Counted from the first letter of the stretch, positions 1 to 35,193 are shown. The stretch: 35,193 nt of DNA from a virus (IMGVR_UViG_3300048819_000127:1-35193), one strand, 5' to 3'. Translations and numbers: made by a program. Notes: generated from the letters alone by a model not told the origin.

Positions 1-10
1 GTGCGCGCTG

Positions 11-604
11 ATGTCGCCGCAGACTAACATCTCCTACAACGGCATTCAGGGCCAGCCTGGGCAGGCCTTCGACGCTGAGGTCTCCAACCGAGACGTCGTG
101 TCGGTCATGGCGGCCGTCAACATCCCCTTTGGCGTCGCGTGCGAGTTCAACTCGAGCGGCCTCGCTGTCCCGATGAAGGACTCTACGACGGGCGGCTCGT
201 TCGTCCCGCAGTTCATCGGCGTGTCGATGATCGACCCGCTCGGCGTCGAAGAGAACTACGTCACCTTCCCGGTCCCTGCGGCGACCACCGGCTCGACATC
301 CTCGGGCTGGCTCGCGGGCATGCTCGTACCCTTCATGCGACGCGGTCGCATCTGGGTGCTCACCGACGGCGGCGGGACCTTCCTGCAGTACGGCGCGATC
401 AACGTCAACCACTCGTCCACTGGAGCGCACGCGCAGGGCGTCTTCACGTACACCGCGGTCCAGTCGACCGCCGGTAACGAGATCGACATCTGCCCGAATT
501 GCACCGTGTGGAACCCGTCCCTCATCGGCGGAGTCACCGGGCCGACGTTCACCGATTCGTTCGGTAACACCTTCAACACGCTTGTTGTGGAGATCAACCT
601 CTGA
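11..604 (+). CDS. Capsid cement/decoration protein
   Basis: Sits directly upstream of the major capsid gene with a TGATG overlap; IPFGVA and RGRIWV motifs are typical of cement proteins in DUF2184-capsid phages; strong C/G third-position bias. Confidence 0.65.
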   Translation: MSPQTNISYNGIQGQPGQAFDAEVSNRDVVSVMAAVNIPFGVACEFNSSGLAVPMKDSTTGGSFVPQFIGVSMIDPLGVEENYVTFPVPAATTGSTSSGWLAGMLVPFMRRGRIWVLTDGGGTFLQYGAINVNHSSTGAHAQGVFTYTAVQSTAGNEIDICPNCTVWNPSLIGGVTGPTFTDSFGNTFNTLVVEINL

Positions 605-1920
605 TGTTCCGATCCGTTGGATTCCAAGCAACCGAAGCCTCCATCATCGGCTACGGCACAGGCATGTTCGGCGGTGGTCGCGGCGGCCACGGCCTCCGGT
701 TCGACTCCTCCATGGCCGGCAACCCGTACCATATGGATTGCGTCGCAGACGTAGTCATCCGGTCCGATAACCGCCACGAATTGCTCGAGTCTCTCGCGCA
801 GGACCATCTGCGTAAGCAGGGCCTGCGCCAGGACGCCGGACTGACAGCCGCGTTTGCTCGTCAGCTCGAGCACATCATGGTCAAGGTCTACGAGGCCAGG
901 TACCAGAAGTACAGAGCTCGCGAGTTCTTCCCGGTCAACTCGGAAGTAGACCCCGGGGCTCTCTCGTTCACCTACCGCATGACCGAGCGCACGGGCGCTG
1001 CCGCACTCATCAACGCCGGCAACGCCAAGGATCTGCCGAACGCAGACGTGGCCGCGTTCGAAAACCAGGCGCCGATCGTCACACTCGGAGCCTCGTACAA
1101 CTTCTCGGTCATCAACCAGCTCTCTGGCGCGATGGCCAACATCCCGATCGAGGCCATGAAGGCCGCTGCGGCGCGCAAAAACATCGAAGCTCTCGAAGAG
1201 ACCATCTTCTGCGTGGGCTCGCCCAACGCTGGCGTCTCGGGCGTGACCAACGTCCCCGGTATCGTCGCGACCACCAAGGTCTCGTCTGGCGGTACCTGGT
1301 TCAACCAGTACCTCTCCAACGCGGGCACCTCTGCCTTCACGTCGACGCTCGTGACCTCAATCGCGTCCGACATCAACGCGATGATCACTCAGATCATCAG
1401 CCAGTCGTACGGAGAGTTCACCCCGACCGACTGCCTCCTCCCGGTCAACCTTTGGACGCTCCTCAAGGCCGTCCCGCAGTCGACCACCTTCAATTCGAAG
1501 TCGCTCCTCACCTTCCTCGAAGAGATGACCGGGCTCCACTTCGACTACTGGCCCGCGCTCAGCACCGCCGGTTCATCGGCTGGCTCGCCCGCGAAGCTTG
1601 CGGCGGTCAACTCGGTCACCAACCCCGCGCTCTCTGGCCGGATCCTGGTGTACGACCGTGACCCCGAGGTCATGCAGCTCATTCAGGCGCAGCCGTTCAC
1701 TCAGTTGGCCCCTCAGGACGTCGGGCTTACATGGCTGGTAAATACTTACAGTCGCATAGGTGGTGCGATGTCCCCGCAGCCCCTCGGCATAAGCTATATG
1801 GACGGTTGTGCCGAGAGTGACTCCTGCTACTCGATCGACGCTTTCTATGATGGTGGCACCGTTTCAGCAGTGGGAAGCGCGTGGTCTCGACGCGATGAGT
1901 TCAACTCTACCGGCTTCTGA
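604..1920 (+). CDS. Major capsid protein, DUF2184/HK97-fold type
   Basis: Motifs DAxxxAAFARQLEHI, FFPVNSEVDPGA-SFTY, DLPNADV, R.LVYDRDP and SRIGG...PLGISYMDG; highly biased codons; has an N-terminal leader and a 36-aa C-terminal extension. Confidence 0.9.
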   Translation: MFRSVGFQATEASIIGYGTGMFGGGRGGHGLRFDSSMAGNPYHMDCVADVVIRSDNRHELLESLAQDHLRKQGLRQDAGLTAAFARQLEHIMVKVYEARYQKYRAREFFPVNSEVDPGALSFTYRMTERTGAAALINAGNAKDLPNADVAAFENQAPIVTLGASYNFSVINQLSGAMANIPIEAMKAAAARKNIEALEETIFCVGSPNAGVSGVTNVPGIVATTKVSSGGTWFNQYLSNAGTSAFTSTLVTSIASDINAMITQIISQSYGEFTPTDCLLPVNLWTLLKAVPQSTTFNSKSLLTFLEEMTGLHFDYWPALSTAGSSAGSPAKLAAVNSVTNPALSGRILVYDRDPEVMQLIQAQPFTQLAPQDVGLTWLVNTYSRIGGAMSPQPLGISYMDGCAESDSCYSIDAFYDGGTVSAVGSAWSRRDEFNSTGF

Positions 1921-1959
1921 GAACGCTTGAAGCGAGTCTCATGTGGCTATCATGGCCAC

Positions 1960-2903
1960 ATGAGCTGGACCATCTACTGCGTGACGCACGTAGCATCTGG
2001 GCGCAGATATATCGGTCAGACCAAGCTTTCGGCCGCTCGTCGCTGGAAGGGGCACGTCTCGGCGGCCAGCCGCGGTCCAAGAAGGACTTACTTTCTTGCC
2101 GCCATCCGAAAGCATGGCGTAGAGGCGTTCTCGCACGAGGTGTTGGATATCTGCGAAACACAGGCCGGCGCCGACGCATCAGAACGACACTGGATAGCCC
2201 ATCACCGCACACTCGAGATGACATATAGCCAGGCGGAGTGGGAGACGGAACCGTGTTTCGGCAGACGCCCGACAGACGCCAGCGCCAATCCGCAGCGAAA
2301 GCGGCGGGCTATGCCGCAGATCCGACTCTCGCCATGCGCATCGCCGCCGCCAACCGAAGGACGAAGGCCCCACTCGTCGCTGCAAGGCTCGCTCGCGAGA
2401 CCATCACCTGTGCGGTGCACGGAGAACTGCAGAAGGCCGAGTGCTACGAGCATCGACGCCAAGGTCGTCCAACCAACTGGGAGTGCCGCGCATGCGCAGC
2501 GGGGCGAGAGTCGCCGCCGCCGCGCCCAGACTCGCCCGAGTGCAAGGCTGCCATCAAGGCGGGCCGCCGCGCGGGGGCCATCGCTAGGGCGGCGGAGCGG
2601 ACGCACTTCGACTGCAAGGTGCACGGCCAGGTCCTGCTCTCGGAGTGCTTCGGTCGGAAGGCGAAGAACGGACTGGTGAAGTATTGCTGCAAGGTTTGCA
2701 ACCTTGCGAAGCAGAAGGCGGACCGTGCGAAGCGTGCGAGGACTGGCGTCGCTGAGATGCTACGCCCGCACTCGCTTTACGGGTGCCCACCAGACTGCAA
2801 CGACCCCGAGTGCCAAGCCGACGAAGCGGTCGACCGATTCAAGGCGCGTCGTGCCCACGCCAGAGACGAGGAGCGCAGCCTAGCCAAGTACGATCGCGGG
2901 TAG
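1960..2903 (+). pseudogene. GIY-YIG homing endonuclease, frameshifted
   Basis: MSWTIYCVTH...RRYIGQTK...RRWKGH...E..WI catalytic domain starts at ATG 1960. Near 2227 the frame breaks where the paralogue at 9318 reads GFNVMPGG; the GxN motif is missing and PGGVGDG continues in the frame of 2238..2903, which has CxxHG...CxxC zinc-finger repeats. Confidence 0.75.
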
Positions 2904-2944
2904 GGCCTCGACGCTTCGACGCTCGTTACGGCTACCTTCCCCGT

Positions 2945-3226
2945 ATGGCAAAGTACGCGAACGGAGAGACCGTAGTTTACACGTCGAATTGGGTACCTAC
3001 GGCGGCGTCTTCGGTGGGCGTACCGTACACACAGACGGCGGCGATCCTGTGCACTGGCGCGGGCACGTTGGTGGCGACGATGCTGGGCACGGTGGGGCTT
3101 GATGCGGCGGCGGGCGCGGCCAGTTTGAACATCCCGATGGCGGTGAACCAGGTGCTGCCGCTCTGTGTGACGGGGATCAAAAGCACCAGCACGGGCAGCT
3201 ACGTCGCATTCTATGGCGACGCCTAG
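2945..3226 (+). CDS. Small head spike-base-like protein (resembles RcGTA Rcc01079 family)
   Basis: AILCTGAGTLVATM...QVLPLCVTGIKSTST..YVAFY pattern; start reassigned to ATG 2945, 6 nt after a TACCTT box. Confidence 0.6.
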   Translation: MAKYANGETVVYTSNWVPTAASSVGVPYTQTAAILCTGAGTLVATMLGTVGLDAAAGAASLNIPMAVNQVLPLCVTGIKSTSTGSYVAFYGDA

Positions 3227-3407
3227 GACGCTCTGCCGAGCAGCGTCATGGCTCCTGTTCCTGCCGATCCTCAGTGCATGTGGTGAGACGCTCCGCGGCA
3301 CTGATGCAGGCGAGTGCCCATCCGGATACGTCGAGGTAAAGGGTCGCGATCTCTGCCTGCAGTGCGAGACGCCCGATTGCTCGTACGTCGACGGGGGTGA
3401 GGAGTGA
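3213..3407 (+). CDS. Small Cys-rich lipoprotein
   Basis: Hydrophobic stretch plus LSAC lipobox; TDAG and VDGG motifs; overlaps both neighbouring genes. Confidence 0.55.
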   Translation: MATPRTLCRAASWLLFLPILSACGETLRGTDAGECPSGYVEVKGRDLCLQCETPDCSYVDGGEE

Positions 3408-3928
3408 CGGATGCTCCCAAGCCAGGCCGCGTAGCCAATCTACTCGCCTCGATCAAGCAAGGGACTCCAGACGCCGCGAGCTCGGATGCGGGCCCGTCGC
3501 CGACATTCGAGCGCCCACCCGCGTTCGTGGTCGAGCAAGACTACAGGACGGGCAAGCTCACTGTCTATCGTCCTGGCCATCACTGGGACTCGGTCTCATT
3601 CATGGTGAACGAAACCGTGGTGGACACGGAGACGCGGACATCGTTCTACCCGAAAGCGAGTCAAGACTTCCGCCGAGAGGTGTTGGCCATCTGGGGGCCG
3701 GGGGGCCCACGCACGACCACGAAGAAAGTGCTCAAGTGCAACGCGTGCGGGACCAAGGTCCTAGACGCTGACGATCTCGAGTGCGGGTGTAGCCGTGCGC
3801 GTCGCGACGAGGCTGGCACTGCCCTCGTGCAGGCAGATAGGTTTGACGAGGCGGTCGACTTCGACGGGTCGCTTCTGCCGCTTGGCCGTAGGCCGAATGC
3901 GGGGCACGGGGATCCGTTTCGGTTTTAG
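3404..3928 (+). CDS. Hypothetical protein with CxxC...CxC motif
   Basis: GTGA overlap with upstream ORF, GAGGA upstream, typical codon bias; CNAC...ECGC motif. Confidence 0.6.
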   Translation: MTDAPKPGRVANLLASIKQGTPDAASSDAGPSPTFERPPAFVVEQDYRTGKLTVYRPGHHWDSVSFMVNETVVDTETRTSFYPKASQDFRREVLAIWGPGGPRTTTKKVLKCNACGTKVLDADDLECGCSRARRDEAGTALVQADRFDEAVDFDGSLLPLGRRPNAGHGDPFRF

Positions 3929-4005
3929 GTCGATCTCGATGTCGGGCTCGAACATCGCTGCGCACGTGGGGGCGGCATGTGCGCCGTCAGCTATCTTTCC
4001 ACCAC

Positions 4006-4455
4006 ATGGGAAAGCACGACCAGCCGAACGCACCGAAGGAAGCCGAAATCGTGACCAGCGCGCCTCCCGAGCCCACTCCTCCCCCGCCCACGCCTCCCGA
4101 GGACGAGCCAAAGAAGCCGACGCCTCCCGCCGGCATGAGCGCCTTCAAGGCGCTGCTCTCGAAGCCGGTAGCCAAGGGCGACCCGCCCATGCGGAGCATC
4201 CAGGCGGCGATGCTGGCGGTTTTCGCGACCGAGCAGCCTGAGCTCATGATTGAGGCCATGGACGACGACGAGGTGCGCCTGTGGGCGGTGCGTTACCGCA
4301 CGTCGAACCCACGCGCCTGGCACGCAGCCATGACTGGCAACGTCATCCAGTTCGCGCAGTACACGAACCAGGTGCCGAGTGAGACGATCGCCAGGTACCA
4401 GCAACGGACGAGCGAGCTGATGTCGGTCGCTTTTTCGTTCCGCCCCACCGGGTGA
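4006..4455 (+). CDS. Hypothetical protein with Pro-rich N-terminus
   Basis: ATG 4006 lies 8 nt after a TATCTT box; strong codon bias. Confidence 0.7.
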   Translation: MGKHDQPNAPKEAEIVTSAPPEPTPPPPTPPEDEPKKPTPPAGMSAFKALLSKPVAKGDPPMRSIQAAMLAVFATEQPELMIEAMDDDEVRLWAVRYRTSNPRAWHAAMTGNVIQFAQYTNQVPSETIARYQQRTSELMSVAFSFRPTG

Positions 4456-4460
4456 GTGAT

Positions 4461-4508
4461 TGCGGAGTAGAGCAGCTGGTAGCTCGTCGAATCCCACCAC
4501 CCAGACCA
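4461..4508 (+). pseudogene. Chimeric tRNA remnant (5' part tRNA-fMet-like, 3' part of a different tRNA)
   Basis: TGCGGAG-TA-GAGC-AGCTGGTA-GCTC-GTCG gives an acceptor strand and D arm; it joins TCGAAT-CCCAC-CACCCAG-A-CCA (T-loop end, T stem, acceptor, CCA). The anticodon arm is absent. Confidence 0.7.
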
Positions 4509-4523
4509 CGGTACCTTTGAGGA

Positions 4524-5132
4524 GTGACCCCGTCCACATTCCTCAAGCTCTTTCCGGAGTTCAACCGGACCTCGCCGAACATTGTGTCCGCGAGGCTCAT
4601 GCTCGCCGAGGTGGAGATGGGCGGACCGGACTTCTCCGTGTGGCCCGCGTTCGCTACTTCGGACCCGAACACTGGGCAGGCGAACCAGCCGCTCTCCATC
4701 ACGGACCTGGCACACGGATATCTGACCGCGCATTTGCTCCAGACGTCGCCTATGGGAGCTCCCACGCGGCTCGCTCCGGAGGGCACTGACGGGCGGAGTT
4801 CGTACCTGGACAGGTTCGAAGCGCTGTGTCGCGCGGTGGCTTGTGGGCCGCTCGTGGCCGGCACTAATGCCACGTCTACCGCGACAGGTCTCTTCGGACA
4901 GCTCTCGTTCAATGCTGGTCTAGGCAAGGTCGCACTTGTAAACGGCTCTACCCAGATCACGTTCTCGCTAGTGCAGACGCTGCCGGTCGGGACGCTCTTC
5001 GTGTTCGTCGGCGCTCAGCCTGGCGTCATCTACACTCTGAGCGCGAACATGAGTGGCCTCTACGGCGTGCTCACGTCGCAGTACACGGGGGTCTCGAACC
5101 CCTCGAGCGCGTGGAACCTGGGGGCATTCTGA
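4524..5132 (+). CDS. Head-tail adaptor (DUF4054-like) with added C-terminal module
   Basis: FLKLFPEF...AHGYLTAHLL...SSYLDRF pattern; located between head and neck genes. Confidence 0.75.
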   Translation: MTPSTFLKLFPEFNRTSPNIVSARLMLAEVEMGGPDFSVWPAFATSDPNTGQANQPLSITDLAHGYLTAHLLQTSPMGAPTRLAPEGTDGRSSYLDRFEALCRAVACGPLVAGTNATSTATGLFGQLSFNAGLGKVALVNGSTQITFSLVQTLPVGTLFVFVGAQPGVIYTLSANMSGLYGVLTSQYTGVSNPSSAWNLGAF

Positions 5133-5642
5133 ATGGCTGGCAAGGTTACGATCACGGACACGGACCGAGGGTACAAGGCCTTGATGGCCAGACTGTACAA
5201 GGCCTCTGGCGGTCCCCCGTCGGTGCGGGTGGGCATCATGGCGCAGGACGCTGACACGGCGTACGTGCGGAAGGCAGACCGGGCTGCCAACTCAAACGCG
5301 GTGGAGTCCGCGGTCACGCTCCTTCAGGTGGCCATATTCAATGAGTTCGGGACCAGCCGCATTCCCGCGCGCTCGTTTCTGCGCGCGTGGGTCGACGAGA
5401 ACGAGGAGACCATTCGTGAGAAATTCTTCATCCTGATGAAGTCGGTGGTGAAGGGCGAGCGCACGAAAGAGCAGATCCTTGACCTGATCGGGCTGTGGGC
5501 CGTGGGACAGATTCAGGAACGCATCTCGGCCGGTATCGAGCCAGGGAACGCGCAAAGCACCATGGATCGTAAGGTCTCGTCAAAGCCTCTCATAGATACA
5601 GGCCTTTTGCGCTCTTCGATAAGCCACATGGTCGACTCTTGA
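5133..5642 (+). CDS. Neck/tail-completion protein (virion morphogenesis family)
   Basis: VRVGI...A.FNEFGTSRIPARSFLR...NAQST..RK.SSKPLIDTG.LR.SI signature. Confidence 0.8.
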   Translation: MAGKVTITDTDRGYKALMARLYKASGGPPSVRVGIMAQDADTAYVRKADRAANSNAVESAVTLLQVAIFNEFGTSRIPARSFLRAWVDENEETIREKFFILMKSVVKGERTKEQILDLIGLWAVGQIQERISAGIEPGNAQSTMDRKVSSKPLIDTGLLRSSISHMVDS

Positions 5643-6199
5643 ACGGGCGAGACCTACCGCAGGCCAGGTTCCCGAAGGCGCAGTTCCTCAGCATCTTGCG
5701 GGCAGCTTCGGGTGTCAGCGTGGCGTGGATCACGGACGCGGCTGCGCAGCAAGGGGACGAGCCTGGGAGCGAGTGGGCGTGGCTGGAAGTTGGCATCTCC
5801 AACATCATCGACATCGGGTGGGACGAGCAGCGCGTCCAGCCTAACGACACGACCGTCCCGGCCACCCAAGATGTGATCGTCATTGGACGGCGCCAGTGCA
5901 CGCTGAACGTGATGGCGTACTCGGAGGATCCGAACGAGCTCGAGGCGATCGACTTGTGCGAACGGATCCGGTTCGCATTCAACCGGCAGGACATCCACGA
6001 TCTGATGGTGCCAAATATTTCGCTACGGTGGTGCGAGAAGGTCGTGCCGCTGCCGAACTCGAAGATGAATGGTCGGGATCAGCTGCGCGCGAACATGGAC
6101 ATTCAGATCAATTACAGCATCGGCGTAGACGTCGGAAATGCAGGCCCGAGGAACTACGTGCTCGACGCTGGTACGGCGACAGGCACCCTAGAGCCTTAG
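5639..6199 (+). CDS. Tail terminator / neck protein
   Basis: TTGA overlap with the neck gene; position before the sheath; size and C-terminal RANMDIQINY pattern fit. Confidence 0.65.
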   Translation: MNGRDLPQARFPKAQFLSILRAASGVSVAWITDAAAQQGDEPGSEWAWLEVGISNIIDIGWDEQRVQPNDTTVPATQDVIVIGRRQCTLNVMAYSEDPNELEAIDLCERIRFAFNRQDIHDLMVPNISLRWCEKVVPLPNSKMNGRDQLRANMDIQINYSIGVDVGNAGPRNYVLDAGTATGTLEP

Positions 6200-6396
6200 G
6201 GGATCCGGCATGTTCGCCACTGTCCGGTAATGCCAGCGCCGTCGACACCAGCCGCACCGCCCTCCGAAGCAGGACGAACCCCAAGCGAGTCGCAACCGTC
6301 CTTCGACCGCCAAGCGCGCCCCGTCTTGGCCCATGTCGCGCAGGCCTCAAGCTGACAGAGGAGAACGAAGAGTAGGAGCACGTTACGCTTGCCCAT
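6196..6396 (-). CDS. Small putative exported/lipoprotein (moron)
   Basis: MGKRNVLLLFVLLCQLEAC signal-like N-terminus; overlaps the upstream minus-strand gene; fills the gap between terminator and sheath genes. Confidence 0.4.
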   Translation of the reverse strand: MGKRNVLLLFVLLCQLEACATWAKTGRAWRSKDGCDSLGVRPASEGGAAGVDGAGITGQWRTCRIP

Positions 6397-6607
6397 CGCC
6401 GGTCACGGTGGGCCCTGCCTTACGAGGGCCAGGCTTGCGCCCCGTGGGTTTCCAGTCCTTGCCATCACGCGTTTTACGACAGGCGCGGCAAAACCTTTTG
6501 CCTCGATACATGTACGTGTTCGCCTCGTCATACGGATGTCCGGAGGGGCAAGACTGGATGCGTGACTCCCAGTGTTCAGCTCCGCTTGGTACGTTTCGTC
6601 CCGCCAC
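6383..6607 (-). CDS. Stand-alone zinc-finger protein (C-terminal DNA-binding module of phage HNH endonucleases)
   Basis: CPSGHPYDEANTYMYRGKRFCRAC motif; GTG at 6607 is 6 nt after a minus-strand GCTATCTT box; no HNH core. Confidence 0.65.
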   Translation of the reverse strand: MAGRNVPSGAEHWESRIQSCPSGHPYDEANTYMYRGKRFCRACRKTRDGKDWKPTGRKPGPRKAGPTVTGDGQA

Positions 6608-6663
6608 GAAGCAAAGATAGCCGGCGAGCCTATCCACACGACGTGCCCCGCTATCTTTTCGCC

Positions 6664-6684
6664 ATGATCGGAGCGGCAGCGTGA
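6664..6684 (+). other. Leaderless six-codon uORF (MIGAAA*) coupled to the sheath start
   Basis: ATG 6 nt after TATCTT (6652-6657); its TGA (6682-6684) overlaps the sheath GTG (6681-6683). Confidence 0.4.
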
Positions 6685-8789
6685 GCGACCTCAACACTTT
6701 CGTAGAGTCGAGCACAACGATCTCGAGCGCGAGTTCGCCGACGGTCCAGAGCCTCAACGTCGGGCTCTTCGCGTGCTACCACAACCACTACGCCGCGCGC
6801 GTCAAACTGTACCCGACGTCATCGGTGCTCACGGAGCTGGTGACCGATGGGTTCTCGACATCGTCACCCGCCTACAAGGCGGCGACGGTCTACGCGGATG
6901 CCCCCAACGCGCCCGCTCAGTTTGCCATCGGCCGTCGAGCTCTGCCTCCCACGCAGACACTGCAGCTGACGTGCACCGACGGGACCGTGGGCGATCAGTA
7001 CTCGTTCACCGTAGTCGGCTCAGACGGCAAGTCGCACTCTATTTCATACACGAACGTGGCGAACCAGGGCCCGATCCTTGGGGTCGCAGGCTCCTCGCTG
7101 ACGGGCAACGCGACCCTTGTCCCTGGCTCTGCCACGGTCACGTTTGCTTCCGCGCAGACGCTTACGGCGGGCAGCCTCCTGCAGTTCTCTACGCAAGTGG
7201 GGTCGGCCTACACGGTATTGGCATCGACCACAGCGAGCACCACGGCGACCCTCACGTCCCCATGGACAGGGGCCGCGACGTCGACGGCGACCACCAAGGT
7301 GGGGGACACGTCAGTCTGTGTTGCAGGTTCGGCAAGCATCACCTTCGGTGTGGCACAGTCGATTGCGGTGGGTGCGATCCTACAGTTCACCGGACAGCCT
7401 GGGGTTTTCTACGCGCTGTCTGCCGCGGTTGTATCTTCGACTGCGGGCACCCTCTCCACCAATTTCAACGGTACCTCTGGTACGTACCCGACGACGGTCG
7501 TCCTCCCTCTCTCAGGTACGCTCGATGCCATTCTGGGCAGTTCGATCGTAGCGACGACATCATCGCAGGTAGCCGCAGTCTCGCCAGGCGATTCGCTGAT
7601 GTTCATCAGCCAGCTCGGGACCACGTACACGGTAGCCTCCGTCACGTCCACGGCGATAACCCTCACGACTCCGTACACGGGGCCTACAGCGGGCACGACG
7701 CACGCATCGGACATGTGCCAGGTCTCGACGGCAGCGACCAACCTCACGTATCAGCTGGACCTCCTGTCCAACATCGGAACGGTTTCGATCGTCGCCAACG
7801 CCGCGAGCTTCAACGTCATCGTGCAGATCCAGCAGGTCGCTGGACTCCTGAACGACATCCAGTCGTGGCGCTCCGGGGGGTTCACGGGACAGAACACGTT
7901 CGGCGTGGGCGGCACACTGCTCCTGCAGGATACCACTGCGGACCCTGGGCTCGCGTCAGACCTGACCGCGATGGTCGCTGCGAACGGTCTCGCGTTTTTT
8001 GGGATCATGCTCGACTCGAACTCGGCTGCGGAGGTAGAAGCCGCCGCCAGCTTCATCGAGGCGCAACAGGGCGCCAAGTTCGGATTCTTCAACAACTCGG
8101 ACTACGGCAACTGCTCGGTCACGGTCACCACCGACCTGTTCTCCGAGCTCCAGGGCCTGAGCTACAAGCAGAGCCTCGTTCAGCAGAATAACCAGCAGCT
8201 CCTTTGCTACGCCGGCTCAGCGACGTGCGGCCAGCTCCTGGCGATGAACCCCGGCAGCTACACCGCGACCTACAAGGCGCTCCCTGGCGTTCCCGCAGAC
8301 AACGACACGACGCTGAACGCGACCGAGCGGTCTGCGCTCAACACGATGACGGCCAGCGACCCTGGCACCGGCGGCAAAAACGGAAACTACTACGTCAACG
8401 CGGACAACGTGTTCACCGTGTGGCCAGGCTCGACCCCAAGCGGCCAGTTCTGCGACCTCAGTATCGGGGTCGACGCGCTCAACCCAGCGATCCAGGTCGC
8501 GCTGGTCGAGACGCTGGCGAGCCTGCCGAAAGTACCGCTCGACAATTTCGGGATCGGTCTCTTGGGCGATGCCGTGACTGGTGTCCTCAATCTGTACGCG
8601 TCCCCTGCCTACAATTTCATTCTGCCCAGTGGTGCAGACCCCACGCGTCCCCTCGTGGTCAACGTACCAGACGTGTCCGACCTCACGCCTGCACAGCGGG
8701 CCTCGCGGAATATCAGCGGGATCACGTGGAGCGCCGGCATCCAGGGCGCGATCGAAACCGCAACCGTTGCCGGCGAATTGCTCCCCTGA
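6681..8789 (+). CDS. Tail sheath protein (DUF3383-like) with three inserted repeat modules
   Basis: DGFSTSSPAYKAA...IGRR N-terminus; PGSYTATYKALPGV, NGNYY, SGQFCD, KVP.DN.G and GAI..ATVAG C-terminal motifs; precedes the tube gene. Confidence 0.85.
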   Translation: MSDLNTFVESSTTISSASSPTVQSLNVGLFACYHNHYAARVKLYPTSSVLTELVTDGFSTSSPAYKAATVYADAPNAPAQFAIGRRALPPTQTLQLTCTDGTVGDQYSFTVVGSDGKSHSISYTNVANQGPILGVAGSSLTGNATLVPGSATVTFASAQTLTAGSLLQFSTQVGSAYTVLASTTASTTATLTSPWTGAATSTATTKVGDTSVCVAGSASITFGVAQSIAVGAILQFTGQPGVFYALSAAVVSSTAGTLSTNFNGTSGTYPTTVVLPLSGTLDAILGSSIVATTSSQVAAVSPGDSLMFISQLGTTYTVASVTSTAITLTTPYTGPTAGTTHASDMCQVSTAATNLTYQLDLLSNIGTVSIVANAASFNVIVQIQQVAGLLNDIQSWRSGGFTGQNTFGVGGTLLLQDTTADPGLASDLTAMVAANGLAFFGIMLDSNSAAEVEAAASFIEAQQGAKFGFFNNSDYGNCSVTVTTDLFSELQGLSYKQSLVQQNNQQLLCYAGSATCGQLLAMNPGSYTATYKALPGVPADNDTTLNATERSALNTMTASDPGTGGKNGNYYVNADNVFTVWPGSTPSGQFCDLSIGVDALNPAIQVALVETLASLPKVPLDNFGIGLLGDAVTGVLNLYASPAYNFILPSGADPTRPLVVNVPDVSDLTPAQRASRNISGITWSAGIQGAIETATVAGELLP

Positions 8790-8800
8790 GGCTCTAGACC

Positions 8801-9253
8801 ATGGCATTCCAAGTTCTCGAGTACGACGCGGATCAAATCCGCATCAGCATCGCGGGTGTCGCCGTTGCCCAGGGCGCCGGCGTGTCCGGCTTTGCAGATG
8901 GCGAGTTCCTCTCGATCGGATTCAAGCCGCAATTCACGATGGTCAAGGGCACCGATGGCTCCGCCACTCGCTCAAAGACCAACGACCGCGAGTGCGAAAT
9001 CAAGATCATCCTGATGCAGTCGAACAGCCTGAACGCGGCACTCTCCGCTCTCCTGTTCGCAGACGTGTCTACCCCCAATGGGACGGGCATTGGCTCGTTC
9101 ATCGTGGAAGACCTCCAGGGCACCACGCTGATCAGCGTGCCGACCGCATGGATCAGCGCTCCCGCCGAAGTGAGCTATGACCGCGGCGCTAAAGCAAGAT
9201 CGTGGCCAATATCGGGCTTGTGGGACGTTCTGGTGCTTGGTGGCAACGGTTAG
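8801..9253 (+). CDS. Tail tube protein (DUF3277-like)
   Basis: YD...I.I.G...SGFADGEF...KGTDG..RSK.ND...I.I.LMQS.S.N..L; 150 aa, directly after the sheath. Confidence 0.85.
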   Translation: MAFQVLEYDADQIRISIAGVAVAQGAGVSGFADGEFLSIGFKPQFTMVKGTDGSATRSKTNDRECEIKIILMQSNSLNAALSALLFADVSTPNGTGIGSFIVEDLQGTTLISVPTAWISAPAEVSYDRGAKARSWPISGLWDVLVLGGNG

Positions 9254-9317
9254 TCCTTTAGTTTCGCATACTTAGTAGCGCATAGACACTGTTGGTCCCC
9301 TCGGCTATCATCCGAGC

Positions 9318-10256
9318 ATGTGGACCATCTACTGCGTGACGCACATCGCATCTGGGCGCCGATATATCGGTCAGACCAAACTTTCGGCCGCTCGTCGCTG
9401 GAAGGGGCACCTGTTCGCGGCGACGTACCGAAAGCACGACGGGAGAAGCCGCTTCGTCAACGCAATTCGATGTTACGGAGCCAAAGCATTTCGCGTCTCG
9501 GTATTGGAGACATGCCTTACTCAGCCCGGCGCGGACGAAGCAGAAATTGCGTGGATAGCGTCCTTCTCGACGACATACGAGATGTTCGGGTTCAACGTCA
9601 TGCCCGGTGGAAGAGGCCGCGTGCGCGACGGCGAGTCACACAATCCTTGGAACGACCCGGCCTTCCGAGCGAAGATGACGTCCCCAGCGATGCGCGCGCG
9701 CCGACTGGCCACCAGGCGAGCGACCATGGCTGAGGACCCGAGCATTAGTGCCGCAGCGAGCGCGGTGTCTAAGGCGAATTGGGCCAACCCATCCATCCGC
9801 AAGCGTATACTCACAAATACCGCAGCCACCAAGGCGCGCCCAGAGGTTCGCGCCCGCCTATCCGCCGCCGCCAAGGCCTGTCACTCCCCGGACTCGCGCG
9901 CTCGTGCGGCTGAACGCCAGCGCGAATTATGGTCAGATCCGGCATTCAAGGCGAAGTCATCGGCGGCCATCCGAGCACACCACGAAAGCGAAGAATACCG
10001 AGAGCGGGCCCGTCGCAACGGCACGGAGCAGTGGAAGAACGCGGAGATCCGAGAGCGCAACGCGGCGGCGATCCGAGAACGGCTCAATTCGCCGCAGGGC
10101 CTTGCGGAACGCGCAGCGAGGAAAGCGCGTCCATGCAAGCGGTGCGGTGGCGAGCGGGTAATCCTACCGAGCGGGATCAATCGATGCAGGCCGTGCCATG
10201 CAGCACGCGAGACAGCCAGGCAGGCAGCGAAGCGCCTGCCCGAGGCCGCGGAGTGA
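9318..10256 (+). CDS. Free-standing GIY-YIG homing endonuclease
   Basis: TIYCVTH..SGRRYIGQT...RRW..H...E..WI...GFN..PGG is intact; W.[DN]P..R helical repeats and a terminal CxxC..CxxC follow; promoter TAGACA-17-TATCAT upstream. Confidence 0.85.
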   Translation: MWTIYCVTHIASGRRYIGQTKLSAARRWKGHLFAATYRKHDGRSRFVNAIRCYGAKAFRVSVLETCLTQPGADEAEIAWIASFSTTYEMFGFNVMPGGRGRVRDGESHNPWNDPAFRAKMTSPAMRARRLATRRATMAEDPSISAAASAVSKANWANPSIRKRILTNTAATKARPEVRARLSAAAKACHSPDSRARAAERQRELWSDPAFKAKSSAAIRAHHESEEYRERARRNGTEQWKNAEIRERNAAAIRERLNSPQGLAERAARKARPCKRCGGERVILPSGINRCRPCHAARETARQAAKRLPEAAE

Positions 10257-10687
10257 CACCCCACACGCAGACGGTAACAGGAGAGCGAGGCAACTGCTGG
10301 CAGACGGCTATCGCGAGCGTGCTCGAGATCGACCCGAGGACGATGCCGGACCAGTCGGCCTTCGAGTACTACCAGGAGCCGCTGAAAAACTACCTGAGAG
10401 ATCACCACGAGCTGGCCTACGTTGAACTGTGGCCCCCCGGGCTCGCCTCGGTGATCTCGGTGAAGGCGCCCGGGTGGCACTTCCTGTGCGGCCCAACGGA
10501 GCGTCGAACAGCGGACGGGCGGACGCTGGCGCACGTCGTGGTTGCGAGATATGGCGAGATGGTCTGGGATCCGCATCCAAGTCGTGCGGGTCTTACGGTG
10601 GCCGAGAGGATGGGGGTTTTGATGCCCTTCCCGAAGGAGTGGCGCGGGAGTCGACCGCCCTGCGTGTGTCCGGCATGCGCCGCGTGA
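10253..10687 (+). CDS. Papain-fold (C39-like) Cys-His-Asp domain protein
   Basis: Q...GNCWQTAIAS, HVVV and WDPHP motifs; GTG overlaps the GIY-YIG stop (GTGA). Confidence 0.6.
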   Translation: MTPHTQTVTGERGNCWQTAIASVLEIDPRTMPDQSAFEYYQEPLKNYLRDHHELAYVELWPPGLASVISVKAPGWHFLCGPTERRTADGRTLAHVVVARYGEMVWDPHPSRAGLTVAERMGVLMPFPKEWRGSRPPCVCPACAA

Positions 10688-10715
10688 AACGCTTCCGGCT
10701 AGCTACCTTTGAGGC

Positions 10716-11027
10716 ATGGACGGAAAGCGATTCGAGCTCCAATTCTCCGACACAGTGACGGCGGCCCCTGGCATCGCGTACACGCATGACGAGTCTGGCG
10801 CCCGCACGCCGCACGCAGTCATCGAAATCACGGCCAACCAGGTCGTGCCTACCCGCGTCGCTGTGGCGGCGCTGACGCCGTCGGAGGCGCGCGCCTTCGC
10901 GGCGGAGATCATCTCGCTTGCGGACGCCGCAGATGGTGCACTGAAGCCAGCGCCTGTCGAGCACGCGGGAGCCTTGCACGACCCCTCCCACACGGGCGAC
11001 GTGCCGCCCGCGCTGGGCGAGCCGTGA
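10716..11027 (+). CDS. Hypothetical protein
   Basis: ATG 6 nt after GCTACCTT; contains an LTPSEARAFA..I...AD helix motif common in small phage proteins. Confidence 0.6.
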   Translation: MDGKRFELQFSDTVTAAPGIAYTHDESGARTPHAVIEITANQVVPTRVAVAALTPSEARAFAAEIISLADAADGALKPAPVEHAGALHDPSHTGDVPPALGEP

Positions 11028-11185
11028 GCGAAGACAAGAAGAGCAACGATCCGGAAATTCCGGATCGTTCAAACCGAGTGGGATCGCCTGACCAGAAGGT
11101 CTTGAAGCGTCCGGCGAAACCTGAGGACCCGAAAGAGGACCGATACGACTCTGGGGTGGCCGACGGATCCATGAGGTACGGCTGA
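11024..11185 (+). CDS. Small charged hypothetical protein (53 aa, below ORF-track cutoff)
   Basis: GTGA overlap upstream and stop 1 nt before the next ATG; MSEDKKSNDPEIPDR...DRYDSGVADGSMRYG. Confidence 0.45.
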   Translation: MSEDKKSNDPEIPDRSNRVGSPDQKVLKRPAKPEDPKEDRYDSGVADGSMRYG

Positions 11186-11186
11186 G

Positions 11187-11594
11187 ATGGCTGCAAATAC
11201 ACATATGAGCCAGGCGGCATGGAACGCCGCATTGAACGCCGCGCTGAACCCGCTCAACAGCGGTTTCATCGAGATCTACACTGGCGCGCAGCCAGCGACG
11301 CCAGACGTGGCGGTCACGACGCAAACGCTGCTCGTCACGCTGAACCTTGGCGCCACAGCGTTCGCGGCTTCTTCGGGCGGCACGAAGACAGCGAACGCCA
11401 TCACGTCCGAGACAGCGGTCGCGAGCGGGACAGCGACGTGGTTCCGCGCATACCAGAGTGACAACGCCACGGCTGTGATCGATGGGAGCGCTGGCGTGTC
11501 TGGCACAGACATGATCCTAGCGACGGCGTCGATCGTCTCTGGAGCCGTCGTGTCCTGTAGCGGCTGGTCGGTGTCATGTCCGATAGGACAATGA
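11187..11594 (+). CDS. Putative virion structural protein
   Basis: G.IEIYTGAQPATPD...LLVTL.L..TAF...A.ASGTATWFR...VIDGSAG pattern, which I recognise from phage structural modules; no named function. Confidence 0.7.
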   Translation: MAANTHMSQAAWNAALNAALNPLNSGFIEIYTGAQPATPDVAVTTQTLLVTLNLGATAFAASSGGTKTANAITSETAVASGTATWFRAYQSDNATAVIDGSAGVSGTDMILATASIVSGAVVSCSGWSVSCPIGQ

Positions 11595-11615
11595 AGAATA
11601 TGCTACGTTCCTCGC

Positions 11616-12152
11616 ATGAAAGACATGTCGCTGGAGCGACAAGCGAGGGCGGAGTACATGCGGAGGTGGCGCGAAAAACGCTCGCCCGACGCGCGTGCAC
11701 GCGACAGAGAGATGTTCCGCAAGTGTCCGAGCAAGCAACCTTCGGACGCGCGAACAGCGAAGTGCAGCGCGTCAGAGGCGCGGCGTCGCGCATCGTTCTC
11801 GGAGGAGAAGCGAGCGCAGATACGGGCGCGCGCGAGAGAGGTAGCGAAGGAGCACCCGGAGCGCGGGCGTCGGAAGAATTGGCTGGCGGGCCTGCGTCGA
11901 TCGGGGTGGACCGAGGCTACGTACGAGCAGGCCTGGATCAGTCAGGAAGGACGGTGCGACATATGCCACGAGCCCATGGCTCGTGGAGTCAAACTATCGC
12001 ATGGGGCCGCTGCCGATCATTGTCATACGCGAGGCGTGTCGAGAGGGATCCTGTGCAACGCATGCAACTTGGGGATCGGCATGTTCAAGGACGACCCATC
12101 CAGACTTCGGGCGGCCGCAGCATACATAGAACGATTCTCATGCGGACAATAA
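11616..12152 (+). CDS. Endonuclease VII-family (HNH-like) free-standing endonuclease
   Basis: QEGRCDIC...DHCH..G.SRGILCNACNLGIGMFKDDP..LRAAAAYI is the canonical Endonuclease_7 signature. Confidence 0.85.
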   Translation: MKDMSLERQARAEYMRRWREKRSPDARARDREMFRKCPSKQPSDARTAKCSASEARRRASFSEEKRAQIRARAREVAKEHPERGRRKNWLAGLRRSGWTEATYEQAWISQEGRCDICHEPMARGVKLSHGAAADHCHTRGVSRGILCNACNLGIGMFKDDPSRLRAAAAYIERFSCGQ

Positions 12153-12156
12153 CGAG

Positions 12157-13032
12157 ATGACCGCTCCCGTCCTCTCCGACGTCGGCTACACCCCGGGAAC
12201 AGGCGCCGAGATCGCCGTCGATACCGGGTCTATCCCGGGCTCAGTGGTGCCCGTATCGGACCTCGTGGTCGACGGGCAGATCGTCTCTGCCATCAACGGC
12301 GTATCGCTGCCTGTCAACACGGAGGCGACGGCGGTCACGGTCAATGGGCAGACAGCTCTTTGCGTAAGGGATGATTCTCTACGAGAGGGCATCGAGCGAA
12401 CGACGTTGGCCGTAGAGGCGCTGCTGGATCTGCAGAACGCCGTGCCGCCGGCATTCACGCTTGCGACGCCGCCGGTGGGTCCAGAGCAAGCGCTGGTCGT
12501 GCGGAACATCCCCTCCGGGTTTCAACAGGTCACCGTCTCGGATGGGACGCACGGGCCGGTTTCGGTCAAGGCGGCGTCGACGGCAGCCGTGGCCACTGAC
12601 CTTCCGCAGGTGGTAGCTCTCCACCCTAGCTCGCCTCTACCCACTGGAGCGAACACGGTCGGCACCGTCAACCAGGGCACGGCGGCGACGCTAGCCAACG
12701 CGTGGTCCGCGAAGATCACGGACGCTACGAATGGTCCCGTCGCGGTAAAGGCGAGCAAGGTCGCTGCCGTTGTGACCGACCCGGCTCTCGTCGTGGCGAT
12801 CTCGCCCAACGGCCCAGTCCCTCAGGGCGGCTACGACATCAACGGGAACCTCGTGGCTGCCAGCCTGGTCACGATGAATGGCACCGTGCAGGGGCGCACG
12901 TACGACGAAACGAACCGGATACTGCTGGAGAGTATCTTGCTGGTGCTCATCGACATCCGGACGATCCTTGGCGCTTCTTCGTTGAAGGGCGAGGCGGTTT
13001 CACTTTCCACGGCGGTAGACGCCAACAACTAG
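12157..13032 (+). CDS. Putative structural/fibre protein with duplicated VKA(A)S..AV.TD..VVA motif
   Basis: Ala/Val/Thr-rich; internal repeat at about 12538-12636 and 12718-12816. Confidence 0.6.
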   Translation: MTAPVLSDVGYTPGTGAEIAVDTGSIPGSVVPVSDLVVDGQIVSAINGVSLPVNTEATAVTVNGQTALCVRDDSLREGIERTTLAVEALLDLQNAVPPAFTLATPPVGPEQALVVRNIPSGFQQVTVSDGTHGPVSVKAASTAAVATDLPQVVALHPSSPLPTGANTVGTVNQGTAATLANAWSAKITDATNGPVAVKASKVAAVVTDPALVVAISPNGPVPQGGYDINGNLVAASLVTMNGTVQGRTYDETNRILLESILLVLIDIRTILGASSLKGEAVSLSTAVDANN

Positions 13033-13039
13033 AGGTCAA

Positions 13040-13663
13040 ATGCAAGTCGAAGGAAGAGTTGGCGTTCAGACGTTACAGGACGGTACGCAACAGCCGCCGA
13101 GGCTGGGTCACGCTGGTGAGATCGTGACAGACGACTGCCATGGTCGCTTCTACGAGGCCGTCTACCGCGGAAATGTGTTCTCCGCCACGACCGCTATCGC
13201 AGGGGTGGCACCAGGTACGGCGCTCGCGACGACGGCGCAGTTGATTGCAATCTACAACCCTCCAGCAAGCGGCAAGAATCTAGAGTTTCTGCGTGCTCGC
13301 ATAGGGTACGTGTCCGGTACGCTTGGCGCTGGGAGCATCGTGTACGCCACCGGCGCCCAGATCGTAGCCATCACCGGAACGGCCATCGCAGTCAAAAACA
13401 ATCTGTTGGGCGCCGCAGCACCGTCTGTTGCTCAGGCAGCATCTGCTGCAGGCGTCACTTCTGCTCCTGGCCTCGTCGCGCCGGCATTCACGCTCGGGGC
13501 GTTCCTCGCCACGACAGCATCAATCAATCCTCCGCTCATCGACGAGATCGCGGGAGAGCTGATCTTGACCCCAGGGAACGTGCTGGTCATGTCGGGAATC
13601 GCGGCAGCTGGCACTACCCCATTGGTACTTGCTTCGTTGACTTGGGAAGAAGTTCCGGTCTAA
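13040..13663 (+). CDS. Putative structural protein
   Basis: GAGG SD; HGRFYEAVYRGNVF, YNPPASGKNL and a terminal TWEEVP motif. Confidence 0.65.
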   Translation: MQVEGRVGVQTLQDGTQQPPRLGHAGEIVTDDCHGRFYEAVYRGNVFSATTAIAGVAPGTALATTAQLIAIYNPPASGKNLEFLRARIGYVSGTLGAGSIVYATGAQIVAITGTAIAVKNNLLGAAAPSVAQAASAAGVTSAPGLVAPAFTLGAFLATTASINPPLIDEIAGELILTPGNVLVMSGIAAAGTTPLVLASLTWEEVPV

Positions 13664-13684
13664 CGTAAACGGAAGGAGCCTCGC

Positions 13685-14128
13685 ATGGCACTCGGGGCGT
13701 GGCTCCTTCTTTTTTCGGCGCAGACACTCAACGCGACGATCGCGCAGTCAGTTGGAAGCATCCAGCAGACCGCCAGCGAGTCAGAGCTCATCACGTCGGT
13801 CGCCCATCAAAACGTGGGTGGCGTCACGCAGAGCGCGTCGGGATCCGAGACGATCGCATCCTCGGTCGCACAGTCTGTCGTCGGTATCAGGCAGACAGCG
13901 AGCGAATCAGAGCTGGTCGCGACGTCGGTCGCTCAACGGGTAGGTGGGATCAGGCAAAGGGCCTCAGTCGCAATCGTAACCCCGCTCGTCGTTGCAGCGA
14001 AGCAGCGCCTGTCACGCGTACGACAGTGCGCGCTGGTGACGGTGCCGGCGCCCTCTCCGCCTGCCGCGCAGGAGACGATCAAGCAGCGGATCGGCACCCT
14101 CAGACAGTGCGCCTTTAGCAACAGCTAG
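13685..14128 (+). CDS. Beta-strand repeat protein
   Basis: AAGGAG SD; about six 21-22 aa repeats of Q.VG.I.Q.AS.S......VA. Confidence 0.55.
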   Translation: MALGAWLLLFSAQTLNATIAQSVGSIQQTASESELITSVAHQNVGGVTQSASGSETIASSVAQSVVGIRQTASESELVATSVAQRVGGIRQRASVAIVTPLVVAAKQRLSRVRQCALVTVPAPSPPAAQETIKQRIGTLRQCAFSNS

Positions 14129-14146
14129 ACGGCTATCTTTGCCCCC

Positions 14147-14650
14147 ATGGGCGACGTGCAGAAGATCGTAACGCTGGAAATCGAAGGCCGGCAGTTCAGA
14201 ATTGCGGAAGTTGGCGGCCTTACCGGCGGGCGGATCACGTTCCGCGGGGGCCAGACGTTCGCTCAGGCGCTCACGACGGGCTTCAGCATGAAGGGTGATC
14301 CCACGATGGCCATCATGTCGGCCATCGTCCGCCTGATGAGCGAGGAGGATTACCTCTGGGTGGCTGGTGAGATGGCGAAGGTCACCACGCTGGCAGTGTA
14401 CGATCCGGCCAACCCAAACCGACCTCCAACGTGGGTACCGCTTGATATCGATCAGCACTTCAAGGGGAAGCACATGGCTCAACTCGACTGGTTGAGAGGG
14501 GCGCTCGAAACGAACTTCGGCTCTTTTTTCGCCGAGCTCCAACGGCGGCTCGCCGAGTGGGGCGAGGCCAAGGCCGCATCAGCCTCACCGCCCCCGACGG
14601 CGCAGACGGACAGTGGTTCTTCTGGCGACTCCTCCTCAGCGAAAGGATAG
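14147..14650 (+). CDS. Tail assembly chaperone
   Basis: Directly upstream of the tape measure; IDQHFKG...L..AL..NFGSFF pattern; slippery site present. Confidence 0.8.
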   Translation: MGDVQKIVTLEIEGRQFRIAEVGGLTGGRITFRGGQTFAQALTTGFSMKGDPTMAIMSAIVRLMSEEDYLWVAGEMAKVTTLAVYDPANPNRPPTWVPLDIDQHFKGKHMAQLDWLRGALETNFGSFFAELQRRLAEWGEAKAASASPPPTAQTDSGSSGDSSSAKG

Positions 14651-14793
14651 CTGTGAGGTCTCTCGCCGAACTGGAGCGCGACTGGACGATCAACATGATC
14701 GCGGACGCGCACCACTGGCTTGACGAGTTTGACCGGGCGGATGACGTGGCGAGGAAACAGCAGGAGCAGAAAAAGGAGATACCTGATGGCTGA
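14524..14793 (+). other. Programmed -1 frameshift site (T TTT TTC) and chaperone extension
   Basis: Heptamer 14524-14530 is in X XXY YYZ register; the -1 frame is open from 14530 to 14793 (WRLL...SLAELERDWTI..I.DAH..LD); GC hairpin CTCGCC-gagtgg-GGCGAG lies downstream. Confidence 0.8.
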
Positions 14794-16480
14794 CGGCGGA
14801 GCTCTGAGAGAACTTCTGGTCAGTCTCGGCGCAGAATTTGACACGAGCGAACTCGAGGAGGGCGAGAAAAAGGCAGAAGGGATCTTTGGGAAACTGAAGG
14901 AGGGCGTGAAGGCTCTCGCTGAGGTATTCGCGGTCGAAAAGTTCCGCGAGTTCGTGGGCGGTCAAATCGAGATGGGCGCCCAGCTGAAGGTGACTGCTGA
15001 GCGACTGGGCACCACGACCGACGAGCTGCAGGCGATGCGGTTGGCGGCGCAGGAAGCTGGCGTGTCTGCCGAAACCATGGACACGTCGCTGCGGTTCCTG
15101 AACCGGAACATAGGCAGGGCTACCGAGGGTGGCGGCGCGCAGGCACAAGCGTTCGCGAAGCTGGGCATCGCGATCAAGGATACGAGCGGAGTGGTGAGAC
15201 CCGCTGGCGACGTCCTAGGGGACCTCGCGGATCACATTGCGGAGATCGAGGACCCGGCCAAGAAAACGAAGATCGCGATTGACCTGCTCGGCCGCGGAGG
15301 ATCTCAGCTCATCCCGCTCCTCAATCGTGGCGGAGAGGCATTCCGGGATGCGCGGAAGGACGCCCTAGAACTCGGCGGAGGTCTATCGACCCAGTTCGTG
15401 GAGGCCGCGCACAAGGCTGAGGAAGCGAACGTCAAACTGAATTTTGCCTTCACGAGCCTGAAGAGCAACATCGCAAACGCGGTTCTCCCCACGTTCACGG
15501 CCATCGTGCAAGGGTTCACGAACATCGTCAAGATCGCTGTCGACGTCGAGAAGAGGAGCCACATTGTCGAGGACGCGTTCCTGTTCCTGAAGAACGGTGC
15601 GATTGCTTTCGGCATTTACAAGATCGTGACAGCGATGCGCGCCCTGTCACTCGCGTCACTGTTCAACCCGCTAGGTCTGCTCGTCGTGGGCGCCGTCGCA
15701 GCCCTCTTAGCATACAACGATCTAAAGGTCGCGCTCGAGGGCGGCAAGAGTGTCTTCGGCGATACGTTCGGACACACTGGGATCGAAACTCTACGAGACG
15801 ACCTTGATGACGCGAACGATGTCATCGACAACTCGATAGATCTGTTCACGACGATGGGAGAGATCCTCGTCAAGCTGTGGGACATCGTCAAAGAGGTCGG
15901 CGCATCCTTTGGGTACCTTGGCAATAAGGTTGCTGAGGTTGCGCACAAAGCCAACTCGGACCTTGTGGAGAAGATCGGTGTGGTCACGGGGGAGGACAAC
16001 TCGAAGGAAGTTGCCGAGGAACGTGCACACGCAAAAGGCAACGCCAATAGAGCTGCAGAGTATGCAGATACTGCGGGCGCGGCGGATGACGATCTGTTCA
16101 GCGGCTTTCGTAGTGGCGGCACTGGATTCCGTACGATCGGAGGTCGCAAAGCCGCTAGGCATTCAAGGGAGGCGCAGCAAACTTCGGATCAGGCCACCTC
16201 GGCGCTACCCGTGGGTCTACAGGCTGGATTCGTCCCGGCATTCAACCCTGGGCAGGGGCCCTACGTCGATGCGTACAACAGTCCGTCTGTGCCTGGGACA
16301 TCAGGAGGCAAGGCTGCCGGTACAAAGAGCGTCGTCGTCCACCAGACCAACACGGCCAACGTGACCCAGCACCTCAACGGAGGAGACCTGCCAGGTGTGA
16401 CGAGGGCAACGAAGGGCGCGCTTGCAGACGCGAATCAGATTGCCAACAACAACGCCTACGAGACATTTGACCGCCCGTGA
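14786..16480 (+). CDS. Tape measure protein (564 aa)
   Basis: AAGGAG SD before ATG 14786; LRELLV.LG, AERLGTTTDELQ, F.KLGI...D..G and LIPLLN.G motifs; central hydrophobic segment. Confidence 0.85.
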   Translation: MADGGALRELLVSLGAEFDTSELEEGEKKAEGIFGKLKEGVKALAEVFAVEKFREFVGGQIEMGAQLKVTAERLGTTTDELQAMRLAAQEAGVSAETMDTSLRFLNRNIGRATEGGGAQAQAFAKLGIAIKDTSGVVRPAGDVLGDLADHIAEIEDPAKKTKIAIDLLGRGGSQLIPLLNRGGEAFRDARKDALELGGGLSTQFVEAAHKAEEANVKLNFAFTSLKSNIANAVLPTFTAIVQGFTNIVKIAVDVEKRSHIVEDAFLFLKNGAIAFGIYKIVTAMRALSLASLFNPLGLLVVGAVAALLAYNDLKVALEGGKSVFGDTFGHTGIETLRDDLDDANDVIDNSIDLFTTMGEILVKLWDIVKEVGASFGYLGNKVAEVAHKANSDLVEKIGVVTGEDNSKEVAEERAHAKGNANRAAEYADTAGAADDDLFSGFRSGGTGFRTIGGRKAARHSREAQQTSDQATSALPVGLQAGFVPAFNPGQGPYVDAYNSPSVPGTSGGKAAGTKSVVVHQTNTANVTQHLNGGDLPGVTRATKGALADANQIANNNAYETFDRP

Positions 16481-17409
16481 CTACCGTCCTCTCAGGCAAC
16501 TGGTACGCGAGCTCTGGGCAACCTGCGCCCTCGGCAGCACTTCAGTTCACTGACGCTAGCGGCGTCAATAACCTGTTGACGTTCTCTGTCGTCAAAAGCG
16601 AGAACTGGGATGAGAACGCGGAGGTGACAGAGCATCCTGTCGAGGTCGGCGCGAACGTCGCCGATCACGTGAGGGTCTCGCTGGTCAAGTGCGAGCTGAA
16701 GGTGTTCAACACCAACGAGCCGATCGGCCAGAGCCAGCAGATGGGCAGCTACGTCGACCAGTCCGCGCGTGGCCCGCTGTCTCTTCCGGTGCCGGTTCCA
16801 TCTTGGAGCTCAGGCTCTCTCACGCTGAATTATCCCGTGTGGGACAACCCGATCCTCGAGCGCGCAGCGCTCCAGGCCGCGACGGGGGCCATCGGAAACG
16901 CGGTGGGTGGCGCTACTGGCAGCGTTATCGGTGCTGCGGTGGGTGGGCTTGCAGGCGCGTTGCTGCTGAAGGCGCACGCCAGCACCAAGACACAAGGGAC
17001 AAGTGCGGGTCTCGAGAACGTGGCGCAGCCTGCGCCACCGTTCTTCGTCGACCAATGGCCTGGCCAGACGGACTACGTCCAGAACATGCACACATTGCTC
17101 GTGAACCTCAAGAATACGGCGCAGGTATTCACGGTGCTGGGTACCAAGAAGACGCTCACGCCAATGGTGATCGAGACCCTATCGTTCTCGCGAACGAACG
17201 AGACGGGCTCTGGCGAGGACGTGACGATCGGCCTCAAAGAGATCAGGCAAGTCAGCACACAGACGGTCACCGCACCGATCCCCAACCTCTCTGCGGGTGG
17301 GGGGAAACCTCCCGCGGCCCACGGTGGACAGGACCCAGTGCCAACGACTAGCGAATCTGCTGTGCACGTGGCTGTCGCAGCTGGGCAGTCATTTTTGGGT
17401 GGTGGCTGA
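16477..17409 (+). CDS. Dit-like baseplate/tail-tube initiator protein
   Basis: A.VTEHPVE.GANVADH motif and M.I..L...R......V.I.LKEIR.V; follows the tape measure. Confidence 0.8.
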   Translation: MTTVLSGNWYASSGQPAPSAALQFTDASGVNNLLTFSVVKSENWDENAEVTEHPVEVGANVADHVRVSLVKCELKVFNTNEPIGQSQQMGSYVDQSARGPLSLPVPVPSWSSGSLTLNYPVWDNPILERAALQAATGAIGNAVGGATGSVIGAAVGGLAGALLLKAHASTKTQGTSAGLENVAQPAPPFFVDQWPGQTDYVQNMHTLLVNLKNTAQVFTVLGTKKTLTPMVIETLSFSRTNETGSGEDVTIGLKEIRQVSTQTVTAPIPNLSAGGGKPPAAHGGQDPVPTTSESAVHVAVAAGQSFLGGG

Positions 17410-17849
17410 TGTCCATCCTGACGGTACCGACGTGGTCTGACCCGAGCTGGACTCAGTCCACCACTTTCGAAGGAACGAAGTATATGCTCGAGTGCGACTA
17501 CAACCAGCGAGGGGCGTGCTGGTACCTGTCGATCGCGGATCAAGACGGCGTCGACATCTACAACGGGATCAAGCTCACCGTCGGCCCGATCCTCCTCAAG
17601 AAGTGCAAAGACCCTCGCCGTCCGCCTGGTGAGCTGATCGTCGTGTCGAACACGACCGACACCACGCCGCCGGGGCTGTCGGACCTCATTCAAGGCACTG
17701 GGCGGTGCGGGCTCTACTACATCACTAGCGACTGGGTGGCCATCCTGTCGAGCGGCAACGCTGCGGCTATCGCTGGAATCACCACGCAGATTCAGGCTGG
17801 CGGAAACGCTTCCTCGGCCATGTCGAACTACGGGCAGCCAGGGAATTGA
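17409..17849 (+). CDS. Baseplate plug-like protein
   Basis: EG..Y.L...YNQR...WYLSI.D.DG..I..GIKL..G motif. Confidence 0.75.
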   Translation: MSILTVPTWSDPSWTQSTTFEGTKYMLECDYNQRGACWYLSIADQDGVDIYNGIKLTVGPILLKKCKDPRRPPGELIVVSNTTDTTPPGLSDLIQGTGRCGLYYITSDWVAILSSGNAAAIAGITTQIQAGGNASSAMSNYGQPGN

Positions 17850-17874
17850 GCGGGAGCCCCGCTATCTTTCCCCC

Positions 17875-18171
17875 ATGAAGGTCCGCAACTCCATCAAGCA
17901 CATCAAGAGCAAGACGCCTGCCGCGCCGACGCCGGCAAAGAAGGCTTCTCCGCCTGCGCCTCCGAGCAAGTTTGAGCTTCGGAACGCGAAGACTGCGTTT
18001 GATGGACATAGCAAGTTCGCCGCTGAGTACGCGGCGAAGGCGGCGGAGGCCACTGACGTGGGCGACGAGCAGAAAGCCGCGGAGTTCGCGGCCATTGCGG
18101 CTACGCACAAGGCTGCGTCCGAGACCTACGCGAACGTTCTCGCCAAAGCTCCGAAAAAGAAGGCTTCCTAA
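17875..18171 (+). CDS. Small Lys/Ala/Pro-rich basic protein
   Basis: Own GCTATCTT box 6 nt before ATG; inserted between baseplate genes. Confidence 0.65.
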   Translation: MKVRNSIKHIKSKTPAAPTPAKKASPPAPPSKFELRNAKTAFDGHSKFAAEYAAKAAEATDVGDEQKAAEFAAIAATHKAASETYANVLAKAPKKKAS

Positions 18172-18201
18172 AGTAGGATTCGGCTATCGCCGCACGTCGC
18201 A

Positions 18202-19221
18202 ATGGCTCTGCCGACGTCCCTCCTATTCAATCGTTTTGCGCAGATCACGATCGGCGCGAACACGGGCTACCAGACGGGCGCTTCGCAGTCAGTCTCTCAG
18301 CAGGGTGGCGTGCAGATCACGTACATCGGCGGGATGACGGGGCTGGACCTATGGTTCCAGATCAAGCGCTCGCTCAAGCCGAAAGAGCCTTCGACGTGTG
18401 ATCTCAAGATCTGGAACCTCGCCGACAGCACTCGCCAGGCCATCAACGCGTTTACCAACACGGGATTTCAGGCTGGCGGCGCGCCACCAGGGTCGAATAC
18501 TGGTGGGCTTAGCACGACCATCGTACCCGTGAAGATCGTGGCTGGCTATGTCGGCAACATCTCCACGGTATTCTTGGGCAACATGAGGAGCGCGCAAACG
18601 GTCCAGGACAATACAGACCTCGTCACCGAGCTCAACACGGGTGACTCGGACGAGTCCACGATCCTCGCTCGATCGTCTCGGTCTTTCCCGCCTGGCGCCA
18701 ACGCATACAACGTCGCGCTGTCGATCATACAGAATGACATGGGTTGCGGGATCGGTAACATCGCAAGCGTCCAGGCCATCCTCGCGGCGTCGCCACTTTT
18801 CAAGAGTGGTGCGATCGTGAAGGGTAACTCGATGGAGCACTTGTCGGACATCGCGACAGCATGCGGGCTCGAGGTGAGCGTGCAGGGAGGAGCGACGCAA
18901 TGGGTGACGGCGGGCCGTCCGCTTGGAGGTCAGGCCTACCTACTGAGCTCGGGCGATACCGCGACAAGTAGCGTCAACACTGGTCTGACTGGCTCACCCA
19001 CGGTGGACACCAAGGGGGTGCTGCACGCGGAGTGTCTGCTTCTTCCTGGCCTTGCACCAGGGCAGCCGATCCAGATTGACGCGAAGTTCGTGCAGGGATG
19101 GTTCCGTATTTTGAGCCTGGAGCTAAAGGGCGACACGAAGGGAACCGATTGGGGATTTTCTATCGAGGCAGGTCGCATGCAGATCGGCCCTAACCAGCCT
19201 TGGCTTGGAGTGGCTCCGTAG
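18202..19221 (+). CDS. Baseplate hub protein
   Basis: F.IKRS..P.PST..LKIWNL...TR, AGY....VF.G, TGL.GSP, CLL.P.L.PG and GDT.G.DW motifs. Confidence 0.85.
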   Translation: MALPTSLLFNRFAQITIGANTGYQTGASQSVSQQGGVQITYIGGMTGLDLWFQIKRSLKPKEPSTCDLKIWNLADSTRQAINAFTNTGFQAGGAPPGSNTGGLSTTIVPVKIVAGYVGNISTVFLGNMRSAQTVQDNTDLVTELNTGDSDESTILARSSRSFPPGANAYNVALSIIQNDMGCGIGNIASVQAILAASPLFKSGAIVKGNSMEHLSDIATACGLEVSVQGGATQWVTAGRPLGGQAYLLSSGDTATSSVNTGLTGSPTVDTKGVLHAECLLLPGLAPGQPIQIDAKFVQGWFRILSLELKGDTKGTDWGFSIEAGRMQIGPNQPWLGVAP

Positions 19222-19964
19222 TGCGTAGGAAGAGGACACTGTCACAGGTCGTCACGGCTGCGACTGAGTCGCTCGTGGGTGCCATCTATGTCTCGTGGCC
19301 TGGCAGTGTGATCGCATACAACTCTGCGACACAGACGGCCGACGTACAGCCCACGCTCACAGACGTCAGATTCGACCCTGACTCTGGACAGCCCTACGCA
19401 GAGCCTTGGCCGGTATTCTACGGCGTGCCCGTCATGTGGCCTCGTGGAGGAGGAGCGACACTCGCATTCAATCTGAAGGCAGGCGACAGCGTCAACCTGA
19501 TCGGGTGGGACTACGACCCCAAGTCTGTCATACAGCCTAACGCCGGCTCCCAGACATTCATGCCGACGGATATCCGTAAGCTGGCGGGTCACGCGTGGCG
19601 GGCCATCCCTGAGGCGCTCTTCCCGCTACCAACGGCAGAAGCCACTGCGGCACAGGCGGGCTACCTGCTTGGACTTGTCGGCGACCCTTCGCAAATTCAG
19701 GGCGTACCTGGGAGCCTGCTCCTTGGTGCGGGGGCGACCATTCCGGTAGCCTTGGCGACACCGCTCACCACATTCTTGACGGCGCTCAACACCTGGGTGA
19801 CGGCCGTGACGGCAGCCGCGACGGCTGGGTCTGGTGCTCCAGACCCGACGGGAGCGAAGTTCGCTGCCTTTGCGACCGCGCTTGCTGGGCTTGGCCCAAG
19901 CCTAGAATCGGCCATCTCGACCGCGAAAACGCAGACCCCTGCCACGGTCGCGAAGGCGAAGTAG
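19221..19964 (+). CDS. Baseplate central spike (Gp138-like N-terminal OB domain)
   Basis: PG.VIAYN..TQTADVQP...GVPVMWPRGGG..L.F.LKAGD.V; start placed at the GTG overlapping the hub stop. Confidence 0.8.
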   Translation: MRRKRTLSQVVTAATESLVGAIYVSWPGSVIAYNSATQTADVQPTLTDVRFDPDSGQPYAEPWPVFYGVPVMWPRGGGATLAFNLKAGDSVNLIGWDYDPKSVIQPNAGSQTFMPTDIRKLAGHAWRAIPEALFPLPTAEATAAQAGYLLGLVGDPSQIQGVPGSLLLGAGATIPVALATPLTTFLTALNTWVTAVTAAATAGSGAPDPTGAKFAAFATALAGLGPSLESAISTAKTQTPATVAKAK

Positions 19965-19982
19965 CCGGCTACCTTTGCAGCC

Positions 19983-20363
19983 ATGGGCATCACGACGACG
20001 CAGCGTACTTCTAGCGGAGATCTGGTGGTCCCTAGAGTGATCGTCACTGACCCAGCGTCGGTGTGCGTCCAGCAGATTTCAGACGGCTTCGCCCTTTGGC
20101 AAGGGAGCTGGTTTCTCGACACCTCAGCGGGATTCAACTGGCTACTCTACATGGGCCAGAAGATCCTGAACGCTAACCAGTTGATCAACGCGATACAGGC
20201 CTTCCTGCTAAGCGTCAGTGGCGTTGTATCGATCATCAACGTGACTGCAGTGTTCAACCAGGCGGTGCGAGCGTTCAGTTACGAGTATGCTGTGACCTTC
20301 CAGTCTGGGGCCACGATCACGGGCAGTTCGACCAACCCTCCCAGCGTTACTGGGGGCAGCTGA
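19983..20363 (+). CDS. Baseplate wedge / sheath initiator (gp25-like)
   Basis: Q.I...F.LWQGSWFLDTSAGFNW...GV.SI motif. Confidence 0.8.
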   Translation: MGITTTQRTSSGDLVVPRVIVTDPASVCVQQISDGFALWQGSWFLDTSAGFNWLLYMGQKILNANQLINAIQAFLLSVSGVVSIINVTAVFNQAVRAFSYEYAVTFQSGATITGSSTNPPSVTGGS

Positions 20364-20364
20364 G

Positions 20365-21900
20365 ATGCCGGTTTATGGCGTGTCTCCCGCGGGCTACGCG
20401 GTCCCACCGCTCGCGACTATCCTCGCTGGTATCCAGGCGCAGATCCTTTCGACGGTCGATCCTGGCCTGGATCTTTCTCCCGCCACACCAGACGGGCAGA
20501 TCGCAGGAATCTACGCGGCGTACGCGGCATCGCTCTGGGAACTCGGTCAGATCATCTACAACGCCTACAACCGACAGGACGTCGAGGGTGCGGGGCTAGA
20601 CAATCTTGGAGACATCACTGGCACGCCGCGAGAGGGCTCGACCTTCTCCGAAGTCGTCGCGACCCTAGCTCTCCTGCCAGGCGTCTATGCTGCCAGCACG
20701 TGGGACCCCACGAGCGGAGCTCTCACGAGTGGAACGTTGGTGGCGAACGTCGAGACGAGCGCCAGTCAGCAGTTCGCGAACACTACGGCACTGACGGTAG
20801 TACTGCTCGCGGGCAACGTCGAGGTCACCGCTGGCAGTGCGGTCATCAATTTTAGCGTCCTGCAGACGTTGGACGCGGGGACACTGCTCATCTTCACGAG
20901 CCAGAATACCGTAGCGTACGAGCTCTCGTCGACGATCATTGCCGCCGCGTCGGCGATCCTCACCGTCCCGTACAATGGCACATCAGAGGCGGCCACGACG
21001 GTCACGCCAGGTACGATCGCTCTGTTCGCGTCGGTCACGATCGGTGCGACCCCCACGGTGAACGACGGAACGCTCACTGAGATTACGACCCCTGTGACTG
21101 GCTGGCTCTCGGTCAACAACCCGTCGATCGGATCGTCCCCAAACTCGTCTCAAACTCAGGTAGGACAGGACGAGGAAACGGACAGCGCGTATGCGCTACG
21201 CCAAGAGCAGGAAGTTCCTGCAGACGGTGGCTGCACGGCATCGGCGACGGCCGCTGCACTGATCGAGCTTGGCGCGAACCAGGTGCCACCCATCAATCTG
21301 GTGGTCTTCGTGCTCGAGAACACGACGAACGCGCCGCTCGTCGTGGACGAGGTCACGCTGCCGCCACACTCGTTCGCCCCCATCATCTGGGCAGGCGGAG
21401 CCACGTGGCCGCTGGCCGCTGGACAGACACTCATCGCCAACACAATTTATGAAAACACACCCAACGGGATCACGTCCTTCGGAGAGACCACGGTCGGGGT
21501 CGACGACCCGTACCTAGGCGAGCAGCTCATTAGCTACTCTGTGCCTACGGGCATGCCGCTCTATGTGACGGCCATCGTGGTGCCTAGATCTGGCGTGATC
21601 TGGGCGGACCTTGTCTCCTCCATCCAGGGGGCTCTCGTGGCAGCCGCGGTCGCGCCTACGCCACCGGGTGAAGACCCGCCTGTCGGGCAACTCGCGCCAG
21701 GCACACCAGTCGTGTATTCGCAGATCTCCGCGGTCATCATGTCTGTCCCTGGCGTGTTCGACATGCAGCTCTTGGCGTTCGGGTTCACTCCGTCGCCCAC
21801 CAACATCCTGCCGCTCCTCGTGGGTGCGACCCAAATTGCGACGATCGCTCCGTCGACTGTCGCGAGCAACATCCTGATCCTTCAAAGCATCGGGCCGTAG
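20365..21900 (+). CDS. Baseplate J-like protein with inserted module
   Basis: YGVSPAGY, TPDGQI.GI, G.GLDNLG.ITG..R, TPVTGW.SVNN, G.DEETD...R and ENTT...LPPHSF motifs. Confidence 0.9.
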   Translation: MPVYGVSPAGYAVPPLATILAGIQAQILSTVDPGLDLSPATPDGQIAGIYAAYAASLWELGQIIYNAYNRQDVEGAGLDNLGDITGTPREGSTFSEVVATLALLPGVYAASTWDPTSGALTSGTLVANVETSASQQFANTTALTVVLLAGNVEVTAGSAVINFSVLQTLDAGTLLIFTSQNTVAYELSSTIIAAASAILTVPYNGTSEAATTVTPGTIALFASVTIGATPTVNDGTLTEITTPVTGWLSVNNPSIGSSPNSSQTQVGQDEETDSAYALRQEQEVPADGGCTASATAAALIELGANQVPPINLVVFVLENTTNAPLVVDEVTLPPHSFAPIIWAGGATWPLAAGQTLIANTIYENTPNGITSFGETTVGVDDPYLGEQLISYSVPTGMPLYVTAIVVPRSGVIWADLVSSIQGALVAAAVAPTPPGEDPPVGQLAPGTPVVYSQISAVIMSVPGVFDMQLLAFGFTPSPTNILPLLVGATQIATIAPSTVASNILILQSIGP

Positions 21901-21903
21901 CCC

Positions 21904-22542
21904 ATGGCCAGCCCGCTTTTCAATGGGTTCGTGGTCCAGCAGGCGCTCGCGCGTCTGACGGGTCAGTTCCAGCAGCCTACTATCCGCGCTCTGTTGGCGG
22001 CATACATGCAGCCGCTGCAGGCGCTCGAGGCTTCCTTCTTCGAGATCCTTGAGGCACGCGTGCTGTCGACGGCGATCTTGTACGACCCGCCTGAGACGAA
22101 CAGCGTGCTCGACGATATCGGTGCACTCGTGGGGGTCAAGCGATCCGGAGCTGGCGGCCCCAACCCGCAGTCCGACTTTCACTACCAAACGCTGATCTAC
22201 CTGCAGATCGCTGTGAACAAGTCGACGGGCCGCATCACAGACTTCTCTGACTTCGGAAAAATACTCACGCCGTTCTGCGAAACCATGCAGTACGTGCTCG
22301 GCGACAACGCCGACTTCATGTTCTGCCTGTTCGACGTGACACTGTCTGCGATCCTGATCGCTAGGCAGCTTTCGCTTGCGGTGCCGAACGGCGTCTACGG
22401 GTTAATCGCTTTCAGCACGTGGGCGGAGGGGAATGATTTCGAGTTTACGTGGAGCGGTGACACCACGGTCGGTGAGGCTGGATGGGGATGGAGCTCTGAC
22501 ACGTCGAAAGGCGGCGTCATGGTCGCTGGCTTCGCCCTCTAG
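21904..22542 (+). CDS. Baseplate wedge protein (DUF2612-like)
   Basis: RL..QF..P.I.ALL...Q.LE, LDDIGALVGV.R and D..Y..LI..QIAVN.S.G motifs. Confidence 0.8.
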   Translation: MASPLFNGFVVQQALARLTGQFQQPTIRALLAAYMQPLQALEASFFEILEARVLSTAILYDPPETNSVLDDIGALVGVKRSGAGGPNPQSDFHYQTLIYLQIAVNKSTGRITDFSDFGKILTPFCETMQYVLGDNADFMFCLFDVTLSAILIARQLSLAVPNGVYGLIAFSTWAEGNDFEFTWSGDTTVGEAGWGWSSDTSKGGVMVAGFAL

Positions 22543-22560
22543 GTACCTTTTGGAGACAAG

Positions 22561-24402
22561 ATGAACAAGATCACCTTCGGATGGGGCGCAGTCAATTCTC
22601 AACCAGGATCGTTTTCGTATCCGACGCAGACGTATCCTGGCTCGCCAGGCACTCCGTTCGAATGGTCCGGCTCGAGCACTGGCGTGGCTCCTGCGGCGTC
22701 GTACTTCACTCCAAATACGAAGCCACCTGCCGATGTGATGAATTACCTGCTCGCTCAGGTATCGACTGACCTTCTGTATCTCGCTGAGTTCACGTCGCAG
22801 TCGCCCGCTAGCACTACGATTGCGTCAGCGTCGAACGGTGCGTCCCTTCCTACCGGGACGATCCATGTGCAGAGCACGAACGGTTTTGCGAGCTCTGGCA
22901 GCGGTACTACCGCCGTATTTGTGCTCACGTCGGCCGGACCACAACAGGTGACCTATACGGGTATCACCGCAAATACGTTCACCGGATGCTCGGGCGGCAC
23001 GGGCACGATGGCCACGGGCAATGCGGTGGGCGGCACTGACAGTGCTGGCAACTCATGGGGCGCCAGCTTCGTCGGTCCTGGGGGTACTGCGCTCGCATTC
23101 GGAACCCAGCGCGCGTGTGGCGTGGCCGCAGTCGGCGGCGTCGACAACGGCAACGCGTTCTACGGCCAGGGGTACGGAACCGGCTACGGGGCGGAGCTCT
23201 TCGGTGGCGGTGTCGGGGTGGGCGGAGGTGGACTGATCGCCACTGGTGGAGGATCTGCCGGCGTCGGCGTCACTGCTCAGGGGAGCGGTACGGGTGCTGG
23301 AATCACTGCATCTGGAGATAGCCGTGGTACGGGTGTTGGCGGTGCGTTCTTCGCTGGGCAGGGCGGCAACGCTGATGGGCTCACCGCCCAGGGCAACGGT
23401 GGCGGCGCCGGCGGTGCCTTCCTTGGCGGCATCAACGGTCCAGGCATCACCGCCGAGGGAGGCTCCGGTAACTACGCCGGCGTCTTCACCGGGAACAACT
23501 CGAGCGCCATCAGTGCGAACGCGGGAGGCAGCGCGGGCGACGGCATCGACGCGTTAGGAGCGGGGACGGGTGTCGGCGTCTTCGGGCTGGGTGGCTCGTC
23601 AGGCGGCGGAGGAGGCACGAATAACGTCGACGGTGCCGGCGGCTATTTCGCCGGTGGCGGCTCTGGCGCGTTTGGCGCGATCGGCGTCGGCGGGGCGAAC
23701 GGCCCAGGGCTGCAGGGCTTCGGTGGGACGGGTAACTCGGTCGGGGTGTCTGGGCTCGGAACGGGGACCGGGCCTGGCGGCAACTTCACGGGTGGGGCGG
23801 GGGCCGATGCCCCGGGGCTCTTCGGGACGGGCGGCTCCAGCGGAGGGCCGGGGGCAGTGTTCCAGGCGACGGGCTCTTATGCCGGGATGACGGCTACAGG
23901 CGCCGGAGGGGGCGCGGGCGGCACGTTCCAAGGCAATGGGGTGGGCAACGGAATCAACGCCACAGGTGGCTCCGGTGCGGGCTCCGGGGCGGGAGGCGCC
24001 TTCACTGCCGGCACTTCATCGAATGATTCGATCGTAGGCATCGGAGGGCCCATCTACCCGAACTGCTCCGCGCCTACTTCGCCTGTCGCGAACCGTTTAT
24101 ACAAGGACAATATCCCGAAGGCATTTCTGTATGCCGTAGGCACGTCTGGCGCTATATCCACTGACGTAGGAATGAATCTTAGCGTATCTGGCACAAATAG
24201 CACATCAGTGCTACTGGCGTTCAATACGCCTATGGCTAACGCGAACTATGCGGTTATGGCCACGTGCTACCAAACAGGTGTGGGCGGCGCGGCGTGCGGT
24301 CCGTACAACCAGACCGCTTCAGGGTTTGAGGTTGGCGTCGATGGTTTCAACCCGTCAAGCACCTCGTTCACGCTTTCTATCGTAGTCTTCGGGCAACAGT
24401 GA
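22561..24402 (+). CDS. Tail fibre with Gly-rich repeat shaft and C-terminal receptor-binding-like domain
   Basis: KPPADVMNYL baseplate-anchor motif; long G-hydrophobic-x-x-x-G repeats; C-terminal F.TPMANANYAV...TASGF domain. Confidence 0.8.
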   Translation: MNKITFGWGAVNSQPGSFSYPTQTYPGSPGTPFEWSGSSTGVAPAASYFTPNTKPPADVMNYLLAQVSTDLLYLAEFTSQSPASTTIASASNGASLPTGTIHVQSTNGFASSGSGTTAVFVLTSAGPQQVTYTGITANTFTGCSGGTGTMATGNAVGGTDSAGNSWGASFVGPGGTALAFGTQRACGVAAVGGVDNGNAFYGQGYGTGYGAELFGGGVGVGGGGLIATGGGSAGVGVTAQGSGTGAGITASGDSRGTGVGGAFFAGQGGNADGLTAQGNGGGAGGAFLGGINGPGITAEGGSGNYAGVFTGNNSSAISANAGGSAGDGIDALGAGTGVGVFGLGGSSGGGGGTNNVDGAGGYFAGGGSGAFGAIGVGGANGPGLQGFGGTGNSVGVSGLGTGTGPGGNFTGGAGADAPGLFGTGGSSGGPGAVFQATGSYAGMTATGAGGGAGGTFQGNGVGNGINATGGSGAGSGAGGAFTAGTSSNDSIVGIGGPIYPNCSAPTSPVANRLYKDNIPKAFLYAVGTSGAISTDVGMNLSVSGTNSTSVLLAFNTPMANANYAVMATCYQTGVGGAACGPYNQTASGFEVGVDGFNPSSTSFTLSIVVFGQQ

Positions 24403-24405
24403 GCC

Positions 24406-24792
24406 CTACGGGCTAGGCATACACGACAAGGATGCCCCGCAAGACAGATCGGCGACGCAGTTACCCTCAGCCCCGACCGAAGCTGTCGGTTGCGGGAAGT
24501 ACTCCGACCCGTATCCCGGTCCGTACGCAGCGGCGCAGCACGGCTGATCTTTATTTCCACAGGCCTCGCATACGAGGCTTGCCGAGCACGGCACGCCCGC
24601 AGACTGAAGACACGCGTAGAACGCCCCGGTACCCATCACATTCGAAGCGTCTACCTGTATCTGTGCGCAATGGCTACCGATCGTACCCACCGCGTCGACG
24701 TGCTGATCTCCTTCTTGATCAAGAATTGTCGACGTCGCCCCGCTGCAGCCTGAGAGGAACAGTACTGACGCCAGAACGAAGGGGCGCATCAT
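24406..24792 (-). CDS. Cys-rich lipoprotein moron
   Basis: MMRPFVLASVLFLSGC lipobox; CG.KDQPCC...C...L.C....C motif; reverse strand next to the tail fibre. Confidence 0.7.
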   Translation of the reverse strand: MMRPFVLASVLFLSGCSGATSTILDQEGDQHVDAVGTIGSHCAQIQVDASNVMGTGAFYACLQSAGVPCSASLVCEACGNKDQPCCAAAYGPGYGSEYFPQPTASVGAEGNCVADLSCGASLSCMPSP

Positions 24793-24915
24793 GGTGCCAC
24801 CGCCAGGCCTGCATCGTTGCAGACCGCCAGCGCATCCGAGCACCCACCCGTCTACTCCAGTGGCTCCGCCACACGCAGCCAAACCAAGCACAAGCATCGC
24901 AGCAACCGTCTTCAT
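24789..24915 (-). pseudogene. Short lipoprotein gene with a 1-nt frameshift, now fused in frame to the downstream lipoprotein
   Basis: LAAC lipobox; removing one G after VD gives VDGGCSDALAVCNDAGLAVAP* whose stop overlaps the next ATG. Confidence 0.5.
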
Positions 24916-24938
24916 GGTCTCACCCGCCTCTCACTACT

Positions 24939-24966
24939 ACTATAGCCACCTAGACAAGGTTGTCAA
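24939..24966 (-). promoter_or_regulatory. Near-consensus sigma70 promoter for the lipoprotein moron
   Basis: TTGACA-16 nt-TATAGT on the minus strand; inverted repeat GACAA-GG-TTGTC overlaps the -35. Confidence 0.7.
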
Positions 24967-26021
24967 TCCGTCGGGGGCAGGAAGGAAGGGCTGTCCACGT
25001 CGGGGTACATCGACAGCGTGTCGCCGAACCGCGGGAATACGGAGTCAAGGTGCCGAGTGAATCCGGCCCAGTCCTTCGAGATCTTCATCAGCGCCACGAC
25101 GGCGTATAGATGCTCTCGCAGGCGAGGGTGCCCAAGGTCTTCGGTCAGCGACTGGAACAGCTTCGCCCTCGGCTTCCCAGCGTCGTTCTTCGGCGTGACG
25201 CGCTTGAGTTCATCAAGCACTCCGGGGGCAAGTCGGGCATACACGACGTCCTTCGTGTAGTGGGCGATCACCCCTGGACGCTTCACGGAGTCTGGCGTAT
25301 AGGGCCATGCGTTGAGCCGGAAGATCTCTTTATAGAAGTCGGGTGGAAACGTCCTGACCCACTTGCCCAACTCTTTGGCGATAAACTTCTCTAGGATCTT
25401 CGCGAGCGCATCGCGCCCACGATCGGCCTGATGTCCGGTCGCTTCATCAATGAGCGCAACGATTCCAACGCGAACCAGGCCCTTGTAGAGGGTCCTCGCC
25501 GCGTCAGCGAGGCGCCGCTGTCCCGGTAGCAGCGAGTTGGCCCTCTCGGCCTCCATGATGGCTTCGCAGATGAGGGCGAGCAGGTCGGCGTCGTACGCGT
25601 AGGCATTGTTCCCTCCGCGGGTCCGATAAACCAAAGGGGAGCGCAAAGTATCGAATAATTCAGCGGAAATGAACGACGCCAAGCGGGCGTTCGCCAAAAA
25701 TGGCGGGAATCCTCGCAACTCTTGAGGGGAGCCTTGATTTGCGCCCTTTTTCCGAGATCCGAACGCGGCATTGATGCCCGCCACCGTCAATACCCGCTTC
25801 TCATTGTCGAGCACGGCGCAGGGGATGCCGCCAACAGCGAGAACCCCCGAATGGGTCTCCTTCGGTAGGTCCGTGCCCCATCTGGCCATGGCCGCCTTCT
25901 TTGCGACGCTCCTACGCTCCTCGGGGCTCATTGCTTGGGCCCTCGCCAGACCTCCCTTCGATGCGCCCAATGCGGCCATCGCCTGCGCGTGCTTGTTCTT
26001 GCCGTCTTTTTTGCCTGCCAT
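24963..26021 (-). CDS. P63C-domain protein
   Basis: GASKGGLARA..MSPEERR.VAKKAA.ARW, IPCAVL...RVL, VGIVALIDEATG.Q..R, W.RTFP.DFY.EIFRL..W and KLFQ.LT.D.G.P.L motifs; AAAGGA SD before ATG 26021. Confidence 0.9.
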   Translation of the reverse strand: MAGKKDGKNKHAQAMAALGASKGGLARAQAMSPEERRSVAKKAAMARWGTDLPKETHSGVLAVGGIPCAVLDNEKRVLTVAGINAAFGSRKKGANQGSPQELRGFPPFLANARLASFISAELFDTLRSPLVYRTRGGNNAYAYDADLLALICEAIMEAERANSLLPGQRRLADAARTLYKGLVRVGIVALIDEATGHQADRGRDALAKILEKFIAKELGKWVRTFPPDFYKEIFRLNAWPYTPDSVKRPGVIAHYTKDVVYARLAPGVLDELKRVTPKNDAGKPRAKLFQSLTEDLGHPRLREHLYAVVALMKISKDWAGFTRHLDSVFPRFGDTLSMYPDVDSPSFLPPTD

Positions 26022-26048
26022 GCTTATCGTTCCTTTCTTACTGGTGCA

Positions 26049-26092
26049 AGTATAGCAGTAATGCTTGCCTAGGCAAGCCAATCCGGTATCTT
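26049..26092. promoter_or_regulatory. Symmetric divergent promoter centred on a 16-bp palindrome
   Basis: GCTTGCCTAGGCAAGC at 26063-26078; TTGCCT-16-TATCTT on + and TTGCCT-16-TATACT on -. Confidence 0.65.
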
Positions 26093-26098
26093 CACCCC

Positions 26099-26746
26099 GT
26101 GAGCCTCCCCGTCTCCCACGACCTGCAAGTTACTGTTGGCACGTCTTTTTTTGCGGCCCTCACCATCAGCGCGAGTTCGGGGGCACAGCTAGGCTTGCTC
26201 GGGGCGACCGCGGAGCTCCGGGTGTCGGTCTCGCCGGCAGACCCTCAGCCGCTTGTGGACGTCACGACGACACCAGGCGCGGATGGGGGTCTGCTACTGG
26301 GCGTCACGTTCCCCCCGCTCGGCGGCGTCGCGGTCTCGAACGGGAGCGGGCTCGTCCAGCTCGGAGATCTCCCGCTTGTCACGACCAGCCTGCCGACGCC
26401 CGCACTCTTCGTCGCTGACGTGCCTACGCTTGAGGCGGCGGCCACGGCTGCGTACGTCCTTGGGACGGTCGCGTTTGTGGAGTCGGGGGCTGGCGCCTAC
26501 TACAACTGGAGCCCGAACGACCCGAGCACGCCGAACGGGACCACGATCGTGGCTGGACTCGGCGGATCCGGCAATTGGTTGCAGGCGGGAACGGTCAACA
26601 TCTCCTTCACGCCAGCGGCCACTGCCGCGCTGGTGGGGTACGATATTGCCAGCTGGGTACTGCTGGTCACGTTCGCGGATGGCGAGGTCGTGCCGCTTGT
26701 GGGGGGCATGGTGGTCGTTCTGCCAGAGGAGCCTGTCGCCGCCTAG
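26099..26746 (+). CDS. Tail-fibre attachment/adaptor beta-sandwich protein with inserted domain
   Basis: DL.V..GTSF...L.GATA.LRV...GT..IS.TPA.TA.L...W.L.VT..DG.V..LV.G...V.PE, interrupted by a tailspike-N-terminal-like segment (Y.W.P.D....NG.TIV....G.W). Confidence 0.6.
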   Translation: MSLPVSHDLQVTVGTSFFAALTISASSGAQLGLLGATAELRVSVSPADPQPLVDVTTTPGADGGLLLGVTFPPLGGVAVSNGSGLVQLGDLPLVTTSLPTPALFVADVPTLEAAATAAYVLGTVAFVESGAGAYYNWSPNDPSTPNGTTIVAGLGGSGNWLQAGTVNISFTPAATAALVGYDIASWVLLVTFADGEVVPLVGGMVVVLPEEPVAA

Positions 26747-26765
26747 CGATAGCTATCTTGGGTTC

Positions 26766-27347
26766 ATGAAGATTTCGCGCGCGATCCCCATCGGAATGGT
26801 CTTGATTGCCTGCATCGCAGGCCTCGCGGTCGCTTGCCAGAGCGCGTCGGCGCCCGTGGCTCCCCCGGCACCGGCGAAGGCGACACTCGCTGCCATCAAC
26901 GGCGCGGGCGCGGTCCTGCCGTTCAATCAGATGACCGTGTACGGCGTCATGTCAGGAGACGCCAGCATCCCGGCTGCGCTCCAGTATCAGCTGGTCCCCT
27001 GCGCGACGGGTGATGCCAGCGTGTGCAAGGCGAGCTTCCCGCTGCCGTTGTACACAAGCGGCGAGGTCGACATGTTCGTCGCGGCCCAGCAAGTGGGCGG
27101 AGCAAACGGCGCAGTTGCGAAATACGCGTGTGGGTTCACGAACGCCGATGGCGGGACCAGCTGCAAGGTTTCTCGAGCGTGCGCGGCCACTGAGGCTCTT
27201 TCGGCCGGTCCGTCAGACGCAGGCTACACGGTTGCCGTCACGCAGACGGGTGCAGACGGCGGGTGCAGCGCCTATGTCTCGGTGAGCACGAACAGCAAGG
27301 TGGGCGTCAACTGGAAGTTGGGATCGCAGATCCTGGCGGTCCCGTGA
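26766..27347 (+). CDS. Lipoprotein-signal protein with fibre-tip-like domain
   Basis: MKISR plus hydrophobic stretch ending LAVAC; Ala/Pro linker; Cys-rich beta domain similar to the C-terminus of 27822..29882. Confidence 0.7.
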   Translation: MKISRAIPIGMVLIACIAGLAVACQSASAPVAPPAPAKATLAAINGAGAVLPFNQMTVYGVMSGDASIPAALQYQLVPCATGDASVCKASFPLPLYTSGEVDMFVAAQQVGGANGAVAKYACGFTNADGGTSCKVSRACAATEALSAGPSDAGYTVAVTQTGADGGCSAYVSVSTNSKVGVNWKLGSQILAVP

Positions 27348-27375
27348 ATCTCTAGTCGGCTATCTTAGAGCCGAG

Positions 27376-27840
27376 ATGCCGCAAAACATCCCTGGCCCTG
27401 CCGTTGCGGTCTCTCCCACCGGCCTAAATCTGGTCATGGGACCGATAGGTCCGCCTGGTCCGCAGGGAGCTCGCGGGCCCATCGGAGCCACCGGGGCCTC
27501 GGGGACAGCAACACCGCAAGCGCCGCAGCGCGTCGTGTTTACTGGGTCGACGATCGCGATCACGGCGATCACGAATACGCTGATCATTGTGGACAGCACA
27601 TCAGGTGCGGTCGCGCTGAACTTCACTCCATCTGCCGTCACCGACGGGCTCCAGTATACGGTGAAATGGCGCGCGGGTACGAATCCAGTCACATGGCAGG
27701 CACCTGTAATGGTAGAGGAGATTCCACCAAATCAGGGCACGTATATCGCTGCGAACACGCCGCAGACAATGCCGGGCGTGGGCGATTCGGTCACATATTA
27801 CTACGATGGGACGTTAGGCCTATGGTCACTCGCAGGATAA
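27376..27840 (+). CDS. Collagen-repeat fibre protein
   Basis: Eight Gly-X-Y triplets (GPIGPPGPQGARGPIGATGASGTA) followed by a VDSTSGAV.L...G.SVT..YDG...W domain. Confidence 0.75.
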   Translation: MPQNIPGPAVAVSPTGLNLVMGPIGPPGPQGARGPIGATGASGTATPQAPQRVVFTGSTIAITAITNTLIIVDSTSGAVALNFTPSAVTDGLQYTVKWRAGTNPVTWQAPVMVEEIPPNQGTYIAANTPQTMPGVGDSVTYYYDGTLGLWSLAG

Positions 27841-29882
27841 TCGCCATACTCGCTATCGTAGTGGCGGGGTGCGTTGATACGCGCGCCACGCAAGACGCGA
27901 TCGGTGAATCGCCTTCGACGGCGGCATCATCGTCTCCCGCTCGAGCGACTGCTCCAGTGCCTGCCGTGCCTGCCAAGCCTGTGCACGCCAGTATCATACC
28001 CGTGCAGCCTACGGGCCCCGCAGGGTCGTGCGACGCTGGTGCTGGCAAGGTGTGCGGCACGTATCCTACGTCGATTGGTCTCACTGGATCGCCCTCCGGT
28101 CGGGTCACCGTGCTGGAGGGTAACGGAGACGGTGGCTACCGGTTCGCCGATGCTTCGTTCTACGCGGGACAGATCGACGCCGCGACGGCTTCTCCGCTCC
28201 AAGGCAACGGCACCGCAGCGCATCCGATTGGAGAGATCCTATGCGACGCGGGCGAGTGGCACCTCATGTCCGGAGGCGCTTATGTCTGCGGCAAAGTCTC
28301 GGGCGGATCTACGTACACGGGCGTCTCCCCCATCTACGTGGACGCGAGTTCGTCGTCGATCGGCATCGGCACGGTGAGTCTCGAGGCCGGCGTCAGCGTC
28401 ACCCCGAAGCTCCAGGAGAGTCGTCTCGCACCATGCGCGTCCACGGGCCAGGGCATCTATGAGGGCACCGGAACGATGGCGTGCGGCGCGCTGCCGCTCG
28501 GCACGTCCGCCGCGGTGTCAGGGCAGCTCCCCGTCGCGAGCGGCGGAACGGGCGCAGCCCCCACATGCACGGCCGGCCAAGATGTCGTCGCAACCTCGGG
28601 GACGACGTTCGGCTGCGTGTCGAACTCGGGCGACTTCACCTGCTCCTCGGTGACGCCCGGGCTTTGCACCGTCTCGCAGCTTCAGGGTGGCGAGATCATC
28701 GCTGGCGCGACTTCTGGCACGCTCACGTGTGCGGCGGGGGCTACCGCGTGCGGGGAGACGCAGGCGAGCACCAGCGGCGCGACGGGGGCGAATCTCGTGC
28801 TGACGCCGCAGGCGTCCACGAACGCCAACGGCACGTCCGGCAACGTGGTTGTGGCTCTTACTGCGCCCACGGGGTCAGGCTCAGAAGCAGCATTCGTTGT
28901 GCGTCGCGGCTCGGCCAACCAGGTGAGTATCGGACCGTACCCTGGTTCAGGTTCCTCGTACGCCGGAATATGGCTTCAGCCTAGTGGCACGGCGCCGACC
29001 GGGAGCAACGTCGTACTCCTCTCCGACGGATCATCTACGATCCTCAATGCGCCATCAGCTAGCGCATCGATGTATTTCCGACTCGGCGCGTCCACGGCAG
29101 GAGGCGCGACCGTATCTAGTGCAGGCTGGCAGTTCCTGACAAGCAACGCTACGGACTTCGGCGGCGGTGTCGGTGTCCTGGGAATAACTAACGCCACCAC
29201 TGTGCCATCCTCAAACACCAGCGGCGCGATAATCTACGCCAGTGGCGGCGCCTTCCTCGTCTATCCCAGCGGCGTTACCACCCCACAGTTCGGCGTGTCT
29301 TCTGGTTCGACGGCGGTGGCCAATTACCTCGCCCAGTCCGGCACCGTACCCTCGACATGCACCGCCGGCAATTACTGCACGGGAGGCAGCACCGGCGATC
29401 TCTACGGGCGCGGCGGCGGGTCAACTGTTACCGAGACTCACATCGCGCCGCAGGGCGACGCGTTCAGCTATCTCGACTACGGCACCATCCTGCGCACCGG
29501 AGCGATCGCCGCGTCCGGAGGCACCGGCCTCGTCACGTGGCCCGTCCCGATCGGATACGTGTGCTGGATGCACATTGTCGCGGTGGGCAACTACTCAAGC
29601 GGCACGGCAGGCACGGCGTCGGACATCTATACCGTCTATCGAAACAGCGCGGGTACAGTGTCGAAGGTGGGTATTCTCGGTAGCGCCGCAAACCCGATTC
29701 AGAACGTGGGTACATCTGGCGCGGTCGCAGACACGCACTTCAACACGGCGTCGTCGGGTCCGATTGGCACTGGGTCCACCGCGGGCTCGGCTGGCAGCGT
29801 GCAGATCACGGTCACCAACCAGGCGAGTTCGACGGCGAACGCGTTCGAGGTCTTCGTCGACGCGAAGTGCAGCTCGGGATGA
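27822..29882 (+). CDS. Long fibre-like protein with N-terminal lipoprotein signal peptide
   Basis: MVTRRIIAILAIVVAGC lipobox; GQLPVASGGTG and SGD.T....G..TV..LQG fibre motifs; DFGGGVGVLGI.NATTVPSSN segment; Gly/Ser/Thr-rich. Confidence 0.75.
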   Translation: MVTRRIIAILAIVVAGCVDTRATQDAIGESPSTAASSSPARATAPVPAVPAKPVHASIIPVQPTGPAGSCDAGAGKVCGTYPTSIGLTGSPSGRVTVLEGNGDGGYRFADASFYAGQIDAATASPLQGNGTAAHPIGEILCDAGEWHLMSGGAYVCGKVSGGSTYTGVSPIYVDASSSSIGIGTVSLEAGVSVTPKLQESRLAPCASTGQGIYEGTGTMACGALPLGTSAAVSGQLPVASGGTGAAPTCTAGQDVVATSGTTFGCVSNSGDFTCSSVTPGLCTVSQLQGGEIIAGATSGTLTCAAGATACGETQASTSGATGANLVLTPQASTNANGTSGNVVVALTAPTGSGSEAAFVVRRGSANQVSIGPYPGSGSSYAGIWLQPSGTAPTGSNVVLLSDGSSTILNAPSASASMYFRLGASTAGGATVSSAGWQFLTSNATDFGGGVGVLGITNATTVPSSNTSGAIIYASGGAFLVYPSGVTTPQFGVSSGSTAVANYLAQSGTVPSTCTAGNYCTGGSTGDLYGRGGGSTVTETHIAPQGDAFSYLDYGTILRTGAIAASGGTGLVTWPVPIGYVCWMHIVAVGNYSSGTAGTASDIYTVYRNSAGTVSKVGILGSAANPIQNVGTSGAVADTHFNTASSGPIGTGSTAGSAGSVQITVTNQASSTANAFEVFVDAKCSSG

Positions 29883-30007
29883 TCCGCACCGCCCTCTTAG
29901 CCATCGCCGTGTGCTGCGCCATGGCGTACTCGCGCGCGCAGCCTGACGTCTTTCACGCGGCCTGGGGGCTCGTCGGCGCGTGCGCCGTGAAGTGGTGCCT
30001 GCCATGA
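29879..30007 (+). CDS. Small hydrophobic peptide (42 aa, below ORF-track cutoff)
   Basis: ATGA overlaps at both ends; MIRTALLAIAVCCAMAYS...AAWGLVGACAVKWCLP. Confidence 0.5.
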   Translation: MIRTALLAIAVCCAMAYSRAQPDVFHAAWGLVGACAVKWCLP

Positions 30008-30657
30008 GCGTCGACGACGAAGGGCCCATCACTCCCAGGGCACCACCGGATCCGAGGGTCGAGATGAGCGACACTACGAATGGCAATGGACACGTAGCAC
30101 ACGGCGAACCGGAGCCCGATTACGACGCCATGTCTCCGGAGCATTTGCTGAAGCTCGCCACGGTATGCGCGAGACAGGCCGCGAACAGCGCGATGAGCGC
30201 TGACGCCAAGGCCTCCGAGGCGCTGCGTGCCGTCGACGGCGTGAGGCTTGAGCTGACTGCGGTCGGCACTCGACTCGCGTCGGACATCGGCGATATCGCC
30301 CGAGCGGTCGGAGCGAAGCGCACGTATTCGGGACAGGTCCACGTCTCGATTCCCCCGTCGGTATCGATCCGCACCTCGCCCAGCAAGACCGGCTCGCAGA
30401 TCGTTGTGGATCCTGACGAGCTTCGCCGGTTCGAGCGGATGTTTGCGGACAAGGAAGCCGAGGAGCGAGGCGCGCGCGAGGCGCTTGAGGAGCAGCGTCA
30501 GGAGTACGAGCGCCAAGAGCAGGCTCGCGCTCGTGCTGCGGCCGAGGCTCGTACGGTCGCCGAAGAGCGACGGAAAAACATCACGATCATGATCTCAATC
30601 GCGGGTACGCTTCTTACCGCATTCAGCGTCGCCGTTGGCTACCTCGCTCACCACTGA
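30004..30657 (+). CDS. Coiled-coil protein with C-terminal transmembrane helix
   Basis: E/R/A-rich helix followed by ITIMISIAGTLLTAFSVAVGYL; sits where lysis modules often begin. Confidence 0.65.
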   Translation: MSVDDEGPITPRAPPDPRVEMSDTTNGNGHVAHGEPEPDYDAMSPEHLLKLATVCARQAANSAMSADAKASEALRAVDGVRLELTAVGTRLASDIGDIARAVGAKRTYSGQVHVSIPPSVSIRTSPSKTGSQIVVDPDELRRFERMFADKEAEERGAREALEEQRQEYERQEQARARAAAEARTVAEERRKNITIMISIAGTLLTAFSVAVGYLAHH

Positions 30658-30830
30658 AGGACCAAACACAGTAACCAACCCCGCCCTAAAGGGCGGAGCT
30701 TTCAGGAGAGCGACGTGGAACACGTAGCGCAACCCGTTTCCTGCTTCGACCGGGCCCCTTACAGGCACTCCCGTCCACAGGCAGACACCAGGGATTCCCA
30801 GGCGTTTCGTATCTCTGTTTCAGAATCTTC
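30651..30830 (-). ncRNA. Predicted omega/reRNA of TnpB with flank-derived guide
   Basis: Established architecture: scaffold overlaps the tnpB 3' end and right end; guide would start TGTGTTTGGTCCTTCAG. The 5' boundary is approximate. Confidence 0.6.
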
Positions 30831-31965
30831 GCAGCGTTGAGGTCAGCATGGTCGCAGTAGCCACACGAGGTACAGCGGAAGACGGCCTGCGACCGACGCG
30901 ACTTGGCGTCGACGCAGCCGCATGCGCTGCACGTCTGGCTCGAGTAGGCGGCGGGCACCTCGACAAGGGAGCCTCCCGACCACGCGAGCTTGTAGCGGAG
31001 CATGTCCGCGAAGCGGGACCATCCCGCGTCCGCGATGCTGCGCCCCAGATTGCTGCGGATCATTCCCGCAACGTTCAGTTTCTCCAGCACAACGACGCCG
31101 TGGCTCTTGGCGAGTTGTGTCGACTGGACGTGCAGGAAGTGGTCGCGCTGGCGCCTCACCTTTCGGTGGATGCGGGACACGCGAAGCTTGGCCTTCTCTC
31201 TGTTCTTGGAACCTTTCTTCCGTCGACTGACGGTGCGTTGTGCGTGAGCGAGTCTCGTGAGCGCTCGTTCGAGGTTGCGAGGGTTCGGGATCCGTTTGCC
31301 GTCGGAGGTCGCGCCGAAGTTCGCGATGCCTCGGTCGATCGCGACGACGGGACCTTCGCGCAGAGTGGGCTCGGCGAGGTTCAGCTCGCAGACGATCGAG
31401 ACGAACCACTGGTCGCCATCTCGCTTGAGGGTGCACGTCTTCGGCTTCCCTTCGAGCGGTCGGTGCATCACTGTTCGGAGCGTGCCCAGCTTGGGGAAGC
31501 GGACGTCCGAGCCGTCGACTCTCCACGCCTTCGGGTGCGGCTCGCAGAAGCCGAGAGAGTCGCGGCCCCTCCGCTTCCACCGAGGGGCGCGAGCCAACTT
31601 GGCGAAGCAGCGTTGCCACGCCCGATCCAACTCCACCAAGAGCTGCGCGCACACGTTGCGCGGGACGTCGGCCAGCCATGGCAGAGCGGCGCGGAGCTCG
31701 GTCAGCTCGTTGATCTGATCGAAGGCCGTGGGGTAGACGCGCTCGCCCTTGGGCCTGGCGTACCCGAGCTTCCGTTGCTCGAGCCCCAGGTTCCAGAGGA
31801 AGCGGAGGGCGGATTCCCACTGGCCGAACCTCGCGCCCTGCGCCGGCGTCGGGTAGACGCGGTAACGGAAGGCCTTGCTCGTCAACACGCTTGCAGCGTA
31901 GCACAACCAACCCAGACGGGGCTTCCTCCCCGTCCTAAAGGACGGGGTTTCCGCCCCGAAGAACA
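30671..31965 (-). mobile_element. IS200/IS605-family non-autonomous element (IS1341-like, tnpB only)
   Basis: Subterminal hairpins at 30679-30698 and 31928-31947; right end TTAC with guide AAAG; left target (T)TCAT with guide GAAA, both matching the IS608 guide/cleavage pairing scheme; no tnpA. Confidence 0.9.
30686..31888 (-). CDS. tnpB: RNA-guided endonuclease TnpB
   Basis: KAFRYRVYPT HTH start; RuvC residues in AIDRG, VLEKL and ADLNAA; zinc finger CSAC/CTSC; GTG 31888 is 6 nt after TACGCT. Confidence 0.95.
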   Translation of the reverse strand: MLTSKAFRYRVYPTPAQGARFGQWESALRFLWNLGLEQRKLGYARPKGERVYPTAFDQINELTELRAALPWLADVPRNVCAQLLVELDRAWQRCFAKLARAPRWKRRGRDSLGFCEPHPKAWRVDGSDVRFPKLGTLRTVMHRPLEGKPKTCTLKRDGDQWFVSIVCELNLAEPTLREGPVVAIDRGIANFGATSDGKRIPNPRNLERALTRLAHAQRTVSRRKKGSKNREKAKLRVSRIHRKVRRQRDHFLHVQSTQLAKSHGVVVLEKLNVAGMIRSNLGRSIADAGWSRFADMLRYKLAWSGGSLVEVPAAYSSQTCSACGCVDAKSRRSQAVFRCTSCGYCDHADLNAAKILKQRYETPGNPWCLPVDGSACKGPGRSRKRVALRVPRRSPESSAL

Positions 31966-32724
31966 ATGAATCGTCTCCTCCCGTTCCTGTCGTTCCTGGC
32001 GCTCTTCGCCATCGTCTTCCTGTACTGTTCCGCGGCCCATGCGCAGGGGACGCCGCTTCCTGCCGCGCCTCAGATCTCGACCGGGGCGATGGTGATGCTG
32101 GTCCTCTCGACGCTGCTCGGTATCGCTACGACGGCTCAGCAGACGGGGAAGCTGTTTGGGCAGTTCACGATCCCGACTTCGGCGGTCGTGGTGGTCAATC
32201 TCGTCGTACCGTTTCTCGGCGGGCTCGTGCAGTCGCTCTCATCGATGACCTTCTCGTCTGCGGCCGTCGTCTACGCGATCTTCGCTGGGCTCACGAACCT
32301 CATCGCAGGCAGCGCAGCGGGAATCGCCGTGCACGCGCACATCGTCGTGCCGGCCAAGGTCTCGGCGCTCCGCGCCTCTAAGGTCGCGGCGGCTGCGATC
32401 GCGGCGGGCGCCGTCGTCACGAGCTTGCTCGCTTGCACGCCTGCCCAGCTCGCGGCGTGGGACACGGCCATCAAGAGCGGCGGGACCATCGCGGTCCAGG
32501 CGTCCAACTTCGCGTGCACGATCGCCACGGAGGTTGACCCTAGCGGGGCTACGGCGATCTGTCAGGAGATCGATTCGGGCGGAGCGCTCCTCGGTCCAGT
32601 TCTGACCGTCGTAGAAGACGCGCCGAGCGTACTCAACCTCGTCGCGAAGACGAGCGCGTCGATGCAGACGCTGGTGCATGCAAACCTCGCCGTGAAGCTC
32701 GCGGCAGAGAAGGTCGGGCACTGA
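31966..32724 (+). CDS. Multi-pass membrane protein (possibly holin-like) with internal lipobox-like motif
   Basis: Signal-like N-terminus ending AHA; three to four hydrophobic helices; LLAC motif before a soluble tail. Confidence 0.6.
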   Translation: MNRLLPFLSFLALFAIVFLYCSAAHAQGTPLPAAPQISTGAMVMLVLSTLLGIATTAQQTGKLFGQFTIPTSAVVVVNLVVPFLGGLVQSLSSMTFSSAAVVYAIFAGLTNLIAGSAAGIAVHAHIVVPAKVSALRASKVAAAAIAAGAVVTSLLACTPAQLAAWDTAIKSGGTIAVQASNFACTIATEVDPSGATAICQEIDSGGALLGPVLTVVEDAPSVLNLVAKTSASMQTLVHANLAVKLAAEKVGH

Positions 32725-32725
32725 A

Positions 32726-33475
32726 ATGCAACCGTACAAATTCGTCTTCGTAGATCAGTCGACCCTGCAGGACGCTGCGCATGGGGGTCCGCTCACGACC
32801 GAGATCCTCACAACGATCGGCAGTGCAGTGGCTAAGCAGATGAACTGTGAGGTTCACGCGGAGTGGGGATGCTCCGTCGCGGGTCCTGTCTCGTTTCGCG
32901 TTGGTTCGGCCGACGGGAAAGATGTGCAAGCGGACGAGATTGGCCTGTTTATCCTCGACAGTCTGCCTGCGGCACCCGGCGCGGCAGCTTACCATGATCG
33001 CCTTAGCAATGGGGCTCCGGTGGGCTACTTCGCTCGCGAGGACTACACGAGCCACACGTCCGGATCGAACAGCCTCTCGGTGGATATCTCGCACGAGTGC
33101 ATCGAGACGATTGGCGACCCCGGCGCGAATCGATGGGCGGACCTCGCGAGCGGCACGCAAGACGCGGCCCTCGAGCTCTGCGACCCCGTGCAAAACGTCG
33201 TCTACGAGATCGACGGGATCGCGGTGTCGGACTTCGTTCTTCAGTCGTACTTCGATCCTGGCGCGGCTGGTCCGTTCGATCACCTCGGCAAGTGCCCCGC
33301 TGGCGGAGACTACTCTGGCGGGTATCTGATCGTGCGCACAGAAGACCAGGCGTCGACCGACGAGCAGCCGGGAAAGCGTGGGACCAAGATCCTTGGCTCA
33401 CCGCGTGCGACGCAGAAGGCTGCTCACGCTAGCTCTCGACGAAGTCGGCGCACGCTCGGCTTGGTGACATCTTGA
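32726..33475 (+). CDS. Putative zincin-like metalloprotein (HExxE)
   Basis: AYH...SHECIETIGDP...ELCDPV...VSDFV...YF pattern; basic C-terminal tail. Confidence 0.65.
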   Translation: MQPYKFVFVDQSTLQDAAHGGPLTTEILTTIGSAVAKQMNCEVHAEWGCSVAGPVSFRVGSADGKDVQADEIGLFILDSLPAAPGAAAYHDRLSNGAPVGYFAREDYTSHTSGSNSLSVDISHECIETIGDPGANRWADLASGTQDAALELCDPVQNVVYEIDGIAVSDFVLQSYFDPGAAGPFDHLGKCPAGGDYSGGYLIVRTEDQASTDEQPGKRGTKILGSPRATQKAAHASSRRSRRTLGLVTS

Positions 33476-33735
33476 AGGTCTTTCTGGCGTTCGCACTGTT
33501 CTGCGGGTTGGTCGCGTGCGGTACCCACCTCACCGCGACAACCACGCAGAAGGTCGTCAGCATCCGCCGCTCGGCTGAGTTTCAACTACAAGACTGCTCG
33601 GGGGACGGGGGTGCCTGCAAGCCGAGCCAGGTGCGCGCGCTCGCCGCATCTATCGACTGCGCGGCCGCTAGCATCCTCAGCGACGGCAAGCAGCCCGTCG
33701 ATGCGGGTCCGAACTGCCCGAAGGTCTCGCCGTAA
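33472..33735 (+). CDS. Small Cys-rich lipoprotein
   Basis: LVAC lipobox; GDGG and VDAG motifs; TTGA overlap with upstream gene. Confidence 0.65.
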   Translation: MKVFLAFALFCGLVACGTHLTATTTQKVVSIRRSAEFQLQDCSGDGGACKPSQVRALAASIDCAAASILSDGKQPVDAGPNCPKVSP

Positions 33736-34025
33736 TGCTGCCCGACAACTTCACCGAGGAGGACGCGCGGGTGCTCGTCGTCCAGTCCGGAATCATGTCG
33801 CGCCAACGGCTCGACGACCTCCTGTCGCTCCCTCCCGACCAGCAGAAGGCCGAGCTCGAAGAGATCCAACTCGAGACGCAGGCGCGGCCGACAGACTTCG
33901 GGGACGTGGCCACGGCGACCCTCGGGGTGATGCTCAAACTCGTCGGCGTCGCCGGCGGAATCGAGTCTGGGGTTTCGATCGTGACAGGTGTCCCCAGCCT
34001 AGTGTCGGGCGTAAAGTCGCTCTGA
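33735..34025 (+). CDS. Hypothetical protein with hydrophobic C-terminus
   Basis: TAATG overlap; typical codon bias. Confidence 0.6.
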   Translation: MLPDNFTEEDARVLVVQSGIMSRQRLDDLLSLPPDQQKAELEEIQLETQARPTDFGDVATATLGVMLKLVGVAGGIESGVSIVTGVPSLVSGVKSL

Positions 34026-34208
34026 ATGCTATTGCCCACGACAGAGACCACGCTCCGCTTCTCCGAGCGCCCGACGCTGCCACTGCGGCAGACGGCGCGA
34101 TCTTCACGCGGTTCGTCGGCATGCCTGCCGCCCGAGCCTTCGCCACGAAGCGAACAAGACTGCTTCTGGTGTCCCGACAAGGGCTATGTCCCGTGGATTA
34201 GGCCGTAA
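34026..34208 (+). CDS. Hypothetical small protein
   Basis: Abuts both neighbours with no gap; no recognisable motif. Confidence 0.35.
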   Translation: MLLPTTETTLRFSERPTLPLRQTARSSRGSSACLPPEPSPRSEQDCFWCPDKGYVPWIRP

Positions 34209-34478
34209 ATGTTTACCGGCTACTACTGCTACGGGTGCGGCTGGACGCAGTGCCGATGCAACTCGCAATATCCGGTCACGGTCGTTTCGACCAATCGTCC
34301 CTACGTGGAGGCGGAGGACTACTATAAGCCATTTCGCAAGGCCGCTCGCGGCGACAGGCGCTCACGCTGCGACAGCGACGGCTTTCCCCTCACCTCGCTC
34401 CCGCTTCGGTGGCTGATCGCAGACCTGCCCGCGAACGACCCGCCGGTCGCCGTGCTGCCTCGTAGTGCGGTGGAGGGC
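34209..34478 (+). pseudogene. ORF apparently interrupted by the second tnpB cassette
   Basis: ATG follows the previous TAA (MFTGYYCYGCGWTQCRC...); the frame runs into the tnpB promoter and gene without a stop that I could see. Confidence 0.4.
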
Positions 34479-34507
34479 TTGCACGTGAGACATGAGCCAA
34501 GCATAGT
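34479..34507 (+). promoter_or_regulatory. Sigma70-type promoter giving a leaderless tnpB transcript
   Basis: TTGCAC-17 nt-CATAGT, 6 nt before ATG 34514. Confidence 0.65.
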
Positions 34508-34513
34508 AGGCGG

Positions 34514-35193
34514 ATGGTCCGCGTCTACCGGTATCGGATCTATCCGACGCGAGCCCAAGACGTTGCGCTCCGGGAGACGCTCTACCGTCTGCGCGAGCTG
34601 TACAACGCCGCGCTCCAGCACCGACGCGACGCGTACCGCAAGTCGGGCGCTACCGTCTCGGCGTACGACCAGATGCGAGAGCTTGCCGGCGTTCGCGAAG
34701 TTCGCCCCGAGTACGCCAGCATCCACACCCATCTCTTGCAGGACGCCATCACTCGGCTCGACCGGGCTTACCGCGCGTTCTTTCGTCGGGTCAAAGCTGG
34801 CGAAACGCCCGGCTTCCCTCGCTTCAAGGGCCGTGGCCGCTACCGCACCTTCACGTTCAAGGACGCCGCGAACCACAACGGCGTCCGTCTCCTGGCAGGC
34901 GGCAAGCGGGTCAAGCTTGCCGGCATCGGCAACGTCAAGGTCAAGCTCCACCGCCCCGTTGAGGGGCGCATCAAGCAGGCCTCCGTGTCGCTCGACGGGG
35001 ATGGTCACTGGTACATCGCCTTCGCGTGCGCCGACGTTCCCGCGCGCCCGCTCCCCCCGCTCGACACCAGCGTCGGGATCGACGTGGGTATCACGACATT
35101 CGCCGCGCTCAGCGATGGACCACCGGTCGACAACCCTCGTCCCTACGAAACCGCGCAGCGCTCTCTCGCTACGGCGCAACGTCGCGTGTCTCG
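34514..35193 (+). CDS. tnpB: Second TnpB, truncated by the window edge (absent from the ORF track)
   Basis: MVRVYRYRIYPT...LYNAAL..R..AY...AFFRRVKAGETPGFPRFKGRGRY...KLHRPVEGRIK...WYI...VGIDVGITTFAALSDG; RuvC-I Asp is present. Confidence 0.95.
   Translation, partial: MVRVYRYRIYPTRAQDVALRETLYRLRELYNAALQHRRDAYRKSGATVSAYDQMRELAGVREVRPEYASIHTHLLQDAITRLDRAYRAFFRRVKAGETPGFPRFKGRGRYRTFTFKDAANHNGVRLLAGGKRVKLAGIGNVKVKLHRPVEGRIKQASVSLDGDGHWYIAFACADVPARPLPPLDTSVGIDVGITTFAALSDGPPVDNPRPYETAQRSLATAQRRVS

What the first reader, a model, noticed from the sequence alone, without database searches (positions are those of the whole stretch)
26099..29882. Phage fibre module whose fibre-like proteins carry lipoprotein signal peptides
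Seen: four genes (fibre adaptor, 26766, collagen fibre, 27822) follow the baseplate and tail fibre. Two begin with type II signal peptides (LAVAC, VVAGC) and Ala/Pro linkers, yet 27822 has fibre motifs (LPVASGGTG, SGD..TV..LQG). Both share a C-terminal pattern (FPLP...G..G...FTNADG vs WPVP...G..G...YRNSAG) and are Cys-rich. Established: tailed-phage fibres normally fold and assemble in the cytoplasm without signal peptides. Inference: these appendages may be exported, lipidated and disulfide-bonded in the envelope, then either picked up at lysis through the cytoplasmic adaptor/collagen pair or displayed on the infected cell. This is my best candidate for an undescribed system.
Basis: partly seen in the sequence, partly recalled or inferred. 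Interest (0 to 1): 0.8.

Follow-up and report, generated by a model that had tools for sequence, protein, structure and literature searches.

The report
Phage fibres made as lipoproteins
An uncultured contractile-tailed phage puts bacterial lipoprotein export signals on a predicted three-stranded tail-fibre protein and on a stand-alone fibre tip, so these parts likely fold outside the cytoplasm and would be clipped free to join the virus particle only at lysis, which is not how tailed phages are thought to be built.

Summary
Observation confirmed. In a myovirus late operon, 26766 (193 aa) and 27822 (686 aa) start with lipoprotein signals, judged by a lipobox rule; SignalP was not available. 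27822 is a fibre: a predicted intertwined trimer (0.95 vs best control 0.00) with a tip fold closest to phage tail proteins. 26766 is that tip domain alone. 40 of 149 homologues carry a lipobox (controls average 0.2-0.3), and these are richer in Cys. In 28 of 42, a conserved H-[RK]-[VL]-G-type motif follows a variable linker; the window's own copy is degenerate. A signal-less relative shares 134 of 139 core residues but none of the nine Cys in the aligned stretch. Another fuses the collagen-anchor homologue to the core. A second phage keeps most of the gene order. Best reading (0.5): the fibre is exported, lipid-tethered and disulfide-folded, cut at the motif, and docked at lysis on the cytoplasmic adaptor/collagen pair. 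Main rival (0.3): a host-surface adhesin or decoy. Virion location, cleavage and host are untested. My ten literature searches found no such route. The scan has noted signal-peptide fibres on other DNA many times (164 notes hold the words); none held the lipoprotein-linker-cleavage words.

The parts
22561..24402 (+). Gly-rich, signal-less fibre-like gene directly after the baseplate genes; likely the ordinary baseplate fibre (context)
   Evidence: Position; no PHROG or Pfam hit; weak likeness to the L004 gene in the same slot (E 0.007)
26099..26746 (+). Signal-less adaptor-like beta-sandwich protein (215 aa); role as fibre adaptor inferred
   Evidence: phrog_1084 E 3e-5; homologue P0194 hits PF23926 LtfC-like at E 0.0036, below the cut-off; 6 further homologues, no signal peptide by eye
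26766..26837 (+). Type II (lipoprotein) signal peptide of 26766, ending LAVA-C24 (C16 is an alternative lipobox Cys)
   Evidence: Sequence; kept in all 7 cluster members
26766..27347 (+). Predicted lipoprotein: Ala/Pro linker plus one fibre-tip beta-sandwich domain, 6 Cys in the mature part
   Evidence: Tip profile 13.5 bits vs shuffle max 10.3; nearest ESM Atlas clusters viral, scores 0.85-0.86, lead only
27376..27840 (+). Signal-less collagen anchor/short fibre: N-terminal strand, short Gly-X-Y run, beta domain
   Evidence: Pfam Collagen E 8e-4, below the cut-off; tail-fibre PHROGs; 45% identical over 91 aa to the N-terminus of fusion P0046, E 1e-11
27822..27872 (+). Type II signal peptide of 27822, ending VVAG-C17
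   Evidence: kept in allele P0187
27873..27974 (+). Ala/Pro/Ser/Thr-rich linker (residues 18-51), variable in length across the family
   Evidence: Alignment A1; the family motif lies 3-63 residues after the lipid Cys
27975..27989 (+). KPVHA: degenerate counterpart of the family's H-[RK]-[VL]-G motif; candidate release site before S57
   Evidence: Aligns with the HRVG-S region of the L004 fibre; does not itself match the motif pattern
28614..29318 (+). Fibre core, residues 265-499: predicted intertwined beta trimer; Cys303/Cys310 pair
   Evidence: AF2 block pLDDT 71-94 over residues 275-484; trimer 0.95 vs 0.00; Cys columns
29460..29879 (+). C-terminal tip beta-sandwich, residues ~547-686
   Evidence: VIA Z 8.5 to T4 gp9 (rmsd 3.2, 111 aligned), 7.8 to Kp9 gp42 (4.2, 115), 7.7 to an Acinetobacter tailspike (3.2, 104)
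29879..30008 (+). 42-aa hydrophobic peptide gene directly after the fibre; a like peptide follows the L004 fibre (by eye)
30004..30657 (+). Conserved downstream gene with a C-terminal hydrophobic segment; marks the start of the lysis-like block
   Evidence: 36% identical to L004 5864-6526

Best explanation
27822 is a predicted trimeric phage fibre that begins with a lipoprotein signal, so it is likely exported, lipid-anchored and disulfide-folded in the host envelope, would be cut free at the end of its linker, and would dock at lysis on the signal-less collagen anchor (27376) and adaptor (26099) carried by the particle. Shown by the sequence or by calls: late-operon position, lipobox, family-wide pairing of signal and Cys, linker-end motif in relatives, anchor-plus-core fusion in P0046. 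Predicted: trimer and tip fold. Inferred: Sec export, Lgt/LspA processing, disulfides, the second cut, docking. The lipid anchor would park fibres at the envelope until lysis. 26766 is the same tip domain alone on a lipid anchor; it may be an exported fibre cap, or stay on the cell as a receptor decoy.
For: (1) Sits between baseplate/fibre genes and a lysis-like block on the late strand. The sigma-70 scan found no site on + ahead of either lipoprotein gene, whereas the antisense lipoprotein 24406-24915 has an 11/12 site. (2) Most of the order is kept in a second phage, L004: fibre-like gene, small anchor-type gene, lipobox fibre, peptide, 30004 homologue. (3) Trimer of residues 265-499: 0.95, best of 3 controls 0.00, runs agree in at least 94% of contacts, pLDDT at least 91. 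The mark was reached by 20 of 30 solved homo-pairs and 1 of 23 monomers; these counts hold only roughly for 3 copies and my own alignment. (4) The top seven VIA matches of the tip are all phage tail proteins; BFVD gave 52 hits at E<=1e-3, the named ones largely fibre, collagen or YadA-like. (5) P0046 has no signal and fuses a 27376 homologue and an L004 small-gene homologue (residues 47-151, iE 5e-59 in an iterated profile) to the core. The N-terminus of the L004 small gene matches four other signal-less relatives. So the piece that signal-less fibres carry at the N-terminus is a separate gene where the fibre has a lipobox (2 of 2 loci seen). (6) P0033 has no signal and 2 Cys, shares 134 of 139 residues with 27822 (314-452), and has Cys at none of the 9 Cys positions in the aligned 147-481. 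(7) Cys 1.60 vs 0.59 per 100 aa (medians, 40 vs 109, p 2e-8); columns 303 and 310 each hold Cys in 17 of 52 signal-bearing vs 4 of 96 signal-less rows; neither is corrected for kinship. (8) Motif in 28 of 42 lipobox proteins, shuffle mean 3.0, max 10 of 1000; 11 of 109 signal-less (pattern chosen by eye on the same set). The type I signal homologue P0145 begins to align (residue 26) just behind the motif of lipobox P0054 (residue 38), so both would give a like mature start (one pair). (9) Alleles keep N-terminus and tip and swap the middle (P0187, P0188), as receptor-binding fibres do (own knowledge).
Against: No virion, proteome or cultured relative (no match). The window's own linker end (KPVHA) fails the motif pattern, as do 13 other lipobox proteins of the 42; 26766 has no clear motif by eye. 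No protease is identified. The phage already has a signal-less fibre-like gene (22561), and 27376 could be a complete short fibre. Fibre modules shuffle freely: the lipobox label needs 31 changes on the core tree, shuffled mean 35.9, so a fusion is weak proof of contact. A second type I/type II pair (P0172 vs P0079) gave no alignment at the start. Even Cys counts are barely enriched (29 of 40 vs 63 of 109). Gene context was seen for only 1 of the lipobox relatives, so some could be host genes. A lone lipidated tip (26766) fits a surface role better.
Confidence: 0.5

Rival explanations
1. The two lipoproteins stay anchored in the envelope of the infected or lysogenic cell as fibre-derived adhesins or decoys: they mask the phage receptor, block superinfection or receptor binding by progeny, or glue the cell to neighbours. 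The motif would then be a sorting or trimer-start signal.
For: A lipid anchor by default keeps a protein in the membrane (established). Exclusion lipoproteins lie inside structural gene clusters of mEp phages (PMC11893012, passages). Bacteria display phage-like trimeric fibres with signal peptides (Bdellovibrio MAT, PMC10769870, passages), and Bd2133 is the top Foldseek PDB hit (E 1.2e-4, but TM 0.15). 26766 is only a tip on a tether. The window's motif is degenerate.
Against: Known exclusion lipoproteins are small and not fibres (own knowledge). No separate promoter was found. The split-versus-fused pattern with the anchor gene and type I signal homologues with no anchor are not expected for a tethered protein.
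Confidence: 0.3
2. Exported and cut free, but never fixed to the particle: a soluble trimer released at lysis as a decoy, lectin or matrix-binding helper.
For: Explains the linker-end motif and the type I signal members without needing docking. One lipobox relative carries an SGNH esterase (P0050).
Against: Does not explain the anchor gene's adjacency and its fusion in P0046. Most members show no enzyme domain.
Confidence: 0.12
3. The signals are unused: translation starts downstream, or a frameshift from 27376 makes an ordinary cytoplasmic anchor-fibre fusion.
For: 27822 overlaps 27376 in the -1 frame and is open from 27666. One gene caller starts it at residue 77 (P0009). The fusion exists in P0046.
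Against: 40 of 149 diverged relatives keep n-, h- and lipobox regions, and Cys enrichment follows the signal. I saw no slippery heptamer in the overlap by eye. In L004 the two genes are separated by a stop and 42 nt.
Confidence: 0.05

Closest known systems
Tail fibres and tailspikes of tailed phages (T4 gp9 C-domain 1qex, Klebsiella Kp9 gp42 7xy1, Acinetobacter tailspikes 6e1r/5w5p/6c72; T5 LtfC-like adaptors, PF23926)
   Same: Late tail-module position, predicted intertwined beta trimer, tip beta-sandwich (Z 6.5-8.5), adaptor and collagen neighbours, mosaic alleles.
   Different: Those are made without signal peptides and assemble in the cytoplasm (own knowledge; PMC6199706 notes that phage DGR target proteins lack signal peptides, passage). 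Here there is a lipobox, a linker and paired Cys, and the anchor is a separate gene.
Bdellovibrio MAT (mosaic adhesive trimer) fibres, PMC10769870 (passages read)
   Same: Signal peptide, phage-like beta-helical trimer, exchangeable tips, a disulfide in one tip; top Foldseek PDB hit; the core aligns weakly to Bd3182 (Z 4.5-4.7).
   Different: MATs are chromosomal predator adhesins with a conserved ~130-aa beta domain behind the signal, and 13 of 21 end in S74; the word lipoprotein does not occur in the paper's main text. Here: phage late genes, lipobox plus low-complexity linker, no Pfam S74 hit.
Type V pilins of Bacteroidia (FimA/Mfa1), PMC13655056 (passages)
   Same: The logic proposed here: a lipoprotein precursor is cut by a protease at a conserved site and then joins a filament.
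   Different: Different fold, strand-exchange polymer, host genes, known protease (Arg-gingipain). Here the cut is only inferred, and the conserved residue before it is Gly.
Phage exclusion lipoproteins and o-spanins (mEp Lpp, PMC11893012; phiCbK spanins, PMC3556154; passages; T5 Llp and Cor recalled)
   Same: Phage-encoded lipobox proteins, some inside the structural cluster.
   Different: Small, not built from fibre domains; no NCBIfam, Pfam or PHROG match to them here.

Membership tests
Phage tail fibre/spike | Encoded in the tail module of a tailed phage | tested here: met
   PHROG map of the window; like order in L004
Phage tail fibre/spike | Elongated homotrimer with a distal tip domain | tested here: met
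   Predicted only: trimer 0.95 vs 0.00; tip Z 8.5/7.8/7.7 to phage tail proteins. 26766 has the tip only
Phage tail fibre/spike | N-terminal virion-docking domain and no export signal | tested here: not met
   Lipobox and linker instead; the anchor-like piece is the separate gene 27376
Phage tail fibre/spike | Present on the virion and binds the host | not testable with these tools
   No cultured relative
Bacterial-type lipoprotein (Sec/SPII) | Basic n-region, hydrophobic h-region, lipobox Cys | tested here: met
   Rule-based; SignalP not available
Bacterial-type lipoprotein (Sec/SPII) | Lipidation by Lgt and cleavage by LspA | not testable with these tools
   Needs labelling or globomycin
Bdellovibrio MAT fibres | Conserved ~130-aa beta domain directly after the signal peptide | tested here: not met
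   A low-complexity linker of variable length follows the lipobox; feature from PMC10769870
Bdellovibrio MAT fibres | Beta-helical trimer with an exchangeable tip | tested here: inconclusive
   Foldseek E 1.2e-4 but TM 0.15; Z 4.5-4.7 to Bd3182; no PDB sequence match to MATs
Bdellovibrio MAT fibres | Chromosomal, displayed on the bacterial surface | tested here: not met
   The gene lies in a virus record's late operon; surface display itself is not testable
Type V pilin | Lipoprotein precursor with a conserved protease site after the N-terminal region | tested here: inconclusive
   Motif in 28 of 42, degenerate in the window; no cleavage data
Type V pilin | Two transthyretin-like domains and a C-terminal donor strand (recalled) | tested here: inconclusive
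   Not among the listed fold matches; the model is a beta trimer plus tip instead
Superinfection-exclusion lipoprotein (Llp/Cor/Lpp) | Small lipoprotein whose expression blocks infection | not testable with these tools
   No family match; needs a plating test

The most novel reading that the evidence does not exclude
A two-compartment route of virion assembly: the phage ships its receptor-binding fibres through the host lipoprotein pathway, parks them on a lipid tether while they trimerise and form disulfides, has them cut at H-[RK]-[VL]-G by an envelope protease, and clicks them onto a cytoplasm-built collagen/adaptor socket only when the cell bursts. Swapping the N-terminus switches the same fibre core between the cytoplasmic and the exported route.
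Probability: 0.45. Interest if true: 0.9.

Novelty: new variant of a known kind. Interest (0 to 1): 0.74.

Why it matters
Tailed-phage particles are taken to be finished in the cytoplasm, and lack of a signal peptide is used to tell phage binding proteins from bacterial surface proteins (PMC6199706, passage). A fibre family that occurs with and without a lipoprotein signal, with a nearly identical core and with Cys gained only in the signal-bearing form, breaks that rule. It also gives a ready natural pair (27822 vs P0033) for testing whether fibres can mature in the envelope and join at lysis. If true, phages could use oxidative folding and envelope modification for host recognition, and fibres parked at the envelope could not bind receptors or trigger tails early. 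It would also offer a path between phage fibres and bacterial adhesins such as MAT. If instead the proteins stay on the cell, they are a new kind of fibre-derived surface lipoprotein of phages.

Tried and rejected
BLASTP of 26766 vs 27822: nothing; 26766 vs the lone tip gene of L053: E 0.23. Single-sequence AF2 of 27822: pLDDT 36, unusable. Pfam, PHROG and NCBIfam: no hit for either lipoprotein. Searches for relatives' DNA mostly failed: viral contigs, metagenome contigs (35, 37), GTDB genomes (36; the 6 pattern hits did not score with the core profile). Only L004 was recovered (1 of 4 hits; again), so context rests on two phages. Cultured phages: no match for P0008, the L004 fibre or P0033; the capsid is at most about 30% identical among the 15 listed of 816 records, all under 60%. 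Host not found: TnpB hits in plasmids are 35-42% identical and scattered. My impression that the D-A-G-rich linkers resemble Polyangia (Myxococcota) lipoproteins is recalled and untested; the myxobacterial-virus preprint 10.64898/2026.09.14.751636 has no 'signal peptide' or 'lipoprotein' in its main text (passages; supplements not seen). One metatranscriptome holds short exact contigs over 26802-27132 and 27370-27559 but also elsewhere, at low depth; it cannot show transcription. PDB sequence search with alignment A3 gave only a Streptomyces hyaluronidase (E 1.5e-4). ESM Atlas hits were under 0.9, leads only. The fold of the core alone was barely tested by VIA (the tip filled the lists). A planned systematic test of mature starts in type I versus type II members did not run because the script machine was lost; two pairs were compared instead, one for and one blank. 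One origin of the lipobox form is not supported (starred branches force at least 13 changes), but several 'signal-less' rows are probably truncated gene calls (P0048 is one) and modules recombine. Literature: ten searches of the open-access library listed no paper on exported or lipidated tail fibres; most hits were seen as listings only, and subscription papers are not covered. PMC8143477 (passages) had nothing relevant.
Full report
Setting. The window is a whole 35,193-nt virus record (G000, about 35% complete; GC 63%). It holds the late operon of a contractile-tailed phage: major head (phrog_264), sheath (phrog_205), tape measure, baseplate hub and wedges, then a Gly-rich gene at 22561, two antisense genes, the four genes of the finding, and a lysis-like block (my reading; no family hits) with a TnpB insertion. 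The same proteins occur on a 96,748-nt contig. The host was not determined.

The observation. The ORFs, lipoboxes (C24 in 26766, C17 in 27822), linkers and motifs are as described. SignalP was not available, so I used a lipobox rule with controls. A search of 1.84 billion representatives gave 240 homologues of 27822 at E<=0.001, of which the best 150 were listed. Leaving out the window's own truncated call, 40 of 149 pass the rule, against 0.28 and 0.22 on average in two controls. This is probably a lower bound: P0081, P0110 and P0161 have a lipobox by eye, and some rows are truncated calls. About six more look like type I signals by eye among 11 flagged. 26766 has only near-identical relatives, all 7 with the signal.

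What the proteins are. With an alignment of 48 rows, residues 265-686 of 27822 fold at mean pLDDT 71, with block means of 71-94 over residues 275-484. Three copies of residues 265-499 give an intertwined trimer: 0.95 against a best control of 0.00, contacts agreeing in at least 94%, pLDDT at least 91. The mark was reached by 20 of 30 solved homo-pairs and 1 of 23 monomers, which holds only roughly here. The C-terminal domain matches T4 gp9 (Z 8.5, rmsd 3.2, 111 aligned), Kp9 fibre gp42 (7.8, 4.2, 115) and Acinetobacter tailspike tips; these are middling scores, but the top seven are all phage tail proteins. Foldseek's best PDB hit is the Bdellovibrio MAT fibre Bd2133 (E 1.2e-4, TM 0.15). A tip profile made without the window's proteins hits both lipoproteins above 500 shuffles each, so 26766 is signal, linker and a lone tip. 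Lone, signal-less tip genes follow fibre genes in L053 and L066, and one more hit is in the short locus L121. 27376 is a signal-less collagen protein; 26099 is a signal-less adaptor-like protein.

Signal-bearing and signal-less forms of one fibre. Lipobox members have more Cys (median 1.60 vs 0.59 per 100 aa) and more D-[AG]-G triplets (0.49 vs 0.00; not corrected for kinship). Columns 303 and 310 each hold Cys in 17 of 52 signal-bearing and 4 of 96 signal-less rows. The nearest relative, P0033, has no signal, shares 134 of 139 residues with 27822 over 314-452, and matches none of its nine Cys in the aligned region. On a tree of 148 core domains the lipobox label is scattered (31 changes, shuffled mean 35.9, 9 of 500 shuffles as low), and the window's core groups with three signal-less rows at SH-aLRT 99. 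As an outside control I took 120 of about 190 IMG/VR stretches with a common fibre-end motif. None of the 100 frames that hit the core profile passes the lipobox rule; only 55 of them, by my count of the table, have their 5' end inside the locus. One (L019, a Mu-like myovirus by my reading) has a type I signal by eye. So the lipobox is a trait of one group of these fibres, not of fibres in general.

The anchor is split off where the lipobox is present. P0046 has no signal and is a fusion: a 27376 homologue (45% over 91 aa), then the core. The one other locus I could fetch, L004 (IMGVR_UViG_3300031234_000026, GC 65%), has a small signal-less gene directly before a lipobox fibre. That gene's N-terminus matches the N-termini of four signal-less relatives and its C-domain matches P0046 residues 47-151. 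The two genes after the fibre also match the window. I saw no counterpart of 26099 or 26766 between the L004 fibre-like gene and its small gene. P0046 and the adaptor homologue P0194 both come from a 14,036-nt ENA contig, perhaps the same one.

A candidate release site. In 28 of 42 lipobox proteins (40 homologues, L004, the window) a motif of the form H-[RK]-[VL]-G lies 3-63 residues after the lipid Cys. Shuffles give 3.0 (max 10 of 1000), and 11 of 109 signal-less N-termini match (pattern chosen by eye on this set). Likeness between members resumes right behind it, in 10 of the 28 with a G-P-x-G-type segment like the one near the start of 15 of the 109 signal-less proteins and of 27376 (the printed 16 includes 27376). 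The type I member P0145 starts aligning just behind the motif of P0054; a second pair showed nothing. The window's 27822 has only KPVHA at this place, and 26766 has no clear motif.

Mechanism. Most likely (0.5) the fibre is exported, lipid-tethered and oxidatively folded, released at the linker end, and docked at lysis on the 27376/26099 socket. Position, signals, Cys pattern, motif and fusion are shown; trimer and fold are predicted; export, cleavage and docking are inferred. The main rival (0.3) keeps both proteins on the cell as adhesins or receptor decoys, which fits 26766 best. A soluble released form (0.12) and unused signals (0.05) are less likely. I put export itself at about 0.9.

Comparison. 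It works like a tail fibre in build and place, like a MAT fibre in being an exported phage-type trimer (PMC10769870, passages), and, if the cut is real, like a type V pilin in its processing (PMC13655056, passages). It fails a defining feature of ordinary fibres (a leaderless docking N-terminus) and of MATs (the conserved domain after the signal; chromosomal location). Ten literature searches found no description of exported or lipidated tail fibres (open-access library only, mostly listings).

Earlier notes of this scan. 164 notes in at least 164 genomes hold the words phage, tail fibre, signal peptide, export, disulfide. They include a split fibre with a cytoplasmic anchor (e1-5345735); one search also showed a crassvirus fibre lipoprotein (e1-5843658) and a lipid-anchored mini fibre (e1-5840441). 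None matched this sequence or the lipobox-linker-cleavage words. They are unchecked and not counted as support.

Verdict. A real and conserved feature: a new variant of the phage fibre module, which would be a new assembly route if the virion step holds. Interest 0.74.

Noticed in passing
window 24406-24915 (-), promoter-like site 24966-24939 (-): Antisense Cys-rich lipoprotein gene (LAA-C) with its own 11/12 sigma-70-type site: moron-like, unlike the two in-operon lipoproteins.
   Followed up: partly
window 24963-26021 (-): P63C-domain gene (PF10546, phrog_2384). Relatives' longer adaptor calls (P0012, P0016) read from sequence near 24915-24970 straight into 26080, so this gene is absent there: a variable insertion.
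   Followed up: partly
window 3213-3407, 33472-33735, 31966-32724: More lipobox-like ORFs: one in the head region (LSA-C), one in the lysis block (LVA-C, o-spanin candidate), and an internal LLA-C in the holin-like gene.
   Followed up: no
window 32726-33475; L004 4344-5492 (-): Unrelated peptidase-like genes in the same slot of the lysis-like block: an HExxE metallopeptidase-like one here, a papain-like one in L004 (by eye; no Pfam hit). Candidates for a release protease or wall hydrolase.
   Followed up: partly
L003 13665-15680: In an unrelated phage, a 671-aa gene right after the baseplate genes starts with a hydrophobic, signal-like segment; three RCC1-like repeat genes follow (by eye).
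   Followed up: no
L019 775-2160 (-): Mu-like myovirus (GC 67%) whose fibre gene after the baseplate has a clear type I signal peptide by eye.
   Followed up: partly
window 1927-2679, 9318-10256, 30686-31966, 34514-35191: Two GIY-YIG homing endonuclease genes (the first appears frameshifted after about residue 100) and two TnpB-type transposase genes in the late region.
   Followed up: no
27822 and lipobox homologues: D-A-G / D-G-G triplets are enriched in the signal-bearing members; possibly a host envelope modification signal. The likeness to Polyangia lipoproteins is recalled, not tested.
   Followed up: partly
L082, L091, L092, L118: Short (~135 aa) genes that end in the same fibre-end motif and share a conserved N-terminus; unexplained.
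   Followed up: no
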